Part shown: piece after piece, positions 1 through 64,000 of the stretch
Numbering within the stretch: position 1 is the first letter of the stretch
Layout of the letters: each line of letters begins with the position of its first letter
DNA from: Eledone cirrhosa
Lineage: Eukaryota
Direction: 5' to 3'
DNA: 64,000 nucleotides
Assembly: GCA_964016885.1 (NCBI GenBank)
Contig: OZ024743.1
Coordinates: 271,932,001-271,996,000 of the forward strand
Translations under genes and position numbers: made by a program
The notes under the pieces: generated by a model
The model's input: the letters and a program-made list of their open reading frames with translations, nothing else
Database searches by the model: none
Told to the model about the DNA's origin: nothing

Positions 1-106
1 GTAAGGATAAAAGGCAAAGTCAACCTCGGCGGGATTTGAACTCAGATCGTAAAGGGACGTAACTATGCTGGAAAGCATGGCGTCCGACCCTCTACCGATA
101 CTGCCA
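1..106 (-). mobile_element. SINE family B (tRNA-derived), 5' part, cut by window edge
   Basis: Reverse complement of the plus-strand copies at 31325, 42298 and 55718 (TGGCAGTATCGGTAGAGGGTCGGACGCC...GAGTTCAAATCCCGCCGAGG); A-box/B-box-like motifs. Confidence 0.8.
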
Positions 107-861
107 AAATAATGGTGAAGATCTATTGATGAAGGAGAGAGGTAGAGGAGAGAGAGAGATAGGCAGAGATAGAGGAGAGCGATATGGAAGAGAGAGAGAG
201 AGAGAGAGAGAAAGATAAGGAGAGAGTGGCTGAGAATGGTAAGTGATGGAAGAATTAAGAGGGAAAGAAGAGAGAGTGGCATGAAGAACATAGATGTAGG
301 GAAACCCTGTCCACTTGTGTACACCTCACTGTCAGCCATTTCTGATCAACACTAAATGTAATTAAAGTCTGCCCAAAGCCCAGAGATTCATCAGACTGGT
401 GATAATCCTAGTTTAATTGGTATCAGGTGATAGACAGTATACACCTGGAATGCTAAGTTACCACAGAGGTTTCCCCCAGCTGCTGGTGCTCAAATCTTTC
501 TAGGTGAGTGGAGTGGGGCAATAAAAATAAAGTACTTTGCTCATGTACATAACATATGTCCTGATCTGAGAGTTGAACTCATGACACTACCATCATGATT
601 CGATCACCTTAACTATTAGGCGACCAATTTGGGGCTTGAAGTGAAAGCAACTGGTGCGTGTGTTTCTTATTGGCAACATGACACTCCCAAAGTATAACAA
701 TATCGGTTTCAACACACGATTTCAGATAAAGAATCTTGCTAAACAAATTCAGAAACGAAATATATATATATATATATACAGATATGTGTATATATATATA
801 TATACATATATATCTGTATATATATATATATATATATATGTGTGTATATATATATATATAT

Positions 862-1186
862 GGAGGCACATGGCTTAGTGGTTAGAGCATCATTGGCCTT
901 CCAATCGAAAGGTTGTGAGTTCAATTCTCGGACCGGGTGATGTGTTGTTTCCTTGAGCAAGACACTTTATTTCACATTGCTCCAGTTTACTCAGCTGTAG
1001 AAATGAGATGATATGGACTGGGGTCCCTATCATTCCACTGTAAAGTGGTCATGTAGGCGCCACGGCACAAAAGCACCCAGCACTCACTGTATATGAGGTT
1101 GGTGTTAGGAAGGGCAACCAGCTGTAGAAATCAAGCCAGAATCAGTTCCCGTCCCACCCTTGCAAGCAGGGAAAAGCGGGCATAAA

Positions 1187-1220
<34 letters not shown>
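862..1220 (+). mobile_element. SINE family A: tRNA head + CORE-like domain + RTE-derived 3' tail + (TGA)n
   Basis: A box TGGCTTAGTGG, B box GAGTTCAATTC, CORE-like CCTTGAGCAAGACACTTTA. Tail AAAAGCACCCAGCACTCACTG...GGAAGGGCAACCAGCTGTAGAAATCAAGCC is nearly identical to the RTE 3' UTR at 40408-40475. Further copies at 43514, 50682 and 60618. Confidence 0.85.
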
Positions 1221-1221
<1 letters not shown>

Positions 1222-1363
1222 ATATGTGTGTGTATATATATATATGTGTATATATATATATATATATGTGTATATATATATATATGTGTATATATATATA
1301 TAGATATATGTGTATATATATATGTGTATATATATATATAGATATATGTGTATATATATATGC

Positions 1364-1399
<36 letters not shown>

Positions 1400-1401
<2 letters not shown>

Positions 1402-2178
1402 AAATTAACAAAATATCTTCTACTGTCATTTCTCTAATACGACGAGTGTGTTTAACTCTAATGCACTCAAGTATTTTTATCTTATATATATATATGTGTA
1501 TATATAATTTACAAATTAAAGATAATATACCTAAAAAAATGTTTACTATCCTAGACAAGAACTTCCCGCCAAACCACAAATACCATCAAATTTTAAATAG
1601 ATCAACGGTTAAATTCTCCTACTCAACAACCAAAAACATAAAACAAAATATAAGTGCCTATAATGCATATAAATGTAAAAAAAACCATGAGTATACCACC
1701 AACACATCAAACTAACCATAATATCTCCTTTGATACAGGATTCACGAAAAGCTGTAACTGTAGAAACAAAGCAAATTGCCCATTAAAAGGAAATTGCCTT
1801 ATTAATAACATAGTATATAAATGTAAAGTTAACACTAAGGACTCAATTTATTTCTATATAGGAGCTACCTCTAACCAATTTAAAGTAAGATTTAATACGC
1901 ACAAACACAGTTTTAAAAATGCCGCATTAGCTAATACAACATCTTTAGCTGAAATAATTAATAATTATAGAAAGAGGAATATAGATTATGACCTGACCTG
2001 GAGTGTGCTCAAAAGGGCCACCCCTTATCAAAATAATAGATATGAATGTAGATTGTGTTCCCAAGAACTTTTCGAAATAATGAAATCTAAGGATATCCTA
2101 TTAAATAAGCGACAGGAATTAATAATATCGTGTAATCATAAACTGAGAAAAACCTTTAAATATTATAAACCTAATTAA
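1400..2178 (+). mobile_element. Penelope-like element, 3' coding part with GIY-YIG endonuclease (frameshifted)
   Basis: [24 protein letters not shown] followed, after a frameshift near the A-run at ~1677, by CNCRNKANCPLKGNC...IVYKC...YIGAT...FKVRFNTHKHSF...CRLCSQE; the typical Penelope Cys linker plus GIY-YIG. Confidence 0.85.
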
Positions 2179-2687
2179 TATACACTTTAGAAATTATTAT
2201 AATAACATTTTTTTTTTTAAATTTAGTTAACCTATAATTAATATTCTACTACTGATGAACTACATAATTTTATTTCCCTTTTACAACTATCTTTTCCTAA
2301 AATTGATACCATTAAGTATACATATATACTGTTTTAATTTCAGGTTATGATTCTATATTCCTTGTAATCTCTATATATTTGTTATTTCTCACTAATAATT
2401 TTAACCCCCCCCCCCCCCTAATAATTATATTTTTTTTTTATTTCCCCTCGTTTTTAACAGCACTCTTCAATTACATCTAACTCTTATTTACCATATCTAT
2501 ATGCATTAATATAATTTGATCAATATAAATATACCTATCAATTTAATTAATTTATTTTATTTTCATAGATGTAAATTCCATATATTTTTTTCACTAACAC
2601 TTTTATCGTAAAATTTTAGTCTCCTTAGATATTTACAATGGCATTATTCTTTTATAACAACATTTTTTCGTGTACCTTTTACCGACC

Positions 2688-3156
2688 TGACCTATTTTCA
2701 CCCCTAAAATAACCTTTTCATTCATCATATTCCTTCCATTCAAAACTGAAATCTGCCTTCTTCTACCCTGTAATTAAAGTTCCATTACTACTATTATACC
2801 ATTTGGCCAGTTATTACCTTTCTACTGGTCAATTCAAAACCTGTTCCCAAACAGACCTATTATATTAAATCTTTGTTGGTTTTATTCAATGAACAAATAT
2901 AATTATTTCTAAAGACAGCATATGACCTATTTTCATCCCTAAAATAATCTTTCATTCATAATATTCTTTCCATCCAAAACTGAAATCTACCTTCCTCTAC
3001 CCCTAAATTAAGGCTCTATTACTAGTATTTTACCATCTTGACCTTCACTATCTTTCTGTTGGTCAATTCAAAACATGTTCCCAAACAGACCTATTGTATT
3101 AAATCTTTGTTGGTTTTTTTCAATAAACAAATATCATTATTTCTGAAGACAGCATA
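2688..3156. repeat. Tandem duplication, two diverged ~234-bp units, probably in the Penelope 3' region
   Basis: TGACCTATTTTCA...GACAGCATA at 2688-2921 and again at 2922-3156. Confidence 0.85.
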
Positions 3157-3494
3157 TATATGTGTAAGTATGTATATTCCTTCTGATAGTTTGTAAAAAT
3201 TTTACATAGATCTATATAATATGCATACCAACACTAACATATATATCCTAGAAACGATCGTAAAATGATGAATTTTTTAATATAAGGAACTGTTTCTTTG
3301 TTTATTCATTATTTTTATTATTTATCTTGACTCTGTTTTCCTGTATTTTTCATCGAAAAACATTTTTGAATACATCTTCTCTTTTCATGATATTCGGATT
3401 ACATTGAGTTCTTCATACGGATTGGACACTACCGTACATTTTGGTAGATTTATCTACATATATATATATATATATATGCATATATATATATGCG

Positions 3495-3525
<31 letters not shown>

Positions 3526-3538
3526 GTGTGTATATATA

Positions 3539-3659
<121 letters not shown>

Positions 3660-3809
3660 ATATATATATATATTATATATATATATGTAAATATATATAT
3701 ATATATGTGTATATATATGTATATGTATGTATATATATATATATGTGTGTATATATATATATATATATGTGTATATATATATATCATCATCATCATCATC
3801 ATGAATAGG

Positions 3810-4491
3810 CGATATGGCGCATGCCGTTTTAACATGACACACACAATTTCGATTTGGATTAAATTCATTTAATTTATCTTAATTTTGGATATAGATATAT
3901 ATATACGGCTCCTTAATTGTAGAGCTATTTCTGTTGAAGGGAATTTGACTGCTATTTCTAGTTGTCGAATACCTATTCACGCCACTGAAACGAAGCTGCT
4001 GTGATGTGTAGACACAACACGTGGTAGCGGCCAGATGAGGATTTGAATTCGTTGTGTGAGCATGGATAGCTGAACATTATTCTTCCTTGTTGACAATCCA
4101 ATAATATCCACTTTCCGTGACTTACCATCTGATTAATTGGTGAAATATATTTCTTTAATGGGATATAAAGGAAGGTTAATCATACTTAAAGGTATAAATT
4201 TAATTATTACCCAACCTAGCTATGCGTGGTTACACGCGTGTAAAAATTATCTCCTGTGATTATTCATGTATATTTATATGTTAATCAATTTCTAGTTATT
4301 ATAAAATGCTCGGATGTATCTTTGAACTTATTTCCAGGTGATATGGCGCATGCCGTTATGACATGACACCCACAATTTCGATTTGGATTAAATTCATTTA
4401 ATTTATCTTAATTTTGGATATAGATATATATATACGGCTCCTTAATTGTAGAGCTATTTCTGTTGAAGGGAATGTGACTGGTATTTCTAGT
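3810..4491. repeat. ~150-bp direct duplication (3810-3962 / 4339-4491)
   Basis: GATATGGCGCATGCCGTT...TATTTCTAGT occurs twice, 529 bp apart, nearly identical. Confidence 0.85.
4216..4424 (-). mobile_element. Short non-autonomous Helitron-like element
   Basis: Minus strand starts TCTATATCC and ends with a GCGTG/CACGC hairpin followed by CTAG. The 3' flank is not the canonical T. Confidence 0.5.
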
Positions 4492-4802
4492 ATATAACTG
4501 ACCAATGGGAAGTTTGACACTTTTTTTGTTATTTTGTTCCTTTAACACCTTGTCCCTTCTACCACTTTATCAATTTTTTAAGCTAACTCCAACAATAACA
4601 ACACTTAGAATGAGGAATGTTCTAACAACTGACCAATGAGAGGAGAAGAGGCCCTTTGACACTGAAATTCGTTTGTTTGAATTCATATGATTCCAGTTCC
4701 TCAGTGAAATATCAACCCAACCAGGAACTGGGCATATCAGAGTATTGACAATATTATACACCTCAACAACATATGTACTTGTCTATACCACACTAATTCG
4801 GA

Positions 4803-4855
4803 CTGCCTGAAGAGGTCACAGCTAAAGATGGCTGTCACTGAAATATATATAGCAG
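4803..4855 (+). ncRNA. Minimal type-I hammerhead ribozyme
   Basis: CTGC-CTGAAGA-GGTCACAGC(taaagatg)GCTGTCACT-GAAA-TATATATA-GCAG: stem I CTGC/GCAG, intact core, palindromic stem III, AUA cleavage triplet. Confidence 0.75.
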
Positions 4856-4906
4856 CAATAAACAAAGCTAAATTTTAAACATTTGACTTTTTATTTAACT
4901 TTATTT

Positions 4907-5954
<1,048 letters not shown>

Positions 5955-6851
5955 TTTCTCGACCTTGAGAAAGCCTTTGACAGAGTTCCACGTGCAGTAA
6001 TCTGGTGGGCTCTTAGAAAACTAGGAGTAGATGAATGGCTTGTGAAAGCGGTACAAGCCATGTATAGGGGAGCAGTCAGCAAAGTTAGGATTAGCAATGA
6101 GTATAGCGAGGAATTTAGCGTACAAGTTGGGGTCCACCAGGGCTCTGTTCTTAGCCCTCTCCTGTTCATCATAGTCCTGCAGGCAATAACGGAGGAGTTT
6201 AAGACCGGATGCCCATGGGAACTCCTGTATGCTAATGACCTCGCACTCATAGCTGAATCTATGGTAGAACTAGAGAATAAATTCCAAACCTGGAAGCAGG
6301 GACTAGAGAGAAAGGGCCTCAAAGTCAACATGACAAAGACTAAGGTCCTTGTAAGTAGACAAGAAAACAGAACCCAGATCCCCTCAGGGAAATGGCCTTG
6401 CTCAGTATGTAGGAAAGGTGTAGGTAGGAACTCCATTCTCTGCCCCAAATGCAAACAATGGGTACACAAGAGATGTAGCGGGATCTCAGGAAGCTTAATT
6501 AAGAATGTAGGATTCACATGCAGCAGCTGTGCTGAAACAGCAAGCAAACAGCCACAGGAAACAAGTACCACCAATCTCTGGGAGGGCCCTGTAGAAACAG
6601 TAGACAGCTTCTGCTACCTAGGTGACCGAATTAGCAACGGAGGTGGGTGCTCAGAAAGTACAATAACTAGGGTAAGAACGGGATGGAAGAAGTTTAGGGA
6701 ACTACTACCACTGCTAGCTGCAAAAGGCTTCTCCCTCAGAATGAAAGGCAGACTGTATGATGCGTGTATCCGAACAGCGATGTTGCATGGTAGTGAGACC
6801 TGGGCGCTGAAGGTGGAAGACTTACGTAGATTAGAGAGAAACGAAGCCTGC
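5955..6851 (+). mobile_element. RTE-clade LINE internal fragment (RT with PHD insert), truncated at both ends
   Basis: [29 protein letters not shown] (mutated YADD), [14 protein letters not shown] in one open frame. Confidence 0.92.
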
Positions 6852-6863
6852 ATATATATATAC

Positions 6864-7019
<156 letters not shown>

Positions 7020-7068
7020 ATGTATATGTATATATATGTATATATATGTATATATATGTATATATATG

Positions 7069-7233
<165 letters not shown>

Positions 7234-7244
7234 GTATATATATG

Positions 7245-7353
<109 letters not shown>

Positions 7354-7360
7354 GTATATA

Positions 7361-7433
<73 letters not shown>

Positions 7434-7446
7434 GTATATATTTATA

Positions 7447-7662
<216 letters not shown>

Positions 7663-7666
7663 TATG

Positions 7667-8166
<500 letters not shown>

Positions 8167-8169
8167 ATG

Positions 8170-8417
<248 letters not shown>

Positions 8418-8418
8418 G

Positions 8419-8497
<79 letters not shown>

Positions 8498-8498
8498 G

Positions 8499-8783
<285 letters not shown>

Positions 8784-8924
8784 ACATACATATATATATA
8801 CATATACATATATATATACATATATATACATACATATATATATACATATACATATACATATATATACATATATATATACATATATATACATACATATATA
8901 TATACATATACATATACATATATA

Positions 8925-9250
8925 TGGTGGCTGCCAACTCGTTTTCGAGTACGGCCACTACTTTATATCCATGTAGGAGAACCCCTACCGATGCGCTGAA
9001 CGAGTGTGACTTTTTAGTCCAGCCAGCGACTTGAAAACTCTGGTACAAACACTACACTTGTGACAATTACTGACACATAGTGCTGGGCCCATGGTACCAT
9101 GTGACGACAAGTGCAGAGAGATCTCCAGATACAAAGCAATGCCTGTGCCGTGAAGCTTTTATAGTGAGCAAAGGCACTGCACAAAGCCAGTCCCACTCTC
9201 TTAACCAAGATGATATTTACCAAAAAGAAGAACAAGTCAACATCATTGGA
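8925..9250 (+). mobile_element. Degenerate Penelope GIY-YIG C-terminal relic (tentative)
   Basis: [10 protein letters not shown]...HIVL...DTKQCLCREAFIV...SLNQDD resembles the R.L..RL.EH...EA..I...LN.D pattern; contains stops. Confidence 0.4.
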
Positions 9251-9254
9251 TACC

Positions 9255-9535
9255 ATCAGGGTTGCAGGTGTTATATCAGAGTTTTCCTTCTCCTAGAATT
9301 CTGCCTTGACAAAGGCTAAGGGGTCATCTCTCCCGGTGATTTTGGATGGCCATTGACTCTTAAGAGCTCCTTTGCCCTTTGACAGGTTTTGTTTTTAGTC
9401 CTGCAGGATGTCCAAAGTCACCCTCCTCACCAAGAAACCTTGGTGGGGTTGCCAGTTTAGTCGCCAACGACCCGACCATGGGACAGGTTGTACTGGGATA
9501 CATGTTACCAGTAGCACCAACTGGTGACCTGACAT
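9255..9535 (-). mobile_element. RTE LINE 5' UTR fragment
   Basis: Minus strand has AAGGCAGAATTCTAGGAGAAGGAAAACTCTGA and GGCGACTAAACTGGCAACCCCACC, motifs I recognise from RTE 5' UTRs. Confidence 0.6.
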
Positions 9536-9611
9536 AAATACATATATATACATACATATATACATACATATATATATACATATATATATATATATACATA
9601 TATATACATAC

Positions 9612-9646
<35 letters not shown>

Positions 9647-9661
9647 CATATATATACATAC

Positions 9662-9699
<38 letters not shown>

Positions 9700-9737
9700 A
9701 TACATATATATATACATATATATATATATATACATAC

Positions 9738-9842
<105 letters not shown>

Positions 9843-9865
9843 TATACATACATATATATATACAC

Positions 9866-9908
<43 letters not shown>

Positions 9909-10087
9909 CATATATACATACATATATATATATATATATATACATATATATACATACATATATATATACATATACATATATATATATATATATATACATA
10001 TATATATACATATACATATATATATACATATACATATATATATACATATATATATATACATATATATATATACATATATATACATAC

Positions 10088-10130
<43 letters not shown>

Positions 10131-10134
10131 TATA

Positions 10135-10886
10135 TCACGCAGTAATACAGGGTACCCGACCTCCCATGGGTACATGCTGAAGCATATAAACAATATGCCC
10201 CCCCCCACCCCACCGCAAGGTGGTCGTGGAGGTGCCACGGCAAAAAAGCACCCAGCCCACACTGTAAAGTGGACGTGTAGGCGCCACGAAAAAGCACCCA
10301 GCACTCACTGTAAATGAGGTTGGTGTTAGGAAGGGCATCCAGCTGTAGAAATCAAGCCAGATCAGTTCCTGTATGAGCAAGGCATGGTCAGCCGACCAGA
10401 CACTGCCCACAACAGGACAACCCGTCTAACCCATGCTAGCGTGGAAGAACGGACGTAAAACGGTGATGATGATGATGATGATGATGACACACATATATAT
10501 ACATATATCAAAGTCAATGACACACGACCGTGACTTCTGGCGTCACGCAGTAATACAGGGTACCCGACCTCCCATGGGTACATGCTGAAGCATATAAACA
10601 ATATGCCCCCCCCCCCCCACCGCAAGGTGGTCGTGGAGGTGCCACGGCAAAAAAGCACCCAGCCCACACTGTAAAGTGGACGTGTAGGCGCCACGAAAAA
10701 GCACCCAGCACTCACTGTAAATGAGGTTGGTGTTAGGAAGGGCATCCAGCTGTAGAAATCAAGCCAAATCAGTTCCTGTATGAGCAAGGCATGGTCAGCC
10801 GACCAGACACTGCCCACAACAGGCAACCCGTCTAACCCATGCTAGCGTGGAAGAACGGACGTAAAACGGTGATGATGATGATGATG

Positions 10887-10887
<1 letters not shown>
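10135..10887 (+). mobile_element. Two tandem 5'-truncated RTE 3' ends (10135-10487, 10509-10887), each with a (TGA)n tail
   Basis: Near-identical to each other and to 40215-40600. Confidence 0.9.
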
Positions 10888-10955
<68 letters not shown>

Positions 10956-10974
10956 CATATATATATACATATAT

Positions 10975-11067
<93 letters not shown>

Positions 11068-11071
11068 TATG

Positions 11072-13008
<1,937 letters not shown>

Positions 13009-13011
13009 TTC

Positions 13012-13354
<343 letters not shown>

Positions 13355-13409
13355 TACACATATATATACATATATATATATATATACACATATATATACA
13401 TATATATAC

Positions 13410-13444
<35 letters not shown>

Positions 13445-13445
13445 C

Positions 13446-13476
<31 letters not shown>

Positions 13477-13539
13477 CACATATATATACATATATACACA
13501 TATATATACATATATACACATATATATATATATATACAC

Positions 13540-13572
<33 letters not shown>

Positions 13573-13575
13573 CAC

Positions 13576-13606
<31 letters not shown>

Positions 13607-13607
13607 C

Positions 13608-13638
<31 letters not shown>

Positions 13639-13657
13639 CACATATATATATATATAC

Positions 13658-13688
<31 letters not shown>

Positions 13689-13694
13689 CATACA

Positions 13695-13854
<160 letters not shown>

Positions 13855-13868
13855 CATATACATACATA

Positions 13869-14026
<158 letters not shown>

Positions 14027-14037
14027 AATATATATAT

Positions 14038-14552
14038 ATGTAAGTATGCATGTATACGTACATACATATATGTATACAGACGTACAGTAGCATGCACATA
14101 TATATATATATATACATATATACATACATATGCATACAGGTACACATACATATATGCACGTATCAGTTTAGCGGCGCTAACGTCGCTTTGTTCGTTTGTA
14201 AACAAACTGAACAGCCTGAATTTATGCCATACGGTGTTAAGGCAACCACGTCACCTTTTTGTTCAACACTGACACAGGAACGATGTACTAGTTTCAAGCT
14301 TGTTAGCTATCATCAGCACCGTTTACCCATCTGCCAGATAGTTGAACGTTCGAAAGTATATACTTTCCTTATGAAAATTAACGGCTGAGCAGCCTAATTT
14401 GCATATTGAGTGAGTTAAATCGGTCAGGCATACCGAAAACGATAAATTGAAACAAAATGAAAACGAAATTTCATTTCTCACTCTTAGTATGGCACTTACT
14501 TAAATGTAAGTATGCATGTATACGTACATACATATATGTATACAGACGTACA
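14038..14552 (-). mobile_element. Non-coding hammerhead-bearing retroelement (retrozyme- or pLTR-like), 466-bp unit with 49-bp terminal redundancy
   Basis: Identical 49-mer at 14038-14086 and 14504-14552; central hammerhead; CpG-rich relative to flanks. Confidence 0.6.
14279..14323 (-). ncRNA. Minimal type-I hammerhead ribozyme
   Basis: Minus strand AACGGTG-CTGATGA-T-AGCT(aaca)AGCT-T-GAAA-CTAG-TA-CATCGTT: 7-bp stem I, intact core, palindromic ACTAGT stem III, GUA cleavage triplet. Confidence 0.85.
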
Positions 14553-14575
14553 TATATAAATATATATATATAAAT

Positions 14576-14606
<31 letters not shown>

Positions 14607-14613
14607 TATAAAT

Positions 14614-14668
<55 letters not shown>

Positions 14669-14687
14669 AATATATATATATAAATAT

Positions 14688-14834
14688 AGGAAGGGCATCC
14701 AGCTGTAGAAATCAAGCCAGATCAGTTCCTGTATGAGCAAGGCATGATCAGCCGACCAGACACTGCCCACAACAGGACAACCCGTCTAACCCATGCTAGC
14801 GTGGAAGAACGGACGTAAAACGGTGATGATGATG

Positions 14835-14835
<1 letters not shown>
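14688..14835 (+). mobile_element. RTE extreme 3' end fragment
   Basis: Matches 10328-10487 and ends in (TGA)n. Confidence 0.85.
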
Positions 14836-14913
<78 letters not shown>

Positions 14914-15145
14914 TATATATTTATATATATATATTTATATATATATATGTATATATTTATATTTATATATATGTATATATATATGTGTGTGTGTGTGTGT
15001 ATATATGTGTGTGTGTGTGTGTAATCTGCAGTGCCAAGACCAGGGTGACCACAAATCAGTGTAGTACCCTATGTATAGGAAAGAGCTAAGGGAGATATAA
15101 ACTATAAACTCAATAGCTAGGTGTTACGGCTGGGTTTATACCCTC

Positions 15146-15182
<37 letters not shown>

Positions 15183-15668
15183 CAATTATATGTGTGTATA
15201 TATATATATATATATCAAGGTATATATATATGTATATACCATGTAAATCAAGTATTATGGCAATACCATTTCAAGCTCAATGTAATTCCACATTCAGAAA
15301 GATAAAACAAATCTTCCTATCAATGGTTTAACATATAAAGATAGTTAAAAATCAAACTTTATGCATGTAAATCAAACAAGCAATAAAGACATGATGAGCA
15401 CATAAATAAATAATGCAATGTTGAAAAATTAAGTCATTTTATTCTTCTAACACAGGTTTCTACAAAGACAAACAAAATAAAATAAAATTAAATTAAGAAA
15501 ACAAAGTGAAAAAAACCTTGCTCAAGCTTAATTATTCATATATATAATAAATGTATTTATATATCACAATCTGAACATTGATTCAAGGATTAAGAATTCA
15601 TTTTCTTTATATTTGTGCAAGAAGAATAAAATGACTTCATTTTTCATCTTTGCAAATTTCTGTATCTA

Positions 15669-15882
15669 TGAAAATGTGAGCATTTCAAATGCAGAAAATA
15701 ATTATAACAACAGTCGATCACTAGAGATAATAGCTAAGAAAATTGGGTAAATTATTACCCCTATAGATGGGGAAAAAGTGGACAGAAGCGTTAAGAGTGA
15801 TTTACTCAATTTTCTCAACTTCTATCTATAGTGATTGATAGTTGTTACAGTTATTTTCCATGAATGTGATGCTCACATTTTC
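15669..15882. mobile_element. Fold-back/MITE with long imperfect inverted arms
   Basis: TGAAAATGTGAGCAT...GAAAATTGGGTAAAT versus ATTTACTCAATTTTC...ATGCTCACATTTTCA; arms are homologous to 23811-24035. Confidence 0.7.
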
Positions 15883-16440
15883 AAATTTTAAACAATCCCA
15901 CTAAGTCTATATATATACATACACACACACATTATATATATATATATATTTACATACAAAAAATGTATACAAATGTATATCAACAGCATTTCAATAAATG
16001 TGTATACATTTTTTGGGACATCCCGTATATATATATATATATACACACATATATAATTCAAGTAAAGAAACGTTGGTTGATCAATTAATCAACTAATTGT
16101 AGTTGTAAACAGACATAAAACACTCTATGACTGGGGTTCATTAAATTATTATAAAACAGAGTATCAATATTATAGAGAGAGACAGTTTTAAGTGTACATT
16201 CTCTATTATAAATAATCAATAGAGGATGATCATTTAAAACCATCTCTCGTTATAATATGTATATATATATATGTTTGTTTTGAAACAGCGGGCGAGTTGG
16301 AAATAGAAATAGATTTCACCATATTTTTTTTACTAAAGAAATTTTAGCCTGATAGTGGGATTTAGAACCCTCTAAGAAATGGAAAAAGATGAGTATTGAC
16401 ACATCAATACTCATCTTTGTCAAAACATACGGCGAAAGCT

Positions 16441-16480
<40 letters not shown>

Positions 16481-16519
16481 TATATGTACACACATATACA
16501 TTTTTGTGTGTGTGTGCGT

Positions 16520-17010
16520 ATGTATACACTTCAAACTTACCAACCTGAATACAAAAACCCATCTCGGATCATACTAGATACAAAAACCCACACCACCCCA
16601 TCCATATACACACATACACACACATACAATGCACTCCAAACATACACATGTGTACACATATTTCCACCAACAAGACACTTAACACCCACACGCATCATAA
16701 TATGCACCCACCTACACACAACCACCAACTACAGGTCTGCACCCCTCACTTCAACCACCACACCCACACACCGGACCACTCCCCACCCCTCTCTTTTTCT
16801 TTTGATTTTCTTTCTAATTTTATGTTAAATTATTTTTATCTTTTATTTTATTTTGGTTTTTTTCTTTTGTATTCTGTCTTTTTTTTACACTCTGAACGCT
16901 GTTTTTCCTGTTGAAGGGCAAAAATTGCCCGATATGTTGACTGTGTAACTCATTCTTTTTCTTTTAAGTGTGAAACTAATATGACTATGTTAATTTCTTC
17001 TTTCCTTGAT
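16520..17010 (+). mobile_element. Penelope 3' end relic with degenerate hammerhead (16908-16940)
   Basis: YTLQTYQPE resembles the Penelope terminal I..L.T..P.GLN motif; CTGTTGA-A-GGGCAA(aaa)TTGCCC-GATATGTTGA is a hammerhead with two core substitutions. Confidence 0.55.
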
Positions 17011-17327
17011 ATATATAAAGGTAAAGACCCCCTTTGATCATGAATGACCAGCAGTCGCCCATGCATCATACCACCGATGTTGTCCAAGGGAAAGGCAAAA
17101 GCCGATACAGTTTGGCACCAATGACATCACAACTCTTTTCTACAGCTGAGTGAACTGGAGCAACGTGAAATAAAGAATCAAACTCACAACCTCACGATTG
17201 TAAGCCCAAGGCTCTAACCACGCACCTTCACTACTCTACCCCCTTTATATTCAGTAAATTTTGAGTATGTGTTGGTTGTTTACCAACACCTCAGTACGCA
17301 GGTTGGTTTGTTTACTCCGGAGTAATG

Positions 17328-17743
17328 TAAAATAAAATATGTAAGTCAAACATGTTAAAGTTTGCTTCGTTTATTCTAATTCTCTGCTCTATATATTTCA
17401 GTGACAACCATTATTGGCTGTGACCTCATCAGGCAGTAAGAATTAAATGTAGAAAAAAACAGGTAAACATGGTGTTGTAATGTGTTCTACCCTGTTAATT
17501 CATCGATATGTCCAGCTCCTGGGTGTGTTGTTAGTCCTCTGAGGACTAACAACATACCCAGGAGCTGGACTTGATGAATTAACAGAGTGGAACACATTAC
17601 AACACCATGTTTACCTGTTTTTTTCTACATTAATTCTTACTGCCTGATGAGGTCACAGCCAATAATGGTTGTCACTGAAATATATAGAGCAGAGAATTAG
17701 AATAAACGAAGCAAACTTTAACATGTTTGACTTACACATTTTA

Positions 17744-17748
<5 letters not shown>
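17328..17748. repeat. ~420-bp near-perfect palindrome (1-nt centre at 17540) with a hammerhead motif in each arm
   Basis: Centre GTTAGTCCTC-T-GAGGACTAAC; arms differ by only a few substitutions and small indels; hammerhead motifs at 17384-17436 (-) and 17640-17692 (+). Confidence 0.92.
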
Positions 17749-17777
<29 letters not shown>

Positions 17778-17782
17778 TATTT

Positions 17783-17995
17783 TATTTAATTATATAATAA
17801 ACAACATAATATAATTATTCCATTACCCAAGGTTTCATGAAGTTAGTCGATTCTAACAGATACGTCTGTTTCGTTCATGAGATGAAAAGATATTTCATCT
17901 GATGAACGAAACACGTTTCTTTTAGAATCGTCTAACTTTGTGAAACCTTGGGTAATGGAATAATTATATTATGTTGTTTATTACATAATTAAATA
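17783..17995. repeat. Second fold-back, ~105-bp arms with a 5-nt loop
   Basis: TATTTAATTATATAATAAACAACATAATATAATTATTCCATTACCCAAGGTTTCA... mirrored; centre GATGAAA-AGATA-TTTCATC. Confidence 0.9.
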
Positions 17996-18059
17996 GCTCT
18001 GTACTATACATAGAGCACTCTTCTTTCCTTTACCTTTTCTACGGAAATACTTAACACAG

Positions 18060-18093
<34 letters not shown>

Positions 18094-20077
18094 TTTTTTT
18101 TTTTAAAGTTGAGACAGTAAACAGAAAACAAAAAAAACGTGGAAGTAAAGAGGCAGTACAAATGCTATTATTAGTTTCACGCTTGAGAGTGAGGGGTGGA
18201 GAAAGATTATATGGATCTAAAAGAAAAATTCTTTTAGCAGAGTGAAAGCAGGCTGATCTACTCCTCTACTGAAAACTAAAGTAGCCTCATGTTCATTTCA
18301 AATCAGATGATATGAACATTGTCATTGATTATGGGCATCATAACTAATTTACATTTTCAAGAAGAATGTGGAAAAGTATCAATAAAGATTTTAATCAAGT
18401 AACTGTTTATTTCTTAGAAAATTCATATATTTTTTACTTTTAAATATTCTAGTGGAGTGCCTGTCCCGTGTAAATGCTGTGTTGTTTCGATTATAGGAAA
18501 GTCAATCAAATAATTTAATATGCACTGAAAATTATCTTGTGTTGTTTCTATTAATCCCCACCACTATAATTATAGCCTTACCTTTCCATATTTGTGTTTG
18601 TTAAATATAACTAAACTATAGTTACCGTAACAAGAATTTAGTGTCCTCACCCACCCGCTTTGTTTTCTCACAACTTTCTTTATTATTCATATTTTTACAT
18701 AGAATTATTTTCATGTGTTTTGGAGTGTTGTTTTTGTGAGGTTCCTGGTGATGGTTGGTTGTATTTGTTATATGTGTTTATCAACATTATATTTGTAATG
18801 TTATTCTGAAAGAATTGTAATTTGTAATGTTATATATGTATTTATAATGTTATTTATACAACTGTGAATAAAATTATTTTCCAATTATAGTTATCTCAAA
18901 TTATAATAATCAAAATGATATTACATTCCTGTAGAAAATCTATATTAGTCTGATTGATATTATTACTTATTAATGTGAAATTAGAAGGCAGAATTACAAA
19001 ATTTCTGAGTTTAAGTTTAGCCTAATTACATATACAGATTGAAAGTATATACTAATGGAAGTATTAAGAAATGGAAATAAGCATTAATGAAAGTACTTCT
19101 TTTTTATTCTTCATCACCCATTTATTTCTAGGAGAGTCATGGGGGCAAAGTCCTCAAATATACCTTCCATTGGGTCCTTTCAGAAGCAACTATCTCCAAT
19201 TGATCCAACTGGATCCCAAAACTAGACCAACAAGGCTCATGGAAATTTGGGTCTGCTGCCAGTCAATTTTTGCCCATAAAATCTGTAAAGCAATTCTTTC
19301 CTGAGACATTCTAACCTCATGTCCATAGTACCAGAGCTATGTTCTATCAATTCTATATAATAATGATCCACACCCTAAAAAAATGTACCTACCACTGCAA
19401 AATTGCATTTAAAAATGCATTATTAAATGAAATATAAAGAAACAACTTTGAGTATAGTAGTGGTGTATATATTAGTTATGCCCTAGAGGTCATGTACGAT
19501 AGCTAACATATTCAAAATATATAAATTAATTGTTTTAAAAATTATTTTCAGAAATTGTCTACTAGTAAAGTTAAATGAAGATAAGAAGGTTAAAAAAAAT
19601 GGTACAGATGAGTTTTCAATCCTTCAAACCCCACTTTATCTAAAAAAAAAAAAAAGAAAATGTTCTTGTTATAAAGGGAAATGATCGAATATCTTCCTAT
19701 ATTGGCCAGCTGTCAAGTCATTGTGATATACTCATATACAAATATATTTTCAATTGTAGAAGGATTATATTGTAGTTAGATGTTTAAATTCTTCTATTGA
19801 ATATGATGCATTAAATTATACGTTTACTAGACTTTGTAAAAAGATTATGCTAAACCAGAGTAACATTGATGGTCTGATATGTAGCACTGCCATATATATA
19901 TATGTATATATCATCCTTACTGTTTAATGCCTATATTCTATGCCTGACAGATGTAGATGGGTGATAACATTATGAGGCCATGCAGGTCAGGTGACCATGC
20001 TTTGCTCATACATTTCAGATTTGGGTCTGGATTTCTATGGCTGGGTGCCCTTCCAAATGCCAACTACATTACAGCAC

Positions 20078-20156
<79 letters not shown>

Positions 20157-20662
20157 CTCATACATATACACCTATGCCTTCATGTGTGATAAGTGCACAT
20201 TCAGAAATAGATAGATTCTTATGCACAAAAATAAGTTTCCAAAATGCTTTCACATACCAATTTTAAATTATGTGAAAAACCTGACTATATTTTTGGTGAT
20301 TTGGAATTATTTCACAGTTTCTTGCATAGCTCTACAAGGGATGGAGGTGATGGGTACGATATTATGATGTTCATACCATTCCCTATGACATTTGAATTGA
20401 AAGGAACATAGCTTCGAGCTGGGATTGAAACAGGCTTGTTGACTTAGCTATTATTGAGCTGGGTCAACTTATATAATGGTATTTGTCTTTCTGGAGAATT
20501 AATAAATCAATAAATTAATAAATTCAATAGATTTGTTTTGTTTTTTTTTAGTTTTTTTTTTAACACTGACAATCACAATACAATATGAAAAAAAAAATTC
20601 AAATGAATTTGGTTATTCAAAATTTTGTCACATACTCACGTGCACACACACATACACACATA

Positions 20663-20694
<32 letters not shown>

Positions 20695-21535
20695 CATACG
20701 CACATACATATGTATATATATATACATATGTGTGTGCATGTATATATATATATATATACACATACATATGTATATACATATATATATATACACATACATA
20801 TGTATATACATATATATATATACATACGTATGTATGTATATACTTATATATAAATGTATACACGCACACATATTAGAGAGAGAAATAAAAAGAGAGAGAC
20901 AAAGAAATACAAGAGTCTCAATGTGGATGATGGAGTCAGTTCTGCTTCTTTGTCATTTCTTGTAGTTCTTTCAAATACATTCCTCATCCAAGAATTGTTT
21001 ATTTTGCCTTAACAAACAATGAATCGCTAAAATGAGGATGAAGTGAAGTCCATGCCCTTTTTCAAAGGTCCTTAATTAGAATGAAAATAGAATAAAGTCA
21101 ATTTGCTTCGTGCAAAAATTGAACTCAGGCCATCTAGTTGTCTGGTCCTTAACGTGTCCATCTAGAGTGTTCACAGAATAAATTTTTTTGAGTGATGTTG
21201 ATTTTAAAAAAAAATGAATTCTATATGATTTCAAATCAAATCAAATCAAATCTATATCCGCCACCCAACTTTTTTTCTTTATATTTCAGTAGGGTTTTGA
21301 GAACAGGGTTTTCATTTGTGAGATGATGTAAAAATGTGTGGTCAGGATTTTTAAAAGGATAAAAAAAAAAAAAATTAAGGATAAAAATAAATAAATTTTT
21401 CTGAGTTTCTGGTCAGAAGAGGTGAGGTTTGGTCTCTATATTATGATAAATGTGCGTTGAGGTGAAGGGTGGTGAAAAGTTAATATTCTCCACCATTAAT
21501 AACTTACAAAACATCAATTCTGAGTCATATATAAA

Positions 21536-21852
21536 CTCTTGGGTCTTGAATAATCCCCCCCCCCCCCCGCCCCCTGCTTGTTAATTTTTCAGATTTTTTG
21601 CAATGCCCTCTGCTTATTAAATCTTGCTAATCTGCCTCCAGCAAAATTTTGTTTTATGTGGTAGCATTCCTGTGATAACTAATTTTCTTTAGACATTAAA
21701 AACCATAATACATGACAAAAAAGAGCATTACTACCAATCCAATACGTTATAAAATTAATAGGATAGGTTGGGGTCTCAATAAGTAAACTAACCAACTAAT
21801 TCTGATTTCTAAAATAATCAAGGGAGACAACCTATTATTTGCGACCCAAGAG
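21536..21852. mobile_element. Tc1/mariner-pogo-type MITE
   Basis: Terminal inverted repeats CTCTTGGGTCTTGAATAAT / ATTATTTGCGACCCAAGAG; TA on the right flank, AA on the left. Confidence 0.6.
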
Positions 21853-21869
21853 TACAAGTGTGTGTGTGA

Positions 21870-21920
<51 letters not shown>

Positions 21921-22759
21921 TAAATATATATATATTTTTTCAACTGTTTCTTACTGCATTGGTCTGGTTGAGAGCTTATGGCTAGAATTCAGTTTTTGAA
22001 TTTCCTGCCACTGCATTTCCTCACAACAATCAGTTTGATTAGTCTCCTGTATGGAAGGTCACATCTCACTACAAGCCTGAAACAGCTACATTTGCTGACG
22101 GCAGGGACTAGACTGTCTTTATAGACAAACTTTTCCATTTGAGGAGCAAACAATCACCCGCTGAGGATGTATTACAGTGTCCAGTTGTGTAATGTCTAGA
22201 TATTACACAACTAGTGTGGATAACAGTTGCAGTTATAACTGTTATGAACAAACTACAGCACAGAAACTATCTATAGTCTGGGTTTATATGATATACAACT
22301 ATCATTATCCACATTCCCTTATTCCCTTACTAATAATGTATTTTGTACACTCTGAATTATAAGTTTGTAATTTCTTACATACAAATCTTATATCATTGAG
22401 TGAGAAAGGAACAGCCAGGGCTGCACAGATTCTCTTTCGGCTAGCTTCGTTAACCAATATTCATATATATAACACGTGTGCATGCACATGTACACACTAA
22501 AAACAAGAACAAAGAAAAATAGACCTGTTGTTAGTATAGTAGAAATATAGTAAGAGAGGTTCACAAGTAAGTAGTCAAACCAACATAAATATTTACATAT
22601 ATTGATGAAAACAAATATCGATACTCTGACATTGTAAAAAATAGAGCATATATATTTTCATTTTCAACCAGTGTTATTGTTATTATTATTGTTAATAACT
22701 ATAATAAAAGACATCATCACTAAAGTTCTTTACAATAAGACATAAATTATAATTAATGA

Positions 22760-23330
22760 TTTCTAAACTAAGCACAAGGCCTGATATTTGTGGGGGAAAG
22801 AGAAAAGTTGAGTATATTCGACTAGTATTTTATTTAATCGACCCCAGGAGGATGAAAAGGAAAGTTAAATCTCATTCAAATCCTGCCAGGGTCAACTTCA
22901 GTATATGACTGGTACTTTATTTAATTGACCCCAAGGGAATGAAAGGGAAAGTTGACCTCATTCAAATCCTGCCAGGGTCAACTTTAGTATTTGACTGGTA
23001 CTTTATTTAAACGACCCCAGGAGAATCAAATGGAAAGTTGACCTCATTCAAATCCTGCCAGGGTCAACTTCAGTATTTGACTGGTACTTTATTTAAACGA
23101 CCCCAGGAGAATCAAATGGAAAGTTGACCTCATTCAAATCCTGCCAGGGTCAACTTCAGTATTTGACTGGTACTTTATTTAAACGACCCCAGGAGAATCA
23201 AATGGAAAGTTGACCTCATTCAAATCCTGCAGGGGGTCAACTTTGCTTTTCATTCTTCTGGGTGTCAATAAAATAAAGTACAACCCAAATTGCTAGCCTT
23301 GTGCCAAAATTAAAAATCATTATTATTATT
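22760..23330. repeat. 86-bp tandem repeat (~5 units) built from a head-to-head SINE-B junction
   Basis: GACCTCATTCAAATCC at 22954, 23040, 23126 and 23212. Left flank is a minus-strand SINE-B, right flank a plus-strand SINE-B. Confidence 0.85.
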
Positions 23331-23688
23331 ATTATATCATTGCTATCATTGTGTTCCATTGTAAAGAACTTCTTTGGCAGGTGGGAGAGGAAAATGTATA
23401 AAGAGAGTTAATTGGGAAAATTTGTTCATACTTTTCAATGTACAAAATAAGTTTTCTTTCTTCTTTGTTACATAGGCTTTGTGGGGGATTATGCCACATG
23501 ATTCAGTAAGCTTCATTAACAATGATGGGTAAAATCTGAATTTTATGATATAATGTTACCATAAAAAAACACCAAAATGGTTAAATAACGTTTTGCTATA
23601 GCTTTTAATCTTTTTTTTTTAGGGAGACGTGGGAAAATTATTTTCAAAATTTACAATTATTAATTATGCCTTGTCATACTACTTATAT

Positions 23689-23742
<54 letters not shown>

Positions 23743-23810
23743 AAAAGTTGTGTGTGAAGCTCGAATTTTCCAACTTACTAAGTGCCAAGGAAATACATTT
23801 ATTAGATCTA

Positions 23811-24035
23811 GGAAGCTCAGATGCAAAAAAATAACTACAATTACAGTCAGTTCCTATAACATAGTTTATAAAAATTAGGTAAAGACCCATAGGCATGGAA
23901 AAATGTTGAGATAGGGAGTTCTTCATTGTGGTTGCTGACAACATTTTTCCATCTCTAGATATCTTTAACCACTTTTTTAAAGCTATTTTATAGCAACTGA
24001 CTGTAATTGCAGTTATTTTCTGCATCTGAGCTTCC
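23811..24035. mobile_element. Fold-back MITE with ~75-bp arms and TA target duplication
   Basis: TA-GGAAGCTCAGATGCA...TGCATCTGAGCTTCC-TA. Confidence 0.8.
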
Positions 24036-24077
<42 letters not shown>

Positions 24078-24156
24078 TATATATATATACACACACAGAC
24101 ATATATATATAGACATATATATACATAGACATGTATGTAGACATATACATAGACAT

Positions 24157-24237
<81 letters not shown>

Positions 24238-24260
24238 CTATGCATATAATCATATACACA

Positions 24261-24299
<39 letters not shown>

Positions 24300-24383
24300 T
24301 ATAGAGAGATATACATATATACAAACATATACATACATACATCTATGCATATATATATACATATAGAATCATATACACACACA

Positions 24384-24424
<41 letters not shown>

Positions 24425-26684
24425 CAATCCTTGGATGATTGTGATAAATAGAACAAACTTTAGATGCTTAAATGCCATAAACAGCTTCTGATTGGATGTA
24501 GAGGAATGGGCAGATCTCAGTTAATGAAAGAAATTGTAATCATCTACATCATTATTTAATGTCTTCCCTGCTAGCAAGTGTTGGATGGGTCATCACTACT
24601 CAAGTTGAGCTATTGACCTCTATATATATATGTTAGTTAATAACATTTCAACAGAGCTGGGTTTTCACAAGTATTCACATGTGTTCTAGGACTTTCTTCC
24701 TAGAAGATATGAAAGTAATTGTGAAAATACTGCATCATGCTTACATATATTCCTGCACTTAACCTCCTGCTCAGACAAGCCAGAGGTTCACATGTCACTT
24801 ATATACATTCCTGCACTTTAACAAATACATTATTTTATGGCACCAACAATTGTTATTTGAAAATTTATCCACTTCCTGACTTTTTTCCTCTGGTTAAGAG
24901 ATTAAGGAAGGGCCTGTATATATTTAAGGATAACTGTGATATAAACTATATATAAATTAACATTTTCATTCAAATATACTTTTAATTCTTAATTTTTAAT
25001 GTTGAAAGAAAGCATGGTATCATTTCACTTTAATACATTTTTTCATCAACCATCCCTTTTCAATCAATGAAAATATATTTTTCAGATAAATACTAGTATC
25101 TAGGATACTCTGCACACTATCAACTGAAAAATACACAGGCCACCAACATTGCTACCACAATGATACATGCCTGAACAATGTGAGAGAATGCCCTCCAATA
25201 TGCAGAACCATGTATGCATGTTGCCTCATGGTCACTGTAGACAATAGAGAAAGTGTTACTTCAAAGGATAGTGAGGGAGATCCGTTGAAATAGCCAATGC
25301 AACTCTCAGGGCTTACTCATGCAGGTGGCCATCCCAAGAGGTGAGGTTATTTAGGGACCAAGAATGTTAAAAGTCTCCAGCACTTTAGGTACCTGCAATG
25401 ATTTAGCAGTAAATATCCCAAAACTGTTTTAATTCAAATGTTTATAGTATCTTCATTAGTGGACAGATTGTTATACAATTTTGCAGTAAAGACAATTTTT
25501 AATGTGATGCTACCATAGTGCTGATCTGCACTTTTGAAGAATATCTTGCCAATGCAGTTTCCTGAAGTACAGTACATTAAGATTTAATTTATGATTCATA
25601 TTTTCCTTCATATTCACACCTTTCTGCACCTATTTATTTTGGTTTTCTATGTATAAATATTTTTATTACACAGTTTCCAACTTCAAACTCTTCTCCTAGT
25701 GAATTTTCAAATAACAGTTACTTTAGTTAATCAATCAGATCAAACCATTTTTCTTCATCCAATGAAAATCATGTTATGACATTATCAACCAATCAGATCA
25801 AACCCTTTTCCCCATCAAATCAAAATTATGCTATGAAATTCAGACATTTTCTTTTCTTTCTATAATGTATAATTTCCCTTGCCCATTTGATAACAATTGT
25901 TATAAGAACTGTAATGAGTAACATGAAAAAATGTCAGGTTCCACTAAATACAGTAACTCTACTTTCAGCATTGAATAATTCTTGTTCATATTCAAGTGTT
26001 GTATGTGTGTATGTATATATATATATATATACATACATACATAATATTATAGTTGCTCAAAGGAAATATTTTCTCATAATGTTTGTGTGTAAGTATTATA
26101 TATATTATATATAATTAATGTAATATATAGTAAATACAAATATACATATTTGTCAATATAGATGTAATTACTATACATAAGTTTTATATATCCAGATAAA
26201 GCTGTTATGAAACGGTCACAGAATGTCTTGACAGCCACCACTTTCCTGTCAAATGAACTGCTATGTATACAACCTGTGATCTCCTTGGGCAAGTTTCATA
26301 CCTCACCAATACATCCACAACACTTCTGATAATAAATCCACCATGGGGAAGTAAACATATATTCATTCTTTAGAAGAATGACTCCATATTTTTCTTAATT
26401 ACAACTGTGATGATAATGGTTATGATTTTATTATTATTATTGTTCTGATGATGATGATGACAGTGCTGGTGATATTCTATAAGTGCTTCTTAGTATTAAA
26501 TAAGATTTGTCTTCATTAACTTCAACAATTAGGCGAACATTCAGATCTAATATATAAGTTATACAACCACATATAATCCTTCCTACTCTGTGCTCAATTG
26601 TGTATGATTTCATTTAACATGATGGTGATATTATATGCACAAAAAGTAACAATTAGTTTTACTATTATACTCCATGTTTGGCAC

Positions 26685-26982
26685 ACAAGTTAACTGGACA
26701 CTAAGCTATTGTGGTTCACGGTTAGATAACTAGTTTGGCACTGAGTTGTTACTGCCTTGCTTGTCAGGGAGCCAGCTTGACATTAAATTGCTATGCTCTT
26801 TACTTGTTAAAGAACTAGCTTGGCACTAATTTGCTATGGCTCTTGCGCTTGTCAGTTGCTACATTCTTACTTGCCAGATAGCTAACTTAATACTGAGTTG
26901 CTACCACCCTTGCTTGTCAGAGAATAGCTTGGTATTAAGTTGCTACCATCCTTGCTTGTCAGATAGCTAGCTTGGCATTAGT
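26685..26982. repeat. Degenerate ~40-bp minisatellite
   Basis: Recurrent AGCTTGGCA(C/T)TAAGTTGCTA...CTTGCTTGTCAG units. Confidence 0.7.
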
Positions 26983-27670
26983 AGGTGTTGTTAGGTTAGT
27001 ACAGTGTTTGGGGAGATGGGCTAAATAAATTGTTAATGTATAATGTTGCAACAACTCTGGTGGGCAAGTGTTGATTATATTTTGTATTTTAATTGTCTTG
27101 GTGGGCAAGTATAGATTATATTTTAATTGTCACAGAGTTCCTGGTGGGTAGGTAAGTTACATATGAATGTAATAGCAATGAGATCACAATAATTATAAGA
27201 AGTCTGTGTGTGAACTCAACTACATAAAATGGCATTCACAAAGGGTTAAACAGTCAACTGTAATTAGACCACTAACGAAGATGGCTAATTAACCTTACAT
27301 ATACTGTAATAATTTAGCAGAAAATATCTAAAAACAGGTTTGTTAATCAAAATGTTTATAGTATCTTTACTAGTGAACAGATTGTTGGGAAAATTTGCAC
27401 TAAACTAAAGACTTTGATTTTAATATGATGCAATCAGTGTTGTTTTGTACTTTTGAAGATTGCCTTGCTAATAAGTGTATGTGTGAGTGAGTGTGCATAT
27501 ATATGTGTGTGTGAGTGAGTGAGTATGTGAGTGTGTGTGTATATGTGTTTAGTTTATTAAGGTTCATCCAATGTAATGGGTGACTGGATCAGCCTTAAGT
27601 AATTAATCTTTACTAAGGTATTGAGTACTCATTCAATTTTTGTCAATATATATGTGTGTGTGTGTGTGTA

Positions 27671-27740
<70 letters not shown>

Positions 27741-28559
27741 GGAACATAAGTTTTTTTTTTCTACAAGTATAAAGAAAAATATGTTACATATACTTGGAAA
27801 CTTTAGAAATATTTCTGTTAATTTTCCCAATTTCATGATTTTCAAAATATCGGAGCATAGCTATAATAAGAGATGGCAAAATGTGGAGATATGCCATAAC
27901 TGTTTCACTTTTGAGTTTGAAAATTTGTCTGTTTTTATGGAGAGAACATGGCTCAAATTGCTATCTGTTTAAGATTCAGTTTTAATGGTTGAAGATGGTC
28001 ACAAGATCAAGCATAGAATTTTGTTAGTTCTCTATGATATCAAAGTATTAGGGTCACGTATGTGACAATATGAAAAATAATTGCTGCATCAAATGTTGCA
28101 GCTGTTTTGGTCTGTGACAGTAGCAAAAGTTAAAGCTGTGTAAATTGAGTGTGCCCCTGCATGGCCTCAGCCTGTTGGCTGGAACAAATAAGAGAGTATG
28201 TCATGTAGCAGATATGTGTGTGTAGTTTTGTGTGTGAATGGTTATTAGTGAGTGTATCTTATTAAAGCTTTGGGGAATGTATCTTGTTAAAACTTATTCA
28301 GTCATGGCTTGTATTTCTTAATATATTTTCTGTATTTATCTGTGTTTGATCTGTGGTTCTGTTTCAACAAAAGTAAAGTGGGAAGACTTGGAATTTGGAG
28401 TATTTGTTTGTTGTATATAAGTGGAATCTGTCTAGTATAGGGATCCCATATTTATTGATGATGAATAGCCATTCTGTTTCTCATATTAAGTTTTGTTTGC
28501 CCTATGTAATCTTCATTAAATCCTTTACATATAACAGCATATATCAAATATTTTGATGA

Positions 28560-29270
28560 ACAGGTGATGTGCTTTTTTTTCAATGTGTCTTCTATAAAGT
28601 TGATGCATGTTCCACAGTTAGGGTGACCTTATTTTGGAATTGCTGATGTTGAGTGTAGAGGATCATTTTTGTGTTGATAAATAGATGTTTTAGGTAATTT
28701 GGGATCCTAGATAACTTATCAAAATTCTATGCCTGACCTTGTGATCATCTTCAATCAATCCAACTGTATCTGAAACAGATAGCAATTTAAGCCATGTTCT
28801 CTCCATGAAAATAAGCTAAGGCTTAAACTCAAGTCAATGGTAAAACAGTTATGGCATATATCTACATCCTTCCATCTCACACTACTTTTGAAAAATATGA
28901 AATTGTGAAACTAGTTCAGTTAATTTAAATAAATCTCCTTAAAGACTGAGTGCATTTTCAACTTCTTTGCCCACTTATTCTTGGTAGAGTATATGAAGAA
29001 GAGTCCTCAGACACGCCTTCAAAAGAGTCCTATCAGAAGCAATTGTCTCTAATTGATCCGGCAGAATCCCTAAGCCAGACCAACCAAGCTAATGGATGTC
29101 ATCCAAGCATTTCAGTCATGGTCTACCTCTGGGTCTCCTACCAGTTGTTGTTGTTTTTTAATATATATATATTAATACACCTTTACTCATGTACTACTCT
29201 GAGTTCCATGCTTAGTAATCCATCAGGTAAGAGATGCATTATTTGTAAGAGTAATTCAGGTTGCATGTCA
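28560..29270 (-). mobile_element. Old RTE LINE relic
   Basis: Minus strand GRRPRGRP..KCLDDIH.LGWSGLG C-terminal motif plus degenerate upstream RT sequence. Confidence 0.5.
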
Positions 29271-29409
29271 GATAACCTAAGAAAGTAAAACCATAGGGAA
29301 GCTACATAGAGTGCAACACAAATATCCAATTGACAGCTTCACTACTACATACACTAACATTACTATTATTATCATCATCATTACTACTACCACTTCCACT
29401 GGCACTGCT

Positions 29410-29800
29410 TTATTATTATTATTGTTATTATTATTAATCTTATTTTCATTGCTTGTCATCACTGAATTACTGAGCACAGCTGTGTGTCTTGGTTATGTGC
29501 AGTGTCATTTTTGGTGGTGCTGTTTCTATTGTATTGAGAGTACTCTTTGTAATATGTGTGTTGTGCCTAGTAGTGCTATTTTCTGTATGCTGTATATATT
29601 TGTAAGTCCTGGTGTTTGGGTTATGTATCTATGTTATTTTTTATCATTCCCAGAGCACTTATTATTATGGGAGTTGTTTCTGTTTGCATCATCAACATTC
29701 AAGTTATTTCTATCTCCAGATCTCTAGATAATTTCTCCATTCCCTTGATGGATATATTGTCACATGTGAGGATTGATACATCAATTAAAAGACATTGGCC
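29410..29800 (-). mobile_element. R4/Dong-type LINE 3' end (restriction-like endonuclease) with (TAA)n tail
   Basis: CLLIDVSI..CDNISIKGMEKLS..DLEIEI...PIIISALGMIK and IQKIALLGTTHILQRVLSIQ*, followed by (TAA)n. Confidence 0.75.
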
Positions 29801-30719
29801 ATGTGCCTAAATCAGAAACCATTATTATTATTATTAAATAATAGTATGCCTATCACCATCACCAAAATTAATTTAGCTGCAAACAGTTTCAAATGAAAAA
29901 AAAAAATTCTGTAATGAAAATTCTGAGATGTAACTGTTTATATCAGTACATTTCAAAACAATTATAACTTGCATAGAAATTTCTTCAATGAGACCTTAAT
30001 AGGTGGGTAAGTCTACAGCAGGATAAAGAGGTATAGTTATAATAGGAGATATACCCATGATGTGAGATATATTTTGAAGTAAAACATTGCCCAAGAAGAC
30101 ACAAACTTGTTTGTATAGAAATATTTCTGGGAATTCTTTTGCTTTAGCTTTGGTCTTGCTTTGTCAGGGTTTATTGTTAAGTACAAAATAAAATCTGAAT
30201 TTAGATGAAAACTTTAAAACGGATGCCACTTGTCTAGCTGAATGTATGTGTATGTCTGCTTGTGTATGAGTATATATATATGTGTGTGTTTGTATATACA
30301 TTTAAGTGTATATACTTGAGTGTGCATGCATATCTAGATTTGTATGTGCATGTGTGAATGTATATATGTGTGTGTGTTGGTGTGTGTATATATATTAATT
30401 ATGTATACAAAAGAAAAAGAGAAGTTTGGTTTAGTATTTTGTAGAGAAACCAAAAAAAAACCAAAAAAACCCCAAAAAGATTAGGAAGAAAAAATATAAA
30501 TAAATAAAAATTAATACATATAACTATAAACCAGTAACCCCCCCCCCCACACCAAAAAAAACCCCTAAAAAAACAAACAACCCCATTAGCAAGATTTCAG
30601 CACCCCTCCCCCACTATCCCACCCATCCCAACATGACTGCAGTTTCAGGTATGACAGGTTTATTTTTTGGTATTTAACAGTGGACATTGAGGTGATTATG
30701 TGATGATGTGTTAATGTTG

Positions 30720-30892
30720 TTATCGTTGTTTCTTGTTGTTGTTTACAAGCATTCCATTAATGGGCAGTGTGCTGTAGACAGTTGGAGTACAAGCGTAGAA
30801 GGTGACGTTTCGAAAATCGTAAGCAGCTGTCATATGGAAGCCCATATTGGTGTAGGCAATCACATACTCACACAGAGAGAACCAACTGAAGG
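30720..30892 (-). CDS. PGAP2: PGAP2-like (Frag1/DRAM/Sfk1 family), last coding exon
   Basis: Acceptor ctcctctatttgcAG, phase 1. (A)FSWFSLCEYVIAYTNMGFHMTAAYDFRNVTF...KQR* matches the PGAP2 C-terminal EY.....NM.FHMTA..DF motif. Confidence 0.9.
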
Positions 30893-30984
30893 CTGCAAAT
30901 AGAGGAGAGTGAGAGAACATTGAGAACAAGTGTTAATGTAATGAGAGAGAGAGATGATCTTTATAATTGGTTGAAGTCATTCTC

Positions 30985-31742
30985 AGTCGAAAAGAGGTAG
31001 TCATAGTTTTAGAACAGCATTCTTCACCCCATGAGATGATATCTGGTGTACCACAGGGATCTGTTCTTGGTCCCTTTTTGTTTGTTGCATAAATTAATGA
31101 CATAGATGCCAACTTAAAGAATGCCACAGTCCTGAAATACACAGATAACATCAAGCTGTACTTTGAAATATAAAGGACAGAACCTGCAATGAGACCTGGA
31201 CACAATGCAGCAATGGACTATGGACTAGCAACTCAAGCTGGCTGTTGACAAGTGTACCACCATGCATAAGTGTACCACCTCTACAACACCAATCTCAAGA
31301 AGCCTTCTTGTGAACATTATTGTCAGTGGATTGGCAGTATCGGTAGAGGATCGGACACCATGTTTTGACGCAATAGAGTTACGGCCCTTGCCATTCTGAG
31401 TTCAAATCCCGCCGAGGTTAACTTTGCCTTTCATCCTTACGGGGTCGATAAAATAAAGTACCAATAATGCACTGGGATAATTGCTGGCCTTGTGCCAAAA
31501 GTAGAAACAATTATTGTCAATAGCAATTTGTATCGTCAAGAAAGCCGAGGGTGTCTTAGCATCAGTCAGTAAGACCTTTGTCAGCCGCTCTGCAGCTATC
31601 TATTTAAAGCTGTACATAGCTATGGTGCTGTTATACTGTTCACTTTCCTGACATTTGTACATTTTTCTATGTACTATACATGCACTTTTGATGAGTTGTA
31701 GTGAACCTGAGCACTGTACACAAAGCTTTTCATTATTATTAT
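30985..31742 (+). mobile_element. CR1/L2-group RT relic interrupted by a SINE-B
   Basis: SGVPQGSVLGPFLFVA*INDID...KYTDNIKL; SINE-B at 31325-31514 flanked by an ATTATTGTCA duplication. Confidence 0.75.
31325..31514 (+). mobile_element. SINE family B, full length; other copies at 42298-42490(+), 42830-42955(+), 47073-47258(-), 48800-48895(-), 55718-55903(+), 56830-57045(+), 57350-57500(+), 59370-59575(-)
   Basis: tRNA-like head, conserved GCCTTTCATCCTTACGGGGTCGATAAAATAAAGTACCA core, ATT tail, target-site duplications on several copies. Confidence 0.85.
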
Positions 31743-32129
31743 ACAATTATTATTATAAGTGAGGAAGTGAGTGACTGAACATATAGATAAAGTGAGAGAA
31801 TATGTAGATAGAGTAAGTGGAGGAGTGAGTGAGTAAGTGTGTGTGAGAGTGAGTGAATAGATAGAATTGATGAGAGAGTGACTGAGTGAATATGTTGATA
31901 AAGTGAGTGAGTGGTTAGGTAAATAGTGTGAGGGAGGAAGTGAATAGGTGAGTGAGAAAGTGTGAGAGGGTGAGTGAGAAAGTGTGAGAGGGTGAGTGAG
32001 AAAGTGTGAGAGGGTGAGTGAGAAAGTGTGAGAGGGTGAGTGAGAGAGTGTGGGAGGAGTGAGTGAATAGGTAAATAAAGTGAGTAATTAGGTAAATAGA
32101 TTAAGATGAAAAAAATATGCACTATGTAT

Positions 32130-33150
32130 ATATGAGTATTGTGCAAAAGGCTGGTTGTATGGTGCCTGCATGTGATATTGCATGGCAGCGAAACATGGAC
32201 AGTAAATGCAAAGACTATGTAAAGGCTGGACAAAACCATATCAAGCATGCCCCAATAGATGTGCAATGTAAATGTGCATGAATGAGGAAACATAGATGAG
32301 CTGAGAGAAAAACTGGATATAAGAAAAATCAAATGTAATATGCAAGAGGGGAGACAACACTGGAATAGATGACTAGCAGTGGTACCTGGCGTTGCACGGG
32401 ATAAGGTATTTTGGAACGCGGGCCGCGAACAGTCCTAATCGTGAAAAAACTGCATGCCTCGACAATATGTAAAGAAAATAAACCGAATACTCTGATGGCT
32501 GGATAATCTTTAAGATTTTCCTCGATGAAGCAGGAAAAATGCTGGTTTTAACCTAATGCGGGCCCTAGGGGATCAAGAAAATGAATTTTTTTTTATGTGC
32601 ATGATATGCCTTGAAATTTCGGGAAAATCGGCTAGACGTAATGCCTCAAAAAAGCCCTAAAAAGCTGAAAAAATGAAATTTTTCACCTAATGCAGGCAGC
32701 AGGCAGCCAGAGATACAGACAGATATTATAAGGGCACGATGTTATATGTATGTATCTATCTAAAAAGAGAAAGACTAAGAATTATAGAGAGAGATCGCTA
32801 AATCGCCTAATGCGGTCCCTAGGGCATTGAAAATTTGAAATTTTTTTTGCTCAGAACACTCCCTGAAACATAAGTATTTCATGTGTAAAGTTTGAAAACA
32901 GTCGGTTGGGTAGTTCTCTAGTTTTAGGAATTCATACTCACACACACACAGACAGACATCCTCAGTTTTATATATATAGATAATTGTTGGTTGAAGAAGT
33001 GCCAGGAGTTCTCAGTAGAAGGAAGCTGCAGTAGAGGAAGACCAAGGAAGATCTAGGCAGAGGTGGTGTGAGTGAATCTCAAAATACTGAACATCACAAA
33101 AGAGATGAAGAAGGAACACGACAAATGGAAGGCACTGTAGTGGAACAACC
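32130..33150 (+). mobile_element. Old RTE 3' fragment split by a Helitron
   Basis: LHGSETW before the insertion and DNCWLKKCQEFSVEGSCSRGRPRK after it. Confidence 0.7.
32373..32980 (-). mobile_element. Non-autonomous Helitron
   Basis: Minus strand 5' TCTATATATATAAAACTGAGGATGTCTGTCTG, 3' CCCGTGCAACGCCAGG hairpin + CTAG; inserted between A and T with no TSD; CpG-rich. Confidence 0.85.
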
Positions 33151-33489
33151 CATGCACTTTTTAGTTTATTTGATTGATTATGTGTGGACCCATAACCCTT
33201 GATGGAGTTGAATGAGTGCTGTAGTGATATATGGCATGCCTTGGACACCTTAAACCTGACAGAGTCCATCCTCTTTCTAGGTCTGAAGACTGCTGATTTC
33301 TTCCAGAGAAAGAGAGAGGAAGAAATGGATAAAAGACAAAGTCGGGATTTCAACTTAGAGTGCATGAATACCATAAAATATTCTATCCGAAATTCTAACG
33401 ATTGTCGATTTTCCACCAATTTAATTTGTAAAGAGTCATAGATGAAAGCCTCCCACTTTATCTGATTAATCAGATCTATAATATTCTCC

Positions 33490-33625
33490 ATCTTAGATTC
33501 TTTCTTGGACGCTGGCAGAATTGGCTACCTACAGGAGCGAGCCCCACAAGTTGGAATGTCTATTCCAATGTATCTCCCTCACCATCCTCTGGAGTAACAT
33601 TTTCCCCATTTTATCGGCTGGGACC
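33490..33625 (+). mobile_element. CRE-type LINE C-terminal relic (tentative)
   Basis: E.CLFQCISLTILWSN..PIL resembles the CRE terminal E..LFQR.S..I.RGNA..IL motif. Confidence 0.45.
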
Positions 33626-34114
33626 ACGAGATGGCCTGTACATGGGCTCTCACACACAAGTGAACGCTGTCCCACTCCGTCTGTGCCCGCATCACTGGGG
33701 CAGCAATACTGAATTGGTCAATTAGTAGTTTCATTGTAAAAGTGAGAAACAACTATACATTATATGAACATAATAATATTGTAAATCCAGTTTTAAACTG
33801 CTTGCTTTAATCTTTGATTACTTTAATTTTCTTAATTATTTCATATTAACTATCGTATTTTAATTATTTTTAGTTATACTTTGAATCATTATAACATTTG
33901 TTTGGATTAATTGATTTAATGTATAACTTCGTTCGGGAAGACCAAACACGCAAATCTTCAAGGGATGTAACTTCTTTTTTAATCCTACACACTAATTTAG
34001 CTCCCTTACTTCAGATCAAATATTTATTCCTATTCCATTTACAACCGGAGGTTACCACAAACTAAATGGTTATGACAGCAACATAACAATTATTTTGTAA
34101 ACACACATATGTAT

Positions 34115-34905
34115 CACCATCATCACCGTTTTCGCGTCTGTTTTTCCACGCTAGCATGCGTTGGACGAGTCCTTTTCAGCAAACTCTTACCACTTGTCTC
34201 ATTCCTTTGACCTCTCTTCTGTAAGTCTCAGCAATTTTAAATCAGGTTTCACCCCCTCCGCCCAGGTCTTCCTTGGTCTACCTCTATTGCAGCTTACTTC
34301 TAATGGGATTTACTGTCATTTCTTCACCCAGCCATCATTATCCATGTGCATCACATGCCCATACCAATGCAGTCTTCTCTCTTGCACACCTCTTTGGCTT
34401 CTTCTTAAACCCAGTTTCTCCTCCAGTTCATCCAATCTCTGTCTTTCTCTCACATTTACATTACACATCCAACGAAACATGGGTGCTTCATTTCTCTCCA
34501 GCCTACGCATGTCCTCTGCAGTTTTCTTTCCTACTTACTAGCACATTAGTTTTGGCTAAGTTTACTCTCAGACCTTTTGATTCCAAATTCTGTTTCCATA
34601 GTCAGAACTTATTATCTAGTTCTTTTATGGATTCAGCTATAAGGACCAGTCTTAAACTCCTCTGTCATGACCTGCATAACTATGAGGAATAGCAGTGGGC
34701 TAAGAACCGAACCTTGATGAACTCCTACTTCTGCCTTGAATTCCTCACTAAACTCACTTCCTTCTCTCACTTTACTGAGCTCTTCTATATATGATTTGCA
34801 CTGCTCTCACAAGCCATTCTTCCACACCTAATCTTCTTAATGATCACTAGATTACAAAAGAAGTTCTTATCCAAGAATAAGCCACTATATTTGGCTTTTG
34901 TTGAT
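34115..34905 (-). mobile_element. RTE LINE relic
   Basis: MRRLERNEA...WMC...QERRLHWYGHV...GRPRKTW plus upstream RT fragments. Confidence 0.8.
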
Positions 34906-36009
34906 CTAGAAACATTTTATTCATGCTCAGAGTTGCTGAAGCATGGAACAAACTTCCTGCATTAGTTATTAGCTGTCGAAACACTGCATCCTTTAAAACC
35001 TCCATGCTTTCTGAGATTCGCCAAACACTGCACCTAATATCCCCCCTCCATACACATACACACATGTATATCATGACTCATACACTATACTGCTATTCCT
35101 CATAGTAACTTAGGGTAAAGATAAAAGACATGAAGTAGATAATCTTAATTGAAGAGAGTGGAGAAGCAGCTTGCTCAAGGTTCAGACACTGTCAGCAGGC
35201 TGTGGCTTCTCTTATTAAAGTGGTGGCGACTAAGGTAGCAGAACATCGTGGCGTTATGCAAGCAAACAAACAGAATAGCTGAGTAATATCAGGGGACATA
35301 ACCCACCAAATAAATACTCATACAAATTTAACTCCCTTAGTCCAAGTTGAAATATATTTTTTTTTTTTGTTTTTTTAGCCATTGCAACTGCCAACTGGAA
35401 ATTAGTTCCAATTGAATGACCAAGATAGTCCAAATAAACATTTTGACTGAACGGTTTTATCTTCATCTACTGAATTTTGGTCGATAAATTTTCTATTGAA
35501 AATGTAGCCCATTGCTTATAAATAAAATTCATAGTATCAAACCTTGACTGATTTCATGTGATTCTTCTTCATCTCAATCCTGCCTCTAGTCCATCTATTT
35601 TCTCACCCCTACCCACTCCTTCCCAAAGTTTATAAATTTCCTGTCTTTCTTGAACTGGCAGCAGAGCAGTTAAGTTCAGTTAGCTTTCGTCTCCTTTATC
35701 ACTTTTTGTTTTAGTTCAAGGACTGCTGTTCAAACGATTTTACCTAATATCTTTTTTTTTTCTGTCTTCATACATGGCTATATTTTTGGCACATTATGTT
35801 CTATCTTATGATTCTGATTGGTTTTCAGTTTGCAGCAACGTATGGTTTGTATGCCCTCCTTTTGCCTCATCTTCCTTGTTAATCAAAAGATAATATTGTA
35901 TTTTGTGCTATGGTATGTTATGTTTTTCTTATATTTCAATCTCTAACAACTAATTTCAGTGCTAATGCATTGAGATGAACGATACTATTCATATAATGCA
36001 CCAAAAACA

Positions 36010-37835
36010 TGGAGTTTCCCAGCAAATAGTTGATGAGAAGTACCTAGCTAAAAGTAAGCCCCTCTGCTTGGCATTTGTTGATCGGGAGAAAGCATTTGAC
36101 AGTCCCCCGTTCCATAATCTAGTGGGCTCTTAGAAAACTAGGGGTAGATGAGTGGTTTGTGGAGGTAGTACAAGTCAAGTACAGAGGAGCAAGATTAGAA
36201 TTAACAATGATTATAGTTAGGAATTTAGTGTGCATATAGGAGTCCATCAGGGCTCTGTTCTTAGCCCTTTCTTGTATATTGTCACCTTGCAAGCTATAAT
36301 GGAGGAGTTTAAAACTGGTTGCCCATAGCTGAACTTATGGCAGAATTAAAGAAGAAATTCCAAACTTGGAAGCATATGCAAGAAGCAAAAGATCTTAAAG
36401 TGAAAAACAGAGCCCAGATCCCTTCCAGGAAATGGCCGTGTCCAGAGTACAGGAAAGGAGTAGGTAGAAATTCTATCCTATGTCCCAAAAGCAAACTATG
36501 GGTACACAAGAGAGGTTGTGTGATCTCAGGCAGGCTAACAAAGAATATAGGTTATAAATGTGGTCAATGCACAGAAGCAATAAGAGCTCACAGAGAACAA
36601 GCCTCTTTAAATGCTCAGAGGGATTCGTAGAAGCAGCTTCTGTTACCTGGGTAACCAAATTAGCAATGGAGGTGGGCATTCTGAAAATACAGTAATCAGA
36701 GTGAGAACAGGATGGAATAAGTTCAGGGAGCTACTACGTCTTCTAGCAACAAAAGGTTTTAGCCTCAAAATGTAAGGCAGATTGTATGACACTTGTGTAC
36801 AAACAGCAAAGATGCATGGAAGTGAGAACTGGGCACTGTGTGCAGAAGACCTATGAAGATTGGAGAGAAATGAAGCTTGTATACTCCAGGGGATGTGTAA
36901 TAATAGTGTGCATGAACGTCAAAGTGTCAATGATCTGAGAGAGAAACTAGGCATAAAAGGTGTCAGATGCCGTGTACAAAAGAGTATATTGCAGAGGTAT
37001 GAGCATGTGATGCATATGGAAGATGACAGCTGTATAAAAAGGTGCAGGATGCTCAAAGTCAACTATGGATGAAGAAGTCTCAGGAAAGCTTGGGATAAAA
37101 TGATAAAAGCTGACCTTGCCTAATTAAATCTCACAAAGGACACAGGATCGAGATATCTGGTGTCATGTTGTCCTTCAGAAGACCTGCCTTCCCATGTACA
37201 CAATGAAATAAATGTGTAGAGGACACTAGTCTACACCAATATTCTCTTTACCCCTCACCAGCTAAATATACCACATATCTCATCTATGTTAAACTTGCTT
37301 ACTTGTCCCCCTGCATCCCTAAACCCTCACAATACACTTCTCCTGCCCAGCCCTTGCATACAAGCATAAAAGCTGAACACACCTACATCTGATCTCCCAT
37401 AATGCCATTGCCACAATAAAAAACACTAAGTCCTCACTGCATGCTGATCTTGGGACACAACAAAAGTATTCAGTCCACCCTATAAGGTGATCATGTTGGT
37501 GACATGAGAAAAAGCACCAAGCCCACCCCGTAAAATGGTCATGCTGGTGATGTGACAAAAAGCACACAGTCCACCCTATAAGGTAATCATGCTAGTGACA
37601 TGACAAAAAAAGCAGCCTGTTAGATGGTTGTTTTGATGCCACAATATAAAGCACCCAGTCAACACTGCAATGTGGTTGGCATTAGGAAGGGCATTAAGCT
37701 GTAGGAGCCAAGCAAAAATACAAGTCTGTATGAGCAAGACGTAGGTCACCTGACTTGACTTCTCTCATAATGTGACAACCCTTCTAACCCATGCAAGCAT
37801 GGAAAAATATATGTTAAATGATGATGATAATGATA
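36010..37835 (+). mobile_element. Degenerate RTE LINE (RT with PHD insert, C-terminus, 3' UTR)
   Basis: [59 protein letters not shown] tail; many stops. Confidence 0.85.
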
Positions 37836-38168
37836 AACATACATACATACATGCATATAGACATACATGCATACAGACATACATGCATATAGACATACGT
37901 ACATATGTATACATATGTTGTCATCATTTTGATGACAATTTATACACAATGGCATGATTAGATGGGACTTTTTGAGGCAAAGCTTTACAGCCAGATGTCC
38001 TTCCTAATAACAACCCATCGAGTCACCTCTTAGAACACACAGGGATACAGTGTACAGACTCAGTCAACTTGTAGGCCGATCAAAATTACTATACAAACTC
38101 TGTACCTAAACATGCATTGAGTACTACCCCTATCAGTAGTCTTCCTAATCTATATACTGCAAGCACTT

Positions 38169-38199
<31 letters not shown>

Positions 38200-38911
38200 T
38201 CTATATATATATATATCACTATAAATGTAGTTGGCTTTAGGAAAGGCATCAAGCCATAGAAACCAAGCGAAATACAGTTCTGTATGAGCAAGACATGGTC
38301 ATCTGACCAGACTTGTCTCACAATAGGAAAACTCGTCTAACCCATGCTAGTGCAGAAAAATGGGTGTTAAACAAAGATGAAGATGATATATGGGGGAACA
38401 GAGAGCAAGAAAAAGAGGTAGAAAACCAAATACAGAATCAATTCAACAACCACCACCACCTCATAAACATACACACACACTTGTACATGCATATATTTAT
38501 TCATACATACATACATACATACATACATACATACATTCACACATATATACATACACCCCCAAAATTAAATACCAAAATAGAAAATAAAACAAAAAGAAAG
38601 TAATGAAATTCACAAAACACACACACACACACACATATATATATGTATTGACAGTTGCATAATAGAAGAAGAAAGAGGAAAATGAAGCGGAAAGATTGAT
38701 TGAACAACTGGAAAGAATGGATGGTAGGAGAAGGAGAGGTGGTGAATGAGGAGGAAGATGAGGGTGAGGAGAGAGAAGGAGAAAGAAGAGGAGAGAGGAT
38801 GGGGAGAGAGAAGGAGAAAGAAGAGGAGAGGGGATGGGAGAAAAAAGAAGAGGAAAAGTCAAGAGGATGGAGAGGAGGGGGAGGAAGAAAGAGAAAGAGC
38901 ATATTTTTTAC

Positions 38912-39020
38912 CTAATGGTTCGCAGTGAAAACGGTGCTTCACAAAGAAGAACAAGAGACCAGCAGTAGCAACCATTATACTGCAAAACATCAGCACTTTC
39001 CACTTGAAAGATTTCTCATC
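38912..39020 (-). CDS. PGAP2: PGAP2-like internal exon (109 bp)
   Basis: ttgttgctttcAG|DEKSFKWKVLMFCSIMVATAGLLFFFVKHRFHCEPL|GTaaaa; phase 0 in and phase 1 out, matching both neighbours. Confidence 0.9.
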
Positions 39021-39129
39021 CTGAAAGCAACAAGAATTGAAAGAATGGGTTATATTTGGTTTAAATATACACTACACATATTATCTTCTCCTCCCCTCTC
39101 TTTCTCTCTCTATATATATTTATATATAT

Positions 39130-39162
<33 letters not shown>

Positions 39163-39252
39163 CACACACAGCTTCCAAAATTCATAACTAAAATGCTTTC
39201 AAATATTTATTTTAAACAAACCATATATCATTAGATATACAAAATATACATA

Positions 39253-39287
<35 letters not shown>

Positions 39288-39676
39288 CTATGTTGAATCA
39301 AAAACTTTAATTCTATTTTCAGGCCAAGCTGGCCAGCAGCTCCAGATGCAAATGAGGCTAATCAGCCCATGTACATAGGCGTCAAAACTATATATTTTTG
39401 CCTATATTGAATTCCAGCAGACAGCAGGGTAGAGGAAGCACAGCCTTGATAACAACCACCAGCCAGAAACGATCGTCAATAGTTACCCTCTCGTGCTTCT
39501 GCTGGAATTCAGTAGATGGTGCTAGTCATCAGCTTCCAACGTTCATAGCTAAAATGTTTTCAAATGTTTATTTGTAAACACACCGTATATCATTAGATAT
39601 ACAAAATACACAGATATTTTATATATATATTACTTCATGGTCCATTTCATCGTTTAAAATTGGAATATGTGCCAAC

Positions 39677-40600
39677 ATGTCCTGGGAGGGCTCTGTAGAA
39701 ACAGTAGACAGCTTCTGCTACCTAGATGACCGAATTAGCACCGGAGGTGGGTGTTCAGAAAGTACAATAACTAGAGTAAGAACAGGATGGAAGAAGTTCA
39801 GGGAACTACTGCCACTGCTAGCTGCAAAAGGCTTCTCCCTCAAAATGAAAGGCAGACTGTATGATGCGTGTATCCGAACAGCAATGTTACATAGTAGTGA
39901 GACCTGGGCGGTGAATGTGGAAGACTAACGTAGATTAGAAAGAAACAAAGCCTTCATGCTCCGATGGATGTGTAATAGTAATATACGCGAACGGCAAAGC
40001 ATAAATGAATTGAGAGAGAGACTGAGCATCAGAGGAATCAAATGCTGTGTGTAGGAGAGGCGGATGCGTTGGTATGGAGATGTGATGCGTATGAAGGATG
40101 ACAGCTACATAAAAAGGTGCAGAGCACTAGAAGTCAATGGAAGCTGCGGAGTGGGGAGACCCAAGAAGATCTGGGATGAGGTGATAGGGGCCGACCTTAC
40201 CCAATTACACCTCTCAAAGGCGATGACACACGACCGTGACCTCTGGCATCACGCAGTAATACAGAGTACCCGACCTCCCATGGGTACAAGCTGAAGCATA
40301 TAGACAATATGCCCCTACACCCTCCCATTGCAAAGTGGTCGTGGAGGTGCCACGGCAAAAAAGCACCCAGCCCACACGGTAAAGTGGACGTGTAGGCGCC
40401 ACGGAAAAAAGCACCCAGCACTCACTGTAAATGAGGTTGGTGTTAGGAAGGGCATCCAGCTGTAGAAATCAAGCCAAAATCAGTTCCTGTATGAGCAAGG
40501 CATGGTCAGCCGATCAGACACTGCCCACAACAGGACAACCCGTCTAACCCATGCTAGCATGGAAGAACGGACATAAAACGGTGATGATGATGATGATGAT
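39677..40600 (+). mobile_element. 5'-truncated RTE LINE with complete 3' UTR
   Basis: [10 protein letters not shown]...RWYG.VMRM...GRPKK.W, then the UTR and (TGA)n. Confidence 0.9.
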
Positions 40601-41628
40601 GTCCTCTAAGAATAATCACAATTGACTTACCTTCCCTTTGGTGTCAAGTCACATGACACTAAAGGTCAAGTTTACAATTGCACTGGCCGAGGTATATTGG
40701 AACAATGTGTGGACAGCTGATCTGTTCCGGGATGAGGGGTGGGGGCAATTCCCCACTGATGATGCTACTGTAAGCCAACTAATTTCTGTGCATGGTAGTT
40801 CCATTTGGATTGTCGCTAGCAGATAGTCACAGAAATTAATGCAGTGGTCAGGGACCGAAAAATCAAATTTTCTACCCACACTGTAGGATGCCTGTGTGTG
40901 AAGTGCGATGCGGCATGGTAGTGAAACATAGGCAGTGACTGCAGGGGACATGTGTAGGCTGGAGAGAAATGAAGCAACTGTGCTTCATTGGATATGCAAT
41001 GTAAATGTGAGAGAAAGGCAGTGGTTGGACAAACTGAGGGAGAAACTGGTTTTTAGAGAAATCCGAAGTGGTGTGCAAGAGAGAAGACTACGTTGGTATG
41101 GATATGTAATGTGGTCATGTAAGATTATTTGATAGAGTACGTAGCTCAGAAAGTCACTCCAGGTTGAGCTGCTACTGGCCCAATTTGAGGGATCATAGCT
41201 CCAATATTATGGACATGTGGTTAGAATGTCTCAGTAAAGAAGCACTGGACAGATTTTATGGGCAAAACCAACCGACAGGAAACCCAGAAGTAGATCCCAA
41301 GCAAGATAGTTGGAAAACATCCATAGGCTCAGCTGTTCTTGTTTGAGGGTCCAGCCAGATCAATTTGAGATAGTTGCTTCTGACAAAACACTAGAAGGCA
41401 TGTCTGAAGACTGTCTTCATGACCCTCCTAGGTGGCCGAAGAAGAAGAAGAGAAGAACTAAGTTGTTTAATAAATAGAGATTGATGAAATAAGTACCAGA
41501 ATTTTAAAAATACATACAGACTTGGGTCAATATGATCAACAAAAACCTCATGAAGGTTGTGCTTCATGATGGCTGCAGTCCAACAATTGAAACCAGTAAA
41601 TCAGTAAAATAGAAAAGATAATACTTAC

Positions 41629-41732
41629 TGCTTCAGTGGCCTTATCTCTAGTCCAGCGGAACAGGATTGTGTTTAATAACATGTAACATAGAGAGGTTGC
41701 CATAAACATGATGAATATTTTCTCATGGATGG
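41629..41732 (-). CDS. PGAP2: PGAP2-like internal exon (104 bp)
   Basis: ttacattttcAG|(P)IHEKIFIMFMATSLCYMLLNTILFRWTRDKATEA|GTAAGT; matches the PGAP2 IHE..FI.F...SL..ML motif. Confidence 0.92.
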
Positions 41733-42495
41733 CTGAAAATGTAATAAATAACAATTGAGTGAGAGTGTTTTGGATGAAGTATAACAGATAAGATAGGTGA
41801 AAAACTATGAAGGTGTGTGCAGCTGATTAAGAGAGGTGGCAACTGAAGAGTATATAGGGCACTCTGCTTGCAGTAATGGGTGGGTCTTTTCCAGGTCCAC
41901 GAGATGCCAATCACCATGGTCCTTTGCCATCACTGTCATGAATTCAGCTTCCTGTACTATGATATTGTTGAATTTCTGTTGTTTTCGATGACAAGTGCTA
42001 GTGTTGATAGAATCTACAGAACTGCTTGCTCGAGAAATTTATATCTAAGTGGCTGAGCATTCAATAGACATGTATTCTTAATGTAATTCTCAAGGAGAAG
42101 CAATATGACACAATGTGTGACAAAGCTGGCCCTTTGAATTACAGATATAACTGGATGGACTAGAACAACATGAAATAAAGTGTCTGGTTGAAGGTCACAA
42201 TACACAGCCAGCCTAGGAATCAAACTCATGACATTACAATAGTGAGTTAAACACCCTGACCACTAAGCCATGTTCCTTCATTATTATAACTAGCAGATTG
42301 GGCGGTGGATTGGCAGTATCGGTAGAGGGTCGGACGCCATGCTTTGCAGCACAGTTACGTCCCATTACGGACTGAGTTCAAATCCCGCCGAGGTTAACTT
42401 TGCCTTTCATCCTTACGGGGTCGATAAAATAAAGTACCAGTTATACCCTGGGATAATTGCTGGCATTGTGCCTAAAGTAGAAACAATTATTATAA

Positions 42496-43053
42496 CTAGC
42501 AGAAAAACCACCCTTCGGTGATGTAGATATGATACATCAAATAAAATCGTAATTGACAATATATAATACATAGAAATTGAACGAAGACTGCGTTACACTG
42601 TCTTATTTAATCAGTAATGTAATCCATGATACATTAAAAAAGACGATATTATATATAAACTGCATTAGGAGAAAATTAGTGACAGAAAATTAGTATGTTT
42701 ATTTAAGCGAGGGCCAACCGGAAGTGTTGACATTTCAGAAATTTTAAAGATGTGAATCTATAAATAAACAAAATATATTTAATCAACAGCCACGAAATTT
42801 AGTAGATAAATTATGTAATATTTATTCATTATGCCATTCTGAATTCAAATCCCGCTGAGGTTAACTTTGCCTTTCATCCTTACGGGGTCGATAAAATAAA
42901 GTACCAGTAATGCACTGGGTAATTGCTGGCCTTGTGCCAAAAGTAGAAACAATTATTTATTCAAAGTAATCCAACTTATTTTACAAACGGGTAAAAAAAA
43001 AATAAACCGTACGCAATCCCACAGACCTTCCTTTATTATAGTTTAGATATAGA
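42496..43053 (-). mobile_element. Non-autonomous Helitron containing a SINE-B insertion
   Basis: Minus strand 5' TCTATATCTAAACTATAATAAAGG, 3' CACCGAAGGGTG hairpin + CTAG, A|T site; internal SINE flanked by a TATTTATTCA duplication. Confidence 0.75.
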
Positions 43054-43074
43054 TTGTATATTATTAAGGTGTTA

Positions 43075-46000
43075 CCTACCATGTGAGAGGTAATTTAGGG
43101 AGTACACATTCCCTACATCATGAGAGGTAATTTGCAGAGTATACATTCATTACATCATCATCATCATTTAACGTTCATTCTTCCACGCTAGCATCGATTA
43201 GGCAAGTTGTCCTATTGTGAGACATGACGTCTTGCTCATACAGAACTGATTTTGGCTTGGTTTCTATGGCTGGATGCCCTTCCTAATGCCAACCACAAAG
43301 TGTGTGCTGGGTACTTTTTGTTGTGACACCTACATGACCACTTTACAGTGTGGACTGGGTGCTTTTTGACATAACACCTACTCAACCACTTTACAGAAAT
43401 GACCACTTTATATCATATGAGAGATAATTTGGGGAGTATACATTCCCTACATCATAAGAGGTAATTTGATGAGTATACATTCACTGCAACACATGGGTAG
43501 TGATTTAGGGAGTATCATCATCATCATCATCATCATCATTTAATTTTACGTCTGCTTTTCCCTGCTTGCAAGGGTGGGACGGGAACTGATTCTGGCTTGA
43601 TTTCTACAGCTGGATGCCTTGCCTAACACCAACCTCATTTACAGTGAGTGCTGGGTGCTTTTTTGCCGTGGCACCTCCACGACCACTTTGCAGTGGAATG
43701 ATAGGGACTCCAGTCCCTATCATCTCATTTCTACAGCTGAGTAAACTGGAGCAATGTGAAATAAAGTGTCTTGCTCAAGGAAACAACACATCACCCGGTC
43801 TGAGAATTGAACTCACAACCTTTCGATTGCAAGACCAATGCTCTAACCACTAAGCCATGTGCCTCCATGAGAGGTAATTTAGGGAGTATACATTGATTAA
43901 ATCACGAGAGGTAATTTAGGGAGTATACATTGATTAAATCACATGAAAGGTAATTTAGGGAGTATACATTGACTAAATCACATGAGAGGTAATTTAGGGA
44001 GTATATATTGACTAAATCACATGAGAGGTAATTTAGGGAGTATACATTGACTAAATCACATATGAGGTAATTTAAGGGATATACATTGACTAAATCACGA
44101 GTAATATTTAGGGAGTATCATCATCATCATCATCATCTTCATTTAACGTCCATCTTCCACGCTAGCATGGGTTAGACGGGAGTTGTCCCACTTGAGGCAA
44201 GGCTAGTCGGGTGACCGTGTCTTGCTCATATAGAACTATCTGGCAGTTTTCTACGGCTGGATGCCCTCCCTACCACCAACCACATTTACAGTGTGGAACT
44301 GGGAACTTTTTACCGTGTTACCTACACGGCCACATTACAGCGTGGACTGTGTGTTTTTTTTTTGTATTAACACCTACACGATCTCGACCTCATTATCTCA
44401 TTTATTTGGACTGGATGTTGTGGTACCAACTTTACAGAGAGAGGGTGGTGTTAGTGGGAGAGGGAGGATAGGGTAGGGGTAGTGGATTGGGAGTCTACAT
44501 TGACTAAATCACATATGAGGAAATTTAGGGAGTATACATTGACTAAATCACATATGAGGTAATTTAGGGCGTATACCTTCACTGCATCATATAAGAGATA
44601 ATTTAAGGAGTATACATTCACAACATCAGACGCGAGGTAATTTATGAGTATACATTCACTTCACCATGCGAGAGGTAATTTATGAGTATACATTCACTAC
44701 ACCATGCGAGAGGTAATTTATGAGTATACATTCACTACACCATGCGAGAGGTAATTTGGGAGTATATATTCACTACACCATGCGAGAGGTAATTTGGGAG
44801 TATATATTGACTACACCATGTGAGAAGTAATTTGGGAGTATATATTGACTACACCATGCGAGAGGTAATTTGGGAGTATACATTCACTACACCATGCGAG
44901 AGGTAATTTATGAGTATACATTCACTACACCATGCGAGAGGTAATTTGGGAGTATATATTCACTACACCATGCGAGAGGTAATTTGGGAGTATACATTCA
45001 CTACACCATGTGAGAGGTAATTTGGGAGTATATATTCACTACACCATGCGAGAGGTAATTTGGGAGTATACATTCACTACACCATGCGAGAGGTAATTTA
45101 TGAGTATACATTCACTACACCATGCGAGAGGTAATTTGGGAGTATACATTCACTACACCATGCGAGAGGTAATTTGGGAGTATACATTCACTACACCATG
45201 CGAGAGGTAATTTATGAGTATACATTCACTACACCATGCGAGAGGTAATTTGGGAGTATATATTCACTACACCATGCGAGAGGTAATTTGCGAGTATACA
45301 TTCACTACACCATGTGAGAGGTAATTTGGGAGTATATATTGACTACACCATGCGAGAGGTAATTTGCGAGTATACATTCACTACACCATGTGAGAGGTAA
45401 TTTGGGAGTATATATTCACTACACCATGCGAGAGGTAATTTGCGAGTATACATTCACTACACCATGCGAGAGGTAATTTGGGAGTATACATTCACTACAC
45501 CATGCGAGAGGTAATTTGGGAGTATATATTGACTACACCATGCGAGAGGTAATTTGTGAATATACATTCACTACACCATGTGAGAGGTAATTTGGGAGTA
45601 TATATTCACTACACCATGCGAGAGGTAATTTGCGAGTATACATTCACTACACCATGTGAGAGGTAATTTGGGAGTATATATTGACTACACCATGTGAGAA
45701 GTAATTTGGGAGTATACATTCACTACACCATGCGAGAGGTAATTTGGGAGTATACATTCACTACACCATGCGAGAGGTAATTTGGGAGTATACATTCACT
45801 ACACCATGCGAGAGGTAATTTGGGAGTATATATTGACTACACCATGTGAGAGGTAATTTGGGAGTATATATTGACTACACCATGTGAGAGGTAATTTGGG
45901 AGTATATATTGACTACATCATGTGAGAGGTAATTTGGGAGTATATATTGACTACATCATGTGAGAGGTAATTCACAACATCACATGGGAGGTAATTTGAG

Positions 46001-46200
46001 AGTATATATTGACTACAGCATGAGAGGTAATGTGGAAGTATACATTGACTACATCATGTGAAGTTATTTGGGGAGTATACATTCACAACATCACATGGCG
46101 TAATTTGGAAGTATACATTCACTACATTACGTGGGAGGTAATTTAGGGAGTATACATTTTCTATATCACATGCGAAATAATTTTGGGCATATACATTCAT
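43075..46200. repeat. Intronic minisatellite: homogeneous 38-bp core (~44640-45965) with diverged 39-41-bp flanking units
   Basis: Unit CATGCGAGAGGTAATTTGGGAGTATACATTCACTACAC, period 38 (e.g. 44663 to 44701). Confidence 0.95.
43514..43866 (-). mobile_element. SINE family A inserted in the minisatellite
   Basis: Reverse complement of 862-1220. Confidence 0.88.
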
Positions 46201-46457
46201 TATATTCTATGAGACTAAATATTATATTCTATGTTTGACTAAATATTAAATTCTCAATTATTTTTATGCAATTTTATCCTAGAAATATAAGATCTTTTTA
46301 TATTTAAAAAACACCCCAAAAAAACAAATAGATGAAAAATCAATAAAAACAAATAAACTCACAAATCTTGCATTTATCTAAAATAACTAATAATTTTGCC
46401 CTCACTGAAACACTACAAATATATATATTAAGTTGTGCACTAAACAGCAGAAATGTA

Positions 46458-46546
46458 TGATAAAGTTATATCTGTATATATACAGAATAAATGTAACTGA
46501 ATCTAAGTTATTTCTTTTCTGTATATACACAGATATAACTTTATCA
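46458..46546. repeat. Short fold-back with ~40-bp arms
   Basis: TGATAAAGTTATATCTGTATATATACAGAA / TTCTGTATATACACAGATATAACTTTATCA. Confidence 0.8.
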
Positions 46547-47285
46547 CCATAAATATAGTATTAAAAAAATACAGGATTTGAGAAAAACGAGAGAAAAGAA
46601 ACCAGAAAAAGGAATATATATTTTCATATATGTATATTCCATTTATCAAAAAGGAAAGAAAAAAGGGTTACAAGAAAATCTAACCTTCATACAAATGCTT
46701 ATTAAACAATTTCTTGTGCATGTGTGGGTATGAGAGTGTTTGTGTAGGTATGTGCATAAATATGTTTGTGTATGTAAATGTGCATATGCATAAATATATG
46801 TATGTATGTACATGTTTGTGTGTGTTTATAAGTGAGCAAGTGTGTATTGGTGTGTATATATGTGTTTCTGTGCAAGGGCATTTATGAATGCATGTATGTG
46901 TAAATACATATTTGTTTAAGTATGGTGTATTTTTCCTTTCTATCTCTTTCACTTTTCTTTTTGTTCTCCACTTTGCTCAGTATGTATACTCCTCCTTCAA
47001 CCCGCATCTTAATTTAATTCTTTCTCTCTATATATATATCTATATATATATCAGAAATATAATATACTATAATAATTGTTTCTACTTCTGGCACAATGCC
47101 AGCAATTACCCCATTGCATTACTGGTACTTTTCTTTATCGACCCTGTAAGGATGAAAGGCAAAGTTAACATTCGCGGGATTTGAACTCAGACCATAAAGG
47201 ACCGTAACTCTATGCTGCAAAGCATGGCGTCCGACCCTCTACTGATACTGCCAATCCACTAAATGATGATATTAATTATACTCAC

Positions 47286-47550
47286 GGTAGTTTTCTTTAT
47301 TAGAAATATATGTGACACCAATAAGACTTGAGTTTTCCATAATGTTCAACCAAAAGTTAACCTTTATCAAAGTCAGAAACAAGCTTTGATGCTCTTTCTT
47401 GATATTCTGCAGAAAGCCTTTGTACATGTTGAAATACATGAAGGCAACAGCAAATCTGGGTGTACAGTGTAATGCTATACATATTCGCCATAAATATCTC
47501 TGAGGGGTTATTCCAGTAACAGCACTTATAGAAGGTATGAAGTTCGTAAC
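47286..47550 (-). CDS. PGAP2: PGAP2-like internal exon (265 bp)
   Basis: tgtctgtcatttcAG|VTNFIPSISAVTGITPQRYLWRICIALHCTPRF...NFWLNIMENSSLIGVTYISNKENY|GTGAGT; matches the PGAP2 N..PS.S.....PQRY.WR.CI.LH..PRF motif. Confidence 0.95.
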
Positions 47551-49949
47551 CTGAAATGACAGACAAAAAAATATATGTTAACATGAAGAAGCTCAGTGGA
47601 GACAAGCATATAATGAAACTGCTACATTATAAACATGGATTAATTAACTATTTCACATTGTTTTCCTTATTATTTCATTGTTTAACATTACATACATTTA
47701 TAAACATATAAAGCTGAGAAATCAACCTGTAAGATTCTAGAGCTGGTGTTATGATAAAATGCACTCAGTATATGCTGTAAAGTGGTTAACATGAAATTAC
47801 TACAATATTTTATAAATATACAAAACTGATAAACATATACATTATAAGATCCCCCTGTAAGGTGCAGGTGCTGGTGTTGGGTGCTATGATAAAATGCACT
47901 CAGTAGATGCTGTAAAGTGGCTGATGTCAAATTACTACATTCATCATCATCATTGTGATCACTAGCTGATAAATCCCCCTGTAAGACGGTAGTGCTAGTG
48001 TTACAATGAAATGCACCCAGTAAATACTGTAATAAGGTTAGAGTGAAATCACTATGATATAGTGTGCATCTGGTTTAGAATAGGTACACAATAACCTTGC
48101 ATGCCATCAGAAGTGATTAAAAGGGTTGGTATTAGGAAGGACATCAAGTTGTAAAATATTGCCTCAAAAGGTTTTATCCAACATATACCAGCATAGAAAA
48201 AAAGGTGATGATGATCATTATAAAGATATAAAGGGTTAGGAGGACCCTTCAGTTGCGACTAGGATATGACTGCCTCCCTAGTGTTGGTGATCTACATGAT
48301 AAACACACCAAGTACACACTGTAAAGTGGTTGATGAAAGAAAAGGGCATCCAGCCATAGAAAGCTTGTCAAGCAAAGGGTTGGAAGGTCTAGTCAGTTGT
48401 GTCAATGATATGACCTCTCTTGTGCTGGTGCACTAAGAGGAACATGAGACGAGACATAAGTAAGATGCAAACTCCCAGCATGTCTAGGAGATCAGTAACC
48501 CCACTTCAATACTGACTTGGTCTATGAAGACCCATCCAACCCTTATTAGCAGGGAAATCAGGTATTAAACAATGATGATGAAACTTATAGTCACCCTGTA
48601 AGACAGTAGTGCTGGTGTTATGATAAAATGCACCTAGTACATGCTGTAAAGTGGTTGGCATGAGGAAGAGTATTTTGCTGTAGAAACCATTCTAAAATGA
48701 AATTCATGAGCAAAATGCGGCCATCTGACCTGTCTAGTCTTAGAACATGACAACCTATCTAACTCGTGCAAATAACTCATGAAAATAAATGTAAAACAGT
48801 AATAATTGTTTCTACTTTTGGCACAAGGCCAGCAATTACCCAATGCATTACTGGTACTTTATTCTATCGACCCCGGAAGGATGAAAGGCAAAGTAAAACA
48901 GTAATAATGACGATAAAAATGTTATGTAAGTATGTATGCATGTATGTCAGTATCTATGTCAGTATGTATGTATGTAAAAATGTGTATATGCATGTGCATA
49001 TGCATGTGAGTGCATGTGTATTGCATGTCAGTTTACACACCATCTTTTTATTGACAATGCTTAAAGCAATCGAAGATATTTGTTTATGACCTGCATAATC
49101 AATATGTCCTGCTGTGTAATGGCTGACAAAGACAAGCAGTATATGCCACACTTAAAAATAAGTAAGGGTTGGGATTTGAGTAAGAACATCCAGTCATAAA
49201 AAGATAACAACAAAGATGATAATGGTGATGATGGTGGTGGTGATGATGATAATGATAATAGTGATCACAATAATAACAATGATGGTGGTGATGGTGGTGA
49301 TGATCATAATGGTGACAACGATGATGACAGTATTGATGGTGATGATGATGATGTTGATGATGATGATAGTGTTATTAAGGATGATAATAGTGATGGTCAA
49401 GATGATGAAGATAGTGATGGTGATGATAATGGTAAAGGTGATGATGTTGATAATAGTGATGATGATAGCAATAATAAGATGAGATACAAGGAGAAAACAA
49501 GCAAAGAAACAAAAATAAAGCATAAAAAGCTGTCCATCTTTCATTATTTCCATCATCTGTTCGTCATTTTAATTAATAAAATGACTAATTAGGCTGGGAA
49601 AAAGATGTATTGACTGTGAATCAGTGCATAGCTGCCAGGTTAAAGACTGTCTTTTTATGTATTATTACACTCATGCCATTACAATGTACTATCTGATGAG
49701 AAACAACACATGTATACATATAAAAATTACAAACTGATTATACACACATGCATATCATTATATATACATACATACATACACATACACAAAAACATCTCTC
49801 TCTCTCGTATATATATATATATGTATATATATATCATCATTGTTTTTATGTCAAAACTTTTCATGCTGGCATGGGTTAATCGAGATGGTTTGAGAAAATT
49901 CTTTACAGCCGGATGCTCCTCCTGATGTGTGTGTGTATATATATATATA

Positions 49950-50432
49950 AATTCCGACCTCACACACACCTCTCCAAGACAATGTCACTGGACCGAGATC
50001 TTTGGCGCTACACAGTAATACAGAAGACCTGCTTTGCCTAAGTACAAAGTGAAACCTACAGTCAGTAGGCACCTCTTAACAAAAATACACCCCGGCCCCA
50101 CTACCCCCACCCCATCCACGTCACCCCTTTCGATGTAAAGTTATGTTGGTACCACAACATCCAGTCCGAAACAAATGAGGTCGTGTAGGTGTCACGACAA
50201 AAAAACACAGTCCACGCTGTAATGTGGCTGTGTAGGTAACACAGTAAAAACCTCCCAGTCCAAACTGTAAACGTGGTTGGTGTTAGGAAGGGCATCCAGC
50301 CATAGAAAACCCGCCAGACAGTCTTATATGAGCAAGACAACCAATCTTGCCTCAAGTGGGAAAATTCCCATCCAAATCCATGCAAGCGTGGAAGATGGAC
50401 ATTAAACGATGATGATGATGATGATGATGATG
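49950..50432 (+). mobile_element. RTE 3' end, same subfamily as 52995-53480
   Basis: Near-identical AATTCCGACCTCACACAC...GTACCACAACATCCAGTCC...(TGA)n. Confidence 0.85.
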
Positions 50433-50681
50433 ATATATATATAAGAGAGAGAGAAAGAGAGATATTGTGTGCGATAGAATATGATGAATTAAATACAAAG
50501 AAATGAGTGGGATAAAATATGCACAGGACAATACAGAGATGGGCTGAAGAAAAAACTGGGGAACATGACAGAAGTAATGAATAGAAGGGCAATTCTAATC
50601 ATAAGCTGATTGCTCGAAACTTACAATTTTTCAGTGGGCAGAAATTTGGGGAACCATAGCTTAGAATCCTATACATGTAGT

Positions 50682-51000
50682 CATCATCATTATCATCATC
50701 ATCATCATCATTTTACGTCCGCTTTTCCCTGCTTGCAAGGGTGGGACGGGAACTGATTCTGGCTTGATTTCTACAGCTGGATGCCCTTCCTAACACCAAC
50801 CTCATTTACAGTGAGTGCTGGGTGCTTTTTTTCCGTGGCACCTACACGTCCACTTTACAGTGTGGGCTGGGTGCTTTTTTTGCCGTGGCACCTCCATGAC
50901 CACTATGCAGTGGAATGATAGGGACCCCAGTCCTATCATCTCATTTCTACAGCTGAGTAAACTGGAGCAAAGTGAAATAAAGTGTCTTGCTCAAGGAAAC
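50682..51000 (-). mobile_element. SINE family A lacking its tRNA head
   Basis: Reverse complement of ~947-1220, with an extra RTE-UTR subrepeat. Confidence 0.85.
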
Positions 51001-51189
51001 AGTAGTATATATGTATATATACATACAAATAATTGCAGATGCATTTATATATGTATATATATGAATCAAAAATGGCAAGCTGTGTTGTTGCAATTAAGTA
51101 TAAAAAATGAAGAATTAGAAATAGAAGTTAGGAATATATATATATATAGAATATATATATATATATGCATATAGAATATATATATATAG

Positions 51190-53480
51190 TTCAAGCATGT
51201 TCTACAATGCAAGGACCAAAAATGTGAGGTATTCAGGATTGCTAGACAATGTGTCAAGGAGAACTGTGATATTGTCGGGGAGAAGTGTGTCCGTAATGAT
51301 GATGGTGTACTGGCCATCACTGACGCTGATAAGAAGGTAGCTTGGAAGTGTCACTACGAAAGGCTACTAAATGAGGAGAATAAATGGGAGAAAGACAGCC
51401 TCCCCCACATCGATCCAATAGAGGGACCAGCAGTGCAAGTTGAAGGTAGTATAATAAGTAAGGCAATCAAAGATATGAAGACGGGCAAGGTGGCTGGGCC
51501 TTCGGAAATAGTTGCTGAAATGCTGAAAGCATCTGGAACGGTGAGACACACTACGGTCACATGGATAGTAAACCAAGTTATACAGAATGGGGTCGTACCA
51601 AAGGACTGGCGTAGCAGCATCATCATTAACTGCTACAAGGATAAAGGAGACGCCCTAGATAGGGGAAACTATAGAGGCATTAAGTTAGTTGACCAGGTCA
51701 TGAAGGTCACAGAAAGAGTTATAGCGCAACTAATCAGAGAGCGAATTAATCTAGATGAAATGCAGTTCGGGTTTGTGTCAGGTAAAAGTACCACAGACAC
51801 TCTTTTCATTGTACGACAACTACAGGAGAAGTACCTAGCTAAAAGTAAACCCCTCTACTTAGCTTTTGTAGACCTGGAGAAAGCCTTTGACAGAGTCCCC
51901 CGCTCCATTATCTGGTGGGCTCTTAGAAAACTAGGTGTAGATGAATGGCTTGTGAGAGCTATACAAGCCATGTATAAAGAAACAGTCAGCAAGGTTAGAA
52001 TTAACAACGAATATAGTGAAGAGTTTAGCGTAAAAGTTGGTGTTCATCAGGGCTCCGTCCTTAGCCCCTTCCTATTTATTATCGCCCTCCAAGTTATAGC
52101 GGAGGAGTGCAAGACTGGCTGCCCATGGAAACTTCTATACGCAGATGATCTAACGCTCATAGCCGAATCAATGGCTGAACTAGAGAAGAAATTCCAAACA
52201 TGGAAGCATGGCTTAGAATCAAAAGGCCTTAAAGTTAAATTGTCTAAGACTAAAGTTCTAATATGTAGGAAGGAGAATAGGGCACTGGTCCCATCTGGGA
52301 AATAGCCATGCTCAGTGTGTAGGAAAGGAGTAGGCAAAAACTCCATTTTATGTCCCAAATGCAAAGTATGGGTGCATAAAGATGTAGTGGGATCACAGGT
52401 AAGCTAACTAAGAATATAAATTTTATATGTGGCCGGTGCTCTGGTGCAATAAGTAGCAGCAAATGCCCACAGAATACTAGCTCATTCCATTGCCCAGATG
52501 GTTCTATAGAAATAGTGGACACCTTCCGTTACCTGGGTGACAAAATCAGCAGTGGTGGAGGGTGCTCCGAAAGTACTGTAGCTAGAGTCCGAACGGGATG
52601 GAAAAAGTTCAGAGAGCTTATACCACTATTGGCTGCTAAAGGTTTCTCTCTAAAAATAAAAGGCAGGCTGTATGATGCCTGCATACAAACAGCGATGTTA
52701 CATGGCAGTGAGATATGGGCCTTGTGTGCAGAGGATCTACGCAGACTGGAGAGGAACGAAGCTTGCATGCTCCGTTGGATGTGTAATAGTAATATACGTG
52801 AACGGCAAAGCATAAATGAACTAAGTGAGAAATTAGGAATAAGAGGGATCAGATGCTGTTTACTCGAGAGAAGACTACGTTGGTATGGTCATGTGATGCG
52901 CATGAAAGATGACAGCTGTATAAAAAAGTGCAGGGCGATCAAAATAGACAGTAGCTACGGAGTGGGCAGACCGAGAAAAACCTGGGACGACTTGATAAAT
53001 TCCGACCTCACACACTTACACCTCTCTAAGACAATGTCACTGGACCGAGATCTTTGGTTCTACGTAGTAATACAGAAGACCCACCTTGCCTAAGTACAAA
53101 GCGAAACCTACAGTCAGTAGGCACCTCTTAACCAAAATACACCCCCGTCCCAACCCTACCCCCACCGCCACCTACACCACCCTTTTCGATGTAAAGCTAT
53201 GTTGGTACCACAACATCCAGTCCTAAATAAATGAGGTCGTGTAGGTGTCACGACAAAAAAACACAGTCCACCCTGTAATGTGGCTGTGTAGATAACACGG
53301 TAAAAACCTCCCAGTCCACAATGTAAACGTGGTTGGTGTTAGGAAGGGCATCCAGCCGTAGAAAACCCGCCAGACAGTCCTGAGCAAGACAACCAATCTT
53401 GCCTCAAGTGGGAAAATTCCCATCCAGACCCATGCTAGCGTGGAAAATGGACGTTAAACGATGATGATGATGATGATGAT
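51190..53480 (+). mobile_element. Longest RTE LINE copy: complete RT (YADD), PHD insert, C-terminus, 3' UTR; one stop and one frameshift
   Basis: [45 protein letters not shown]; TAG at 52303; frameshift near 52380; (TGA)n tail. Confidence 0.93.
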
Positions 53481-53514
53481 ATATATATATATATATATAT
53501 ACAGAAGCATATAC

Positions 53515-53676
53515 CAGTCATGGGCAAACTGTGACCCACGAACTGCATGTAGCCAATTTGGCTTTCTGAATGGCATGCCTAATTTCAAAATTGCCTTGAA
53601 TTTTTAGTAATGCAGCCTCCCTTATGATGAGCCACATCCTATGTGGCCCACTGCTCGAAAATGTTGCCCATGCCTA
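53515..53676. mobile_element. hAT (Charlie-like) MITE
   Basis: TIRs CAGTCATGGGCAAAC / ATGTTGCCCATGCCTA; perfect 8-bp TSD GCATATAC at 53507-53514 and 53677-53684. Confidence 0.88.
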
Positions 53677-53869
53677 GCATATACATACATATAAAGGTGT
53701 CCATTTAGTCTTTTCGTCGAAATGATCAGTCACGACAAAGAAGTATTTGAGGAAATTCTTTTTATCTTAATTGCTTTACCTATTCATGATTTTATATATG
53801 TATAAATGACTAAGTTTCAAAAAGCCGGTACAATGTGGTAGAAATATATAAAGGGCAAAGGATGACAAA

Positions 53870-54640
53870 TAAAACAAAACAAAGTAATGATTTACCCAGT
53901 ATATTTCAACATGATATTTCAGGGCTATTGCCCTCTTTTCAAATGAGAAATGGAAAACAAAAATGAATGGTTGATGTGTTGTACTTTAACTGGTTTACAT
54001 ATCTGAAATACGCATGTATGAAGTCGTCATAGTAGCCAATCTGCTTCATGCATTTCCAATCTATTATTTACTTGTTTTTTTGTTTTTTTTTCTGTTTGAT
54101 AATAATGGCCAAGCAGTTCTTCTGATCTACAAGGAGCTACGTTTTTTTATACGTGATCTTGTAGAATACATACACTCTCGTGCAAACTTCTGTATTGTTG
54201 ATGAGACAATTAGGAAGTATGCACATATTGTATGCAGGTATGTATCTGTAGAGTCATCTCAATGAAGGTCCCAAGTATGCCAGCTATATATTCAGGTCCT
54301 CCTTACAGATGGCTTGTCTGATAGCAGAGATCATCTTTTCACTGAAAAGCAGCAGCTTTAGGTAACATATGTTACCTCTAGGGTCATATGTCCTCTTTGT
54401 TCTTTCAAGTATTGCAGCCTTGGCATTTCAGGATAGCCATTCTTAGTGAAAACTCTCTGGAATTCCACCATGCTGGTATGTTTGTCGCTACCCTCGCTGC
54501 ATTTGTTGCACATCCGGGAGATCTCATTCTGTATATAGGACATTTTGGCTCTGTAGGGAAGAGCAGAATCATGGAGCACAAAAATCTCTTTGAAGGCATC
54601 CTTCTTGTAAAATTTGGTGCATATGAATCCCTCCTTTATG
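53870..54640 (-). mobile_element. Penelope-like relic (RT C-terminal region) with degenerate hammerhead at 53905-53946
   Basis: FYKK...LHDSALP..AKMSYIQNEISR.CNKCS...F..VF.KNGYP; downstream TTGAAAAGA-GGGC(aata)GCCC-TGAAAT. Confidence 0.7.
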
Positions 54641-55177
54641 CTATATATATATATAGCTTCATTAATAAGGTGTGTGTGTGCTTACAGCCTCTATAGTTAT
54701 GTAAGAGGCAGTATAAAAGAGAGACAGACATAGACAGTAACCATGGCAAACTACATAATAGTTATTCTTCCTTTTATAAACGGTCATTAACTCTTTCACT
54801 ACAAGTGTAGTGTATCTTACTATACAGGCTGTGTGTATATATATATACATACATGCCTACTATACATGCTGTATGTATATATACATACACAATTCCTATA
54901 CATGCTGTATGTATATACATACACACCTACTTTATAGCCTGTATGTACAGAGGTTCAGTGCATATACACCTTATTATACAGGAATCTGCAGTACAGGAAG
55001 ACAATGAAAACCTGGTCAGAAGTGGTGAGAGCTGATTTCAAACAACTGAACGTCACAGAGGAGACACACACACACTCATTACTACAGGCTGTATATACAC
55101 ATATCTTATTACTGAGACTATATATATATATATATTTATTTATTTATATATAAATACACACACACACCTTATTACTG

Positions 55178-55270
<93 letters not shown>

Positions 55271-55323
55271 ATTACTACAGAGCCTGTATATACACACACT
55301 TTACTACTGAGGCTGTGTGTGTA

Positions 55324-55370
<47 letters not shown>

Positions 55371-58000
55371 AACACTCCTTATGGAGGCTGTATATATATA
55401 TATACATGCCTTACAGCTAGTTGGTGCAACTAACACTAAAATAACTATGTAAGCAGTCAATAGGTAACAATGTCTGTCTGCAAGCATTGTAGTAGAGTCA
55501 GTAGACAACAGATCTGAATGTTATAGAGCTGATATGACCAATTGAAAACTGTTGAATGATTGAAGGATGCTGTAAGAAGATGACCTTTTAAACTGCAGCA
55601 ATGTTACAGCTACAACAACTGCATTAATGAAATAAAATGAAAAAATACTTAAAAACTGAAGAATTATAATCTTTTAAATTAATAGGTAATGCAGTACATT
55701 TGTATAACATTAGCTTTGGTGAATTGGCAGTATCGGTAGAGGGTCGAACGCCATGCTTTCCAGCATAGCTACGTCCCTTTGCGGTCTGAGTTCAAATCCC
55801 GCCAAGGTTAACTTTGCCTTTCATCCTTACGGGGTTGATAAAATAAAGTACCAGTAATGCACTGCGTAATTGCTGGCCTTGTGCCAAAAGTAGAAACAAT
55901 TATTTGTTATATTCATCCATCTATCAATCATACCTTCACCTCTGATGGAGTCAGAGGGGTTCTATCAAGGCATACTTGAGCATTTTTAAATGGATGAGCC
56001 CATTCCACTGAAGGTTGGGACAGCCAATTTATTTCAGAGTAAGGTACATGCACACATATATATATATACAGAGTGGTGCAAAGTCATGCACTAGTAAAAC
56101 TATGTTATGTAAATAAAATAAAGGATCATTGCCTCTCTTATATAAATGATTTTTCTCATGATTAGGGTAGTGAGTGATGCTTGCGTGTGCGTGTGCGCGC
56201 GTGCGTGCGTGCGTGCGTGCGTGCGTGTGTGTATATATATATCATCATCATCTTTACATGGACATTTCCATGCTGGACATGACGTTTTGAGGCAACGTTT
56301 TATAGCTTGATGCCCTTCCTGACACTGACCCTTTTAACCTATATGCAGGTTGTACCTAACTTGAACTGGCTAGGAAAAGAAAAAGAGATCGAGGAAGAAA
56401 CATATAGGAAGACTCAACCCTCAGTCCAGAACTGGTATTTTATTGACTTCAAAAGGATGAAAAGCAAAGTTAACCTTAGCAAGACTTGAACTCAAAATGT
56501 AGAGTGCTAGAAGAATTGCTGCAAGTCAGGTTTACTCCCAAGTTGTTGTGGAAATATCTGATTAGGATTGCACATGTCTGTACCTTCTTGACCATTGTGT
56601 CATAAGAAACAACTAAACTGAACCCTGTCATTCGACCCACTAGGCTAACCTTGTTTTATTTTAAAATACACTTGTTGTTTGTTCTATCTCAACAATTTAT
56701 TGTTTTTAATTTTTCAATCCCCACCCTTTATACACTCAACTTTTTCAATATCAAATTGCCTGAGACTGCCTCTCATTCTACTGTAGTTTTATGTTATAAA
56801 CACTAGCTTAATGATGACAAAGTTAGAAGTTGCTGGGTTGGCAGAATTGGAAGAATGTTGGAAAAATGCCATTACAGTTTTTGTTCTGACTCTTTTTATT
56901 CTGAGCTCAAATCCCACAAAGGTCAACTTTTTCTTTCATCCTTCTGGGGACTGATAAAATATGATACCAGTTAAACAATGGGGTTGATTTAATCAACTTT
57001 GTCTTTCCTTGAAATTTTTCTGGTCTTGTGCTCAAATTAGAAATCAATGACGACAAAGTTATTTTACTAAAAACATTAACTTTTACATTCTTGATTATTT
57101 TCAAAATTCATTTTATCATATAGGCTGTGTATTTCATTTAAAACATCTGGTAGTAAAAGTGTTAAGTCACTGTAATCTAAGAGATAATTCCACCTGAATG
57201 GGCAGAGATGTCTGATAGATCACATGAAATACAAAAGATATCTGAGCTGCTGTAGAGAACCAACAGACTGTATGGCTGGAGTAATAAAAAAAAATAAAAA
57301 CACTACACAAAAAGGGAAAAATATAGAAATTGCTATATGTTCTTGTAAACAGTGAATTAACTGAGTTATTAAAACAATAGAATGCTTTGCAGTATTCATT
57401 CCAACTATGTGCACTCTAAGTTCAAATCCTGGCGAGTTCAACTTTACCTTTCATCTGTTTGAGGTTGATAAAAAAAGTACCAGTTCAGCACGTGTTGATT
57501 TGTCATCTATATCTCTTTCTCACTCTCTCCTTCTATTGAAGAAATCAGCTGTGTTCAGACTTGGAAAGGGGATTGCCTCCACCAAGTTTTAAATGCCCAA
57601 TGTCACTACAGAAATGATGGGGTCATACATAGCAGGGTCAATTCTTCCTCTATATCTCTTACTTACCTCCTCTCTGTCACTCTATCCTTCTCTGGAAGAA
57701 ATATGGTGTGTTCAAGTCAGGAGAGGAGATGGGCTCTGCCAGGTTTAAAATGCCCTAGACATACAGTATATCAATACAGCACCCCTTCAACTCCATCACC
57801 ACACACACACACACAAAATGTTACAACATCAAATCTCAAAATAGTTAGTTTGTATCTTTTACAATATTACAAAGTAATATTACATTAAAGTTATCTCTAA
57901 TCAGATAGAGATGTTGAGATAGTTCTTCAAGATCAATTATAACAGAACCAAAGGACAAGTGTTATATCGATCCATTATAAAACATTGTTTTTCTGTTTGT

Positions 58001-58247
58001 TTAACGCTTTCATTACCATACTTTTATCAAAGACACTGCTTATGACTTCCAAATTTTGAAAACAAACAAAAGTTTGTAGGGATTTAATAATATAGCTAAC
58101 TTTATTATTAAGCTGATGTTTGAAGTGTAACTTAAATTTTTCTTTGATAAAACTATGATGGAAGGATTAAATTTGAATATAAACACAATCAGCTTTGTAT
58201 CATCAAACCAAGGGTGGTTTTAGGCAGTTTGGTATCAAAAGGGTTAA
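58001..58247. mobile_element. piggyBac-type (TTAA) MITE; diverged inverted sister copy at ~58260-58521
   Basis: TTAA-CGCTTTCATTACC ... GGTATCAAAAGGG-TTAA. Confidence 0.6.
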
Positions 58248-58999
58248 TTAAAACACTGTATTATTCTTTTGATTACCAACCTACCCAAGACACCTTTGGT
58301 TTTCATTAAAAACATTTTTTTTTTAAAGTATGCATATTTAAATTAAAACCACTAACATCATGCTATACAAAACCATTTTGTTAGGTTATATTCCAAATAC
58401 CTACTTAATAATAACAAAGTTATTAAATTTACTAATTCTTTCTAAAGTTTTGATTAATTTCAAAATTAATTTAAACATATAAGTACCATACTTCATCAAA
58501 AATATAGTCCTAAACAGTTAACATAGCAATTATTAATTAAATTAAAAAGCAACCATAGTTACTCATGTATAATGTGAGAAATTTAATACATAAAATTGGA
58601 ATCAAAATGGCATGGATGGGTAGTATTATCTTATTCAACTGTTTAAGGTCCTCATGGACTCCTTTTCAAAGCAATATTTTACAGTTGATTGCTCTTCCAG
58701 ACACCAATACTTCTAAACATCTACATAGAAATGAAGGTACTGAAGGTGGTAGACCTGAGACATCCAACAACTAATCTATAAATGTCATTGCCTGGTATAT
58801 GAAACACTGTATTTATAGTGTCTACCTCCAACGGCAATTGTTAATTTTGTTAGCACATTGGTGCTGTGTGGTTATACAGTCAATTGTTTAAGAGCGATTA
58901 TTTTATTTGAAAGATTTCAGTTTAAAACTTGTAAGTTACATTTTTGATGCATGTTATTAGTAAAAATATATTCATTATATGCATGATTCAATGGCTGTG

Positions 59000-59350
59000 C
59001 AATGATAATATGAGAGAACGACAGAGCTTGTTTAACTGAGAGAAAAACTGGGTATAAAAGGAATCAGAAGTAGTGTACAACAGAGAAGACTGCATTGGTA
59101 TGGACATGTGGTGCATATGGATGATGATCACTGGGTGAAGAGGTTTCCAAAAGACCCCAGTGGAAGGAAGTCACAGTATAGGAAAATCAAGGAAGACCTG
59201 GGCAGAGGTGGTGAGAGCTGATCTAAAATTGCTGAAACTCACAAATAATATGAGGAAACAACCCGACAAGTGGAGAGTTGTTGTGCTCAAAAGAACCCAT
59301 CCAACCCATGCAAACATGGAAAAGCAGATGTAAAAACGATGATGATGATG
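59000..59350 (+). mobile_element. Old RTE 3' end
   Basis: LREKLGIKGIRSSVQQRRLHWYGHVVHM...RKTWAEVV, followed by a TGA tail. Confidence 0.8.
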
Positions 59351-59596
59351 AAAACACTTTAATGATTTCTAATTTAAACACAAGGCTATCAATGTCTGGG
59401 GCAGGGGAAAGTTGATAAAATCAGCCATAGTACTTGACTGGTACTTTGTTTTATCAGCCTCAAAAGGATAAAAGGCAAAGTTGAAGTTGGCAGAATTTGA
59501 ACTCAGAACATAAAGAGCCAGAGCGAATAACTCAAGGCATTTTGTCTGATGCTCTACCGATTCTGCTAATCCACAACCCTTATATATACTTATAAT

Positions 59597-59960
59597 AAGA
59601 GGTGCTTATACTGCAAAATTCAAACTTTATGTCATAGAATTTGCTGAAAAGAATGTCAAATGTGCAAGTTCTAGAAATTTGGTATAGTTGGCAGCAATAT
59701 TAGGTTATGGGGAGAGAGGGGAAAAATATAAACAAATTACAAGAAAACGCTAAACAACAAGGGTAAAGCTAGCTGACTATGCAGAACTGGAAAAAGAATT
59801 GGCTGAATGGATGAAAGACAAAGGTAAAGATGGATATATTGTAACAATACTGCATATAAAATTACAAGCAGAGAAAATGTCAAACGATGAAAAATACATT
59901 TTCAAAAGAGTGTTGTAGCAGATTCTTCTGAAGGCATTCTTTAGCTCTACACCAGAGATT
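59597..59960 (+). pseudogene. pogo/Tigger transposase N-terminal relic (Brinker-type DBD + CENP-B HTH)
   Basis: RGAYTAKFKLYVIEFAEKN....SR(fs)KFGI...NIRLW and AELEKELAEWMKD..KDGYIVT..HIKLQA. Confidence 0.7.
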
Positions 59961-60617
59961 GAAGGTCTAAGTTAGGGGTAAGGTCATGAGTTTAATTCCT
60001 GGCAGTGCCTTTTGTTCTTCAGCAACACACTTTATTTCACATTGCTCCAGTCAACTCAGCTATAATTCTAGAGGGCCAGTCTTGTCATACTCAATCTCCC
60101 TGACAACTACGTTAAAGTTAATTATGCCTGTGGAAGGCTTAGTTACTTGCACGCTAATCTAATGAACTGGCTGTTCCATTGATCAAACAACTAAAACACT
60201 TGTTAGAATAAATAGATGTCCAAGGACAACACACCAAAAAAAATCACAAAATTTCATAAAGTTTTGTTTTTTTCTATCTGAATGATAAATGATAAATAAA
60301 TATAATTTCATTGATATATGGGTTTCTCTTGGTCTTCTTCTACTGCAGCTTCCCTAGGACTTTTTCACCCAATGATCATATACACTAGTGTAGTCTTCTC
60401 TCTTGCACACTACATTTGATTCCTTTTATACTCAGGTTTTCTCTCAGCTTATCTACGATTTGCTGTTCATGCACATTAGCATCCCACATCCATTGAAGCA
60501 TACTCCATTTCTTCTCTACAGCCCTTGCATATTTTCTGCATTCACTCCCCATGTTTTGCTTCCACGTAACACACATGAGCCATTGTTTATACACATACAC
60601 ACAATATATATATATAT

Positions 60618-60962
60618 GGAGACACATGGCTTAGTGGTTAGAGCATTGGGCTTGCAATCGAAAGGTTGTGAGTTCAATTCTCAGACCGGGTGATGTGTTG
60701 TTTCCTTGAGCAAGACACTTTATTTCACATTGCTCCAGTTTACTCAGCTGTAGAAATGAGATGATAGGACTTGGGTCCATATCATTCCACTGCAAAGTGG
60801 TCGTGGAGGTGCCACGGCAAAAAAGCACCCAGCACTCACTGTAAATGAGGTTGGTGTTAGGAAGGGCATCCAGCTGTAGAAATCAAGCCAGAATCAGTTC
60901 CCGTCCCACCCTTGCAAGCAGGGAAAAGTGGACGTAAAATGAAATGATGAATAAATGATGAT
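60618..60962 (+). mobile_element. SINE family A, full length
   Basis: Near-identical to 862-1220. Confidence 0.88.
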
Positions 60963-61379
60963 ATATATATATGTGTTTCTGTGTGTGTATGTGTCATTGA
61001 ATAAAACAGAGCCAGACTTTGATCAGTTACACATTCTAGCTTGACTGACAATTTTAATTGAATATTGTATTTTTGTTAACACAACCATTAGCAAAGTTTT
61101 AATTAGTGTGTTGTCTTACTTAATCAATATCAATGGTAAAAATAGAAAAGAATTTAGTCTTCATTAAATAGATATCAATGTCACAGCATTATAAACAGTT
61201 CAACTAAGAGAAACAAGAATGTTGTTGTTGTTACTTAGTAGATTTGGTCAATACTGTTTACATGAAGATGTAACTCAGAAGGAAGCTGATTAAATAATTC
61301 TTCAATAGGCATCCTAGCAATGACTGATTTATCATTATTGAACAGTACACATTCCTTGAGGAAAACTATGTTGACATCA

Positions 61380-61820
61380 GTCACAGAGGTAGATGTTACA
61401 ATGACAACCTTGTTTGTATTGTAGAGTATACTTCCTTAAAGGTAAACTACCTTCAAATGTATCACAGAGGTAGATGTAGCAATGACAAGCTTGTCTTTAT
61501 TGCAGAGTACCCTTTCTTAAAGGTAAACTAACTTGTAATGAGCCACAGAGGTAGATGGAACAATGACAACCATGTCTTTATTGTGGAGTTTACTTTCCTT
61601 AACCCTTTAGCATTTACATTATATATACTATTGTATTTTTGGGGTAAATTATCTCACATAATATCAAATCTATGAGATTTTGATATTATTTATTTTGAGA
61701 GAACGATACCTTTATGTTGGTATGAGGGGCCAGTTACAGCTGGTTTAGACAGAAAGAGGTGAGAGAATTCTGGCTGGATATGGCCATTTTAAATGCTAAA
61801 GGGTTAAGGAGAACTAACTG
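61380..61820. repeat. Three ~80-bp tandem units, the third split by a TTAA MITE
   Basis: CACAGAGGTAGATG at 61383, 61464 and 61544. Confidence 0.8.
61603..61803. mobile_element. piggyBac-type MITE
   Basis: TTAA-CCCTTTAGCATTTA...TAAATGCTAAAGGG-TTAA; perfect TIRs and TTAA duplication. Confidence 0.88.
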
Positions 61821-63049
61821 TCAATTTGTATATATATATAATCATTGTTTTAATATCCACTTTCTCTGCTAGCAAGAGTTGGACAGTTCTACATAGACCA
61901 AGTCAGTCCTGAAGCAGCGGCTACTGATCTCCCAGACAAGCCAAGGATCTGTTGTCTTGCTTATGAATGGTCTCACATTTTACAATGCATATGGGGAGAT
62001 TGTCATGGCTTTGACAGAATTGAGGGTCCTCCTAACCCTTTGTTTAGCAAGCTTTCTATGGCAGAATGCCCTTCCTATCACCAACCACTTTACAACATCT
62101 ACTGGGTGTGTTTATTGTGTAGATCACCAACACTAATGAGGCTGCCACTTCTTGACACAACTGAATGGTCTTGCCAACCCTTTGTTTGGCAAGCTTTCTA
62201 CAGCTGTTTGCATAAATGTATACCCCACCCAATCCATACCAGCATGGAAAAAATTGCCATAAGAAAAGATTATATATATATGTGTGTGTGCATGCATGTG
62301 TGTGTAGATACACATGTATGCATACGTATATATTAGGGTTGTACCAATTAATCGTTTTTGATAATCAGCCATTATTGTTTATTCTCATTATTATTGATAA
62401 TATAAGAAACCATTATTGATATAACATGAAAACCATGAGTGATAGGAAAATTTGCAAAACACACTGAATTTAACATTTAGAGATACATAAGAAACATATT
62501 TCCTTGAAAACATAATCTAAGCCCACTAGAAATTACTTGGGACTATATAGGGCGTATAACTCTCTGTAGGTTAAAGGGTGTCAAATTAGAAGACAGACCC
62601 TTCTATCTGAAAGGATATGTATTTAATTGATCTTTTTAAAAGGAATTAATTTTAAAATTTATCCCTAAATTCCCACCCCCTCCTTGCCCAACCATGACAA
62701 CATGAAAAACCTGGCTCACACCACAATACTACCAGTCATTATTCCCTAAGACCATCCCTCCATCCATGGGTTAGTAACAGGCAGCCTACATCCTGCTCAC
62801 TCTCCCTACCCACTCTTTATCACGGTCCTTCCAGCCTGACCAAGAATACAAGTGCCCTAGGGTTCCACAATAAAAAGCACTTAGTCAACCCAGTCAGGTG
62901 GTAGTGGTAATGCCATGAGAAAATGAACCTGGTACATGGCATGAAGTGGTTGGCATTAGAGAGGACATCCAGTCATAAAAACCAAGCCAAAATGGTTTCT
63001 ATTACTACCACGTCCAATCCTCTACAACAAACTCATCACAGTCAAGAGA

Positions 63050-63290
63050 TCATGTGGTTGTATTATCATCAATTCTAAGCCCTAGGAACAATACACAGAA
63101 GACAGAAAAGCATGTTGATATATTAAAATTGGTGTAAAACATTTTGAAGAAAATCACTAGCGAATTGAGGACAATAAAAGGCTATGACCAACTCCAGCCA
63201 AGGCTACCAGCAAACATCAAATGTGACCCATGTGGACAATTTCCTTTGCAAAAATCGACTTTGCCAGTCACCAAAAGGCAGTCATAAATA
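63050..63290 (+). mobile_element. RTE (BovB-like) C-terminal zinc-finger relic
   Basis: GVKHFEEN...IEDNKR...CDPCGQ(fs)FAKIDFASHQK. Confidence 0.5.
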
Positions 63291-64000
63291 AGGAAATTTA
63301 TAAGAAAGAAAAATATACAGGATATGAAGAAAAGCCACCGTCCTCAATAATCATAATTTTATACTTATTTCATGTTTTATCAAATTTTATGTGCATTTTA
63401 TGTTCTTGCACTTAATGTATGTCCTTGCATTTTATATAACTGTTTGTCAAACCTTGCATGTATTATAATCCCTATATTTATAATGTTTATTGTATTATAA
63501 GTCCAAGCCCTTGCGGCTAATGAAGAAATCATTATTATTGTTGTTATTATTATTTGAGGCTTTCTAATCCTCTCCCCCAACACACCTCCCTGGGGTTCTA
63601 ATCTCTCTCACATAGAAATCAAATTAGCTTTTATTTTTAGGCATTGCTTTCTTTTTACTGCAGCAATTACTAGTAGGATATTAGGATAATCATGTTTTTG
63701 ATTTTTATATTTTTTCTCTGAGGAGCTGATTTCATTACTGGCTGCTGGCAACACTGGCAGATTTTTGGCAGCCTGTTAACTCCTATTTCAAAATAATCTA
63801 AGCGAAATTAAATAAGTGTTTGCAATATCCGATACCTGTACGCAGTTACTGAGTGCTGTATGTTGGGCTTCTTTCGAAAATGATTATAATAATGGTTGCA
63901 TATCTTAGCCCTTTCATTACCATATTTCTAATGAAAGATATTGCTTATAATTTTCACATCATTTGGAAAATAATCAAGACTGGGGAGATATAGTAATATA

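Follow-up and report, generated by a model that had tools for sequence, protein, structure and literature searches.

A 1.1-unit copy of an abundant hammerhead repeat, a likely non-LTR retrozyme, in the TA microsatellites of Eledone cirrhosa

The insertion and its surroundings

The window, by which the whole analysed stretch of 64,000 nucleotides of Eledone cirrhosa DNA is meant, harbours at positions 14038–14552 a short element that is embedded in a long (TA)n array and bears a hammerhead motif on its minus strand. For its description the minus strand was numbered from q1 (position 14552) to q515 (position 14038), q49 and q515 being the identical position of the repeat unit and the predicted cut falling after q267. 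The features assigned to the element and its immediate flanks are as follows.

13012–14037, no strand: (TA)n target array, left; it resumes on the right at 14553–14688
14021–14037, no strand: 17-nt low-complexity match to 14553–14569, candidate target-site duplication (left copy)
14038–14552, minus strand: likely retrozyme insertion, 1.1 units (515 nt) of a 466-nt unit, a single arm with no inverted partner
14038–14086, minus strand: 3' end of the insertion, 14038 being the fixed "short" end (q49), a type of end found in 72 of 243 arms
14087–14160, minus strand: TA-rich tract, the length of which differs among insertions and sets the unit length
14261–14347, minus strand: extended stem I and internal loop around the hammerhead, predicted by RNA folding
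14279–14323, minus strand: type I hammerhead in which stem III is a palindrome; cleavage is predicted at 14286/14285, in dimeric form
14397–14404, minus strand: ATGCAAAT octamer within a conserved block, a putative promoter element
14442–14503, minus strand: 62-nt "tail" segment (q50–q111) between the two fixed 3' ends, internal in the window copy
14504–14552, minus strand: what is left of the preceding unit after 5' truncation (partial tandem), with an arbitrary cut at 14552
14553–14569, no strand: right copy of the candidate 17-nt target-site duplication of low complexity, matching 14021–14037

The exact 49-bp direct repeat (14038–14086 and 14504–14552), noted in the original prediction of a retrozyme, was confirmed with a period of 466 and no possible extension on either side, and so were the position of the octamer on the strand of the hammerhead (14404–14397, minus) and the non-coding nature of the element, the open frames of which are of low complexity or due to chance only. 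The element had also been described as CpG-rich. This holds for the dinucleotide itself, the CpG observed/expected ratio being 1.25 as compared with 0.38 in the window, but the GC content amounts to just 36%. A 17-nt low-complexity match flanking the element (14021–14037 and 14553–14569), which was absent from the earlier description, is a candidate target-site duplication; in non-LTR retrozymes that have one, more than 4 bp is expected. Matches of this kind were detected in 3 of 22 sister insertions, as against a mean of 0.23 and a maximum of 1 in 200 shuffles, and they appear where the TA array has interruptions, the flanks being mostly (TA)n. The window copy belongs to the youngest subfamily of the repeat, exhibits 100% identity over 515 nt with units in loci L033 and L070, and is an ordinary single-arm member of the family. 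The tail segment (q50–q111), internal in this copy, terminates one arm in sister insertions.

Several other repeats are present in the window. A 5'-cut LINE-type reverse transcriptase open frame (11268–12990, minus) begins at the edge of the same TA array, and a 5'-cut SINE-like repeat with a (GAT)n tail (14690–14835, plus) lies head-to-head with the element across it. Two near-identical tRNA-like heads (43800–43857, minus; 60627–60684, plus) probably represent tRNA-derived SINEs, one of them adjoining a 38-bp minisatellite of ~38 copies (44517–46158). ORF fragments of Penelope-like elements (PLEs) are of the Hydra-like (1503–2181, plus), Neptune (28322–28643, minus) and Poseidon-like (54155–54636, minus) types. 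Look-alikes of the hammerhead of the form CTGA-GA...GAAA, found at ~4807 (plus), at ~17644 (plus) and once on the minus strand, come from another repeat.

The hammerhead and its repeat family

The minus-strand hammerhead (14323–14279) is complete, as had been claimed: CUGAUGA, GAA, a palindromic ACUAGU stem III and a GUA site are all in place, and the cleavage site, read from the minus strand, is predicted between 14286 and 14285. Stem I (AACGGUG/CAUCGUU) comprises 7 bp with one G-U, and the stem II region reads U-AGCU-AACA-AGCU-U, with U-U at 10.1–11.1. This U-U, noted earlier as a departure from consensus, is indeed present and is a trait of the family. A precedent is axolotl HHR_Amex2, whose stem II also has U-U at its base and whose stem III is likewise 2 bp long; 22% of its monomer is cleaved within an hour, and its dimer cleaves much better (PMC7229834). 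U stands at 10.1 in all 100 hammerhead matches listed, a pattern with non-U at this position yielded 1,064 further matches, mostly of an older subfamily with C-A there, and a sister family has G-C; decay is therefore ruled out as the origin of U-U. Two resident PLE families, D and H, have the same U-U at the stem II base.

The Rfam models, proposed earlier as a check of the motif, gave no hammerhead match at gathering level, the best being Hammerhead_HH9 (RF02275) with 18.5 bits (cut-off 52) and an E value of 0.13. The Rfam miRNA matches in the window are TA hairpins. Folding of the whole unit gave z = −8.9, a value inflated by the inclusion of the TA tract, while for the non-TA core z = −3.8 was obtained and none of 100 shuffles folded as well. 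In the fold of the circular unit, stems I and II with an open core cost 2.1 kcal/mol and stem III is unpopulated, as expected for a dimer-type motif; the hammerhead of the window unit is predicted to act as a dimer. In the case of Xenopus retrozyme dimers, only one of nine was cleaved in vitro (10.64898/2026.07.22.740005). Within the family, 90–96% of the cells of helices 1–3 are paired, and no covariation above that of shuffles was found among 39 family members, in which the core is fixed by the selection of the loci.

The family was counted by exact sequence patterns in the 3.0-Gb genome. A 31-mer of the hammerhead has 10,694 exact matches and its reversed control 0, which shows that the motif did not arise by chance. 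The 49-mer of the direct repeat has 6,302 exact matches and hence belongs to the unit; the possibility that it is merely a long target-site duplication is thereby ruled out. The tandem copies that had been anticipated exist as well, many of the hammerhead matches lying in arrays with a period of 456–540 bp, and the family spans monomers to multimers, dispersed and in short tandem units. A ~53-kb array of the unit with mixed periods (G000:C3:12,271,000–12,325,000; loci L248, L249 and L266) has G at the cut position in 31 of the 31 units read (GUG, predicted inactive) and perhaps represents a satellite that expanded from an inactivated ribozyme.

A diverged sister family, found unselected at locus L255:1–1380 (plus), has a period of 466–467 nt and shares 67.5% identity over the best block. 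In its hammerhead the core and the palindrome are unchanged, the site is GUC, and the canonical G-C occupies 10.1–11.1. The stems differ by four double-sided changes in total, namely G-C to U-A and C-G to G-C in stem II, and G-U to U-A and G-C to A-U in stem I (all pairs read by eye from the alignment), and both end-site sequences are retained. With respect to the putative ribozyme, the sister family is more informative than the covariation within the family.

The octamer ATGCAAAT is intact in 367 matches, the next variant being present in 10 (the loci overlap, and these counts are not independent), and its block is retained in the diverged sister family. It is regarded as a candidate internal promoter element. 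In newt satellite 2, an octamer acts as a snRNA-type promoter. That repeat resembles the present one in being a tandem hammerhead repeat with an octamer inside the unit; here the promoter role is putative, and no proximal sequence element was identified. The hammerhead and dimer cleavage of newt satellite 2 are summarised in PMC7229834.

The original assignment of the element to the retrozymes is supported, the 49-mer occurring in thousands of copies and the unit following a copy of itself instead of an ORF. Each unit carries a type I core, is non-coding with a GC content of 36%, occurs in tandem and lacks an LTR pair, and autonomous PLEs are present in the genome. Metazoan non-LTR retrozymes, those of coral, mussel and axolotl, are likewise non-coding tandem repeats with units of a few hundred bases, a single type I hammerhead in each and less than 50% GC, and they too number in the thousands and share their genome with PLEs (PMC7229834). 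Vertebrate retrozymes are similar in forming monomers, dimers and multimers, in their type I hammerhead and in the co-occurrence of PLEs (10.64898/2026.07.22.740005). The unit length of 456–540 nt, however, is at or above the range of 150–450 bp given for metazoan retrozyme units, and circles and cleavage, which are predicted for the present family, are reported for coral, mussel and axolotl (PMC7229834). A plant LTR retrozyme, for which type III topology, paired LTRs and a 4-bp target-site duplication are expected, is ruled out by the type I topology and the tandem units. The repeat thus likely belongs to the non-LTR retrozymes, with self-cutting and circular RNA as predicted properties; it is not an autonomous PLE, nor, on the families sampled, a pLTR. 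Among the papers listed on hammerheads with Penelope and octopus, none treats the retrozyme by title or abstract; the supplements of PMC7229834, PMC8557442 and 10.64898/2026.07.22.740005 may list related families. The words "hammerhead", "retrozyme" and "ribozyme" do not occur in the main text of PMC13282606.

Insertion ends and the template

The ends of the insertions were mapped in 133 stretches picked by four different patterns. Two fixed 3' ends, 62 nt apart, were recognised: the short end at q49 in 72 of 243 arms and the tailed end at ~q111 in 100, the remaining 71 arm ends being uncertain, cut or off the edge. The 85 head-to-head pairs include 40 with one short and one tailed end, one with two short ends, none with two tailed ends and 44 with at least one end not firmly called, so that one short end is combined with one tailed end in 40 of the 41 pairs firmly called at both ends. 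The 5' ends within the core are scattered over q63–q354, and 130 of 173 join an inverted arm. Such 5' truncation is accompanied by partial tandems, and the insertions are flanked mostly by (TA)n.

Two fixed 3' ends with a tail at one end constitute the published Penelope footprint. PMC8557442 describes PLE insertions as partially tandem, with an inverted, 5'-truncated arm, a tail on a single end and (TA)n as the target. In vitro, the PLE tail was found to be the stretch between two internal starts of reverse transcription, both DNA strands are cut and extended, Penelope reverse transcriptase starts internally on unprocessed linear RNA, and hammerhead mutants leave PLE insertion unaltered (PMC11167929). 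The likeness to PLEs of the Hydra and Neptune clades comprises the partial tandems, the inverted arm, the one-end tail, the (TA)n targets and the dimer-type hammerhead (PMC8557442, PMC11167929, PMC4209133). PLEs, however, carry an ORF, which the retrozyme unit does not, and the retrozyme tail measures 62 nt, as compared with the 30–40 bp described for PLEs and ~40–90 nt in the PLEs of this genome. In PMC7229834 PLEs are proposed, not demonstrated, as the mobilisers of retrozymes, and the words "inverted" and "microsatellite" are absent from its main text. The authors of 10.64898/2026.07.22.740005 favour local tandem growth, the parts of that study compared here giving no analysis of insertion ends.

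Given this PLE-type insertion pattern, the 1.1-mer of the window is understood as the fixed short end combined with a 5' truncation that happens to fall 49 nt inside the unit before it. We are highly confident that the window element is a 5'-truncated copy, 1.1 units long, of an abundant non-coding 466-base repeat with a hammerhead; this repeat is likely a non-LTR retrozyme that the enzyme of a PLE, acting in trans, places in TA microsatellites. The original prediction went further and saw in the 1.1-mer the print of an RNA circle in particular, a view that is not supported in this form, as a linear multimer would leave the identical print. Since Penelope reverse transcriptase starts internally on uncut linear RNA, the 1.1-mer alone is no sign of a circle; it needs a tandem or circular template and does not separate the two.

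Other loci offer better, if mixed, evidence of a circle. One substitution in the youngest subfamily has 10 occurrences assembly-wide, all of them in a single insertion, nine in one arm and one in the other. This private variant is thus present in 10 of 10 units of both arms, no source locus being present in the assembly, which fits rolling-circle copying; a source array missing from the assembly is another possible explanation. Locus L303 contains six 476-nt units of identical length with 128A common to both arms, and in L299, situated beside a run of N, six units of 460 nt are identical and the next two, of 466 nt, are different. Together with the private variant, these two loci fit a reverse transcriptase that circles one circle and then changes template. 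The unit length is characteristic of each insertion and common to both arms. Over 272 positions, units of one locus differ on average by 0.96 substitutions (two large arrays contributing the bulk of the 231 pairs) and those of different loci by 8.27, the array statistics being drawn mostly from C1 0–90 Mb.

At the predicted cut site, 2 truncations were seen among the first 30 of the 203 matches with non-A before q268. A control site gave 17 breaks, two of them short deletions, among the first 30 of its 116 matches, though this site could be a hot spot of microhomology, and most of the loci were picked for an intact hammerhead. As 5' ends are not enriched at the cut site, the cDNA appears to run through it intact, and a cleaved linear monomer as the main template is unsupported, no pile-up of 5' ends being seen. 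In G070 the order 247T, 458, 466 occurs once in one arm and twice in the other, and in L311 a variant is found in two of seven units, which indicates that multi-unit templates or later exchange occur. Variants common across the array G012 recur at locus L288, and for this reason shared variants may be marks of lineage. Marks of A-to-G editing were not confirmed in a small sample of 49 unselected multi-unit loci, where two A>G and two T>C were counted among eight rare variants common to all units, those in more than two loci having been dropped.

On balance, a monomer circle is somewhat favoured as the usual template. Alternatively, the same enzyme could copy linear RNA that is read through from a tandem array and left uncut, with no circle involved and the hammerhead dispensable for mobility, an explanation that deserves serious attention even if we do not expect it to prevail. 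The internal start of PLE reverse transcription and its indifference to hammerhead mutations in vitro (PMC11167929) agree with it, as do the ordered three-unit pattern in both arms of G070 and the lack of an excess of ends at the cut site. It is, however, harder to reconcile with a variant carried by all 10 units of one insertion in an assembly without the source locus, with a unit length that is set per insertion and common to both arms, with a ribozyme of compensated stems in the diverged sister family, and with the circles known for coral, mussel and axolotl retrozymes (PMC7229834). A satellite-like growth of the arrays after insertion by unequal crossing-over, retrotransposition being confined to monomers and dimers, is unlikely: it would account for the ~53-kb C3 array with its mixed periods and G at the cut site in 31 of 31 units read, and for the internal duplications in G070 and L311, but not readily for private variants and a unit length common to both inverted arms, nor for the precise PLE-type ends kept in small arrays.

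Penelope-like elements as candidate partners

The PLEs of the genome comprise several Neptune-type families, assigned by the CxxxxCxxC linker (analyst's reading), one Poseidon-like family and families of the Hydra type. Those with comparable ends show short and tailed forms, with tails of ~40–90 nt. Family I, which is of the Hydra type, is young (99–100% identity over 143 aa among the 150 matches listed) and has 821-codon open frames with the motifs RWT, DKT, CxCX5C, CxxC and CxH, which mark the Hydra clade by comparison with PMC8557442; no Pfam match was found in the 634-aa part of its protein that was scanned. At L253–L262 and L047:3768–5843 this family forms a tandem unit of 3.7–3.85 kb with a long-stem-II hammerhead and a ~90-nt tail. 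The hammerheads of the Neptune-type families A, B, C and F (L095:2205, L101:1952, L118:4851 and L081:467) have the U3-A8 core variant described in PMC4209133, that of family B having GCAA instead of GAAA. The end of family H (L004:1159, L036:4383) bears a hammerhead-like motif with CAGAAGA for CUGANGA and U-U at the stem II base.

No homology of the unit to the termini of 10 PLE families was detected, no sense-strand P being below 0.09, and the likeness of its tail end to the end of the Neptune family B was not significant in this comparison. In Xenopus, 24 of 57 retrozyme families match annotated elements, nearly all of them PLE ends (10.64898/2026.07.22.740005), whereas here 0 of 10 PLE termini are matched. 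An ordinary pLTR abutting a Penelope ORF, named at the outset as an alternative, was not encountered: at loci L001–L070 no ORF enters the unit at a fixed boundary, and the unit precedes itself, up to ~15 times in one arm. With these observations against it, the idea that the unit is a detached pLTR of an unsampled Penelope-like family and its copies 5'-truncated PLE insertions is very improbable, even if one bears in mind that only 150 of 10,596 GIY-YIG candidates were scored, that PF01541 misses Hydra-type proteins and that Xenopus retrozymes match pLTRs (10.64898/2026.07.22.740005).

In five composites, the unit is joined to PLE sequence without intervening TA. Two of them (L031 and L034) involve family I. 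In two others (G022 and G047) the unit meets J-type ends, which in L041 are found where a Hydra-like ORF finishes, as judged by eye. All four of these Hydra-type composites have one short and one tailed outer end, an outcome expected by chance about once in 16, while the fifth (L227), formed with the Neptune-type family B, apparently has two short ends, provided that the arm is continuous. In G012 and G042 the unit joins a SINE-like repeat directly, and composites can therefore arise by deletion; none of the 41 stretches of family I has a direct junction with a retrozyme unit. The composites suggestively point to a Hydra-clade partner and are to be taken as a lead. That a Hydra-clade element is the main partner seems a nearly balanced proposition, falling slightly on the doubtful side.

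According to the proposed mechanism, tandem loci would be transcribed, perhaps with the octamer as an internal promoter; hammerheads acting in pairs would release RNA of unit length, which a host ligase would circularise, as is known for other retrozymes. A Penelope-type GIY-YIG nuclease acting in trans would cut (TA)n. Reverse transcription on one DNA end or on both would begin at one or other of the two fixed sites within the RNA, read across the uncut ribozyme site for 0.1 to ~15 units, occasionally switch template and end at a random point. A more specific version can be put forward only tentatively. It holds that a self-promoting RNA circle with no resident-pLTR ancestry might parasitise the enzymes of Hydra-clade Penelope elements, that reverse transcriptase might prime at two internal sites from both cut ends of (TA)n and round one circle up to 10 times, and that it might, just as conjecturally, switch between circles and PLE mRNA. 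If this is true, the composites would identify the partner element and preserve, within the genome, a trace of the rolling-circle step.

With regard to the mobility of animal retrozymes, PLEs have been named as candidates (PMC7229834), and co-occurrence and pLTR homology have been described (10.64898/2026.07.22.740005). The retrozyme class is already known; the footprint at the level of ends, the private variants in two arms and the composites go beyond the parts of the papers compared. The present family is young and numerous enough for its insertion footprint to be counted, and it offers two starts of reverse transcription, a putative internal promoter and, as a possible partner, a PLE whose open frames are intact, which makes the question of mobility testable in vitro with the assay of PMC11167929.
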